From assembly GCA_020536535.1 (NCBI GenBank), contig JAHLWZ010000809.1:62001-126000 (forward strand): a stretch of 64,000 bases of DNA. The letters run 5' to 3'. Below, piece after piece: positions 1 through 64,000 of this stretch; position 1 is the stretch's first letter; each line of letters begins with the position of its first letter. Both the position numbers and the translations under genes were made by a program. Source of the stretch: Pelomyxa schiedti (lineage: Eukaryota > Protista > Evosea). The notes beneath the pieces are model-generated. The model worked only from the letters and a program-made list of their open reading frames with translations. It was not told the DNA's origin and made no database searches.

Positions 1-380
1 AAGCAGTGGGGCACCACAAGAAAGAATACTGGAACTTCCCTCGTTTCAATTCAAACGCGATTCTCAAGATATTCCGGCTGGAGATACCACGTACTCCTCT
101 TGGAACCCTTGCTTACCACTTACACAATAACTTTAAGATGTGCCATTTGCCTCACTGACTATGAGGAAGGTGACCCTGTAAGACAACTTCCATGCAAGCA
201 CCATTTCCACTGCTCCTGTGTGGTTTGTACCTCAGAAGTAACAAACTTGGGACTGACTAGCCCAATTCACATAGGACAAATGGCTGGAAACAAGCAAAAC
301 ATGTCCATTTTGTAAAAAAGACATCGATGCCGAGCCTCCAACTCCCCAGACCCCCGACCAAGTTGGTACCGGCACAGTAG
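1..380 (+). CDS. RING-H2 E3 ubiquitin ligase, 3' part (5' end outside window)
   Basis: Removing introns 91-137 and 223-274 gives [42 protein letters not shown] (C3H2C3); stop TAG at 378-380. Confidence 0.9.
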
Positions 381-526
381 CAATTTTGCCCGAGACAGTT
401 GCCACAACAGACCCAACAAGAACTTCCTAGAACAACAAAAAAAAAACCCATAACAAACACAACAACATAATTCTAATGTGTAAAAAGTTCACTTTTTTTT
501 GTTGTTACATAATGAAAGGGAAAAAA

Positions 527-2907
527 TTAGCGTTTCTCTGAGTGGTAGAAGCGCAGTAGCAGGTATACAACAATACGTAGTGCTACAAAGGTGCAAGCAA
601 GAATGGCTAGATCAATCCATTTGCATGACTTACTGGTGCACAATCCAAAAGTCTTGTACACGTCTTGAGAGTAGGGCTTTCCTTCAAACTCGTTGACCAG
701 GAGGGCTTCAAAGGTGAACCACATGAAGGATGTACGAACTGACCACTTGGTTTCAGAGGGTAGACGAGGCCGAGTCATGAAAAATCCACCAAGGAGAAGA
801 GCATGTAGTACAAGAAGAACATAGGCCGCCACTGCCACCTTTGGGTTCTTTGCCCACGCTCCAGCTACATGAGCCAAGGAAAATACAACGCATACTACAC
901 AGCTAACCAGCAGCACGAAAAATACAAATCGAGAGAAGCGTGGATCCAGACCCACCATCCAATATGACACTCCCGCATAAGCCATAACTACAGAAATCAA
1001 TACTGGGAACTCCACGGTCAAAGAAGCTGCCCAATACGGAGCTGTAGAGAAGTGCCCACTAGCTCGTTCTCTTAAGAACATGTCCCTCTCCTCGCAAAAT
1101 CTGTTTTGCTCATTGAATAAAGTTATGAGACAGTAGTACTTACGTGTCAATAGATGGCATTACAAACATTATAAACGCGCATGCCAATAGCATCATTGTA
1201 TTAATACGAGGACCCGTAGTGGTTCCAATATCTTCCTGCTGCCAAAATACAATTCCAACCAGGAGTGCCGTTATTATCGCTGCTGCTGTCCGTATGTATA
1301 TCACTGAGGGGTTTCTGATCGTACAGAGCAATTCGCGTTTGCATAGTACAAAAAATTGATGTAACTTTGATGGCCTCTGGGAGTAACACTTCTTCACTCG
1401 ACTCTTCGATTTGCCTTGCTCAGATGGTATTTCAACATCAACAACTGTTGAGGTTTCCATAATCTCGGAGCACGGCTCTTCAATTGAAATGGAGTGCATC
1501 TCGTCACCTTGTGCGCTTTGAATATTCCCTTCAGGAGATGGACTTGCATTTGTACGGGGCTTGGGGCTTTTCCCATCTTTTTCTTGTGCCTGAATGTGTG
1601 CGATCTTCGTTGCCAGAAGAAGTCCTGCTTTACTCTCTAGAAAAATCTGGTTCAATTCTTGTGCAACCACAGATGATTCTACTTGAGGTTGTTCGACATT
1701 ATTGGCGTTTTCAGCATCCCCTATAATGTCGAGCATGAAGTCTGCACGTTGGAGAATTGCCAGTTATTTGAAGGCTAAACGCCATAAAAATCAATCAAAG
1801 ACTTTGAGAGAATCAGTCAAGTCAAGGATAAAGTGTTACCATACCAGCAGGATTGGTGAAAGGGGGGCATTTGTGTCCAAGAGAATTGAAATGTGGCACT
1901 ACATCCCCACTTCTTCCAAAGTATACAGTAAATCCCTCATGTAGAAGCAATATATAGTCAAGGATGTTGAATATCGTAGACCGTGGCTGGTGTAACGCCA
2001 CAACCTGGTAGAATTTAATTGTGACATGTAATCCGGAATTGGTACCACTGTACAGCCGGCATCAGCAAGCTTTCTCAAGCAAGTCATCACCTGTAAAGAT
2101 GTTTGGACAGTCTTTGAAAACGAATATGGAACCTTCATTGCATTAATTGCATCTAAACCCGTAGTTGGTTCGTCAACAAATAAAACAGAGGGCATTACAA
2201 GTAATTCCATTGCGATGCTCAGTCTTCTCCTCTCGCCACTGGAAATCTTTTCAGGGTCAGGTGGTACATGAATAGTACATAGACTCATACTCCACGAGCA
2301 GAGGAAGTTCCCACTTTAGTATTAGCAACCTTTGTCAAGTTGGTCAACTTGATCACAAAGTTCACTAAATCATCCATCTTGGGTCTTGAAATGTTTGCCA
2401 ACCTCAGTTCTGCTGTGTACCTCAGCGTTTCTTGGACTGTCAACCTGACAAGATAGTTATTGGTCATACTTGTTGAATATGTGTTGCCTACCTGGGCAAG
2501 AAAACATCATCAGACATAACATAACCACACTTATCTGTGAGCATTGAGCGAGTAGGGTTCACTCCTCCAATTTGCACCACTCCCTGGACTTTCCCTCTTT
2601 TTTGCCTCCCTGCCAGTATATCTAATAGAGTTGTCTTACCTTATGAAAGGAAGTGTAAATACCATAAACTAGTGTAAAGTCAGAACTGACCTGAACCAGA
2701 AGGGCCCATTATCGCCAACAAAGAACCAGCTGGAACACTCCCCGACACGGCTTTCAATATGCTCTTCTCGTGGTACGTGTACTTCACATCCTTGAAATCA
2801 AGTGACAATCTCTCACTCACCACAAACGTTTGTGGGGTGCCACACGCCCTCGCAGCACAATTCGCATCCACCGCATCTGCCGCAGATCCACCCCTACGAG
2901 CCATCAT
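527..2907 (-). CDS. ABCG (White-family) half transporter
   Basis: Walker A GPSGSG(K), signature [11 protein letters not shown], Walker [13 protein letters not shown]-terminal ABC2 membrane domain (ERDMFLRER...); multi-exon, start approximate. Confidence 0.92.
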
Positions 2908-3021
2908 TTTGTTTTCAAAAATACTTCGTAGCCCAGTCGTTTGCTCTGACACATTAGTTCCCCGGATGCCTCACGTACAACGACTAATTCTTTGAAATTC
3001 TAAAGTTCTAAAGACAAAAGA

Positions 3022-4184
3022 TTACAGAGACACATTAGTGCCGGTTAGAATGGATAGGGCAGCGAGTATGTGGGTTACAGCCGAGCCTCTGTCGCTGGAA
3101 TCTATGGCGGATGCCGCTTGCCTGGCATGCTTCTGTGCAGATTCCATCTCGTCCATGTTGGCTTTGTGGCTGAACTGGTATACTGGTGGAGAATTGTTCT
3201 GGAGTGACTGTGACTGGGACTGGGACTGCGATTGTGATTGTTGTGTTGTTGCTGATAAAGGTGGAATCGAGGCTGCCGAGTTGAGTGGTGGTGTGCTTTG
3301 TTGTTGCTGATTCCGTTGGCTGGTGGTAGGTTGCGGTGGGGTGGGAAAGGGGTCAAAGGGAGGGGATGCATGTGTGTCTTTGGGTGATTTGTTGGTAATG
3401 CTTTTGGCATGCTCTTCGCATACCTTCTGTTTTTGTTTTACCTGTTGTGCCTTGGTTACTTTGATTAGTGGATGATGCATACCGACTCAGACAGTTCCCC
3501 AAATATCAACAGGACCTGGAAGAAGTCCTTGGCAGCCAAAAAATTTTGTGCCGTTTTGCTTGTGGGCAGTGAAAACACCATAAAAGAAAGGCGGCAAATG
3601 CGGTACCTATCTGCTGTATTTGAGGCAAAATCGCGCTCTGCAATGTCATAAATCCTCGTAGCAAAAATTTCCACGTAAGGGCTGCCCATCCCCTCTTGGT
3701 CCAATAACCCAGCCAGGTTCTTCTTTTGCTATTCCATACAAAGTCACCCCACCTACACACCCCAACCACCAATATAAATAGTAACACCAGCGTGTCAAAG
3801 TGATATCCACCGCCACAACATAACACAACATTGGTGTAAAAAAAAAAAAAAAAAAAAAAACCCAATTTTGGGACACAAGTAACATGAAACTTAGCAAACA
3901 AAACAAAACAAAACAAAACAAACACAACACCACACCGTCTCGACGTCGTCCATCCAAGTCAATAGCAGGGCCTTCACGGCCTGGGGGCGGCCCCCCGTGC
4001 ACGCCTTGGTGATTTCGATGGCGCGCTGCAGCACGTACACCATGCAGTAGTAAGACATCACGCGGTCGACCGCCGCCACGTCCCGCGCTACGCCGTACAC
4101 CCCCGACACCTCCTTGATTACTTCCGGCACCTCCTCCGCCCCCACATTGCCACGGCCGCTACTCCCGGTCCCCGGTCCTGGCAT
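3022..4184 (-). CDS. VTA1: Vta1/LIP5 Vps4 cofactor (ESCRT)
   Basis: N-terminal MIT region (DRVMSYYCMVYVLQRAI; FATRIYDIAER; AQNFLAAKDFFQVL), P/Q/S-rich linker, C-terminal VSL motif AQKHARQAASAI. Confidence 0.85.
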
Positions 4185-4463
4185 CGCTCCAGTGGCTGAT
4201 ACCGCCGGTTGGCAAAAATCCCCGTTTGCACCTCGAACACGAGGGGGAAACGAACTGGGAAGGTTAAGAAAGCTATCTGGTTCCCACACTGCTGCCCACT
4301 CTGTGTTATCAGATTAGGAGGCAATTGTGGGGTACTTACAGATGTCCAGACCTGGCCACAATTTTTTGTTCAATACCACGATGGGAGACCAGGCAAGTTT
4401 ATGCCCTCACAATGTGCATATACTGTTCAAAAAAGGCGGAAAAAAAAATAAAATTGACTTGTA

Positions 4464-6081
4464 TCAGAGCATGGTAAACATAGATATTTCTGTGGATTGG
4501 TCTGCAACAAACAAGAGGTTGGTTGAATCAGTTTCTAGCCAGTTTACTTTCAACCCACGGTCTAATTGAATAACTGGATTAGGGTTTCCTAAGTTTGAAA
4601 TGAGTGTAAAAGAAAGGTACAAGTGCACATACCTGCTGTTTCAAGAAGTACTACTTTCCCATCATTTCCACCAGAAAAAATGTGTCGCTGTGCTGAAAAC
4701 CTGGGGAAAACACTAGAAAGTAAGGTCAGTTTCCAGTGACTACTTATAAAAGCTTACACTTGGGAGCAGCTTGTACAGTGTGGCTCAAGCATTGTTTTCA
4801 CTCTAAGGGAGGAGGGAACCATAAGAGCAACTTGTCCAGACCCCAAGGCAACAGCCAGAGTGGAGCTATCAGCTGATATATCAAGTGAATGCACATGCGG
4901 AGGGTTTGCAATCTGACCAGTCTGTAAAGAACCTGCTCTGCATTAGAAGGTGCAGAGGAGAGAAACAGATACCAAATGAAAACTGACTCAGCGGACGAGC
5001 ACGTCCCTGATCCCAGTAGAACAGCTGGCAATCCAATCCTCCTGATATAACTATACAGATTTAATTTTTTTATCTCAGATTCCAACTTGGAGGGTTTTAC
5101 ATTGGGTGGCATGTCCTGGAAGAAATTTGGCACAGGAACATAACTGAAACAGTTGGTTCAACTCCACACTTACATTTTTGGGAGCATACACTCGTGTGCT
5201 TTGAGAAAGTCCGGGATCTAGTCATTGTAGGTGCAGCACCGACATCGATTACAGTAACATCTCCACTGTCGTCTGCCAGAAGCATTTTTTTACCTCCCCC
5301 AACAGGGGCAGATGAGTGGTTGATTTCTTGTTTGCAAAATTGCTGAGATGAGGAAGCATGACTTTGGAGTAAAACGATTTCTGGCCGCCTAAGGTCAAAG
5401 CATGAGACCTTCCTGGCCAGTGAAAAAACGAAAAAAAAAAGGGGTCAGCCAACTTTTGTTCCATGAGTTGCATAAAGGAAGTGCTCTTGACCTTCAACAA
5501 AACATGTGCTCATAACCTTTTAACACACAGTCCATAAGGAATCCTGAAAAGAAGGAAAGAAAGCACACAGGCTCATTTAGATCAAAGTGTGCAATACACC
5601 GAGAAGCTTTCATAGTATTAAGGTCCCACAAGCGCACAGAGCCATCCTTCAATTTTTGTTTTAAAAAGTAAAAAAAACTGGTCTCGCCGAAAAGTTCACA
5701 CAACAAACGAAGCAACGGCGCAACACCACCAGGCACCCAAGTTGGAACCAACGTAACTTCGCTAGACGAGGCCAACGCCCTGGGGTTGTTCACATCCAAA
5801 GCCACGTGCAACACAGAGTCCTTGTGGCCGCAGAGGCTACCAGAAGCAACGACCCCCGAAACAGACTTGTGGGAATGAGCCCCTTGCCTTGGGGGCTGGG
5901 ACCGCTTGGACTGCGGCTGAGACCGAGACTGGGATGCTGGGGAAAGAATCTGCTGCGGTTGGGGCTCGGGCTGGGCGGCCGCAACTTGGCGCGTGTCGGA
6001 CAAGTGTGTTGCGCTCTCGGCAACTGTTGTATTAGAAGGTGGTGCCGCGCCGCTGCCTTTCTTCTTCCTTTTTTTCCCCAT
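4464..6081 (-). CDS. WD40 repeat protein, WDR53-like
   Basis: GHKDSV...DGSVRLWD, LADDSGDVTVID, NPPHVHSL, C-terminal KVNWL...LFVADQSTEISMF. Confidence 0.75.
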
Positions 6082-6449
6082 TGTTATTTGATCAAATTCT
6101 CCGAAAATTGCAGATGAAACGAGTGCTGCCAACTGTAGAGACTTCCTGAACTTTTACTGGTGCTTTATTCTCACGCCACCCACTTGTTCTGGGGCTCTGG
6201 AAACGTCTGTGTCCAATCATAACTCCATCTGAGACACTCCAGTTTGCGTATCTGGCCGCAGTTGCAAGACTTTAATTAAACCTCTAATCACAATACAAAA
6301 AAACACAGAACGAGGACCCCCTTGTGTGTCACCGTGGCCCTGCCCAGTCCCCTACAGCCCCACAACCAACAACACAACATCACGTTCCCACAATCCCAAA
6401 CAAGCGCTTCCACAGCAGCTCCCCAGAGTGCACCACACCCATAACTGCG

Positions 6450-9400
6450 ATGCAGCCTCCCGAAGATATGCAGGTCCTCGTGCATAGGCTCATGGCGGAC
6501 GACAACGCTGTGCGAAACGCAGCCGAGGACACGTTCACGCAGAACAAGCACACAGACCCCGACGGGATCGTCGAGGCTCTGATTGGCACTTTCGACAGGG
6601 CACCAAGTTCGCCTCACGTATGGGTCTGTTAAGGGGCGCCTATCGGTTGCGTGTGTGCTGTAACTTTCTGATTATGGGGTTTTTTTTTCTTTTCGTTGGG
6701 GTTGAAGATTTCTTCACATGTGTCGGGTATAAATAGCCGGGGGACAATCTTTTTGAGTGTACTTTTGTAGATTAGACAATTCATCATGACACAACTTAGA
6801 CGCCTACTCATATCAAAGGATCCTCCAAATTGGACCTCCTTGAAAGACGATTCCAAAAAACTTATTAAGGTACCTTCTTCCTTTGTTTTGGTTGGCATCC
6901 ATCCTCATACCTCATGAAGGTTAAATTACTATCTTATGTTTCATTCGAGAAAGAACGACCAGTTCTAAGATTAATCTGTGAGGTCATTGTTAACATCAAC
7001 TTCTGGAAAGGTGCTGGGTGGGGTAAAACCTCAAAGTGGCCACTCACTTACTTTCAGAGCCATGGCAGGAGGTACTGCCAACTCTGTTCAGTTGCGCTAC
7101 CTCTGAAGTAAGTCTCGGAAATCCTCCATCCAAATCTCACCAGGCAATCCAGGACTCAATGTGTCGATTTGCATCATTTGTACTCTTTGGGGATTTAGCA
7201 ATGATACTGGAACCTGGTCAATTCCGACCCTATTTCGATTTGATTAGAGATATTCTCCAAAAAGGCCTTGGGGACCCTAACATTCAGGTTCGTGCCACAT
7301 AACCCTGCCTTCTGACTCAAAATCAAAAAAGTGCAAAACGTCAGCACTAAACGCAACAGCGTCTTTTTTGCAAGTACTGAGAGAACCAAGAGAAACGGAA
7401 AATTTTCGAATGCTTTTGCCCTTGATGCTACAGGTAGTTAAGAAGCCGACAAGTTGGTCTTATTTTCAAAAAGTGCACTGCATTTGCCCTTCAAAGTAAC
7501 ATGGAAGATGAAGCTAAAAAATCACTGGAAGTGTTTGTGGAACTTGCGGGTCACGCACCATTCTTTTTTACTCCGAATATCTCTTCAGTGATTGAATCCA
7601 TGCTGGCAATTGCAATCACTGACAGTTACCCTGACTGTGTGCATCTCTAATTCGAATTCTTATCCAAAACTCAAAAGCTCTTATTGTGTAGCATGCAGGC
7701 ATACTGCAATGGAAGTTCTGATATCTTTAATAGAAGAAAAACCTGGACTGATGAGGTGACCCAAATTCTATTCTTCGAAGTCCAACCACCACTAGGAAGC
7801 AGCCAAATTTCATTACCTCGTTGCTCTCCTTATTGATGCGATGGTTAGTTTCAGTTGAAGATGACGCCGAGTGGTACCAATTTGACGATGACAACACTGG
7901 CACCTATAGTGAGGTTGCCGAACAAGCACTTGATAGGATTTCGTGTGCATTAGGTAGCAAGTCTCCCATTCCCGATTTTTAACCGTGTATCAGGGGGAAA
8001 ACATGTCGTTCCTATACTATTCCCAGAGATTCAGGCCTTTGTATCCAATAACACTGATTGGAAACACCGTTTCGCGTCTGTTTTGGCATTATCTACTTGT
8101 GCTGAGGGGTGCCAATATGTTTTAAAAAATCACATCCCAGAAGTTCTTAAGTAAAATCGTTCATCTTCGATATCGCTAAACAGTTTCCTTAGGTTCATTC
8201 TTGGACTTTTACCGGATCCTCATCCCCGTGTCAGATGGATGTGTCTAAATTGTATAGGACAATTCTGTAGTGATCTTGGAGTGAGTATATCCAACTTTGA
8301 ACTTGTTAAATAAAACCCTTTAGCCCGGATTTCAAAAACATCATTCTAGTGAGATTTTTACATCCACGCTTCCAACAAGCTCAGATACTTGTACCCGGTA
8401 TATCTTGATCTTGCTTCCTATATTTTAATTCTTGTGTAGGGTGCAAGCTGCACTGGCTGATATGATTGCTGGATATTGTGAAACGATTGAAAAACAAACA
8501 CTGGTGCCGCACCTCTCCGCTGTACTGCATCATCTCTTAATTATGCTACAACCCCAGATGAAGTACTTTTTTATTTTCCATTAATCCTGACTGATGACAC
8601 TTCTTTAGTAATGTGAAACTCCTTGAAAGTGTTATCGGTAGCATCTCTGCAATTGTTGAACTTGTTATGAATGCCTTCGAACCTGTACTTCCTTTACTTG
8701 TTTTTGTCTTAATGCTAATACTCTCCAACAGTACTATGATACCTTTGCTCCTATTCTCAAAAAGTAATCTGCTGCTTTGAAATTTGTATCCACTCATATT
8801 TTCCTCAGTTTGATGAAAAGTGCTAAAGCAAAAGAATACAGAACCATCCGTGGTCGGGCAATTGAGTGCTTGAGCCTCATGGGTGAGTTGTTATGCGATG
8901 GGCGTTTCCCCCACTTAAATTACAGCCTAGGTGTTGCTGTTGGAAAGGAGCGATTCTTTAAGGATGCCGGAGAAGTTATGCAGGAGATTCTCCACACTCC
9001 AGTTAGTTTTCTTCAATCTTGACTGCTGGCTTGACAATAAACAGGCGATTGAAGCTGACGACCCCCAAATGAACTACTTTGAAGCAGCTTTTGCCAGAAT
9101 AGCCGAGTGCCTTCAACAAGAGTTCTCACAGTACTTGGATTTAGTAATGCCTTCCTCACTCAAGAGGGCATCTGTTACTGCTAATGTGCAAGTTTTCGAT
9201 GGTAGGTTACGAAAACCCACTTCTCAACTTATCCACTCCTAGAAAAAAGATCAATGCAAGGTTGGGAAATGTACCGCGTTGGAGAAAAGTCCATTGGGAT
9301 CCACACTTCAGTTTTGGAAGAAAAAGCGGAGGCCATACACATTCTCTTAGTGTACGCCACACAGCTCAGACACGCATTTTTGCCGTATGTTCAAGCAGTT

Positions 9401-11082
9401 ACTGACATAGTTTTGACTGCCATGGATTTCATTTATCATGAAGGTAAGAAGTAATGTTTAAATGAAATAACGAACAAGAAAAAGGTGTTCGCATTGAGGC
9501 ATGCACTGCTGCTCCAGTCTTAATTGATTGTGTGCGTGCTTATTTAGAGCAACAAACAAACCCAGATCCAACGCCGCTTAATGTACTATTTTCCGCCATG
9601 GTCAGTGCACTTATAAATGCATTGGCAAACGAACCAGATCGCGAGGTTATGCTGTGCCAACTTAAATGCCTAGACCAGGTTTCGTGGTTGAATGGGCTCT
9701 CCCATAGATTGAAATATTCCAGGCTATTGGAGATATGAGACAACGCTGTTTAACAGCGGAGCAAGTACAAAATATCCTTATTCTAGCAGCTGCTGTGCTC
9801 GATGATTGGAAAGAACGAAATGAAGATCGCCTAGGTAAGGTGAGATGATGACTTTTTGTCTTACTAAGAAGAAAAGCTACCAAGAAAGACGAAGGTCATA
9901 CTGAGGAAGATGACGAGAAACTCACTGAGGAAGATGCACTAGATAGGAAAATTGCCAGGATGGTCTCTATTAACCATGAAATTTCTTTTCTCACAAGCTC
10001 AAGATGGTGGAAGTTATGAGGAAAGTCGTAGAGCATCACTCAGATGTTTACATGGCACCATTCAAATCAGAACTTGTACCAATAGCAGTTCAACTTTTGG
10101 TATAGGACCTTCATATGTGCTCAGTCTTTCAGTAACCATAATAATTAAGGCAGATAATAGACAAGCGTTTGAATTGCAAAGAGCAATATGTATATTCGAT
10201 GATGTGATTGAATTCTATTGGTGTGCAGTACTTTTCTTGGAGATACTTTCTCATGACGGATATAGCCCTGGAGCAATTGAATTCTTCCCCACAATTGTTC
10301 CGTTTCTTGTGAAATATTCCGGGCACAAAGATTACGCTCTCAGACAAGCATGCGTTTTTGGACTTGGTAAGATACATTGCTGTCACATTCACTCGATTTA
10401 ACAGAAATGTCTTCCCAGGAGCTTGTGGTCTTTATGCAGGAGAGGCTTTTGCCCCCTACATTGCAGGTCTATTTATCTCGATTTTGGTTCCTTTATAATC
10501 ACGTTCCCAGATTCCCTCCGGGTACTGGACTGGGTTATACAACAACCGGGTTCCCGTATTGGTGATGATCTGTTACCAACGGAAAATGCAATTTCTGCGG
10601 TACTTAAAATAATAGTGGGGCAAGGTCAGATACAGTTTTTGTTTTTCGTTTTTGCTCACTATTTGGTGGTAGAAACGAGAATCAACGTGGCAGAAATGCT
10701 ACCAAAGTGGCTGTCATACCTTCCCATTGTTGAGGACGACATTGAAGGCCCTTATTGCTATGACCACCTATGTGGGTTCATTGAAAGGTAAAAGCTCCCT
10801 TTCTTTATCTCTGTTCCAAAACCCCACACACCACACAGGGGTAATACCTACATCCTTGGGAATCAGTACCAGAACATCCCCCACATAATTAAAGTCTTTG
10901 CCCAAGCAGTCAACACAGAAGCCGTGACACCCATTATCACAGCCAGGATGTCATCCATAATCACCAACCTACAATCACGGTTACCACCTGCTACTATCCA
11001 GTCTGTGTGGTTATCACTCACACCACAGGAACAGTCCAATCTGCAGTTCCTGCATTCACCACCTCCACACCAATCCTCTTGA
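6450..11082 (+). CDS. IPO5: Importin-5/karyopherin beta-3 (Pse1/Kap121 family)
   Basis: DDNAVRNAAE, DPHPRVRW, RGRAIECLSLMG..VGKERF, ADDPQMNY, IGIHTSVLEEK, TENAISA, WLSYLPIVED; many short introns. Confidence 0.92.
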
Positions 11083-11134
11083 TCATAAATAGGCCCAAAT
11101 ATAATAACTTTAACAGTTTTGCAAATTTTACCTT

Positions 11135-12518
11135 TTACGGGAAGAACGTATGCAAAGCGACAGCGGACAGTAGACCCGGCATCAACCAGACGGCACAAGA
11201 CAACAAACAAATGCGGCAAAGAAAAGAAAAAGCAACCGCAACATAGAGAGAACCCGTGGAAAGCAAACCAGAAGCATCAGTGACAACAACACTGCCCACT
11301 TCGAGGAAGTTTGAGCGAAAGGGTGCCACTTCAACGACTACGATACTGGTGTCAGACTGTGACTGGGCACACATGCCAAAACATATTTTCGACGAGGTTT
11401 TTTACTTTCTTTCTTTCTTCTTCGGCGGAGCTTCTTCTGTTTATCATTGACATGCAAAAATTTGAATAAAATGGCTCTTTCCTTGAGAATGTCTCTTGAC
11501 GATATAATTCAGGGTAGGTAGGTGGGGGGGGGGATGGAGGGGATACCTCTCCTCCCCGAGCTCCTCCTCTCCCCAGACTCCTCCACTCCACACCTCTCCA
11601 GTGATAAGCTTGATCGAAAGTGGACTCCCGTTACAGCTTGGAGGATACAGTTCTTTCCTTCTTATCGTGAACTCTATTGATACTCGAAAAAGGCGGGAAC
11701 CCACTGAAATGCAGGCAACCTGAGTATAAGTCCCAAATCTTGCAGGTAATCAATCAGTGAGCACGGTCCGGAAGATTCCATTTGACACATGCGGCTATTC
11801 TTGTTTTTAAGACCAATCATCCGGATTTTCTCCCTTTCCTTATTGAAGCAGACAGACCAATAGTCTGGATACCCCCGAAAGCTTTATTGTACCATTGTTC
11901 TTGCAGTGCTGGTGAGAGTGCATATCATCTTCTAACTGAAACTGCCTCAGTGGACTTGAGAAACTTGTGGAATAATTGTGGATCCACCGCAACACAGCGC
12001 ATCTTTCAAAGCTTTTGCAACTGTAGGTTCTGATTGGGCATTACCATCTCCTCAGTGGTGACCAAGTGGTCCAGCAAAACCCCTTTAACAGTTTTTCCCA
12101 CGGGAGAACAATTTTCGCTTTTCTGTTGGAGTACTGGGGCCGCCCGCCGGAAAGTTATGACCTCACTTTCAGTTCCATTGGTTGCACAATTCAAGTCTTG
12201 GGTTATGTTCAATGACAATGCATCTGGGCCTATTCACTCTTGGATAAGGTCGGCGCTCACATTTCAGATTTACTCCGAGGAAGTTGGTGCCCAACAAAGA
12301 AATGTGATGCTATATTAGGGAGCAGGTTCGTTTACTGATAAACAGTGCCCAGCAGCTGTTAACACATGTTCATGGTTCAAATCCTTCTTTCTCCGAATAT
12401 TGAAATAGAAACTAGCTAGAACAAAACTACTCTTTCCTTTGAATCTCGGAGTCACTGGGTACTAGCACATCATCAATCCACCAATACCTTTTTTCCAAAT
12501 GTTCACCGCCTCACATTC
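11135..12518 (-). CDS. Hypothetical multi-exon protein (boundaries uncertain)
   Basis: ATG at 12518, GT-AG-bounded segments and open stretches (e.g. 12006-12218); no recognisable domain. Confidence 0.3.
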
Positions 12519-12650
12519 CCTAAAACGGGGCACAAAAGCTATGAATAATTTGTTGTTCAGGAATATATGTTTTAGCATTTTGTAGTCAAATAAAATCACA
12601 AATACAGTGGGGTGGAAGTTGCTGGTGATGCAGTGAAAATGATTGAGGAA

Positions 12651-15600
12651 TTAGGAGCCTCTGGGTTCAATTTTGAGTGAGGCTTGGTAGACGTCTGGTT
12701 GTGGCATTTGTGCTTCGGCGGAATTGATCAGATTCTACAAGTGGTTAGGTAGAAGCTATGTATATTGGGTGCAGTTACTTGAATGACTGGAACAGGGGTG
12801 AGATTGAATGGGACTTGTTGCCATCTTTTGAGCTGTTCAAGGATTCTGCCAATGATTTTCATTTTGGCCCAATTGATGAGTTGCGGGTTGTCTGGAATTC
12901 GATCGGGATTCCCATCTTCAGCAAAGGTGAGGTCCTGTTGTTGATTACTTGGGTTCTATGTAGAAACGAATAAATGGGATAGTAGAAACGAACCGATAGA
13001 ATCATTCCCATGAAAGGTACAAGTGGTGGAGTGGCTGCCGACAGCAATTCTCTGAGAATTTTAAAATTGAACTCAAGGACAGCATCAAACGATCTGAGCT
13101 TTGTTTCAAGCTCTTCCTTTTATTGATTGTTGGAGTTAGAAGAGTGCTGGGAGTGTAAATGACCACACCGTCCACGTTTTCCTTAGACGACTGCAGGGGG
13201 AGTCAAAGTAAGAAATTTATTTTACTGGGGAAGAATTTTACCGCACAGCGGAACTGTTCATTGCTGCAACGATTTGGCAAAAAGAACCAAAGTTATTTAA
13301 CTCTTTACAGTACTGCCAGTCTTCAGAAAAGAAAAGAAGGGTGGGGAATGAACCTCAGCGACTTTAAGGAATTTTTTTAGTATTTTCTGTCTATCTTTAA
13401 CCTTCTCTGATGCAACAATCAACCATGAAAGCCAGTTTGAAAACTTTGTCATCTCTTAGCCACGATTAGGGTGCGGGAAGAAGTGGACCTGATTAAAAAA
13501 CTGGGTACTTCTGACCACATTGGGTGAAGTTTTACTAGCATCAGGCTTGCACCACCCTAGTCCAAGTAATCTATTGTAGTTATTGTCGCGCCACCTAATT
13601 GCAAGCATACTCTTCTGGTTTCAGATTTCGAAAATCTAAACTGTCTTTAGTTGAAGAAGGGGAGCTTCAGGAGTAATTATACTTGAGTATTCTAGGAGAG
13701 TTAATTGGCGTGCCAATTCAAGAGACCGCACTCCCATAAGGCTTGTTAACGCCTCACCTTGTTTGTGCAGGGGTTTTGGGGGTGTGGGTTGTGTCTGAGG
13801 AATTTCGTAGGAAAAAAGCTTCAGAAGGGAGTTAGAAATGTACAAAAAAAAAGGTGGGAGATACAGTAGTTGCCAGAGCACCTTTCAAACATTTCGCTGA
13901 TTGAAGAACGTGGTCTGATTTGGTAGTGTACATGTGGGTTATGAAGTCATTGAGGCAGTCCAGGAGCTTTTTTTTTTGAGGGAAAAAGGGTGTCATTATA
14001 TTGTTTGGTAAAAGGAAACCAACTAATGGATCAACATGGAAGGCATCGAAATGAAAGTCAACCCATTCTCGGACAATTCTAATCACTCTTCACAACAAAG
14101 TGAGACAAGAAAAAAAGGATTGAGGTGGTAGAACTCTATTTGTATGGCCTCGAAGACGGGAGCAGGAATATTGTTGGATGCATCAAATCTTTTATGGAGT
14201 AGTTTGAGAAGTTCCATTGGGGTGGTGAATCCATTCATTGTTAGGAGCAATGAACGTATATCTATCAAATCTGGGAAGGAAGATGAAATAGGGAGGCCAC
14301 TAGGTGAGAACCAACCGGAGTGAATTGCTGTCACTTTTTCTATCAATTTTACTATTGTGCAACCCCAGAGGATTGTTGACTTGGATGCATCTAAAGCATA
14401 TCTCACATTATCCTCCCTATCAGGTTCACCAAAGAAGAAGTCGATAGTTTCACCAGTGCGCGCGGAAAGTGCTTTCTGGTCCATGGGCTCCCCTAATGTG
14501 ATGGTTCTCCTACGGAAAAGGTGTTCCGCAGCACTGGATGTCCCTTCTGAGAACGATTGAGTGTGGCCATGTGGGACCACTTTGCCTGTGGATCTCTGAG
14601 AAGGAAGGAGAAGCGTATGTGGTGCTGTAGTCCCTTCAGATACGAGCTGCTTTGGAGGGGCAGCTGTGGGAGGTGGTGGTGAAGGTGATGCTGTTGTGTG
14701 AGAAATCAATTGGGGCATTGACACACCTCGTTGTGGAGCGGGTGGGGGCGGTGCAGTTGGAAGGGGTAATGGGGGAAGATTTGCAGGTAAGCTGCAAGGA
14801 GATGGAGCCAATATTATTGGAGTAATCGATGAAGAAAGTGGAGAGACAGTTGCGGGCATAGGTGGCGTTGCAGGATTATTTAGTGTTGGTGTAGTCTTCA
14901 CAAATTGTGGCGGGAGGGGAGGAGCAGAGGAACTTGGTAGAGGTGGTGCGGTGGGAGGAAGCGGAATGTTATGCGGAGTAGGCCCCTGTACCTGCTGAGT
15001 AGGCGGGGGTGGGGCCTGTTGAGTGGGCGGGGGTGGAGCTTGTGAGAGTGGTAGTGGTGGTGGGTGAGGTATAAGCAGGGTCTGTGAGACGGGTGGAGGT
15101 GGCGGAGCTTGCGTACTTGGGGCTGGCAGCGCATGAGGGGGAAGCTTCAATAAAGGATTCGGACATGACCCAGTTGATTTTCCCAAAGGAGGGCCCAGTG
15201 GAGGTGAGGGTGTAAGTATTTTTGCAGTGGAGATGGTTGCTGCAGTCGAGGAAATAGTGGACCGATTGGATGCTGGAGATGTGCTTGTGGCATTACTGGA
15301 ATCTGGTACGTGACTCCCTCCCAGTGGTGAAGTACTAGAACCATCTACGATTGTTGTGTAGTTAATATTGAGTTAGTTGGAACTATTTTGTGTTGGTGCG
15401 ATGAAAAGTTTTTCCTCTAACTGCTCTCTGCACACCACGTGGAACGCTCCGTGGGCAATCGTGTGTGAGTGCTTGTTCTTTGCATTTTTTGTGTGTTGTG
15501 TATAAGCAATGTGTACAACGCATGCCTTGGTTTACAATTCCCCATAAAAGTCCTCTGTTAGGTTGACAAAGGTGTTAGTTGTCGAATTAAAGGCACTACA

Positions 15601-16662
15601 CAAACCCGCATATTTTACAATAAGTGGGGGAATGGAAGGTGGCTGTCTCAAATTCATGTGTATGCTGACATAGAGTCTTTTGATTTTTTTATTGTAAGAA
15701 ATTATCCAAGAATGATAAGGTACAAACGGCAGGGGCAGCCTTTGACTGTGGTGGAATTGCTGTTCCACCTGTAATGCATCAAGGAAGAACTTTCAATGTA
15801 GAAGGAAGTACATGGGTGGCACATTGCTAATGGTTTACATTTCTTGTGTGTGATAAGCTGGCATCCTTTTTAATGTGAATACCTGACTGTAAAAAAAGTT
15901 TTATACCATTGCATTTCAGTCCTTGGTTTGAAACCCCCCAAATCATGTTCCTTTTAGTGTTAAGGGGTATCAAGAAAAGAAAAAAAATTGTTCACATACT
16001 CACACATTTGGCAGAAAGTGGGGGAGTAAAAAGTTGTGATAGCAAAGTCATGCTGTTGTGCTTTGGGCACACTTGTTACGCACTCTACTTCCTGGAATCG
16101 TTTGGAAAAGGGTCGATTTACAGTGAAGCAGAAAATTTACAATATCGGCATCAGCATCGAGTGCATGTGAAGCCGTAGTTGGAGTGGAGACCCCACCTAG
16201 TTCAGAGGGTGTGGTTCTAGTGAATGATGAAGCTAAAGTGTGTTACAAAACCAATAATATGCCCTAACAACATACTTGAGGATTTGTGTGCACAGACAAT
16301 TTCGTTAGCCTTTTCTTGACATATTTTGTGAAGTGTAATATTGCACACTAGTTCCTATAAATTTGAAAGGAAGCAAACTCCATGGAATACCTGAGCACCG
16401 AAAACCCACTTCACAAACAGTACTTTTGCAAACACTGTCCAAGAAAAGAAATGAAAAAGAACAAAAATGAAAAAAGAACGGTCAGAAAGAACTAAGAGCT
16501 TGGGGAAAAAGGAACGAGGTGAGGAAAAAAGTCAGAAAATGCAGACGAAACGAGAAAAGTGACAAGGAAACACAAAGCACGTTAAATGACACACTCGCAG
16601 GCGGCGTATTGGCCCGGCAACGGTCTAACTTCGAACAGTCGATGAGCCCCACCGTGGGACAT
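12651..16662 (-). CDS. RasGEF (REM + CDC25) with three N-terminal C1 domains and a proline-rich linker
   Basis: C1 motifs HRLF...CDVC...GFRC..C...HKIC, HDFAITTFYSPTFC...IWGVSNQGLKC, HEFETATFHSPTYCKIC...LWGIVNQGMRC; REM FTTPMELL...IRIVREWV; CDC25 ELARQLTLLE, PPLVPFMG; ends SLKIEPRGS*. Confidence 0.9.
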
Positions 16663-16939
16663 TTTTTTCGTTTTTGTTTTCGTTTTTGGCGAAAAGAATT
16701 CTCGGGACAAAGCCAGATGGGCAGTGGAGGAAACAGATGTCGAAAGGAATCTATCGAGAAATGAGGAGAGTCCAGACTACTTTCTCCCGTCCGACCCAGG
16801 CCCGCCTCCTGGGCTCTTTCTCCGAACTACCAAACAATTACAATTCAGGTAGCGTCAAGTTAATTGCAAATAATTTACAGAACGCGGTGTACAAACGTAC
16901 CCTCTGCCCAGTGACACACCACCAATTCGTCATCCCATA

Positions 16940-18279
16940 ATGCAGTCAGCGGCAACCGAATCCACCGAATCAAGTGCAGCAACTGAAGCAGTGGCGACTG
17001 CGAGGACGGCCGTTGGCCCAACTCCCCTCGTTGGTGTTCTTGTTTCTCGTCCTCAGAGTGCCTGGAAAACATGGAAAATGCCAGGCAGGGAACTAACGTT
17101 TTCTGGATACACCAGGGCTGCAACTGCAAGTTCTTTTTGGGTTTGTTATCCACTTCTAATCTAAGTTCTAAGACCTCACGTGGCTATAGGTCAAAGAATG
17201 TGAGCACCATTTTTTTTCCCCCTCAACGTCATTAATTTCCTGTACTGTATAGTAAAGCTTTTCCTGGACTGTGGAGCTTTAGAAGGAAATATGAATCCTA
17301 GACACGTCTTTATCACGCACACCCACTTAGACCACGTCAAGGTTCAGATTTACAGTAAACCTAATTTCCAGTTTTTGTTTAACGAATATTCTAATGACCA
17401 CCAGGAAGCTCACATGCTTTTAACGCACCTGTTCCCAATTAACGTATGGCATTGATTCCACATAAGGGGTGGGAGAATGAAGATAAACTTCTTAACACTA
17501 CCAGTACTATCTCCCTACACAAGCAACACCGTTCTTCGAGGCGTACCTCAAAACTGCTCACGAACTCAACACAGTAGCTACTGCCCCATCAACTTGCCCA
17601 CTTGTTATACACGGGGTAGTTCCAGGCAGCACATTTGACTTGCCTGGTGGTTATAAAGTCAAGGTAGGTTCTTAACTTATAAAAAGCGGTACTTATAAAA
17701 AATTCAGGTTATTGCCACTGATCACGCTATACCATCAGTAGGCTATTGTTTCTACCTTGTGAAAACAAAACTGAAAGCAGAGTACACTGGCCAAGACATT
17801 GCCGCACTCCGTAGAAACGGTACTTGTACGCCCAAACACATTTTCTCACGCCACTTCAGGTGTCGAAGTTTTACAAGAAATTGTAGAACCTCTGTTTGTT
17901 TACCTTGGAGATACTACACACCAAGTGTTCGAGTCACACCCTGAGATTCTCGATTTTCCGTTTGTTTTTACAGGTACATGCTTGCTCCTCTCCCTTTGTT
18001 GTCAAGCTCACCGCAATTAGAGTGCACCTACTTGCATGCTGATGAGGATTTGGTAACCAATCACAAACATAATTGGCAATAACTAACCGACACAAAAAAA
18101 AGCTTGCAAATGCATCCAACTATGGTCATGCCCACTTTGATGGGTTGAAGCCCTACATAGAGAGTGCAAAAGGGTGCACATTCATACTGACCCATTTTAG
18201 TATGAGATACTCTGAAGAGGAGGTCCGCGAATTCTTTGTGCAAAAAAGGCTCCCTAATGTTATTCCCTGGGTTTCATAA
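16940..18279 (+). CDS. Short RNase Z-like metallo-beta-lactamase (TM-type tRNase Z-like)
   Basis: LFLDCG, FITHTHLDH (HxHxDH), YLGDT, ECT, GHAHF, ILTHFSMRY. Confidence 0.8.
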
Positions 18280-18560
18280 AACTGAGCTCAGCTTAGCACT
18301 TTTTAGTTTTTAGCTAAATAGAAACGGTTCTAAACCGCTCATCTGCAACTGCAACGAAAACCCTTATTCAATGGATTGAACGCTTTCGCCCTGAAAAAAA
18401 CTAACACCCCTCCATAAAAAGGAACGGAAAAAAAACGCCAAAAAAGAAAAAAACTTTCTCGCACAACAAGCAACAAACGACCATCAAACACCCACACACA
18501 TTTTTATAAAAAAAAAAACAATCAACACCCAGAGGTGTCTGTTGTTGGTGAGATCCACGA

Positions 18561-21500
18561 ATGTCGGCCGAGGACATTGCAGTTTTGAGGGTTACGATAC
18601 CCACAAAGAGCCTCACACGCAAAATGAGACTCAACAGGGCTCTGTCTGTTGCTGACATTATTGCTGACCTCACCGAGAGGGTGACCTGCCTACTCCCATG
18701 AAACATCAACTCGATACTATAGACACACGCATCGCTTTTTCGTTTTTTTTTTTTTTTTATTTAACCTGAGCAATAAAAAGACGGGCGAGGGCAGTCCGGA
18801 TCATGGGCTGTTCCAGCCAGCACGTGAGGGCAAGTTTGCCTCACCCCCAAGGTGGCTGGCTCCTGAGAAAACTCTCAACAATTATGAGATACAAGAGGTG
18901 CATCCCCCCCCTTTTTTTTTTTTTTTGAATTTGCTGATGTTAAAAAGGATGACGAGATAGTGTACAGAGCAAAGAAAAGGCGGCAACAGATTAAAACTTT
19001 GGATGGCACTACGAGGACCATTATGGTTGATGACACTCAACCTGTGCTAGTATGCAATAAGACGCTCTCCATTTCATTCATTTTTCTTTGTAAAGGCTGT
19101 TATCACTCAAATGCTTGAGAGGATCAATATTACATTTAGTGAGGAGTACGGAATGCAAGCAGAGGGAAATGGTTAATGCCTTTTCCTTCACTTAGAAACA
19201 TGCTACTAATTGCCCACAAAGAAACTTGGCTGGAACCCTCAAAAACTCTCCTGGAACAAAATGTTGATGATCAAGCAATGCTTGTGCTGAAAAAGAAGCT
19301 GTTCATGTTTGACAAAGAAGTCGTTAAAGACGAGGAAATGCAAGTCCATGTTATCTACATCCAGGTACTAAATGCTCTCATTCTAATAAAATATCTTATT
19401 TGTTAGTCGAGAGAACAAATTATGGATGGAAAATATCCAACCTCTGAGGAAGAAGCCCTTGACCTTGCCGTTCTTGATGCACAAATACAATTTGGAAGTT
19501 ACGATCTTCAAAAAGAGCGTGAGGCTGGTCCCACAGCCCCAAAACCGGTCAAAGCCGAGTTTGCAGCTTATGTAACCAAAATAAAGAAGTAGCTGCCCCT
19601 TCACGGTGTAGTTGTCGAGTTTAACCTTCACTACAGAGATATTCGGGCAAAATGCCTGCCCCCAATCTTGGCCCTGCATCCCAAGGACAAGAACATTGAA
19701 CATATTTTTGCTGAGTACAAAAAACTTTCTGGTGCCATTGATTTAAGGGGAGCAAAGTACAGATACGTTCAGAAAGCGCAGTCACTAAAAACGTTTGGAA
19801 TTACAACATTTGCTGTAAAAGTGTGTCTATCCCCTTTCGATAGAAATTTACAGTTGGTATCAGTTGAAAGTTGGGAGGGCCCTTAAAGAAGAACTATTTG
19901 GAGTCACACGTGACGCTATTTTGAGAATGGACCCGATAACAATGGTACCATTGGAGGAAGGTACAGGAATGCATTTTAACACTTTGTAGGATGTAATAAA
20001 AAGATACCCTTTGATTCATATCAAACGTTGGGGTGGTGGTGTCGACTCATTTACCCTTGATTTTGGTGGTCATGATGATGACTACCTCAACATGGTTACG
20101 AAGCAAGGTGCTGAAATCAACAAGCTCATTTCTGGTTACGTTGACCTCATTGTCAAAATGAGAAATGGTTTTCTTGGTTTATGCGTCAATTTGCCTTAAC
20201 ATTTCTGAAAGAGGCAAACAAGCCCCCTGCTGACCCCGATGTCAAAGTTGCAGTGCCGGATGCTGTGGATTCCCCTGAGGGCACCGCGACATCGTTCCGC
20301 GCTGTTAAGGGGCAAGTTGCTCCAGGGCTTGCAACACCCACTCCTGCACCTCCACCAGCTAATCCCCAGTACAAGCTTTAGTTAAAATTCCAAAGTTTTA
20401 TCTGACACATGACCTCCAGGCGTACGATACAGCGTATGCCAAAAGTTCCTGCTGCCCAAATTATTATTGATGATGTCCCAACTGCCAAGCACGCGATGCT
20501 AATGTTAGGTGAAGAGCTTGGTGCCGCTAAACCTACTGCCATTGTGAGAGAAATGTGTGTGCCACCACAAGATATTGAATTGACACTTTTACAGTGCTGG
20601 GAGTGCCGGCCAATTGAGGGAGCAGATGGTCCAATCATACAATGCCGTGAGGCTTGCTGCTATGGATGTTTTCAAGGTACAATACCTTACAGTCACCACC
20701 CTAACACGACTTGCAGAACATGGAGGACGGAAAACAAACAATGTCGAAAGCTACCTTGATTGAAAATGCAAAGATGGCAATGGCCCAAGCCCTGGAATTG
20801 GGTAACAAAGCAAAATTCGCCAGCTCCGAAGAAATTGGAGTTTCTATGCTGGAGGCCACTCGTTGCTTGGTTGGCTCACTGGCTGGGTTCTCTTCATCAT
20901 TTCCCCATTAATCCTCATATTCTTTAGAATATATGGAATTTGTGAAGAAACTTCTGAAGGCGTTGTTCTAACTCCAGAGCAGCAAATTGCCCTCAAAGAG
21001 GCTCAACAGCGGTTCACTGCTGCCTCGGCTCTTATGGAGGCTGTTTTAACGTAAGAGAGGGTATTACGAGTTTTTCTTATCCCTTGTAGTGGCAAGGGTA
21101 TTGTTGATATCAACTCCAGTGCTATGATGATCGAGTGCTCCAAGGTGACCTTCGCTTTCGTGTACTTGCAACTTATCCCATACCCTTGCAGAACCTTGCG
21201 AGTACGGCACAAGACATGTTTGCAGGTTTAACTGCCCACAGCATTAGTGTGGCAGATCCAGCAAAGAAGAAAGCCTTCCTTGAAGCTGCACAAAAGGTTA
21301 CTTTCCCCTCCTGAGAGTGGTGTTGAGTGCAAAAACCTAGGCAGTTGATTTAGTGTTTGTTGCGAATAGCATTGCTGCTACAATGGCTCCGGCCTCCCTC
21401 ATTCCTGCTTGCAAGGCTGAGGTATTCGATTTGTTACCTTTTTCTTTTTTTTGCTTTTTAAATGTGTGGAGTACATTTAATCTGTTTGCAGATTGTAAAC

Positions 21501-24500
21501 GCAGTACAAGCAGTTAAGGATCAACTTGCTACTGTCCTTACACTTGCAAATGAATTAGGAATTGAACCAAGCGAGATCAAAGCAATACACGCTAAAGTAC
21601 AGGTAAAAAGTACAAGATTTTCCTGCCACTTGTGAAAATTATCTAGATGGTCAGTGATGGTATTGCTGCGATGTTGCAGTCTCTTGAAGTAGGCGAGCCT
21701 TTGAAGGGAGTACGTTCTGAACAAGTTGGAGAGTTTGTTGATTCCATCAAAGACTTTTCAGGAGCTTTTACAGAATTAAGGCAAAACTCCACTCTTCAAA
21801 TTATGTTCACTAAGAAAACATTTCCAGAGAGTCAGTGGGGAATCGTGCTCGACTTGTTAATGCCACTAAACAAGTAGCAAGTGTTGTTTGCCAAGTTGTT
21901 GCTAAAGGAAAGGCACTGTCGATTGATGCTGACCCTGCAACCCGCATGAAACTACTGGATTCTGCTAAAGAAATCTCCGATCTAATAAACAGTTTGCCCC
22001 CTTACCACCCCTGTTTGTTTTCTTACTTTGTTAGAACTCTTTCAGGGGGCTAAAGCCAGTGCTGAGGATGTTGATGACAAAAAGAAACAAGAAGCTTTGT
22101 TGTCCGTTGCTGAAATACTGCAGGAAGCAACTCAGGAGATGATTTTCATTTCCGGAAAGAACGCTGCAGCAGCTAGTTTACGTAGAGAAGCTAAGGTATC
22201 TCGTTGCCGTTATAATTATTCATTCACGTGTCTAGGGTCTGGTTGCTTCTTGCGTAACCAATGTTGCTTCTTGCAAAGAGAACGCATCCCTCATTCCTGA
22301 AGCCTACTCTGATGATATGCTTGCCGCTGCCAATAATCTTGGAGACCTTAATAAAGCTCTTGCCTCTCTTGTCAGGGTGTGTGAAAAAACCTTACTCCCC
22401 ATGTCTTACTTGGTCTAGGTTGCATGCAAGGATCCTTCATCTTCCTCTGCCCAAGTGGAATTGCTTGACCAAGCAGAACTGACATGTGCTGCAGCACTTC
22501 GCATGATCGTTGCCTCAAATAACCTGGTGGAAAATCTCAAAATGCCGGAGGCTGCTAAACTTTTTTCTGAGCCCGCAACCAAGTAGGTTCCCACTTTGAA
22601 CAATTGACTTCTAAGTACAATAGAACCAAGACTGCAGTGGATCTTGTTGAGAAAGCTTGTCAGGCCTTCAGAGAAATAAATGGACAAACCTCCATTGCCG
22701 AAATCTGTGAAGAACTGAACGCGATGTTAGCTGAAGTTGAAATTACAGAAACTGCAATTGCAAGTACGGTGTCAATTGTGGTGTATGACTTAACATTTCT
22801 GTAGCGGGCTACCTAGAAAGAACTAATGATCGTGTTGCTCATGCTGAAGCTGTGACACTTTTGAATGAGTCCGCAAAAACACTCACCAATGCATCCCAAG
22901 AACTTGTGACTGCAGCAAAAAGCAATCCCCGGAAGGTTCTGTTTTCGCATTTTTTTAAAAAGATCCTCACTTTCCAAAAAGTTACCCCAAAAAACGTCCC
23001 TGCTATCGGATGCCAACAGCCAAGTTGTTACAGCGGCCAAGGCAGTCGTGCAGACACTGCCCACTAAAGCACAACAATTTTCTATACTTAATCTTACTAA
23101 AGAGCTCACACACGCCGTGCAAGGTTGCTTATATCTTCTTTCTCAAGAGTTAATGCTTGTAGAATTGATTGACACGGGAAAATTACTTAAAATGAAGCCC
23201 AATGACGAGCCAACAAGGGTGGCGTTGGAATTGAATCAACAGAAAGTCCTCACAGCCATTGCCAACCTACTCTCTTCTGATGTATGAGACTTTTCTCGTC
23301 CGTGGAGATTATAATGATGGTAGGTTGACTCTAAAGAAATCGACAGTGCCGTGGAGAGTCTGAAACAACAAATTGAACTTCTTACTCCTGTTAAGAATGA
23401 GAAAATTGCACTTCGTAAAGCCACAGAGCATGTTGCCACTTGCAGCAAAGCGTTAAGTGCAGGTTTGTCACAGCTTGCAGTATGTGTTCAGACGAATCCA
23501 ACGGGAGTTGCGTCTTCTGCTAAGGCTGTTTCTTCTTCAGTACCAGCGCTTATCTCAGCTGCAAACCTTGCTGGTACATTTTTTGTACCTTCTACAAAAC
23601 ACTAAAATTGAAAAGCTGGTGCGTCTCCCAATGAAGCCACCTCTGCTCAAGTTTTGGAAGCCACTAAAGCTTTAGTCGAGCAAGCAAGCTCTGTAATCCG
23701 ACTTTCCAAGGCTGCCGTTCTTGATAAAAATGGGTCAAGCGGCATGAACAAGTACTGATGTTTCATTTCTACTTTTGGCATACCATTGTTTAGGACTCTT
23801 TTGGATGCTGTCAAGAATGTTTCTGGGTCCATTGGCCGTTTATTGCGAACATTGGGTGCCGTGTCAAACAATGAATGTGAAGAAGCACTTGAGGTATTGT
23901 ACTGGGTGGGAGTAGCAATCTTACATCTTTATAGTCCATATCTGGCATTGTAAAAGATTTAGATAACGTCGAAGGAGTGCAACCTATCACCCCGGCTGTG
24001 GCCGTACGACAAATTGCAGAGATTTCTAAGATTCTACTGGAAGAATTTGATGGCATATTGTCTTGTGCTCAGACAGATCCAGGTTTCCTGTGTCACAAAA
24101 AGATTCTTTTTTTTTTTAACAAAACTTCTTTAGGGGCCCTTGGGAACCACGCACGTGCAACAGCTCAACAGGTTAGATTGCTGATTGATACGACCCGGGC
24201 AATGACAGCCAAAGAGGTTTCCTTGATTTTTCTTTTGTCAACAGAGCAAGAACATCATCTCACTCTGAACCGTCAGGTTCCGTATGTTCCTGAGAAATTC
24301 CTTGGCCCGGCAGAGCAGTTATCTGCAGCCGTCGCTAATATTGGGGCTACTGACCAATTGGGCAATATTGCTAAAGTGATTCAAACTTCAGTAACAAGCT
24401 TATTGACCGCGGCAGTGGATGAGGCTGGCAGACCGGAAACATCAAAAGAGCAATCTGGTAATCTACGGAAGAATGCCGCCGCCCTCAAAAACTTAGTTCC

Positions 24501-27500
24501 TCAATTTGCAGCTGCAGCCAAAGTATGTTTCTGCTTCCCGGAAGAATTAACCACTCAATTTCCACCAGTCCGTTGTTAGTGGGGATCCTGCAGGCAAAGC
24601 AGACCTCGCTACCGTACAGGGAAACTTCAAAGAGACAATTAAGAAGTTGCTCGAAGTAGTAACGGTTCATCCAACAGCCAAGTAAATTTCTACAGTAAGA
24701 ACTATGTCTCAAAATAAAAGGGACGCCTTACCCGAGGAGAAGAAAGAGAAAGTGATAGCAGCGGCACGTGAAGTGGGGACTAATGCTTCTCAACTCATTT
24801 ATGGGGCCATGGCTGTTTCTGCTAAACCACAAGATACTGATTTGAGGTCTACCATGGCTGACAACTGCGCAACGGCCGTCGAGTCCGTCAAGACATTTGT
24901 CAAAATAGGTTTGTCTGTTCCGCAGTTTGGTTGAGAAACAAACAACCAAAAAACCAGGAAGTGGAGTTGTGCCCGGAGCAGATCAGGTCGAAACTAGTGT
25001 GGATTCCCTTCAAGGGATAGATAGCGAATTGGCTGCTGCTTCAATGGCTGTTGCTGTAGGCTCTATTGGTGGCAGTTCCTCTGGCACAATTCCTCATGCG
25101 AAGCTCCAGGAAATGCTGGTGTCTCAGTCAAAGGTGGTAGGAATAAAATTGGCTGCTGTGGAATCAGCTTCTCGTGTAAGCACAGCTGCTGTTGGAAAAG
25201 CTGCGGAAGAGTGCTCCGCGGCAGTAAAGGAAATTGGTACAACAGCCATCCAAGCTGCTGCAACAACATCAGATACCGATCTTCAAGCTGATCTTGTAAA
25301 TAATGCAAAGTCTCTTTCTGATGCCTCGCTTAAACTTGTGCAATCAGCTTTCACTTGTGCATGCTCCGCCTCCCCCGACAGTATACAGGTTTCTATCCCT
25401 TCTGAGAGTACACGGTGAACATCTTATGTCATTACAGGAAGTTGGTGCTAACAGCCAAGCTGCCAGCCAGGCTCTGGGCCAACTTGTCTCCAAACTTGGT
25501 GCCAGTTCTACACTGCTGAATGATATGGATGAGGCTCTTGCTGTAATACACAAGTAACCTTAGTATAGCGGTTTTTGTTTTATTTTTTTAAATTTCTTCA
25601 AAAGGTCGTCTGCTCAACTTAGTACCCCACTTGCTCCTCCCCCTGCCACTGTTACCTATCAGCAATGCAAGGCTGAGATCACAAACGCATGCAAAGGTAT
25701 TACAGCTGGAGTTCGCTCACTGAGTACAGCAGAGAAGGTCAATTTGGTTCAGGTACTATCATTCACCATTAGTGGTTTTACCAATCAAGATTAGTTGGGA
25801 AACACAGCCAAAGGAGTTGCACAAGTCTGCACAACATTGCCTCAATCTCTTATGTATGCCAAAATCCTTGCACCTTCACCTGAAATTGGGAATGCCATTG
25901 TGGCTCAAGGAAACCAACTTCTAACTACTTCGCAAGCAGTGGTTCGTTGCGCTAAGGTCTTCCCCATAAAATTCTCCTCATTCTCCTTATACCTGTGCAG
26001 GAATTAGCCCAAGACCCCAAGAACAAAGCTCTTGCTGCAGCACTCGCTTCTTCCTTCCAAGCATGCACAAAGTCTGTAACTGAACTCCTCAACACCGCGA
26101 AGAAGGGGGCTGTTGGAGAACAAATGTGTAATGATGCTATGGAAGCCATCAAAAAAGTAGTTGCTGAAGCTGATGCTGCAATGATGTTCGCCTCCGCAGG
26201 ACAATTGGAGACCTCTTCCAACAAGAAACCAGCACAACTGCACCAGGAGCTATCTGCTACAGTTCAACAGATCAGTGACCAAATAGCCAGATTGCAAGAA
26301 GCAGCCAAAACTTCCTCAGAAATAGCCGTTGGAGAAGCGGTGAAAGGAATAGCAGAGAAAGTTGGAGCTCTTGCTCAACACTGTTCGGCTTCAGCGAGTG
26401 CTTTCAGGTATCTTTGTAAAAATTCCTTTTGTCTCTAAATCCCCATAGAAACAATGCCACACAGCAGGAACTACTAAGTGCAGGTAAGGCTTCTGCCCTT
26501 TCTACTCAGGCTCTTGTCTTCGCAAGTAAAAGTGCTCGTGGCAATAACCCAGCTGGTCTCAAATCTCTTGCAAAAGCCGCCGAGGGTGTCTCGGATTCTT
26601 TAGGTGAGGTGAACCTCCATCTTGTCGGATGACTTACACGTGAAGGTCAACTAATGAGAATGTCCCAACGTGCTATTGATGACCTTGCAAGAGGCACCAA
26701 GGATGTGCAGGCTGCTAAGATTAAAGTCAATGAAGTCATTACAAAATATCCAGCAAAGACAGAACCCGTCAAGGATGCCACAGCTAAACGTGTTGTGGAC
26801 ACAGCAAAGAGTATTGTTGGTATGCCAATGACAGCTGCATTATTTTTTCTTATTCCTGCTAGCCAATTCCGTCGGTTTAACTTCGGCTATTGTTTCCAAC
26901 AACCAAGAAGAAATGAGCAGAATTGCTCAAGTATTAATCGACCAAACTTCGAGTATGCTGGCCGACACAGCAGTAAGTAATTTCTTACAACAGACCCGTT
27001 TTCTTACGGTTTTCCATCACAGGGAATCAACTTGCAGTTGCCTCAAAAACCAGCGGTGCAAACTACAATGAACCATGCTGTAGTCGCCACCGCAAAACAC
27101 GTTGAGGAGCTGCTGGCTGCTGGAGCTGCCTTGGCCGTTGCTGATGATTCTGCAAAACCCACTCATAAAGCACAAGTTGTTATCTTTCTTTTTTCCTATG
27201 AGGTTCACACTGAAATATAGTTGGAAAAAGCTTCTGCGGCACTTGCGATGACTCTCAACAACATAGGTGACAACATCAAACACTATCCTGGTGGAGAGGA
27301 TCTCGCAGTTGAAGAAACCCACAAAGAAGCGGAAGAATTGGAAATCCTTGCTGAAAAGTAACTTATCTGATAGAGAAGGTGAAGTAACATATTCTGTGTT
27401 TAGGGAAATCAAGAAGTGCATCCAAGCCATTGACGCTGGTGCTACGAAGCTTCTTGCCTCCAAGCCGGCTGTTAAACCAAAAGCAGTAATGAAATACTTG

Positions 27501-28328
27501 CTTTTATAAAGTACTCACTTTAGTCAAAGCCAGGAGCAAAGCTGGACCAAGCCGATATAAGTTCTATCATCAAGGATGGTGCAGCTGCCATTGCGACGGC
27601 AAGCAGCAATCTCATGAAATATGCAGCTACCGCACAGGTTTCTTTTTTCTCCCGTCTTCGCTACTGACCCAATCCAGGCCAGCAGACTAGCCTTATGCCA
27701 GGCAGGTAGTGTAAAGTACCGTTCAGATCCTCTCTGGGTGAACTCTCTTATTGCTGCTGCCCAGGTATTTTGTGTGCTCCGACTCAACTGACAGGAGTTA
27801 GGCTGTGGCAGCCAAAGTCGCAGCTTTGGTGGGAGCAGCCAGCAAACCGAATCCCACTGAGGATGAGGTAGTTGCCACGGCAAGCAGTGTGAGTGTTGCA
27901 ACTGCAGCCCTTGTTAATGCTACAAAGCAACGCACTGAAGAAGTCAACAGTGTGGTGAGTTTTTCTCCCCATCCAAGCATCACTCAAAAAACCAAAGGAA
28001 CAACAAAACATGTCCAATGCCGCTAAAGCCGTTGCTGCCTCTACCGTTGCACTTGTTACAGCTGCTAAAAAGGCTCTGGAGCCCGTTGAAGCTGAAGAAG
28101 TGCGACACCATTTCCCCTTAAGTCTCTCTAACCCATTTAGACCGGAACGTCTACTGTCCTTACTGGGTCTGCTGGTGGGTTCGACTGGGAGCTTGAAAAG
28201 CAAATAGAAATCGAAAAAATTGAAGCTCAGCTTCGTAGGGCCAGAACTAACATGCAGAAGGTTACTAATACCCAAACACAAACAAAAAACTAACCCGCAC
28301 ATAGTTGAGGCAACCCGGCAGGTCATAA
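18561..28328 (+). CDS. TLN: Talin
   Basis: FERM F0-F3 (IKTLDGTTRTIMVDD, AKYRYVQKAQSLKTFGITTF, FTLDFGGHDDDY, ISGYVDLI), Ala-rich helical rod, I/LWEQ end (YRSDPLWVNSLIAAA; ELEKQIEIEKIEAQL). Confidence 0.95.
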
Positions 28329-28601
28329 GAACCACCACATTGACCCAAGCCGCACAAATGTACATTTGTACCACTCGACGGAATCGCCCGTTTTTAAAAC
28401 AACACAAAGTCATTTTTTTTGGGTTCACCGCTTTTACTACTTTTGCGTGTATAATGTACATACTTGGCACCCGACGAAATTTATGCCGAAAAGATAGAAG
28501 CGGATGGAAGCCTTCTGGAAGCAGATTACACTAACCACGAAAAGAACCAAGAACCAGTCAGAAAAAAAAACCTCCGTTTGCTCTTGGACAACAAAACATT
28601 T

Positions 28602-29921
28602 TATGGAGGGCGAAGCAGAACAGCTTGTTCGTAGGAGTATCCGTTGCAACGAGGAAAGAATACAAGACCTTGAGAGGGAGCTGATGGAGTTGAGGAGGAG
28701 TATTGCTGAGCGCGAGAAAGAACTGGCTTGTCATTCACTCCTTTCTAAACTCTTCACTTCTGCCATGGACGCTCCTATGCACCGTCAAGAGGTAGGAACT
28801 TTTTTTCCTCTCCTTGTTTCCCTCCTGCTGGTTAATGACGGAATGCCGACAATAGGAGAGCTCAGAATCCAGTGACGAGGAAGCTTTGTTATTCTTGAAG
28901 CAGATTACTGATATTCTCCCTAGTTCATGGTGGGAATAGAGGCGGTTTTCTATACGCCACGCTAACAAATTGTAGGCAATATCCCGATATCTGTTGTGCT
29001 AAGTTGGAATGGGGAAAGCATGCAATAACAACCGAAAACTTCCAGGAGTCCAAGTGGCAACAGAGTGCAGACATATGGGTCACATCCCCTACCCATAATG
29101 GGGCACCAAAGCTCCGTGTAAAGAGGACCAAATGCGGAAGGATCCAAATATTTTACACCGAGGAAAGACCTGCAGTATACCCACTGACTTCGAAACACAC
29201 AATCACACAACTCCAAACACAACCAAATACACCCGAGGCAACCTCCACCCCCACAAACACACAGCCAGAAGAGAGTGAAACGGCTTTACATCCAGAACCA
29301 AGGGAAGACTCAAGTGTACATCTATCTCCTTTTATGCCAGAAGAGCAGAATCTTCTGAATATTGTTGCAGAGAGAGTAGGAAACTACCTCACACAACTTG
29401 CTAACCAACACCAGTCTGACTCCATTTCCAATTCCACAGAACCCAGTGTCACATCATCAACTGATTCAGAATCCAATTGTCTTCCATGCCCCTGCAACTT
29501 CTTTCAAAAACTAACGGCAGTTGCCTTACATCAGGCAAAGACCAACGCCAAGAAAGGAAGAGGGAGCAGGAATTTGTAAAAAAATACAATATACCATCGT
29601 CATCACTTCAGATTACTGCACCGATTCCCCCAAGTGCCAGATCAAACATCCAGTATTTGCCTTCAGCTAAGTCGAGGAACTCCATCTTTCGATGGAAGCG
29701 TCCATCGATGCTTCTCCGTTCTTTCCGCGTCATCTGTCGATGGAAGCTTCGATCCGCAGATGGTTTTTCCTGGAACCAAAAAAGAACAGCAACGAGTTCG
29801 GGAAAGAAAAAAAACAAAAACGAAAACAAACAACCACAAAGAACAAACACCCAACAACAACAGCACAATAAACAACCCAATACAAAGCACCTACCAAAAT
29901 AAAACAACAACACAGGAATGA
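28602..29921 (+). CDS. Hypothetical protein with N-terminal coiled coil (3' end uncertain)
   Basis: ORFs 28504-28875 (EERIQDLERELMELRRSIAEREKEL), 29004-29579 and 29634-29921 appear joinable by GT-AG introns. Confidence 0.4.
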
Positions 29922-31776
29922 GCACTTCGTTTTCGTCATTCAACATGAGCAATGCCACCAACTCGTCGTCCTCGTCGCCAGCCGAGCTGGTCCTCACGCC
30001 CGGCGATACTGCCATCGTCCTTATTTCCGCTGCTTTGGTGTGTCTGATGACCCCCGGGCTGGCTTTCTTCTACGGAGGACTCGTTAGGAGAAAAAACGTG
30101 TTGAACATCATGTTGCAGAACTTTATTAGTATGGGCCTGGTGACAAGTACGGTTTTTTTCGGTTTCTTTCGTGTTTTGCTTATTTAAGATTCTAGCGATA
30201 TGGTATTTGGGAGGATTCAGCTTGGCTTTCGGTGATAGTAAAGGAGGAATTATTGGCTCGCTGGAGTACTTCGGACTCAGGAAGGTGGGAATGACACCAA
30301 ATCCCGACTACGGTGCAACAATTCCTTTCCTGGCTTTTTTCGTGTTCCAGGTATATGAGTGAGCCTGAGTTTTTCTTCTTCCCTTGCACTCATACTCAAT
30401 CCAGGAAATGTTCGCCATCATCACTCCTGCACTAATTACTGGTGCTATTGCTGAGCGTGTAACATTCTCTGCATGGACCATTTTCATGGCCCTATGGTCA
30501 ATTTTGGTTTACATACCTGGTATGCCCTCTTGATTACTGTAATGCTCTCGAACTCATCAACTCCAGTGTGCCACTGGGTGTGGGGTTACGGCTTCATGTA
30601 TGATTGGGGTGTCCACGATTTTGCTGGTGGATTGGTTGTACATTGCACAGCTGGGATGAGTGCTCTGGCTGGTGTACTCGTGATTGGACGGAGAAAGATA
30701 GTCGGTGAGAGTGGACCCCACAATGTAGCCTATGTGGCTCTGGGAACTGGACTTCTATGGTTCGGGTGGTTCGGTTTCAACGGTGGCTCTGCCCTGGCTG
30801 CAAACGGCGATGCTGCAATGGTTTGACCTTCGTATCTTTCTGGCCGCTAATATACTTTTAGGCATGGGTCACAACAGATGTAGCAGGTTCTTCTGCCATG
30901 ATGGTCTGGGTAGTTTTGGATCTCATCAAAAGCAAGAAGCCTAGTATGGTGGGCATGCTCACTGGAGGTGTTGCTGGTCTGGCAACAGTTACCCCGTGTG
31001 CTGGATGTAAGTTCCGCTCAGTGAGTACCACTTTGTAATCAGTTACAGTTATAAGACCCTGGGCCGGTTTTGTGATTGGTTTGCTAGCCTCTCTCATATC
31101 ATACGGTGCCGTCATTATCAAGACCAGAGTTGGATGGGATGATGCACTTGGTACGAGATATTCAGTTCTTTATCACAGCTCACCAACCACAGATGTCTGG
31201 GCTTGTCACGGAGTTGGTGGAATCATGGGAAGCATCCTTCTTGGAGTTTTTGCTCAAGAGGAGGTCAATGGCGTGTCTGGCCTCATTGAAGGAAATGGAT
31301 ATCAATTTGGCATACAAATTGCGGCTGCCTGTATAATCGGCGCTTGGTCCGTCTTGGTCACAGTGGTTTTACTGCTGGTAATCAACATAGGAATAAAGAT
31401 ACGTGTATCAGAAGATGCCGAAATGGTGGGATTGGATATTCTTACAACTGCTGATCACGGAGCCTACGATTATGACAGAGATGGAGGAGCACTGGCTGAC
31501 ATGGCCGGCACAGGCGGTGCACAAGATCCCCTTGGATCAGCTTCTGCAGTGGTAGGCACTTCCAATGAAGGTGCTATTTCAGACGCATCCAGTGGCACAG
31601 AGATGCTACCAGTTCACAGTGACAAGGAGCCCAGTGACGAAGAGAACCAAAAGGGAAAGAAAGACAAGGAAAAGGACAAAGATAAAGACAAGGACAGAAA
31701 AGGCAAATCAAGAAAGTCCAAAGATCAGTCCTCATCCAGTGAAAAAGAGAGACGGAGGGATAAGCACGCCCACTGA
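29918..31776 (+). CDS. amt: Ammonium transporter (Amt/Mep family)
   Basis: [62 protein letters not shown]; twin-His present. Confidence 0.96.
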
Positions 31777-32316
31777 GCTTGTATAAAAAAAGAAATGCCT
31801 GTGGTTTTTTATTTGTTTTAGTGAAGAATATACAACCCCTTTTTTCCTTGCTTAGAGAAACAAATATAATTACGTGCAAACAAAAGATGTAGCACGGTGC
31901 ACCACCAAACGAGGGTGAATGGAAAAAATTGTGGAGCACTACTAAGAACAACGGTGTTCTCTTTGTTTTTTACGAAAAAATAAAAAAAAACAGAAAAAAA
32001 AAAACAAAAAAAAAACAAAAAAAACAAAAACAAACAAAAACAAACAAGAATAAAAAAACCACAAACAAGCAGAGCCACAGTAACTAAACAAGAAGAATAA
32101 CCAAAAAAAATGAGTACGATGACAAGAGAGTGGAGCGCAGACGTTCTGTCTCAAAACGACGCTTTCGATATGTGGTCTTTCGAGGGTCTCATAGTCAACG
32201 TAGTCGGTTTTCCGATCTCCATCCTCTTCGCCTTTCACCTCGGTTTTGTGGGTACGTCTTTATTTTTCGCTCGTACGCGGATCTGAAAAAAAAAAAAAGA
32301 GACGTTGAGATGTTGC

Positions 32317-32878
32317 ATGCCTACGAGAGAGGACAACTCCTGGCGAGTTTACGGACTCCACGTTCTCAGTCTCCCCATAAGGTTCGTTTTTTTTTTTTCT
32401 TGCCTTGTGACTAACCTTTATTCATTCACCTTTAGGTTGGCAGTGGCGATAGTGCTGATTGCGGCAGTGCTTCCATTCTCGATTGTGAATCTGTTACTCA
32501 TTATGCCTCTCAAGTGCCTCCTCAATGCGTCAAAGTGCACGGCCAATCGCGACAATTCGTTTGGAACTGAGGCTTCCCACAATGCCGCTAGTGAAAATCA
32601 CGCGAGCCCCAGTTGCTACCCAAGCGCGTGCACCTGGAGCCCTCTGGTTTTCTCCAAAGAACAAGAAAACCGAGCCAAAATTCACGGGTACGCATTTCTA
32701 TCTTCTATTTCCTCCTTCCCTATCACCAATTTTCTCATTTTATTTTTTTCCTAGGTGCAAACACCTCCTGCAATTGATTTGTTGCACTGTTGTGGTTGGA
32801 AATAGGCCGTACACGGCGTGTCCTGTTTGCTGTTCACCAAAGCGTACTTTCTCTCCAGCACTCATGTACCACGTATAA
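32317..32878 (+). CDS. Small Cys-rich single-pass membrane protein, unknown function
   Basis: Two GT-AG introns join an open frame MPTREDN...LAVAIVLIAAVLPFSIVNLLLI...ICCTVV...CPVCC. Confidence 0.5.
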
Positions 32879-32983
32879 TCACCAACAAAAAGCACCCATT
32901 CCCTCTGGGTAGCATGTAGAAACCAACAAATTATAAAAAAAAAGACTTTTGTTTTATGACTGCTTTTCTTATTGTGTTGGTTT

Positions 32984-35120
32984 TTAGAGTATCATGTCAG
33001 CCAATAGGTAAGGCTGGTTTGAGTGCCACTCCTCAATCCACTGGTCAATGTTGTCCCGCATTGTGTCTCGAGCACTAACTACAGACGCGGGATCAAGGGG
33101 ATTGGGTGTGCGGAGGTCCAAGTGGTGGGCCGCATCTGCTTCTACCAAACATACTTGGCTTGGCACTTGTGATGTCTGAACGCCTCCTGGTTTGAAGATA
33201 AGAGAACGAAGTGATGGAGAGTTAGTTACCCGAGCGCCAGGGGTCAAGTACACCATTGGTGAAAACAATATTAGTCCCGGTTACTTTTCCACCAAAACCT
33301 GTGTAGTACAGAGGTACCCTTATTGGGGTAAGAAGAGGTTTCATTCTTTTTGATGCATTATTACCACAGCGGTCGTGGGGTAATGCCAAATACGTTCTGG
33401 CAATAAGTGGTAAAACTGTCTAAGTTGAAGTAACCTGGCAGGAACATATCACTTGTCCCATTTGAAGATATTGGCATTACCATTTCAGTGCATTCTGTGG
33501 ATTAATAAACAACAACATTACTTTTATTACAGGAAACCTTGGAAATACCAGGGAAGGTAGGCCAATGACGAGGTTCCATATGCCGATAGGTCATTGCATG
33601 CGATAGTGTTCTCCCAATTATAGTAAACAGAGAGAGCCGCAGCGACACCCTCTAAGAGACCTCCCGACTTCTACACAATTAGCAAAGAAAAATGATAAAT
33701 ACCTACCTTGGCTGCAGCAAGCTCCTGGCAAGATACAGAAACAGGCCACGCAGGCAGTGGCATAAGGAAATTTGCTATGATTCGATGAACAAATAAGCAA
33801 TAATGATAGTAAATACCATCATATGGATAGTCAACCATTGCCATGCTTATAAATCCCTGAAAACTGGTCAGATTAAACAGGTAGAAAAATAATACATTTG
33901 ACATCCACGAATACAATGTTTCCACATCAGAACTGGTTTGAAGTGGATCACACGTGTTGAATGTTGTAGACAAATTAGCACGGCCTTCGGGAGTGTTTCC
34001 CAGGTCCATCACCAAATCAAAGGAAGTCCGTATATCCACTGGACATTGAGGATCTGCACTTCTAAATGTCTCTGTTGTTATCTTTTGTTCTGTTTGAGGA
34101 TGCTGAACGTCGACGAGTTTGGTACCTGGTAGTACGACCATTGGGAAACTCCTGTGCCCATGAATTCCAGAATAGGGCCAGATGACGAGATGGCACCGGC
34201 TACAATCTGCGGGTATTTCATTCTCATCCACGCTGAGAGCATTCCTCCGTATGAACCTAATAGAATAAATTATTGGGCAGGGAAGAATCCTACCTCCAAA
34301 TGCAATAACTGGACATGACATAGCATTGAGGCTCTGCTTCAAATACGATATGAGTTCGGCATAATCAGCCAAAGCCTAATAAAGTAAGCAACATTGACCT
34401 GACCTGGGTCAACTTCAAACTACCTGCTCAGAGGTGAAATAACCAGTGTTCTCTCTAGTGAAACTCATATTTCCGAAGGGTAAGGATTTCCCATAATAAC
34501 GGTGCTCACCAAATACAACTAGTGCTTGGTACTCCTTTAAATGGTAGTTTACTGACTAGTGGGATTGGTCTATTGGATTCACTTGAGAAAGTGTCTCAGT
34601 CAAGAAACCAGTATTATTCCAAAACCACTCAATGTCACCCTCATTGCCTAGTTCAATTTTGGTTTATTTATTGCAAATTGGAAAGTGACCTGTGTAAAAG
34701 AGGATGGGCCCTTTGCATACGTTCCCAACAGGTTTCAGCCAGAACTTATCTGGGGAGTACTAAGAGGAGAGTGGAGTAGAGCGCAAACAAACTTACCCAT
34801 TATTAAGTATCGCAGTTCGAAAGTATCTGGAACAGTCCGCCAGTTGAAGTGATCCAACGTGCAGTCATAATACTTTTCTTCATATTCCGACTGTACTTCT
34901 ACAAAGAATGAACACCAGAGAAAGAATAGGGGAAAAAGAAAAAGGGGGGAAAAAAAAAAAGAAGAAAGAGGACAAGGCCAGGAAAATGACTTTGTTTGCT
35001 AGGTCCCGCATGTGGGGGACGCATCAAAACAGGTGGACGTGTGACGAACAGAGATTCAGCAGCACCCGCAAAACACGACACAACCGCACACGCCAACAAG
35101 ATCTCCCTCACAACACCCAT
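32984..35120 (-). CDS. PRCP: Lysosomal Pro-X carboxypeptidase (peptidase S28)
   Basis: Signal peptide, [48 protein letters not shown]. Confidence 0.93.
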
Positions 35121-35252
35121 CAACGTCCCCTGATTGTTTTTCTTTGTGTGAGTGAACAATCACGTTAACGTAACATCGTTCCTCTAATCTACGGAAATTA
35201 GCACTTTTTTGATTGTGACGGGACGTTGATCAAAATCAAATAATAACAAAAG

Positions 35253-38200
35253 ATGTCCAACCATGAAGAAGAGCAAGCAGGTTGGTACTCTGTTGTAATT
35301 TATGCAATGGGCACATGTATTTTTGTAGTATATATAAAAATAAAATCAATAATAAATATTTCAATACAGCCTCTGCTCATGAAGAACCGGAAGATTCGAA
35401 CACGAAATTGAGAGGGATGGTTGTTGAAGAACTGGTAACTACAGAAAAAAAGGTACCAGTATTAATTTCAAAACCGTAACTCACACTTCAACCTTTGGTA
35501 CTTCGTATTTCCACTGTTCCTCCTGTCAGTATTTGGAAGATTTGTACACACTGATAGTTTAGTATGGCCTTCCGTGTATTATAGTAAACTTAAAATTACT
35601 AGTTATGTCCGGCCAATAAGAACTCAATTTCCTGAGTTACTTCAGACTGCCCAAATGGTAACGGTGCCCACAAACTTTTTTTTTTTGATTGCAGTTCAAT
35701 TTAAGGGATCTGTTCTTGCTGAGTTCTCGACTGCCCAGTTGATTTTTGACTTGAACACTGATTTGTATTCAGAATTATCTAAAGCGTATTCCGAGAGTGA
35801 TGATTCTACCATTGGACAGATTTTTCTAAAAATGGTCTGTGTAAGCACCCAAGGTAACACACTTATAATAACATAGGCATCACAATGGGATTACTACGCT
35901 GTTTACTGCAACCACCAAGAAGATGCAGTTAGCAAGCTTGAAACACTGGAAAGCTCAAATGCTCAATTCAGCACTTTTTTGCAGGTTAAAATAGGCTTTC
36001 CACAAATCAAAAGTCACGATGTTTCTTCCTACTATAGAAATGCCGTGCTGGAACTCATGAGAAACTTCGGCTGCAAGACTTTGTGGTGAAACCTTTTCAA
36101 AGATTGCTGAAATATCCACTGCTCTTACAAGTACTATCTTTTCTTCAACTTTGTTATTTATTTCATTTTCTCTCTAAACCAATATGTTCAGTCCTTGCTC
36201 AAGTATACATCACCCACACACAGTGACTATGATAACATTTCCAAAGCTTTGCAGTCCATGGAGGCCACAATCAGCGCAATTAATACCAATAAAACCCATT
36301 CAGATAACCTTAAAAAACTTCTGTTAATAAACTCATTAGTGGTCTCTGGAAAGGTTTGTCATACCTATAGAGTGCGCCTCTCTAATCAATCAAAAAAGCA
36401 CTTCACTTTTGTGCAACCTGACAGAAAATATGTTATGGAAGGAAATCTGACAAAAATTTGCAACAAACCACGGCAACGCAAATGCTTTCTTTTTTCTGAT
36501 GCAGTACGAAAATAATCAACATTTGCATGTAACTTACAGAGCCTCTCACAATCACCTCTGTAGTTTGTTTACTGTAAGGAACTGATGTCCGGCAAACTTA
36601 AAGTTGGTGGCGTGATATTGATAGAGGATTTGGAGATTGAAGATATTCCCGACACAAAAAGTGAGTGAAAACTGCCCAGCTTGTAATGCAACTAAATTTC
36701 CTTCTTTTTTGCAGCTTATTCCAATGCGTTGAAGTTCATTCATGAAGACAAATGTGAGTCTTCAACCAAATCCAAACCGAGTACCCGCATTCACATCATA
36801 TGCTGCTCTGACACCTTTGAAAAGGGAACATGGCTAAAAGCTTTATTGTATCTCACAATTGAATTCGACATATTAACTGGAAAAACTGCAGGGATCTCAA
36901 GCAACCAAATCAATCCAAGCAACTTCGAAGGACGAGCTCTGAGGCCTGTCCTTCACACACCACAACACCCCCGAAGCTCTCACCTACAATGTCATTGCCC
37001 TCTACCGATTTCCGGTGTGTAGCTACACTTTTCCTTCCTCCCTTATAGCATTTTATTCACTGGCCACAAGAAATTTAAATGATCAAGTGAAATCTAGGGC
37101 TTACTCCACTCCCCCACCGGTTCAGGTAAAAATTTGACACCGTGCTATCTGTGTGTATTCATTATTCCAGATGAACCCTGTCAAGGCAGTTGAAATATCA
37201 ACGGAAATCGATAATGTTGAGCCAATGCAATCTCGTGAAGGGGACCCCAGCAACATCGAGTGCTGTGAAGGCACCTGCACTCCATCCAAACCCCCGTCTA
37301 AACCTCCTCCTGAGCTCCCTTTCCATCGAATCACCAAGAGTAGTTCTCTGGGAGAACTAAAATCCAGAGGATTGCTGCCTGGACTCCCGCTAGAGGATGC
37401 TGCTCCACAGTCACCTTCAGGAGCCAGTCTGGTTACTCCACAGTTAGGTGACAAAATCTTGCCCTCCACAGACAACACACAGGCACCACTAGCAGAAGGG
37501 GTTGTTGCTTCTACTACTGTGGCCAGGCTGCCCAGGAGGGGTCCACCAAACTTGCTCAGACCTGTTAACCCCTCTCTGCAGCACATCTCAATGCAATTAC
37601 AGCAATCACTTAAACTGCGTACAACTCCATTGCAGCGGGCACCATCACCCGATTCCTTGCAGGCGGCAACAATTGACCCTCCAAAGGCACCAACGACATT
37701 GAATGTGCCAACACCGCAGCTGACAGTCTCACCTGTGTCACCCCCCACTACCGAAGACGCACAGCAACCGCCTGTAAATACACCAACGCCAGTGCGGTTC
37801 ACACATAAATCACGTTCCTTTTCCTTTTCCACCTCCCTCCTGCGGCCACTTCCTGCTCCGCAGCTCAAGCAGCCACAAACCCCACACAGCGCAATCACCA
37901 CAACACCCACCCCAACAGAACCGGCACAAGTTGCATTGCCGGTGCCCACCCCACAGCCCCAAACACAAACAACCCCCGCTCCAACAACAACAACAGCAAC
38001 CACAACCACAACACCGGCAACAACAAACAACACGGAAGACACGGCAACCTCGCCCTGTGCCACCCCGCACACATCCCCGACACTCCTGTACACCCCATGC
38101 ACACACAGACCCCAGCCTCCACCAGCAAACATTTCCTCACCCGAATCATCAACCACTGCATCCCATCCCAAGCCAACACCACCACCGAGACTCGGGGGCC

Positions 38201-38316
38201 TATCCTACCCACCACCACCAACAACAACCAACACAGCACCACCCACTCCTTCTGTGAATATCACCACCACTGTACCAACTCCTCAGTCCCGCCCTCATGC
38301 CTCATCTGATATCTGA
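35253..38316 (+). CDS. RhoGEF (DH-PH) with long Pro/Thr-rich C-terminal tail
   Basis: VVEELVTTEKKYLEDL, KPFQRLLKYPLLL..LLKYT...HSDY, PH EGNLTK...RKCFLFSD. Confidence 0.9.
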
Positions 38317-38715
38317 ATCTTTCCGTGCAACTCCATTTTACGACAATTTCCCACCACATCATTTTTTGACAGATTTGAGATTTGAAGTTTTCCTCCCCAC
38401 AAACAAATAAAAAAAAAACATGTTCGTGGGTGACGGTGTTACTGTCGTCTTGTCGGCGCGTAGATCTAGGCGGTTGTTTGGACATCATACGAACCTCTTG
38501 GACGGTACGGTGCTGCCGTTTGTTACTTGTTCTTATCGCTTTCTCTTTCTCCAGAATGCGCACTCGATTCTGTCAGTAGTTTCATCTCGGCTCGCATCTT
38601 CTTGTGTCAACTGCCTCATTTTTCTTCCTCTTCGTTGGTCGTATTCATCTTCATCGCTCAACAGGATTCTCACAGTGGCGGTGTTTTGGGGTGAGTGATG
38701 CGTGTTGTATAGAGC

Positions 38716-40049
38716 GCGATGGCAGGGGTCTTGCAGGAATGGGTGTTGGATAAGTCTCGTGTTTCAGATCATCCACTGGGCAACCCCACCTGTCACTTTG
38801 GGGGTTGGGCCTCATGTGGGGGCGCTGGGGGGGTGGAGATACACGAGGTGTGGTCTACACCTTCCACACCCACAGCTTCGGGCGGCGTAATCACCCGCCT
38901 TCGGTTGATGGGCATGGGGTGTGCCCAACTGCTGTGCTCAGACGTATATTCTGGGCACCGTGGGGGGGTATAGACCGTGCACTGCGCCTTGTGGAGATAC
39001 ACCCTTCTTCTCCTCTTGCATGGGACCCAGCCTTTCGGGTTTCACTGTGGTTCCCTGGGTGGCGCCTGGCATGTTATTTTTCCAGCTACTTGTTCCTTCA
39101 CTGATCCGTCTTGATATCGTTTTGGGTGGAGAGGTCATGAGTTGATTGTGGGGAAGAGTAAGGGGGGTCGTCTCCAGTAGACCTCTACGGCCCCAACTGT
39201 TGGTCTCTTCTGGGCTCCATGACATGCCGTGTGGGAGTAATTGCTGATAGGAGTAGGTGGGGGTTCACGAGGATGTATGGCCTCACCCTCTGGGGTGGCC
39301 CAACTGTTGTGCTCAGATATATATTCTGGGCACCGTGGGGGGGTACAGGCCGTGCCCTTGTGGAGATATCTCTCCTTCCTCCTTTGCTCTCACACGTGGA
39401 GTTCAGTTGAAGAAGCTTCACTTTGGCCTCATGGGGATTGACAGGCCACTTTCCCTTCACTACTTCCCATCCCAATTCAACTCCTCTCGCCTCTTCACCC
39501 TCAGCGTGATCTTGATAGCAAGTGGTGGTGGCATTTGGTGGTGTTTGGTGGGTAATAGTTGTGGTTCGGGGAACCCCAACCGTTACTTGCGGGTTGGGCC
39601 TCGCGTGGGGGAAAAGAACAGGTGGAGATACACGAGGTGTGGTCTACACCTTTCACACCCACAGCTTCGGGCGGCGTAATCACCCGCCTTCGGTTGATGG
39701 GCATGGGGTGTGCCCAACTGCTGTGCTCAGACGTCTCTTCTGGGCACCGTGGGGGGGTATAGACCGTGCACTGCACCTTGTGGAGATACACCCTTCTTTA
39801 CCAGTGGAGGTCGGATGGAGATAAACGAGGTGTGGCCTCACCTTCCACACCCACAGCTTCGGGCGGCGTAATCACCCGCCTTCGGTTGATGGGCATGGGG
39901 TGTGCCCAACTGTGGTGCTCAGACGTATATTCTGGGCACCATGGGGGGGTACAGGCCGTGCACTGCACCTTGTTGAGATACACCCTTCTCTTTACACCTG
40001 CGTGCAACTCAGCTTGCGGGTTTCGCTGTGGTTTCCTTTTTCTGCAACT
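38716..40049 (+). ncRNA. Putative long structured RNA: three tandem G-U-rich hairpins (38716-39120, 39124-39500, 39557-40049)
   Basis: Nested long stems found by eye; non-WC pairs are mostly G-U on the plus strand; compensatory changes between paralogous copies; no continuous ORF. Confidence 0.65.
38833..39983 (+). repeat. Four-copy repeat module: 38833-39002, 39257-39371 (internally deleted), 39622-39791, 39815-39983
   Basis: Copies 1 and 3 differ at 4 of 170 nt; full copies are bounded by the direct repeat GTGGAGATACAC or variants, 157-158 nt apart. Confidence 0.95.
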
Positions 40050-40813
40050 CGGTGGTGCTGTGTTTGGGGTGGGGGGATTATCTGGTGGCGTCTTTGACTC
40101 TGAGTATTTGGCAAAGCAATTTCAGTATATCATGCATGACCTTTTGGTTTAGCTATTATTCTAAAACATATTGCACAAGTCACAGTTAGGTGTTATTGCT
40201 CGAATTAGGTTTCAATTATCCTGTACAGTTTGGAGTTCTCTACTGCAGGTTGTATAAATCACTTCCACAATCAACTAATCGCTCTAAAATTTCTCAGGTT
40301 TACTATTATCAGATTGATGTTCTCAAGTTTTTCAGAATGCAAGTTCAATATGTAGGATCACAGGCTCACAGCTGATTGGTTTCTTCTGTACGTTCCTACT
40401 CTGGTATTAGGAGGAGCCTTGACGGGAGTTGTTGAATCTTGGCCACATTCTCAAATTCCCCCATGGAACCTCCGCTCCCAGAGTTACTTCACGATTCCCG
40501 GCGCGCACTGTCACCACGCGGTCATTCACTCTGTGTGCTCTCACTACAGCCAGCTGGTTGTTTTCTTTGCTACTTGAAAGAGGTTGCTGTCTACTCGACT
40601 GCCTGCCAGGTTGTTTTAATCACACTTACACAATTAATCAATTAATCGCTCTGATAGGGATCTCACAAGGCCTTACAACAACTGCCTCTGCAATGACATC
40701 CCAACTCAGCCCACCCAAAAGACTTTCCTACCGCACCACGGAAAAAACACAATTTCACAACACATTCTATTTGTGGCACAAGTTGCAACAATACTTTGTT
40801 TTTCTTGTCTCGA

Positions 40814-42543
40814 CTATAGCAGAGGGCATTCAATACTGCAAAAAAGTTAATTTGGCATCCAGAAATTGTATGGTTTTGGGTACATGAGCGTTCGTAGTTT
40901 TGCAACCACATCCTCGATTACGGGTCTCTGCACATTTGTTATTGACAAACAGGCCGCAAGAGAAGAAAGAAACCTCAGATGCCGTTTGGGCCCAGCATTC
41001 GCTGATGAGCTGTTTCTGCCGAAAGAGTTAACTTTCAGGTAATGATGGGAAGAATACCAGGCCAGCGGGCACAGCAACAGGGGGATGTTGCCCATTTGAA
41101 TGGGGGTAGGAGAGGAAATCTGGAATACCCGGGCGTAATGCACATGTGACATATAGAGGTACATCTTGGCTTGCAAATGGTATTTCTTCTGTCATTATTT
41201 CATAAATGGTTACCCCAAGAGCATAGCTACAGATATTTAATTAACTTGGGAAAAGATATATTATGGATTCCTACATATCGGTCGTATATCCTGACCTTCT
41301 TCCGGGTCCTTCATTTTGAAGCTCAGGAGGGCGGTACGGAGCTGTACACAACAATTACTTTCATAAGGAAAATAGGGGGTTACCAGTTCCAGGTGTTATC
41401 TCTACTATAGCATCTTTTTGACCCAGCAATAATATAGCTTGACCGAAGTTGGCAATCTTTTTCAAGTTAGAATAAGAGTTAATGGGGTGAAAACGTTCCC
41501 ACTTTAACATTGAAATCATAGTCCACAAATAAATTAGAAGGTCTCAAGTCCCTGGTGGGGAACTGTTAAGAGATCTCAACATAAAGAAAAAAAGGCTGAA
41601 CTGATGACTAGCTTTTACAGTGCAATGCAAAAAGGCTAGACCTTGTGCCTATAGAGTATGTAAATTGTTTGCGTTGTGAAAGTTAATCATACAATGCCAA
41701 GAGATAACCGTAATTTATGTATCAGACCAATGCCCCCAAGGTGAAAGAAATTATGCACCAACCGACCAGGGAGTAGAGACACAGGGCAGTGGATCAATCT
41801 GAATAGGTCACATGGCAGGGTTTCCATCACAATCATGAAAGCTCCGTTGTTTATACAAGTACCTGCAGAGATATAAGTTGTGTTTGGTGGAAATACATTG
41901 TTACCAATCATCAACACCACATTAGGGTGGTAAGAACTGGCGGAACATTAATACAAGACAGAGAAAGCGACGTGGTACCTGAGCAGTGTCGCTTCCCTAC
42001 GAAACTTGGCCAGTTCATTAAAAGTCTTTACTGAAACTGCAGTTCCATCCAATATTGCTTGGGAGAAACAACGGTGTTAGAAATTATGGGAAATGTTGGT
42101 GTCACCAACATACCACTCTTCAGATAGATAGGCGTTTCTTTTGAATCTGAAGTAAAGTGCAGGGACTCAAAAGCAATGTCTCGAACAGTAAGAACCACCG
42201 GATACACATCGGGTGTGTGAACAGGCGCGGGAACGGTGCGCTTCAATCGCAACGTCGACGACCCTATCAATGGGGGATGTGCAAGAGCAAGTTCCGCATG
42301 TTCAACAGTGTCGAACTCTATGATCGTCCAGTTTCCTTGGTGCGACGTGCGCACCCTGGGGGAGAGTAAAAAAAATGTTGGTAGGTACAACGGGAGTGGG
42401 AGGAGAGTAGAACCAACTCACTTGTGATCAGGGAAAAGCGCTTGCACATTCTCATAGTGACCGAGGTGTTTCTGCTTTGTTTTGAGAATCTCGGGTCCCT
42501 CCTTCCTGGATCGAACCTGTACACCAGGTACTGTGGTCGCCAT
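40814..42543 (-). CDS. RRM-like domain fused to a TKL-type pseudokinase
   Basis: IIEFDTVEHAELAL (RNP1-like); kinase VSVK, HPNVV, TRDLRPSN, ANFG, YRPPE, DIYALG, CW...RP. Confidence 0.75.
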
Positions 42544-42815
42544 CGTAGGTGCTTTTCTTTTTCTTGTGCGGCATTGATTCCAGGTCGTGCTAAGAACACA
42601 GGAGGCGTGGTCTCATCACTGCAAAAATAGACACATCGCGTGAGTTAACTTTCAGATTTCCATGATCAAGACAAATCACTGAGCAAATCATCAGGGAATA
42701 GTTCAACCAACGGTCCCGGTGACAGATGCATTAGAATCTCAGGGGCTCTAATCCAAATTCCGTACGGCCGTGATCTGTGAATCTGTCGTTTGTTCAAAAG
42801 AAAACCGAAACAAAA

Positions 42816-43560
42816 ATGAGGTTTGCGTTTGTGCTGTTGGCCATTGTTGGTAGCGCCGTGGCGTGGACGTGCACGTGCTCGTCTTCAAACAGACAGAATG
42901 GAGTTTGCACCAACATACCATCTGACAGTCTGTACTACCTGACTTCCGTATGTTACTTGTTTTTTTTTTTTTAATGGACGGTCCTTTTTAATTTCCTTAG
43001 TTCTGTGATCAAGAAACTGCATGTGGCGAGGTACGTAGCCCCGTTTTATTGAAGTTCAACGTGGAGTCACTTAATTATGATTACCCACGGATTTAAAAAT
43101 CATCTATGGCTAGTCATGCGGCAACTGCAGCTGGGCGTATTCCACCTCTGCTAAGAGATTCGGGTGCAACGCTAGTCTCAAGTGCTGCAGTGCAACCAGC
43201 AGCACAATGTGCACAACTCTCAAGGTAATTGACAGCGGACCTGCTTGCTGGGTTGAAGACGACGGTAATTCCCTCCTCCACCTTTCCAATTCACTTCTGG
43301 TTGCTTATTATCTTATAGCAAACATGCCAATCATCGATGCTTCTTACTCCACTTGTATGTATCTCACTCCCCCTTTCTTGTAGACAAACCAATTGTTTCT
43401 AGGCAAGTACTTCACTGGCTCCACTAGCTGCGGCTACAGTGATGAAGTCAAGATAAAGTGCTCAACAGTCTCTGCCCCCTTGCCAGCCTCTTATATTCAC
43501 GGACCTTGCTATGACGGTCCTGCTGAGAAGGCTCATGGCCTCCCCGTGTGCCCAAATTAA
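42816..43560 (+). CDS. aly: Amoeba lysozyme, Dictyostelium AlyA-type
   Basis: Signal peptide; YYLTSFC...ACG, KRFGC, IDSGPACWVEDDANMPIIDAS..C..FTGSTSCGYSD match the AlyA pattern as recalled. Confidence 0.85.
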
Positions 43561-43616
43561 ACCAAAAACCGGGCCATTGTATTCAAGGATGAAATTATGA
43601 AGAACAGGTTATTTCT

Positions 43617-44505
43617 TTAATTGAAAAGCTTGAGTCCTTGTATGATATCGGGGTTCTTGAGGGCACCTTCTTTGTACTCCTCAAGGGAAATTTGTCCGTC
43701 ATGGTTAGCATCCATTTGGTCGAAAAACTCCTGCACCAATTGAGCAGGGGAATCGTACCTATACTTCCATGAGAAAGGGGATTTATGGAATTGTGACCAT
43801 ACTTTCTTCCAGAGAAAGTCACTAAAGGTCCAACAAGTTTGTAGAATGATTGAAGAATTTTCGTCATCTCATCCTGTGAGATAAAGCCATTACCGTCCAA
43901 GTCGTACCTGAGTGTGTTAAAAAAAAAAAAAAAGGTAACTCGGGCTTTCATAAGGAGGCATACATTTGGAAGGCAACTGCAGGGAAATTAGTAAAGAATG
44001 GTGCAAATTGTAGGAAAAATAGGAGAAAGTACATTCGAGTTTCTCATCTGGATTGCCTCGAGTCATAACAGAAAGGGCACAAGCAAACTCTCGGAAGTTG
44101 ATCATGCCATCCCTGTTTTCATCGAAAACTCTGAAGATAAGGTCTTGCAAAAACTCGTCCACAACTCCCATTTGCTTCATCACCTCCCTAAAAGCAGCCT
44201 TTCCAATCACTCCATGTGGTGTCTGGAGTTAAATATCCAATAAGAACGAAAAAAAAAGGAAAAGAAACAGAAAAGCGGCAACTTACTTCTCTCTGGAATT
44301 GTTTGTACATTGACTTAATTTCGCTTGGTCCAACTACACCATGGATGTTAGGACAAAAAAAAAAAAGACAAAGAACGAAAACAATGATACAAATATAAAA
44401 AAAAATAAAAAACGACCCACAATGAGTGTGCGCAAGCAACTCCTCAAGTTCTGCTTTATTTAAGGCAGCGGTAGCTGCAGCAGTCGGTCCTTGTGCGTTA
44501 CCCAT
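43617..44505 (-). CDS. ncsA: Neuronal calcium sensor/frequenin (NCS-1 family)
   Basis: N-myristoylation MGN, FDENRDGMINFREF..ALSVMTRG..DEKL, YDLDGNGFIS, ends IIQGLKLFN. Confidence 0.92.
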
Positions 44506-44653
44506 TACCACTAAACTAACGTACTTGTTTTATTTTTTTTTTTTGAATTAAATATTTTTTCCCAAGTCCGACTTTGTTTTTTCGTCGATTGTTGTTTTTC
44601 CCGTAATTTTATCTGCCGGTTGGGTGGGTTCCGCAACTTTCTGTTGTTGTGCA

Positions 44654-46058
44654 CTATAGTTTCGCGTGAGGCAGGCTCGTGGAGTTGGTTGCGGCGAGTA
44701 CGCGGACTCGTTGGGCCACGTCGTCTCCGACCTGTGAGGTTGTTGCTTTGCCGCCTATGTCTGGTGTCTTGGGCCCATGAAGGAGGTTGTCGGCTATGGC
44801 GCGGTCCAGTAGTTGTGCAGACTGCGTTTCGCCGAGGAATTCGAGCATCATGACCAAGCATCTCAGAGCCCCTGAATTGTCGGTAAGTAAACGGGAAGAA
44901 TGGTGGGCTGGGAATGAACCAATTGGGTTTGCCAAGCCCTTGCCTGCTATATCCAATGCTGAACCATGAACTGGCTCGAACAAAGAGGGGAATGTGCGTT
45001 CGGGGTTGATGTTGGCACTAGGTGCCAGGCCAAGAGACCCAGATATAGCGCCACCTGTAGGTTGTATTAGGGTGTGTAGGAGTTTGCTGGCTATTTGTTA
45101 CCAAGATCGGAAAGTATGTCGCCAAATAGATTGGAGCCAACAACTACATCATAATCCTGAGGGCACCTAACAAAGTTCATTGAAAGTGCGTCGACGTGAA
45201 ATTTATCTGATCGTACATCTTGATTTCGTTAGTGATTTCATATGCACATTAAGTTGAACCTGGGAATTCCTGTGTATTCATTAAACAAACAGGCACCAAT
45301 ACAAAGAGAAACCTTGCAAATGCTATCGAAGATTTTATCCCACATCACCATTCCGTATTTTATGGCATTTGACTTGGTAGCAAGTGTGACATGCCTGCTA
45401 CGTTTTCTGGCAAGCTGAAAAGCATATCGTATTATACGCTCCACCCCTTTTCGAGTATGAATGGATGTTTCCAAAGCAATTTCATCAGGAGTCCCCATCT
45501 ACAAGAAAAATGAGCAGCTCCTTTGGGTGCGAGTAGTTTACTTTGAAATGCCCTCCATTTGTAGCATATTCGCCCTCAGAGTTTTCGCGCACGATGGCAA
45601 TATCAATTGGCCCTGGAAGGGGTCCTGGTACACCTGGTAGAAGTTTTGCTGGGCGGAGGCACACGTACTGGTCGAACTTCTGTCTGCGAGAAAACTGAGT
45701 ACAATGTACGCAATCCGTACTTGATTTTGTAATACGATCGAACGTTGCCTGTAAGTTACCTCATTTGTATCAATGGAGTGAGTGTAAGGTGATCCGGCAA
45801 AACACGTGGGTCGCCCAAAGCGCCAAACAGAATCGCGTCGAACTTTTTCAGCACCTCTAGAAAATCAGGAGGCGCCACTTCGCCAGTCGCACGCCACCTT
45901 GTCAATCCCCAGTCGAACCGCGTTGCCTCAATCACAAATGACCCCCGCGCCGCACGTTCCAGCTCAGCAAGCGACTTCAACGTTTCATCAATGACCTCTA
46001 TCCCAATGCCGTCGCCAGGGTAGATCGCCACCTTGTGTTTCCTCGCCACAGCAGCCAT
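44654..46058 (-). CDS. Tartrate dehydrogenase/D-malate decarboxylase-like beta-decarboxylating dehydrogenase
   Basis: YPGDGIGIEV, FDQYVCLRP, RENSEGEY, ATKSN, SNLFGDILSDL, FEPVHGSALDIAGKGLANP. Confidence 0.9.
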
Positions 46059-46379
46059 ACAACCTCCCCTTGTTTGTTGTTTTGTTATTTCTTCTGTGTT
46101 TTTTAATTTTATTTCGTTTGATCTCGGGTTTTCTTCTTGGGCTCATGAGTTCCACTGTGTTGCACTTCGAAATCTCACGATGTCACAGCGTGGTATGGCA
46201 CGTTGGCAGTGATTCCCCTCCTGAAATCTCTGAGAATTTCGTAAGGGTGTTGGAATGAAACGTGAACACCCCAAAAGACAAGAATCAATCCTCTAAGCCG
46301 AAACAAACAGAGAAAATAAAAGAAAAAAAAAACCCAAAGACCCGACAAGGGTTGGCTGTGATCTGGATCTTGCAGTGGG

Positions 46380-47547
46380 ATGGGTACGGTGACGCTACCA
46401 AACACCGGGGAATGCTCCCCTGCTTATGAGACAAAGGACGTGGCCACGTTTGGGGTGGTGGCGGGACTGTATGCGTTGGTGGGACTCGTTGCCGGCATAC
46501 AGGCCATACGTGCTTTGAGAGCCCCTTTGGCGCCTCTGGATGTGAACAGGACGTTTTTTCCGCCGATGTGGCTCGCTTTGTGGCGTGGGTTACCGTGACA
46601 TTTGACATTCTTTAATTACTGAATGTATAGGGAGCAAGGAGGGAGGGGAGGGGAGTGCTGCTGAAAATCCCATCAAATTCTGCTCACACGTTTCTAGTCA
46701 GGTCATTGTTTTTTTTCCTGATTGCCTTCTCGGAAGTGGGACACTGTTTCACTGTAAATTATGATGCTGAGTACCCAGGGCTAGTCATTTTGGCCTCACT
46801 AGGAGACATTATTTTTTGCGCCTCTTACTCTATTTTTATCATTTTTTGGTTCATTCCGATAACCGTTATGTAGCCTCTAATTATGCGGCTAGGGTGGAGA
46901 TTATTTTCGCTGCTACTAGGAGACAGGCGACTTTCCTTCGAGTTGTGAGGCCTGTGTACCTCACCATAGTGCTTGTCACGTTCTTGATCGAAGGATGTCT
47001 GTGGGTTTTGCTGCTGTTACCCGTACGTTTTACCACTAGCCATTCATATTCACTGTTTGGATAGTCTTGCTATGAAATTACCAGTGTCGTGATAAATGCA
47101 TTTGCAGCACTGATATACTTATCCACAGTGATTGGATTTGCTGTTGCTGGTGGGAAAATCTTCTGGATGATAAGGCAAAGTCCACCCTCTAGGGGCAGAA
47201 ATGCAAAGCTGAATGAGGTGGGGATTGCACCTCGACTTCATTCTAATATAGGATTAGATTCTCATTCTTACAAGTGTGTGCTGTATATTCTTACTGATGA
47301 GAGCCGGACTCAGCCTTGTTTTTGATACTCCTGCTGTTACCTATGTCACAGGACACATTGTAATTTCTCTTCTCCAAACCTCTCCTCTAAAAATCCCAAG
47401 CTTCTTCGTGCTCTGTTCTCGACAGTCACTGAACTCCTTCCGGCTATTGCAGTCCTTATCCTCCTCCGTAAATTACCAACCAAACCAGACACTGGGAATG
47501 TGCAAGCTGCAAGTAGCTCCTATCAGATACTTGGCTCATCACATTGA
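46380..47547 (+). CDS. THH1/TOM1/GPR137-like multi-pass membrane protein
   Basis: About 7 hydrophobic segments, SRGRNAKLNE, ELLPAIAVLILLRKLP. Confidence 0.75.
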
Positions 47548-47675
47548 TCTGTATTAACAAGTGGCCATAACCACCCTGCACTTTGTCACATACAAAACAC
47601 AACACACCAACGTGAACCACTGTGCCATTAATAAGTTTCACCAAAACAAAAGTTTATTCTCTTTACTTGGTAATC

Positions 47676-50221
47676 TCAATGGCGCATAATTTCTGCAGTT
47701 GCGTCCTCCTTAGAAGCACAGAGATTTGGTGGAATACTGTGCAGGGTCAGAGTGGGTGCAAGTTTCGATTTCACAAAGGCTGTGGTTGCGTATCTGAGGA
47801 GGTTATTAGAAAAACTTTGTCGGAAGACTTATTTTTATTACGTTTTTATGATTTTGAGATGGGATACCTTGTGACTTTGAGGTAATGCTTCTCACATAGA
47901 AGCTGAACAAAGGCCGTGTATTGGTCCTCCAACGTGGGAGAAATGAAGAAGTTATCATAGTTGACAATGGCGAGGACCTTGTGATCAATTGGTGTCAGAA
48001 CAGTCAGAATGGCCTTTTGGAAATTGGCAAAATCCTCTGCGGTACTTTTTGTGGTTCAGGGAGTTCAGTGTTATTCATGTTGGAGAAGATGGTACACACT
48101 TTAGTGCCAGTTCGGCGAGGTTTACAAAGAATAGATTTTGAACTGGGTTATACTCAAACCTTGAACCCAGGGGGGTGGAGAACATCTTCTGCTTCAGTCC
48201 CATTGGAGAAGGAACAAAAATCCTTGGGTCCATTAATGCTGGCCCGCCTTCAGGGATAATTGGCACAAAATTCATAAGGGAAAGAATATCCCTATTAACG
48301 TCTATTCCAGGAGCAACCTAAGAATATACGTATTACCAAAAGTGCCTTGGAAACGCGTATTACCTCCATTAGCATAACTCCTTTTGGAGTTAATTTGAAA
48401 ACACAACGTTCTGTTATATAGAGGATTGGGCGGGTCCCCGCATATGGACCACTGAAAGTGATGTGATCAACTTGCTCTACAAATTTTTTCTCTGTTCCTT
48501 CCTGTAGAAGTTATTCTTGGAAGTGATCGCGAAGAATAACCTTGGTGATTGTAATCTGCCCATTATCAATGGCATAGGTTGCACCAGCAGTGAATGTGCC
48601 CATGAAAACTACTTTCTTTGCATTCTGGCTGATATTAATGAACCCTCCAGCACCGGCTATCCTGGTTCCAAACTTGCTAACATTGACATTGCCCTTAGCG
48701 TCAACCTGGGCCATTCCTAAGCAAGCCAAATCCAATCCTCCACCATCATAAAAATCAAATTGATATGGCTGATCGATTATGGCTTGACAGTTGATACCAG
48801 ACCCAAAATTAAGTCCTCCCTGCAGAAAACCACCAATGGCTCCTGGTTCTGCTGTCAATGTCAAAAATTCGAGAACTTTTTCTTCGTTGGCAACGGCAGA
48901 TACTCCCTCTGGCATTCCAATTCCAAGGTTAACCTGACCAGCCGTTATGAAATAAACGAGAAGTCCACATAGCTTACTATACTCTGAGCTGTCAGCTCAA
49001 AGGCAGCTCTTCGAGCTATAATCTTCCTTTCATTGAGTGCCATAGGAGCAACCGACTAGTGCAACGGTGACTTTTCACACAATATTAAAAGCCACTTTTA
49101 GGATAATACCTGAACTGGGACGCGCAACTCCCCACTCAAGGCGGGATTGTATTGTTCGGCAAATGTTTGCATGTGCAGCTCGGGTTTGGCGATAACCACA
49201 CAGTCTACGAAGATTCCAGGGATTTTAACCTGCTTGGGAGACAGAGTATTTCGATCACATATCCGTTCAACTTGGGCAATGACAATTCCCCCAGAGTTCT
49301 TAGCGGCCATTGCCAGGGATAACATTTCAAGTGTCAGTGCCTACAATGGTTCCCAAAAAGGACGGGATATGTTACGCGAGAAGAAAACATAAATAAATAG
49401 TACCTCTTTTTCCATTGTAACATTACCATCAAGATCGGCTGTTGTGCCTCTCACGATGGAAACATTGATTGGGAAGGGCTTGTAAGCGAGGTATTCTTTA
49501 CCATCAAAGTTGATCTATTGAAATTACACACAGAGAAATGAGACGTAGGAATTATGTACCAGCTCCACGATGTCTTCTGTTGTCACAGAGTTCAGTTTTC
49601 CGCCACCATTCCTTGGGTCTACAAATGTGCCCAGACCAACACTGGTAATAGTTCTTGGTTTATGCGCAGCAATATCACGGTACCTTTTGCTTGTTTACGG
49701 AGTGCATATTATTCAATACTCCTTACAAATGGGAAATGACTCCTTGAGGAAGGTTGTATGCTTGAACTTTATTTTCAATAGCCAGTTTCTGCAACTTTGG
49801 GACAAGACCCCAGTGGCCTCCAATTACACGGCGCACCAAACCTGGGTGTCCAAAGTGGTTAAGTCCCCTAACAGAACCATCACCCTAACATAACTTAGTC
49901 TACAGAGAAAATAACTTTTGTTTGTTGACAAATACCTGTCCAGCGGCATAAACAATGGTAATTCCCGCCGGGTGTTGTTCGGCCAAAAACTATGTATAAA
50001 AGCCGTTAATGCAAGAGAATAGGGGAGTGGTAGCTGGAAAAATTAGACAGAAAAATGGTGGTGAAGTCAAACATATTTTGTTCGCACACCCGCTCTTCGA
50101 TGGCAACAGCCACATTCTCAGCAAACCCGATTCCAACAAATCCACCAGTGGCTATGGTGTCCCCGTCATGAATAAGCCTCACTGCATCGGACACTGTCAC
50201 TACCTTGGATGGCTTATCCAT
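47676..50221 (-). CDS. Family I fused acyl-CoA:acetate/propionate CoA-transferase (YdiF/Pct type) with C-terminal extension
   Basis: [50 protein letters not shown], catalytic [33 protein letters not shown]. Confidence 0.94.
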
Positions 50222-50447
50222 TTTGTTCTGGTCAACAACCCCTTTGTGGGTTCTTTTGTTGTTTTTTTGTTTTTTTTCAAAAAAGACGAAAGTGCATGTT
50301 TTTTGTTTTTGCGTTTCCTAATCTTAAAGATGTACAACACAGTTCGTGCGTCGGGGAGTACTTGATCAGATCTCAATCAAGATCCCATCATCACAATGTG
50401 GTGTCCTTTCTTTCTTGTGCCGGGCGGCGTGCGTGCACCCCGGAATC

Positions 50448-50750
50448 TCACAGTGCGCCAGAGACCCACAATGCAATCAGCACGACCATTACGACGATGA
50501 AGAAGAACACGCCGGTGAATATCCAGCAGAGGGGGCTGGCGCAGTTGGGATTGAGGCCCATGCCACTGTGCTTGGGGATGCAGGGCTCCTTGGTGTGCGA
50601 GTCCCAGCACGGGCAGCCCGAGCTCGTGCGGTAGCCCGAGAGCGTCTGCCACGACTCCTCGTTGTTCCGCTCGGCGTCGCGCTCGCTGCGCTGCTGGTGG
50701 TACGCAGCCGTGGTCTCGCTCTGCGGCACCTTGTCGAACTGCGAGCTCAT
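50448..50750 (-). CDS. Small Cys-containing protein with C-terminal transmembrane helix
   Basis: Intronless 100-aa ORF after an A-rich leader; TM IFTGVFFFIVVMVVLIALWV. Confidence 0.6.
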   Translation of the reverse strand: MSSQFDKVPQSETTAAYHQQRSERDAERNNEESWQTLSGYRTSSGCPCWDSHTKEPCIPKHSGMGLNPNCASPLCWIFTGVFFFIVVMVVLIALWVSGAL

Positions 50751-50949
50751 TTTTTTTTGTTTGTTTGGTTGACTGGTGGGGTGGTTGGTGTATGAATATA
50801 CAGAGATTCAGATAGCGTTGTGTGCACAGGTGTTGATTGGCTGGGCAATTCGGTGGCGCGTTTTATGGTTTGATCTGCGGGGGTTGTTTCGGTTCGGGGG
50901 TCGCGACGCCGAACAATTTTTTTTGATTCTTCGGATTTTGTGAAACTTG

Positions 50950-51612
50950 ATGATGGCGGGACAGAGGCCAAGGCGGATGGTTTGGATTGTGGGATTTGCA
51001 TTGACATTGTTGTTGATATGTTGTGTGGTAGCGGAGAGGACCGACCCAAAATCGATCGAGGAATTCAGAGAGTATTTTCATTCGTTTGTTGTGGGTGCCA
51101 GTGGGAATTATTACTTTTTGGTTGAATTTCTTGTTGGTTTTCCTTTGCCTGTGTAACTGGTACTAACTCGTTATTTATTCACTCTTCTAGGCAACTTGGA
51201 ACAGGGCGTAACCTCAAAAACAGTGATGCTAGGTCGCTCTACAACTCACTGATAGCCAATTTGCCTTATCTGATTGATTCTGGAGAATTGGTTGAGCAGT
51301 GCTTTGATTCCAAGGAGGACGAGGAATTCACCACAGCACAGGCTGCCCATGGATATAGACATCAGGTTAGAATGTATGTCCGCGAGAGGGGACCACTTTG
51401 GGCCGAGTGGATGCTCAAATTCCGGGACTGGTGGCTGTATGGACACTCCTCAGGCCCCACTTTTGAGGAGACTCTGGAGAAATATGGGAGCTGTGAAGCC
51501 ATCATTGGTGCTGCTGAGAGGACCAATCCTTACTACAATAGCAAGGCCTCTGTTACTCATCCTATGTGATTGCTGATCACACAGGCTATGGGGAAAAACA
51601 ATTACAGATTAA
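50950..51612 (+). CDS. Secreted protein resembling bacterial toxin-tip domains
   Basis: Signal peptide, GT-AG intron about 51085-51190, exon 2 ARSLY...AHGYRHQVR...RD...YG..SGPTFEE.LEKYGS.EAII.AAERTN; stop is 51569, or 51612 if a GC-AG intron is used. Confidence 0.65.
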
Positions 51613-51808
51613 GATACTGGCACAGAGGCCACTACAATCAGGGTAGATTTATGTCATGGTGGCACACTTTGTAACAAATCATGTTCCAGATAGAACTTCA
51701 GAAAGGGCTTTCTTTGTAAAGTTTTTTTCAATTGAAATCAAATCGCGTGAGAAAACTTTAAAAGTTTTCTCACTTCGCGTTCGATCACAATTAAAAAAAC
51801 AACGGAAG

Positions 51809-53228
51809 ATGAAGGTGTATTTTTATTTATGTTGTCTTGTTGTTGGCCTCCATGCCTTACACTTCAGCAACTACACATTCAAAATTATGCAATTAACTGG
51901 TGCGTTTTTCCCGTATCTATCAACGATGGGATGAGAAACCTTAATCCGTGAAGACTTGCATTTCGCTCATGAAATTGATGACTTGTTGACTCTACCAATA
52001 ATGGAGGCTGTGTTGGGTTTGTCCCTGCTCTTTCTTTTTCAATCCCTTTTTGTCCAAAATAAAATGAAGAATGCACTTTCAGTAAGCTAATGTAGTGTCA
52101 GATGCTGAAATGCAGGAATCCCCTGTTGGCGTTGTAATAATGACAGGAGATATAATTAGTGGAAGTGAAATGAACAACTCCACAGAGGGCAAAAGGCACG
52201 CCCAAGAAGAATGGGAAAAAATGGCACAGCCTCTCATAGACCGGGGACTTGTCTGGGCCATAACGTCGTTTAGAAGCTCAGCAAATAGGAGTCTAACCCC
52301 TCTTTGTTTTATCTCTTTTAGATTCGGAAATCATGACGATATGGGTCCCTGTACAAGAGAAGAACTTATGACCATTGACCAATCACTTACTGGAAGTTTA
52401 TCCCAGTTCGGTCCATCAGGTATTACCTTGATTGAGGTTAACCTTTCTGATAAAAGCAATGTAGACTTACCTGGAGTTAGCAATTACTGGCTCCCTATTT
52501 ACTCTTCGGCGGAAGAGACAGAAATTGCAGCTATTCTTTATCTTATTGCTTCCTCTGATGGTGGCTGTGAAGATGTTCCCGATGGAGATGGCTGTGTTTC
52601 ATACAATCAGGCAAGTCATATATAAGAGACAGACCAGAAGGAGTCCTTTTGTAACCGTTCTTGGCCAGGTTGATTGGTATAAATCTATCTCACGGGAACA
52701 AACCGGCGCCGGCAAACCCAAGTTCTCATTGATGTTCTCACACATCCCACTTCCAGAATATGTGGATGTGTGGAACAACGAAACTTGCTATGGTACCAGA
52801 TATGAGGATGCCTGTTGCCCACATGTAAGTAATTCCCTCCCTCATTTCCCATTACCCTAATATCACAACTTACCTAATGTGAATACATTCCCCTCTTCCT
52901 TTTTCACACCACACAGCTCAACACTGGACTGTATGATGCAATGGTTGAAATGGGAGATGTCAGAGCCTTCTTGTGTGGTCATGATCACAGGAATGACTAC
53001 TGTGGAGCCTTTGCAGCTCACCCAGAAGTATCCCTTTGTTATGGTAGGAAATCCGGCTGGGGCTACTATGAGCCCTGGAGAATGTTGCATGGCTCCAGGG
53101 TGATTGAGCTCACCATGGACCCCCAGACACTGGATATCTCCTATTCTATGTGGATAAGAAACAAGGACGGTGAGAAAGAGGTCCAGGAGCTGCACTTTCC
53201 AGAGGGCTCAGACCAGACAGAGTGTTAA
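51809..53228 (+). CDS. Calcineurin-like metallophosphoesterase (Dcr2/PAP16-like)
   Basis: FKIMQLTDLHF, TGD, FGNHD, HIPLPEY, CGHDHRND, LCYGRKSG. Confidence 0.92.
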
Positions 53229-53507
53229 AAAAATGAGATAGCATTTTAAAAATACAGACCCGAGGTGCCTCCAATCAGCTTCATTCAATCTATTCGAAAC
53301 GGTGTTTATAAGATTCTTCAGGCGCGAACTGGGCTGCAACCATCGAAGCAAGGCACTTTTTTGCCACAACACCGTGCCCTGCTTCTACCGAGGAGGGGGG
53401 CTATTTGTCAAATTTTGTGGAAATTGTGCATAATTATAAAAGGAAGATTTCCTCTTTGTGCTTACAACATCCTTTTATTAGTTGAATAACTATTAAAACA
53501 AGTGGGG

Positions 53508-56227
53508 TCAGTTAATGTTGGTTCTATGTGAGGGTTCTAGGTCGATGGTGGCACCCAGTGCTGAGCTAAGGCTACGGAGGCTTGTGGTGCTCATCTTGGC
53601 CGCGTTGAGACTGTTGCCAATCCCACTGCTGGAGAAGAGTGGGTTGGGATTGGATGACGCGCTAGTGGCTGTGGTTGTTGTGGTTGTGGTTGTTGAAGAT
53701 GGTGAAAGCCCAACGGGGGATGGGACTTCACTCGGGGAAAAGGGGGAAGCTTCAAGTTCGGCCATAATATCAGGAATACTTGGCCGGTCTTCTGCACTTG
53801 GAGACAAGCACTTCATAATAAGGCTTGCTCTTGGAAGTGTTGGTGCAACTGGGAGCATTGCGCCCCTGTGTCCGACATTGGTTATCACTTGCATGAGCCC
53901 CAGATCCCCAAAAGGTGTTTCTCCGGTAAAGGTCTCCCACATAATTACCCCAAAGCCTGGTTTGGAGGTGAGCATAGCTAAGGAGGTTTGTTCTGCGTAC
54001 TGTAAATATCTGCTTTCTCTGAGTACAACTCACCACGTAACACTTCAGGAGCTGCGCAACGTCAGATGCAATACATGAAGAAAAAAAGGTACCAGCCCAC
54101 TGTGGTGTCCCAACCATAGTCATTAGAGAGCTACTTGGCCTTATTTCCCGTGATACACCAAAGTCAGCTAACAGACCATTAACAAAGAATTACAAAATAA
54201 AAAAGGAAACCAATTTTTGCTTGGAGAGTAGACGTTACGAGAACCTTAAGGTTACTTAGAAAAAGAATGAAAAGGTGGGTATCACATTTGGGCTCTTTAG
54301 ATCTATTGTGAGTGAAAAACAGGAAGAAGAAAAGTAGAGCAAACCTCTGTGCATGACAGGGGGCGAAAGGCCGTGAAGGTATGATATTCCCCTGGCTTAG
54401 AAAGTGTCACTATTTACAAGCAATTTTGTTTAAAAGTGGGGTGACCTGTATCAGTAAGTAACATATCCCGTTGAATAACAGTAAGTTCAACTTTAGTATT
54501 TTCGTGGATAAGTGAGAATAGACTTCCTAGATCAATAAACTGGAGAGGTCACTATAAAAAAGGGTGAATATCGGACTACCTCTGTAATAATACAGTACTT
54601 GGAAGAATCATCAACGCTCACTCCCATAAGCAATACACTGAAAGAGGAATGAGAAAAAAGTTTATGGAGAAAAAAGTGTTACATATTTGGGTGTCGAAGT
54701 TGGCACAAAATTGATAATTCGTGCAATAAATCTTCATTTACTGCGTCTTGCCCAAACAAGCGTTTCACAGCAATAGCTGTGCCATTCCACTTGGCGTGGT
54801 ACACCTCTCAAAGGGAGAAGTTGGATATTGCTTGTATTTCAATTATAAATATACCTCCAAAAGATCCTGTGCCAACTTTGCTAATAAACCTAATCTGATC
54901 TATGTAAGTTTAAGTTCAACTCCTGTGACAACCTTGGCATAGTTTATAGCTGGCACATTATGTTGTTTGAGAAGTACTTCCAGAGCGTCTCGAGCATTTG
55001 TTGCCTCAGCAAGGAGAGGTTCGGAGGATTCTGCAGCTAATCCTTTTCCGAGGCAATATCTCGTATCACGTATGAAGGTTAGGTACATAATAGGTGAGAA
55101 GCCAAATATGTAGAGCCCCACCTGTGGTGAGGAGATGAGCTCTATTAGTGAAGTGTTGCAACACACTGCAATAATTCCAACACACGAGCCACAGCTTTGA
55201 TTTCCAAGCACAATTGCAGCGGCTATCAGGTTCAAAGTGTATGTTATAATCAAAAAAGTTCCCCAAATCTAGGTTCTGTAAAAAGACTTCACCTAGGAAA
55301 GTGAAATCACCTTTGTGGCTGGGCGGAATGAGTATGAAAGTTTAAGTCTCCTCAAAATGAGCCATTGTGCATCAACAACAGCAAAAATGAAAAACGGAAT
55401 GAAAATAAGCAACAGCCACTCAGCTCCACCACTGAAAAACAACATGCAGAAACTGCAGGGATTAACTCTCCAAGAGTCAGAATCGAGACTGGAAACGTCT
55501 GGCTGAGTTCCCAACATTGTGGTGTTGCATATCAAACGGACACTAAACGTCACTGCGGTACATGTCAAAGTCACTATCTTGCACTTTACACTTGTTGTAC
55601 TGGGTTGCATAAGCCAAAATAAAATCCTGCTCTTTGTTCACGAAATTTTTCTACAAGGGGAGAGTTACCATACATCCACAACACCTGTCTGACCAGCAGA
55701 TAACACAGCAATTATCCAAGATTTGGCATTGTCTTGTATTGGTATTGAAATTAGGAGAGCCTGGGACAAATCACTAATGAATGGCGGGAGAAGTCCATAC
55801 CTCAACAAAAAAATAGACACAACAACCAAATATCGCATAGTAATACACTGGGAGTAAAATAGTTCTAGGATAGGTTAAAAAAAAGTACAATGTGGGCCCC
55901 CGACTGTACCTTCGAGACACAATCGAGGAGTCTAGTTGTTTGCGGTAATGACAGATGGCAAGTGCGAGTGCAACGCACATTGATAAGAACAACTACACTT
56001 CATTAATAACCAAAAGTTAGTTGAAAGAGAAACTGCGTCAAGAGGCAAGGGCACAACCCCGCAAGTGATAAGAATTGCAGAAAGGTACAGCTTCCCACCG
56101 CTCCGTACGGTCACACTGCTGTAGATCAGATTATGGCATATTGCGCACGCGTAGTCCGTCTCGTTGTTTCCCTCAGACACCACCGGTGTTGATTCGTACA
56201 CCACTCCAAACCCCTCTTGCTGCAACA
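53508..56227 (-). CDS. Multi-TM tyrosine-kinase-like kinase (Dictyostelium 7TMK1-like architecture); start uncertain
   Basis: Several N-terminal TM helices, then IAVK, RHPN, HRDLKSPN, ADFG, MVGTPQWAAPE, FGVIMWE. Confidence 0.85.
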
Positions 56228-56392
56228 TCGGCAGTTCCAGATGGCGTTTATTTGTCAAGAATAAACGAAAATCACCGTTTTTTCACTGCATCTATGAGCA
56301 GGCAAAATACTCATGTCACACAAAGATCTAAAAACAAGTATGTACTTTTATTTATGGTACTGTTCTGTTTTTGTTGTTTTCCACATGATACT

Positions 56393-58327
56393 CTACTGGA
56401 GAAGAATCTGTAGTATGACCAGTTTGTGCAAAGATTTATTAGAAAAGAATAGGTTGTTGTGAGCACTACCAAAAATTCCTTTATGTCCAGTTTTCCATCC
56501 CCGTTTTTATCGGCAATGGATATAAGTGATTCTGCTTCTTCAGGAGTAAGGGGTTCTCCTTGGCTGTTTGTTTTTGTTGTTGGTAATATGAAATAACACA
56601 GTGAGGCATATGACCTTATTAAAGCTTGGCGGAGTTCATTTGCGGAAATGACCCCATCGCCACTAGTATCAAATAGCCTAAAGGCCTCGAGGAGAGTGGT
56701 GGCAGGATCACTGGCAGGCTTAAGAGCCAGTGCTAGGGCAAAGAATTCATCAAATGAGAGCTTACCGTTTTTGTCTGTATCCAAATCTGGGTTTTGTAAA
56801 CAAAAACGCAAGAATTCAAAGCGTGGTTACCTCCCACAGCTTCTTTTATCTCCCGCATGGATGGGTTCAAGCCATAGCGACGAAGTAGCACGGCGACTTC
56901 GTTGGCTTCAATAGTGCCATTATGATTTAAATCACATTCTGTGAATAATGCATGTGCACGGAAAAGCTGGTCTGTGGTTATTGCAGCTGCTCTTCCGCAC
57001 TTTGTACAGTTATTGCTTCCCCCTGTTTTTTATTTTACAACGTGAGTTCAACTAAAAGCGTAGGTAATAAGTAATACAACCTTCAAAATGACAGGAAGCC
57101 CCAGAGGCGCACTTGAGGAGTGCTTTCCTCTTTGCGGAAAGAAAGACAGATGCAGCTGGTTTTTGGGATGAATTTTTTCTGCCACTGGTTTCTGCTGCAG
57201 CACTTGCTTTTGCTGAGGTTTTTTTGGCAGAAGATTTATTTGCAGTACCAGTAGGGCTAGCACCTGCAGCAGAATGTAGCTGTGCTGAGTAGGAATGAGG
57301 GAGTGTGATCGGTGGGACAACTGGTGCTGTATGGGATTTGGCATCCCCGTCAGCTTTTGTGTCAGAGGCCGCTTCTGATTTCTTTGATGCAGAATCAGTG
57401 GTTGTCTCCACAGCTAGTTTCGATTCCTTTGGTTTCGGTGATGCAGGGTGTGTGGCACTGGCAGTATCCGGTTTGCTTGCAGTGTCAGTTGAATTAATGC
57501 TACTTGACAAAGGCTTAGGAGAGCCCGCTTTGGATGGAGTTTGTGGCTTTCTATTCGGTGAAGATGGAGTGCCTGGTTTGGAATTGCTTCCCTTTTTTTG
57601 CGAAGCGCGAGAACCAGGGCGAGTGGGACTATCTACAAAATGGTACTCATCAACCTTAGCAGCAGTCATTGTACTAGTAGTTGTTGTGGAAGTTGTGGTA
57701 GTTGTTGTAGTTGTAGTGTTACTATTATTAGCATTAGGCGTGGCTGGCTTTGTGGGCTTTCCGCCGTCACCCATAAGTTCCTCGACGCTGGCGTCGATCT
57801 TGATTCCTTTATTTGGCGACGTGCTGCTGGACAGGGGCGGCGGCGTGGATGACGCCGAGGGAGCCGGGGAAGTAGCGGTCGAAGCCGGATTATGGGACGA
57901 CGCGGACGTGGGCTTGGTGCTCGACGACGGGGTGTCTGGTTTGTTACTGGTTTTTGGCGTGCCTGGCTTGTTGTTGTTGTTGGACTTGGGTGTGGATACC
58001 TTGTTCCCAGGAGTTGATGGTTTGTTAGGTGGCTGTTGTTGTTGAGGTGGTGCAGTTGTGGATGTTGGCGTAGATGTGGTTGTGGATGGGGATGGGGCTG
58101 GGGCTGGGGCAGCAGAATCTGCTGCTTTGGGTTTGTTGTTTGCTGGTTCAGCTTGTGGTTTAGAGGACTTCAGGTTGGTTGGAGCCTCAGTTTTGTTCGT
58201 GATGTCCTATTCATGTTCAAAAAAAATACCAAACCAAAAAAAGTTGGTTGGTTTGGTTGCTACGAGTGCTTGTTGTTTCAGCTATTGTTTTTTTTTTTTT
58301 TTTGGTTTATACTTTTGTTGTGTCCAT
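56393..58327 (-). CDS. Calmodulin-like 4-EF-hand protein with long low-complexity N-terminus
   Basis: EF loops DLNHNGTIE, DTDKNGKLS, DTSGDGVIS, DKNGDGKLD; N-terminal P/S/T/K-rich region. Confidence 0.85.
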
Positions 58328-58442
58328 CCCGACGTTGGGCAGCACTGAGGAGGGGTGTCGAAAAAATAATTTTCGATGAGATTCAAAGTTAGGCGAAAAA
58401 CTACTGGTACTTTTCTCCTTGTACAAACAAAGTAATAAGGAA

Positions 58443-59958
58443 TCATTGGAAGGCCATTATGACGAGGAGGAAATACAATAGCACCATGCTCTGGTGCTGT
58501 TGTCCAGGGCAACCGTTTGCACTGACATAGGCGGAACCGGGCAGAATAGGTAGGTTGCATATCACATCGTCGCGGGCCATTGGGCCCCAACCAACCTGAA
58601 GCGCTGTCCAAGGACAAACGCACGGGTGTGTCCAGTCGACTCCCATAACACACTTGTGTGCGGGCATACAGCGGTGACAGTTCAAATTGTTTGTGCAGTA
58701 ATACGGAGGCTCGTCAATGCACCAGCTTCGCTTGCATTCGCATTCACAATCACCGTATTCATCACAGGCCTGTGCTAGGAATGAATCTCTACTTGTGAAG
58801 GTAAAGTTGGTACCTGAAAAACGTGCAACGTTTCATGCATCACGAGAGTATAACCCTCCCAGTGGGAACAATCACTTGTCTGAATCCGTACAATAAACGC
58901 GTTTACACCACCGGTGCTGATTCCACAAGGATTAAGGTATGACGACTTCAAGCGTGTCAGAATGGCAAAGGAGATGAAAGAGTCGTCTATTGCAACGCCA
59001 GCCCTTTTCCAGCTTGCTGAAACCTGTTCTTGATACTCACGTAGTGCAGATATCCCCATATTGGCAAAAATTTCCTGGAAGTAGGGAATAAGGGGGAAAG
59101 AACTTAGGAGGGTTTCTACCGTGGAATAGTTACGTAGTAGGGCTGTACCCACAGATGGCAGAGAAACCCTCGCACGCTTATCCCAATGGGGAACCAGATC
59201 AATAACGAAAGACACATTTGCGCAATAGGCCGCGTTTGCCATATACGATAAAGAGATCAAGCCAAGCAACCAAGAATTTCGGCTCTGTATTTCATCTTCC
59301 TCATTCCAGTCGCTGGGGTAAGTATCCACTTCGACCAAAGTGGACGAGACAACGCCACGAAGAGGCCGGGTTGTGTAGCTGTCAGTGATATTGGGATATT
59401 TGGAGTCTCCCTCAGTACCGCTCTTAGATAAATAAGGGATGTACATAGAGCTGTTAAATGCAATTGAACTTTGGACATCATCGGTCTTAATAAAGTGAGT
59501 GGTAGACTTCAAGGAGCGGCTCACCTTTATGAAGTTGAAGAATTTGATAATTTCCAAACTTGTGAGGTCCCCTTGCACCCAGTCTCCCGTTTCCACTTCC
59601 CCATCACAAAATATCTGTGTCCTTCAGTGTTAAGCAGGTCAAAGAAGAAAAAAAAAAAAAGAAAGAAAAAGTTTTGGTTGATTTCTGCAATAACCTGAAA
59701 ATCATATGCAGGCAAGTGGGGCGCAGACAGCCACCCAAGAGCGGCAAATCTCCCAGAGACTGCCAGAGTCACTCCGTCAATCCCCCAGAAAGGCGTTTTG
59801 CTCGTCGAAACGCCGTCTGCTACCGACGTAGAGGAATCAAGAAACAAACACAGGGATCTTATCACCGCGTACTTGTTCACGCAGGCCGCAACAACGCCCT
59901 CGTTGCACAACAACAAAGCAAAGATGGCTACCCACAAACTACGACCAGTGCTACACAT
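58443..59958 (-). CDS. Secreted or GPI-anchored zinc metalloprotease with Cys-rich C-terminus
   Basis: Signal peptide; spliced HETLHVFQACDEY (HExxH...D); EGF-like Cys region; hydrophobic C-terminal tail. Confidence 0.7.
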
Positions 59959-61171
59959 CTATGTAGATCTCAACAATCTCCATTTCGCTTGGTTTGTTGG
60001 TTGGCCCACAACACCCCGTTCCCAGACCAATTTGTTTTCATTTTTTAAAAAAGAAAAAATTGACAGTTCAATCTGCAATCACCGTCTTCAGTATCCTCAG
60101 GGTTGTGAGAGGAATGGGATCCATTCCACCTCCTCAAATGTAAGCCAATGCTTGAGCAAGAGGAAGCCCAAAATCATGCAGAATGGGCCCATCTGGGCAT
60201 TTAATAAAATTTTCTTTGAGGAGGTTGCGTTTCAAGTGGTATCTGCTAGGGTAATTGCTGTTGCATGGTGTATTTGTGTGAATACTGGATTAATGGTTGG
60301 TTATAACCAGTGTCTAATTGTAGTAATCTTTGATTCTCGTGCCGGAATTGTTCAGTTCGGTGGAACATACTAGTATCTTGGTGGGACAATGGCCTTTTTG
60401 TATTTTGGCCTGAGTTAATAAGCCTGTTGGTTCCAGGTCCAAGAAGCTGCTTGTAAGCAAGAGCTTTTATGCATGTGTTTTGATTCTTGCAGTTTCTTGC
60501 ACAGGATATGCTGGAACCCCTGCAGCACTCCACTGCATGTTGCCATGCAGGGAAACATACTTCACAATAGAACTGGTTCACAGTGCAACTTTACTTTTCT
60601 CATGGTCATGTAAAGTATCTTGTTGATTTCCTGGATAGAGTCACATAGTTAAATTACATTTCACAAAACCAAACAGTGTCAAGTGTGCTAGGTAGAAAAG
60701 AAGATTGACTATCCAAGTATAAAGCACCTGAAAAGTTATGACCTTCTTTATAAAAGATGTCCCTAACACATTTGTTTACAGATATCTGTTTCATGTGAAG
60801 AAAGCTCTTTCTTGGTTGTACAATCATCAAGGAAGTCAGTGGTGCTAGTACCACCGAAACCGGAGAATGTGGTGGTAGCTTGACGTCGAAGGAGGGTGAT
60901 AAAGCTTTATACCCCTCCTTAGACAGCGAGCCATGACCACGTACTCCAGCATCAGTGGTACTAGTACCGAGGAAGTACCGATGCTCGATGATTGTGCATA
61001 CTCTGGCGTCATGTGGACTGTCTTGAACTTCAGCACTGAATCTGTTACCCCACCATCTCACTCTTCCTGTGATGAGCGTTAGTCAGGATAAGTAAGTGTT
61101 ACTCGGCACCGGTGGTCCTGAATCTTGGCGTGCCGGGTTGTAAAAAAAAATTGAAAAGAGGCATCTTTGGT

Positions 61172-61293
61172 TGTTGTGACGCACCGTCGTGCGGATTTGC
61201 GAGCGGCAGTACGGTGATTAGTTGGGGGTTGTCGTTTGAATGCAACACGCTGTTGTGACGACGTAGTGCGGATTTGCGAGTTGTAGTACGGTG
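61172..61293. repeat. Two-copy imperfect direct repeat of about 45 bp (61172-61216, 61251-61293)
   Basis: TGTTGTGACG...GTGCGGATTTGCGAG...AGTACGGTG in both copies. Confidence 0.85.
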
Positions 61294-62654
61294 GTGTCTA
61301 CTTGTTGGTGGTTGCTCGTATTTGCCAGCACATTGTCAGATCCCTCGTATCGTGCAGTGCCGGGTTTGTTGGTTGCGGTTGTGGTTGCCTTGGTGAGAGA
61401 ATCCGAATAAATGCATATGCATTTGTACCGTTACACTCTCTGGTAAAGAACAGTTTTTGTGTCTGCCTCATCTTTTTATGCTATGATGGGCAAGAGTTGG
61501 GAAGGGTCTCCAATTTTTACTCAGTTTCACATCCGCTACTCACACTATGCCAGAGACCTGGATCAAGCCAAAGCCACTCCCATTCCAACCCTTCAACTCA
61601 CAGGTATTACTTTTTAAATACTAAGTAACAACTGAGGAAATTACTCCCGCGTATGGAACAAGACAGGGCTATGTCACAGTAGTTGCTGTTATAAAGGAAA
61701 ACTCCCTGCTGTTTCGAAGGTGCTGGAAACTGTAATACGTTCCTCTAGCCCTAGATTTTAATTGAGAGTTTCTGAACATGTCACATTGGGCTTTACGTGC
61801 GGCATTGCCACAAGTACTTGCAGCATTACTTTCATTCCGTTATCAATTTAGGCAACAACACATTTTCTATGACGGGTGGGGAACAAAGCGTGTAGAAATA
61901 CCCTTTAGAATCGGAAAGGACTATGGGACAACTCCCGCAATTCACCTTGTTGCCGCTATTACGAACGGCAAGCTGAGCTTGACTCTTCAAAAGTCTGTCA
62001 CTGTTATGATTGGAAAAAATAGTACTAATTACGGTTGGCACTATTTTGACACCAACTTCACACTCTAATTCTTCCCAGAGGTCATCGCTTCACCTCCAAT
62101 GGTCATATCAAGGGGTAGGTACCTTTTGTTACACTTGGCCACTTTCCAATTTGTGCTTTTACAAATATTGTTCAGTTTTCTCTGCATTTTGGTATCCTGG
62201 GAGCACTGCTCACTTACGTTTTTTACTCTCTAACTTAGGCACCTGTGAACTAAGACGTGCGGAATTCAAAACCACATCACCGGCTGTTTTCTCACTCTGG
62301 GAGTGGTATCTAATTTGTATTATACTATGCAGACCCGGGCTACTTGCGGAATCTGTGAATAGATCCATTGTCACAAACAATTTACAAACCTCAGCCAAGG
62401 TGATGTTGCATTCGCATATCAACCACTCGGCACTCAATTGGCCTCACAATCCACCCAAAGGATGCACCCACTCCGACTGTGCTGACACGTTGGTGACCTG
62501 AATGCAGAGACTCCTCTTGTGAAACTCCTCATTGGATATTACCACACAAGATACCACATCAGTTTGGTTTCGGCACATCACTCGATCGTTTGCTTAGCTT
62601 AACTGTGAAATTGGGGCACCTACGTTGTTCGTATTTGCCCGCTTGGGTTGATTG

Positions 62655-64000
62655 ATGGCGAGTGGTGGTGGTGGTGTACCATGCGCGGGGGACAGCGACA
62701 ATAGCAGTAGCAGTAGCAGCAGCAGCGGGGGATTGTATCGGGAAGTGGTGCCCGTGATGATCACGTCCATCGGGTCGCTGCTGGGCGTTTTGTTTGTTAT
62801 GGTGTGGTTGTGCGTCACGAGGAGGATGATGTTGTTGCACTGGAGGCTGGTCTTTTTTTCGTCCCTCTGTCAGCTAATTGGTGCTGCCTGCCTTCTTCTT
62901 GTGCTTATGAGAGATAATGAATTGCTGTTCTATTTTTCCCCAACGACGAGTTTGTCCGTTACCTAACAAGGCTTTCTTTTACTGCTATGGCCACTCTTTT
63001 TCAATTGTACAGTTTCTGTTGTTCTTTTGGCAGAATGGCCATTTGTCACATCTAAAGATAATGCTCATGCCTCTGTGTGGTGTAACTTCCAAGGTTACTT
63101 ACCCGTTATGAAATAGTGAATTAATGTTCTTGAATTTACCTCACTGTAAAAAAGTGCAGGGTTCGTACTGTCTATGTTCCAGATTGCTGGGGAGTTATGG
63201 GTTTTAGCCATTGCCTTTAGGCTTCACAGGTTAAACTTGTAGTTCCCTTCCCTCTTAATAATTTTTTCCCCAAGACTTGTAAGTTCCAAGCCGAACCTTC
63301 ATCTGCGCAGTGAACTCATTTTTCATGCTATTGTTTGGCCAGTCAGTGCTTTCCCTGCCTCTATTCCGTTTTTCAACGACGACGACGACTTTTTGTACGC
63401 CCCACTGGCGAGTGGATACTGCTGGCTGGCACCTAGTGATGGCATGGCAAGATTGCTGCTCTTTTACTTGCCTCAGTTTTTTGTAATCACCGTGATGGTG
63501 GCTCTGTATATAAGAGTGGTATGGGTACTGAGGAATCCAATCAAACAGTACGCAGAGGCATTTTCCCAGTCAATGCGTCACAAACCCATTGTGGATGAAG
63601 GAACTCGACACAAGAAAAAGAAGAATCACAAGGCAAACACTACTGAACCAACAACCCCTTCCTCTCCAATACCTGTTGTAACATCCCCAATTTCAGTCCC
63701 GATATCAGGAAGTTTTCAATCTGATGGATTGCCACCGCTATCTTTACCCCCCCTTGAACCATTTGACAGCTTGAACGCTTCAGCACAACACCCACCAGTG
63801 GAATACACTCAGCCGCACCCAGATGTTCCTCACACTCCGCCGGACCATTCCAGTTCCGGCTCCAGTGATGCCGAAACCCCGCAACAGCCTTCCCTCCTCC
63901 CACCGGAAAGTCCTCGCCTGATGTGCCCCACTGCACAAGACCGCGCCCGCTTGAAACGCACACTGAGGGCTGTGAAGCAGCTGGCCCTGTACCCCGTTGC
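62655..64000 (+). CDS. cAMP-receptor-like (cAR/Crl) GPCR, 3' end outside window
   Basis: TM1 SIGSLLGVLFV, FHAIVW, GYCWL, LFYLP, long Pro-rich third loop, KQLALYP at the window edge. Confidence 0.85.

What the first reader, a model, noticed from the sequence alone, without database searches (positions are those of the whole stretch)
38716..40049. 1.3-kb array of three long G-U-rich hairpins: candidate undescribed structured RNA locus
Seen in sequence: the plus strand folds into three consecutive rods. Rod I (38716-39120): 38735-38750 pairs with 39081-39097 (one bulge) and 38802-38822 with 39013-39033 (20/21 paired). Rod II (39124-39500): 39124-39134/39490-39500 (11/11), GAGTTGA/TCAACTC, 39210-39219/39397-39406 (10/10) and 39228-39240/39384-39396 (13/13). 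Rod III (39557-40049): 39557-39564/40042-40049 and 39585-39609/39997-40021 (22/25). Non-WC pairs are overwhelmingly G-U, which would be A-C on the minus strand, so the fold is strand-specific, unlike a neutrally decaying DNA inverted repeat. The paralogous outer stems of rods I and III covary (CATG/CATG vs CGCG/CGTG; G-U to C-G). The array fills one of the few multi-kb gaps in a compact gene-dense region and has no continuous ORF. Inference: a polycistronic pri-miRNA/hpRNA-like small-RNA precursor, an endogenised viroid-like or rod-shaped RNA element, or a new lncRNA class.
Basis: partly seen in the sequence, partly recalled or inferred. Interest (0 to 1): 0.92.

Follow-up and report, generated by a model that had tools for sequence, protein, structure and literature searches.

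The report
Strand-specific triple RNA hairpin array
A 1.3-kb non-coding stretch in what looks like an anaerobic amoeba genome folds, on one strand only, into three long G·U-rich RNA hairpins built from a duplicated module; it is most likely a previously undescribed structured RNA, perhaps a small-RNA precursor, but no expression data or relatives could be obtained.

Summary
The plus strand of 38716-40049 folds into three separate rods (z = -5.7, -6.7 and -7.5 against dinucleotide shuffles). The minus strand barely beats chance (-0.7, -2.5, -2.5). An alignment of the arms that uses no energy model gives 56 G:T against 8 A:C mismatches (p = 6e-10). A symmetric palindrome elsewhere in the window gives 6 against 6. 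The flanks are unstructured, and the array is the strongest plus-strand folding outlier in the 64 kb.

The rods are local duplicates. A Y-shaped module of about 180 nt occurs three times, and its 69-nt apical hairpin four times. The copies differ by four compensatory double changes. Their C/T and A/G differences are equal in number, which argues against a strand-biased mutation process.

There is no Rfam family, ribozyme, protein signal or target-site duplication, and no other copy in the window or in the metagenome, viral or prokaryote collections. The host is an intron-rich amoebozoan of the Archamoebae type. The array lies 400 nt downstream of a RhoGEF gene on the same strand.

Best reading: an RNA selected for its plus-strand fold, most likely a hairpin precursor cut by an RNase III. 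Transcription and small RNAs remain untested. The viroid-like reading is not supported.

The parts
38716..39120 (+). Rod I. A G·U-rich outer stem of about 95 bp (38716-38835 / 39000-39120) capped by module M1.
   Evidence: MFE -194.6 kcal/mol, z -5.70 on the plus strand and z -0.72 on the minus strand. Helices are listed. Arm duplex z is -6.7 against arm-wise shuffles.
39124..39500 (+). Rod II. A long imperfect stem (39124-39290 / 39345-39500) with two side hairpins, capped by a shortened module that keeps only the apical hairpin B.
   Evidence: MFE -181.0, z -6.71 on plus and z -2.50 on minus. Arm duplex z is -9.0. Its pairs stay entirely within the rod when 37900-40300 is folded as a whole.
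39557..40049 (+). Rod III. Its outer stem (39557-39624 / 39985-40049) is paralogous to that of rod I. It encloses two tandem modules, M2 and M3.
   Evidence: MFE -242.5, z -7.54 on plus and z -2.54 on minus. It is 89-91% identical to rod I over 227-232 nt. A 192-nt tandem repeat is present.
38832..39009 (+). Module M1, a Y-shaped three-way junction. It has a 13-bp closing stem, a 15-nt C/A-rich single strand, hairpin A (38870-38911) and hairpin B (38912-38980).
   Evidence: Repeat family D1. The module folds alone at -96.7 kcal/mol, z -5.44, and the centroid equals the MFE.
39621..39798 (+). Module M2, 98% identical to M1.
39813..39990 (+). Module M3, 85-93% identical to M1 and M2, with a 1-nt deletion relative to them.
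38912..38980 (+). Apical hairpin B, copy 1 of 4. The others are 39701-39769, 39893-39961, and 39298-39344 in rod II. It has 26 bp and a 7-nt loop. The inner 9-bp stem and both flanking arms are invariant in all four copies.
   Evidence: Folding 38909-38983, which holds this hairpin with 3 nt on each side, gives -43.3 kcal/mol, z -5.84 on plus and -20.6, z -0.84 on minus. Covariance model R1 finds exactly these four copies in the window.
38836..38841 (+). One side of a symmetric 6x6 internal loop. The same hexamer GAGAUA sits on both sides (partner 38994-38999) and closes the module. The same loop closes M2 (39625-39630 / 39783-39788) and M3 (39818-39823 / 39975-39980).
   Evidence: Read. That it forms tandem G·A pairs or a protein-binding site is inference.
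38655..38715 (+). G/T-rich spacer before rod I. Similar spacers lie at 39501-39556 and 40050-40110. They are weakly complementary to the C/A-rich end of the upstream coding sequence (38140-38290).
   Evidence: Inverted repeats I1-I3, I9 and I10. Duplex z is -2.4 to -2.8 against shuffles. Whether these spacers belong to the unit is uncertain.
37153..38316 (+). Neighbour: the Pro/Thr-rich last long exon ORF of a RhoGEF-like gene on the same strand. The end of its DH domain lies in ORF 36195-36515. The stop codon is 400 nt before rod I.
   Evidence: PF00621 RhoGEF, E = 5e-4, below the gathering cut-off. No homologue of the 387-aa ORF was found.
38406..38411 (+). A hexamer resembling a poly(A) signal, 90 nt after the RhoGEF stop codon. 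The next one on the plus strand is at 41528.
   Evidence: The motif is not enriched over chance in the window, and its use in this organism is unknown. This is a weak hint that the gene's mRNA may end before the array.

Best explanation
The locus encodes a plus-strand RNA whose fold is kept by selection. The RNA is either an independent non-coding transcript or a read-through or long 3' UTR of the upstream RhoGEF gene. As it is made, it folds into three separate long imperfect hairpins. Each has a G·U-rich stem of 60-110 bp capped by one or two copies of a conserved Y-shaped module. The array grew by local duplication of one ancestral hairpin. The G·U pairs keep the RNA double-stranded. They also spoil complementarity at the DNA level and in any antisense transcript. 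My committed mechanism is that the rods are substrates of an RNase III-type enzyme (Dicer-like), making this a long-hairpin or polycistronic small-RNA precursor. The invariant 69-nt apical hairpin B is the most likely source of a discrete product. Shown here: the fold, its strand specificity, its sharp boundaries, its duplication history, the pair-preserving changes, and the absence of coding or known-family signals. Inferred: transcription, processing, and any target.
For: The plus strand folds far better than shuffles, and the centroid nearly equals the MFE. The minus strand is near chance with an ill-defined ensemble. In the MFE of the whole array, 97 of 482 pairs are G-U, against only 2 A·C single mismatches. 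The energy-free arm alignment gives 210 Watson-Crick, 56 G:T and 8 A:C positions, p = 5.6e-10, while an in-window control palindrome gives 6 against 6. Arm-wise shuffles give z -6.7, -9.0 and -4.4 on plus, against -2.2, -4.6 and -0.4 on minus. The flanks are unstructured, z -0.67 and +1.83. The array is the top plus-strand outlier in a scan of the window. There are four compensatory double changes between copies, one of them a double transversion, plus several one-sided G-C/G-U/A-U changes. Differences between copies are 18 C/T against 17 A/G, so recent mutation shows no strand bias. Hairpin B has the size of a pre-miRNA, with 26 bp and a 7-nt loop, and its arms are invariant in four copies. 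Precedents from the literature: G:U hairpin designs still yield siRNAs while breaking the DNA inverted repeat (PMC9263138). Dicer-like cleavage of hairpins embedded in UTRs and introns occurs in a unicellular eukaryote (PMC4817775). The related Entamoeba has an RNase III with dsRNA-cleaving activity and Argonaute-bound small RNAs (PMC4521922, PMC2582682).
Against: No transcription or small-RNA data were available. No relatives were found in any collection, so covariation rests on three or four recent paralogues and is only suggestive: about nine pairs appear broken or re-registered, against about eight preserved by change. No sequence of 15 nt or more elsewhere in the window matches the array on either strand, so no target is seen. 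The best-studied small RNAs of Archamoebae, the 27-nt 5'-polyphosphate RNAs of Entamoeba, are not hairpin-derived (PMC2582682). Stems broken every 5-14 bp and a conserved branched cap are not typical of classical hpRNA loci. They would fit a protein-binding structural RNA equally well.
Confidence: 0.4

Rival explanations
1. The array is a cis-acting structured part of the RhoGEF transcript, either a long 3' UTR or a long intron. It would control the stability, localisation or translation of that mRNA. Alternatively it would act as an RNase III-cleaved fail-safe terminator between convergent genes, with no trans-acting small RNA.
For: The array is on the same strand as the RhoGEF gene and 400 nt downstream of it. 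No recognisable coding sequence lies between 38317 and about 42000, and the next recognisable exons are on the minus strand, so the layout is convergent. The G/T-rich spacers are weakly complementary to the end of the coding sequence. Cleavage of UTR-embedded hairpins that regulates the host mRNA is documented in Chlamydomonas (PMC4817775).
Against: A poly(A)-signal-like hexamer lies 90 nt after the stop codon and none follows for 3 kb (weak evidence). 1.3 kb of duplicated hairpins is far more than known cis elements need. The spacer-to-CDS complementarity is only z of about -2.5 and involves low-complexity sequence.
Confidence: 0.2
2. The array is a new class of structural non-coding RNA unrelated to RNA silencing. 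The conserved Y-shaped modules, with their symmetric GAGAUA/GAGAUA internal loops, would bind proteins, and the rods would serve as scaffolds.
For: The module is a well-defined three-way junction: its MFE equals its centroid, z -5.4. It carries an invariant apical hairpin, a conserved 15-nt single strand, and an identical symmetric 6x6 loop closing each of the three copies. It matches none of the 4227 Rfam families.
Against: There is no conservation outside this locus to show that the module matters. The copies are 85-98% identical, so their invariance may only reflect recent duplication.
Confidence: 0.15
3. The array is a non-functional DNA-level repeat: remnants of foldback or MITE-like inverted duplications. 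The G:T excess would come from a strand-biased mutation process, such as transcription-associated deamination, and not from selection on an RNA.
For: The array is locally duplicated, as repeats are. The arms carry many transversion-type mismatches (51) and gaps. The window holds another hairpin-forming palindrome at 60817-60998.
Against: The 56:8 asymmetry is much larger than any transcription-associated skew I know of. Differences between copies show no C/T against A/G bias, 18 against 17. Compensatory double changes, one a double transversion, are not expected from biased transitions. No target-site duplications flank the rods. No dispersed copies occur in the window. The region is richer in G+C (54%) than its surroundings (about 45%), the opposite of decay driven by deamination.
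Confidence: 0.12
4. The array is an endogenised viroid-like or retrozyme-like rod-shaped RNA element.
For: It has a rod-like, partly branched fold with no coding capacity.
Against: No hammerhead, hairpin, HDV-like, twister or other ribozyme family matches, even at E <= 10. The opposite polarity does not fold. The three rods are diverged local paralogues within one chromosomal gap, not unit-length repeats. No match was found in the viral contig collection.
Confidence: 0.02
5. The repeats encode a repetitive protein or are exons of a gene.
For: Mechanical ORFs of 84-140 aa cross the array.
Against: The ORFs are explained by A-poor sequence having few stop codons. They have no Pfam hit. A search of 5.8 billion proteins found no homologue. 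Module M3 carries a 1-nt deletion relative to M1 and M2, so the copies do not share a frame. M1 is open in two frames at once.
Confidence: 0.01

Closest known systems
Long-hairpin RNA (hpRNA) loci and inverted-duplication proto-miRNA genes of animals and plants
   Same: They share long intramolecular imperfect duplexes of about 100 bp per rod, growth by local and tandem duplication, and tolerated G·U pairs that keep the RNA fold while the DNA repeat decays.
   Different: No small RNAs, Dicer dependence or target are shown here. The stems are more interrupted. Each rod is capped by a conserved branched module rather than a simple loop. The lineage (Archamoebae-like) has no described hairpin-derived small RNAs.
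Polycistronic pri-miRNA clusters, and UTR- or intron-embedded miRNA precursors of Chlamydomonas (PMC4817775)
   Same: Both have several hairpins in series on one strand, next to or within a coding transcript. Hairpin B, with 26 bp and a 7-nt loop, has the size of a pre-miRNA and is duplicated four times.
   Different: The rods are 377-493 nt, much longer than single pre-miRNAs. Rfam miRNA models match only at chance level. Expression is unknown.
Engineered G:U hairpin RNA transgenes (PMC9263138)
   Same: Both use G:U wobble pairs to retain the RNA hairpin while disrupting the DNA inverted repeat. In that study this prevented self-silencing and still gave siRNAs.
   Different: That is an artificial design in which every C of one arm was replaced. 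Here about 17-20% of pairs are G·U, spread over both arms of a natural locus.
Viroids and retrozymes
   Same: Both are non-coding, rod-like or branched RNA folds.
   Different: Here there is no ribozyme, no fold in the opposite polarity, a chromosomal single locus of diverged paralogues, and no evidence of circular RNA.
Foldback or MITE-type transposons
   Same: Both are hairpin-forming inverted arms of a few hundred bases.
   Different: No target-site duplication is seen and no dispersed copy occurs in 64 kb. The complementarity is strongly strand-specific, whereas the window's own palindrome at 60817-60998 is symmetric.

Membership tests
hpRNA / hairpin small-RNA precursor (including pri-miRNA cluster) | A long or pre-miRNA-sized intramolecular stem that is significantly more stable than chance on the transcribed strand | tested here: met
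   z -5.7, -6.7 and -7.5 for the rods, and z -5.8 for hairpin B
hpRNA / hairpin small-RNA precursor (including pri-miRNA cluster) | Transcription of the hairpin strand | not testable with these tools
hpRNA / hairpin small-RNA precursor (including pri-miRNA cluster) | Discrete 20-30-nt small RNAs mapping to the stems as duplexes with 3' overhangs | not testable with these tools
   No small-RNA data.
hpRNA / hairpin small-RNA precursor (including pri-miRNA cluster) | RNase III/Dicer-like and Argonaute proteins in the host | not tested
The relative Entamoeba has both (PMC4521922, PMC2582682).
hpRNA / hairpin small-RNA precursor (including pri-miRNA cluster) | A complementary target or parent gene | tested here: inconclusive
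   No shared 15-mer on either strand elsewhere in the 64 kb. There is only weak low-complexity complementarity to the RhoGEF CDS tail. A genome-wide test was not possible.
Any Rfam family (miRNA, snoRNA, ribozyme, lncRNA domains) | A covariance-model score at or above the family's gathering threshold | tested here: not met
   0 hits in the window at gathering thresholds. The best sub-threshold hits score 18 bits or less at E >= 0.8.
Viroid-like / retrozyme element | A self-cleaving ribozyme motif (hammerhead, hairpin, HDV-like and similar) | tested here: not met
Viroid-like / retrozyme element | Structured RNA of both polarities, and circular RNA | tested here: not met
   Minus strand z -0.7, -2.5 and -2.5 with an ill-defined ensemble. 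Circularity is not testable.
Foldback / MITE transposon | Target-site duplications flanking the terminal inverted repeats | tested here: not met
   The flanks of the three rods, read, share no direct repeat.
Foldback / MITE transposon | Multiple dispersed copies | tested here: inconclusive
   No copy outside 38716-40049 in the window, and none in the metagenome, viral or prokaryote collections.
Protein-coding repeat | A conserved reading frame and detectable homologues or domains | tested here: not met

The most novel reading that the evidence does not exclude
The locus encodes a new class of structured non-coding RNA, so far seen only in this archamoebid-like lineage. Duplicated Y-shaped modules, each closed by a symmetric GAGAUA/GAGAUA loop and mounted on a G·U-rich rod, would act as protein-binding units, with a function unrelated to known small-RNA pathways.
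Probability: 0.17. Interest if true: 0.8.

Novelty: new variant of a known kind. Interest (0 to 1): 0.58.

Why it matters
If it is transcribed, this would be the first hairpin-type structured RNA locus described in the Archamoebae. The only well-studied small RNAs of that group, in Entamoeba, are 5'-polyphosphate products that do not come from hairpins. It would therefore bear on whether hairpin-based RNA silencing, or something new, exists in this lineage. It is also a clean natural example of G·U wobble pairs keeping an RNA duplex while removing the DNA-level inverted repeat and any antisense fold. That principle was recently exploited in engineered hairpin transgenes (PMC9263138). The strand-asymmetry test used here (G:T against A:C in an energy-free arm alignment, with a symmetric palindrome in the same window as a control) is a simple general way to separate RNA hairpins from DNA palindromes.

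Tried and rejected
- **Rfam:** gathering thresholds on the whole window gave nothing, and E <= 10 on 38300-40400 gave only chance-level hits.
- **tRNA and tmRNA scan:** none found.
- **Other copies in the window:** BLASTN of the region against the window and covariance model R1 of hairpin B found no copy outside the array.
- **Pattern scans for relatives:** two metagenome scans, one viral scan and one prokaryote genome scan all gave zero.
- **Protein searches:** the neighbouring 387-aa exon ORF and a 100-aa ORF inside the array found no homologues.
- **Pfam:** ORFs inside and beside the array gave nothing, apart from a weak RhoGEF end in the upstream exon.
- Contigs of the same or related species (P0001, P0002, P0151) could not be fetched, so no orthologous locus could be compared.
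- the exons of the RhoGEF gene were searched one at a time, and the joined model was not searched. Paralogue pair mapping used coordinate maps from separate alignments, and the arm tests used two separate sequences.
- **Readings rejected:** protein-coding repeats; viroid-like element; MITE with target-site duplication; an amplification or assembly chimera (those give perfect inverted copies, not diverged G·U-rich arms); and Pol III units (T-runs lie inside the 3' arms of rods I and III).
- **Global fold:** folding 37900-40300 as a whole pairs the C/A-rich CDS tail with G/U-rich segments and partly opens rod III. I treat this as mostly a low-complexity effect.
- **Human sequence:** nothing suggests a human contig.

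Full report
**What is there.** Between 38716 and 40049 the plus strand folds into three adjacent, separate hairpin domains.
- Rod I is 38716-39120, 405 nt, MFE -194.6 kcal/mol.
- Rod II is 39124-39500, 377 nt, MFE -181.0.
- Rod III is 39557-40049, 493 nt, MFE -242.5.

Against dinucleotide-preserving shuffles the z-scores are -5.70, -6.71 and -7.54, and none of 100 shuffles folds as well. In each case the centroid is almost the same as the MFE, so the fold is well defined. The reverse complements give z -0.72, -2.50 and -2.54, with centroids far from the MFE. One of them, 39210-39219/39397-39406, is a possible alternative but is not part of the MFE.

**Is it more than chance or composition?** Four controls say yes.
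- The immediate flanks are unstructured. 38317-38715 gives z -0.67 and 40050-40450 gives z +1.83, so the boundaries are sharp.
- In a 400-nt sliding scan of the whole window, corrected for G+C, the windows over the array are the strongest plus-strand outliers.
- The 5' arms are G-rich and the 3' arms pyrimidine-rich, so I shuffled each arm on its own and computed inter-arm duplex energies. The plus strand stays at z -6.7, -9.0 and -4.4. The minus strand gives -2.2, -4.6 and -0.4.
- MFE programs count G-U as a pair and A·C as a mismatch, so I also aligned each 5' arm to the reverse complement of its 3' arm with a plain DNA score. This gave 210 Watson-Crick positions, 56 G:T, 8 A:C and 51 transversion-type mismatches (binomial p = 5.6e-10 for G:T against A:C).

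A palindrome elsewhere in the same window (60817-60998) folds equally well on both strands (z -6.3 and -7.3). It gives 6 G:T against 6 A:C. That is what a DNA-level inverted repeat looks like, and the array is different.

**Anatomy and history.** The rods are local paralogues. Rod I (38778-39056) matches rod III in two pieces: 39568-39798 at 91% and 39813-40037 at 89%. Rod III is therefore a rod I-like hairpin whose cap was tandemly duplicated with a period of 192 nt.

The cap is a module of about 180 nt: M1 38832-39009, M2 39621-39798 and M3 39813-39990. On its own it folds into a Y shape at -96.7 kcal/mol, z -5.4. Its parts are:
- a 13-bp closing stem;
- a conserved 15-nt C/A-rich single strand;
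- hairpin A, about 42 nt (the 46-nt stretch 38868-38913 that holds it gives z -3.6);
- hairpin B, 69 nt with 26 bp and a 7-nt loop (the 75-nt stretch 38909-38983 that holds it gives -43.3 kcal/mol and z -5.8 on plus, against -20.6 and z -0.8 on minus).

Rod II carries a shortened cap that keeps only hairpin B, so hairpin B occurs four times, with its inner stem and both arms invariant. Each of the three full modules is closed by a symmetric 6x6 internal loop with the same hexamer, GAGAUA, on both sides (read). G/T-rich spacers precede rod I, separate rods II and III, and follow rod III.

**Selection or mutation bias?** A strand-biased mutation process acting on an inverted repeat could in principle also produce G:T without A:C. 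Three observations argue against it.
- Differences between the paralogous copies fall equally into the two complementary transition classes: 18 C/T and 17 A/G, with 21 transversions.
- The copies differ by four compensatory double changes: 38791/39044 and 38815/39020 (U-A to C-G), 38932/38960 (C-G to U-A), and 38842/38993 (C-G to A-U, a double transversion). Several one-sided changes also keep pairing.
- The array is richer in G+C (54%) than its surroundings (about 45%), the opposite of decay driven by deamination.

The covariation evidence is only suggestive. It rests on three or four recent copies, and about nine pairs appear broken or re-registered in the comparison.

**What it is not.**
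- No Rfam family reaches its threshold anywhere in the window. At E <= 10 only chance-level miRNA and lncRNA fragments appear, and no ribozyme. There are no tRNAs.
- The mechanical ORFs of 84-140 aa that cross the array arise because A-poor sequence has few stop codons. They have no Pfam match and no homologue. M3 has a 1-nt deletion relative to M1 and M2, which breaks any common frame.
- No target-site duplications flank the rods.
- No further copy exists in the window by BLASTN or by a covariance model of hairpin B.
- No exact-pattern match was found in the metagenome (two scans), viral or prokaryote genome collections.

**Context.** The window is an intron-rich eukaryotic chromosome segment. 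It carries exons of an ABCG-type transporter and talin-like repeats (both my reading of the translations), an ammonium transporter and an S28 peptidase (Pfam at or about the cut-off), and weak, below-cut-off Pfam matches to RasGEF and EF-hand domains.

An ammonium-transporter exon is 100% identical to an ORF on a 129-kb NCBI contig. Its best named relative, at 73%, is from Mastigella eilhardi. The host is therefore an Archamoebae-type amoebozoan. It is not Mastigamoeba balamuthi, whose genome is 60.7% G+C (PMC8136499). A Pelomyxa-like genome with 7.4 introns per gene (PMC8887013) would fit, but that is inference.

The array lies on the same strand as a RhoGEF-like gene and 400 nt downstream of it. 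That gene's Pro/Thr-rich last exon ORF ends at 38316. A poly(A)-signal-like hexamer sits 90 nt after the stop codon, and none follows on that strand for 3 kb (weak evidence, and the pattern came from general knowledge). No recognisable coding sequence lies between 38317 and about 42000. The next recognisable exons are on the minus strand.

**Mechanism.** The best-supported statement is that a plus-strand RNA fold is under selection. I put that part at about 0.8.

For what the RNA does, I commit to an RNase III-processed hairpin precursor (hpRNA or polycistronic pri-miRNA-like). Its stems are long imperfect duplexes. A pre-miRNA-sized hairpin is the most conserved and most duplicated element. 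G·U pairs are known to keep hairpins competent for siRNA production while removing the DNA inverted repeat (PMC9263138). Hairpins next to or inside coding transcripts are Dicer-like substrates in another unicellular eukaryote (PMC4817775). A relative, Entamoeba, has an active RNase III and Argonaute-bound small RNAs (PMC4521922, PMC2582682). All of this second layer is inference, so my overall confidence is 0.4.

The rivals are a cis-acting structured UTR, intron or terminator of the RhoGEF gene (0.2), a new protein-binding structural RNA (0.15), and non-functional repeat DNA with biased mutation (0.12). The viroid-like and coding readings are effectively excluded.

**Limits.** Contigs from the same or related organisms could not be fetched, and no orthologous locus, genome-wide copy count or expression evidence was available. 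The RhoGEF exons were searched one at a time, and the joined gene model was not searched. The proposed next steps are descriptive only: expression, small-RNA mapping, distribution and covariation in relatives, chemical probing, and an inventory of silencing genes.

Noticed in passing
window 60817-60998: A palindromic hairpin of about 180 nt (arms 60841-60904 / 60905-60968, plus 60817-60831 / 60984-60998). It folds equally well on both strands (z -6.3 and -7.3) and has 6 G:T against 6 A:C mismatches, so it is a symmetric DNA-level inverted repeat. It lies inside the mechanical ORF 60654-61061 on the minus strand. I used it as an internal control. Its nature is unknown (MITE, hairpin RNA or other).
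   Followed up: partly
window 38140-38290 against 38655-38715, 39501-39556 and 40050-40110: The G/T-rich spacers of the array are weakly complementary to the C/A-rich end of the upstream RhoGEF coding sequence. One match is a perfect 14-mer, 38230-38243 / 40051-40064. Duplex z is -2.4 to -2.8 against shuffles. This could be a low-complexity coincidence or a trace of an inverted duplication of the gene's end.
   Followed up: partly
window 38836-38841/38994-38999, 39625-39630/39783-39788, 39818-39823/39975-39980: Each full module is closed by a symmetric 6x6 internal loop with the identical hexamer GAGAUA on both strands. It could form tandem G·A pairs or a protein-binding site, but that is inference only.
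   Followed up: no
window 38406-38411: A poly(A)-signal-like hexamer followed by an A-run lies 90 nt after the RhoGEF stop codon. The next one on the plus strand is at 41528. It hints that the gene's mRNA may end before the array. The motif is not enriched in the window.
   Followed up: partly
window 31072-31773 (and the window as a whole): On the host's identity: an ammonium-transporter exon is 100% identical to an ORF on a 129-kb NCBI contig and 73% identical to a Mastigella eilhardi transcript protein. The window is intron-rich with about 45% G+C, so a Pelomyxa/Mastigella-clade archamoeba is likely and M. balamuthi is excluded. If the assembly came from amplified single cells, amplification chimeras are a general caveat for perfect inverted repeats, but not for these diverged rods.
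   Followed up: partly
window 37122-38316: Long mechanical ORFs overlap on both strands (349 aa on minus, 387 aa on plus) over the Pro/Thr/Gln-rich low-complexity tail of the RhoGEF gene. The minus-strand ORF is probably an artefact of the composition. The same effect explains the strong plus/minus folding asymmetry at 14601-15400, 57801-58200 and 3001-3400 in the window scan.
   Followed up: no
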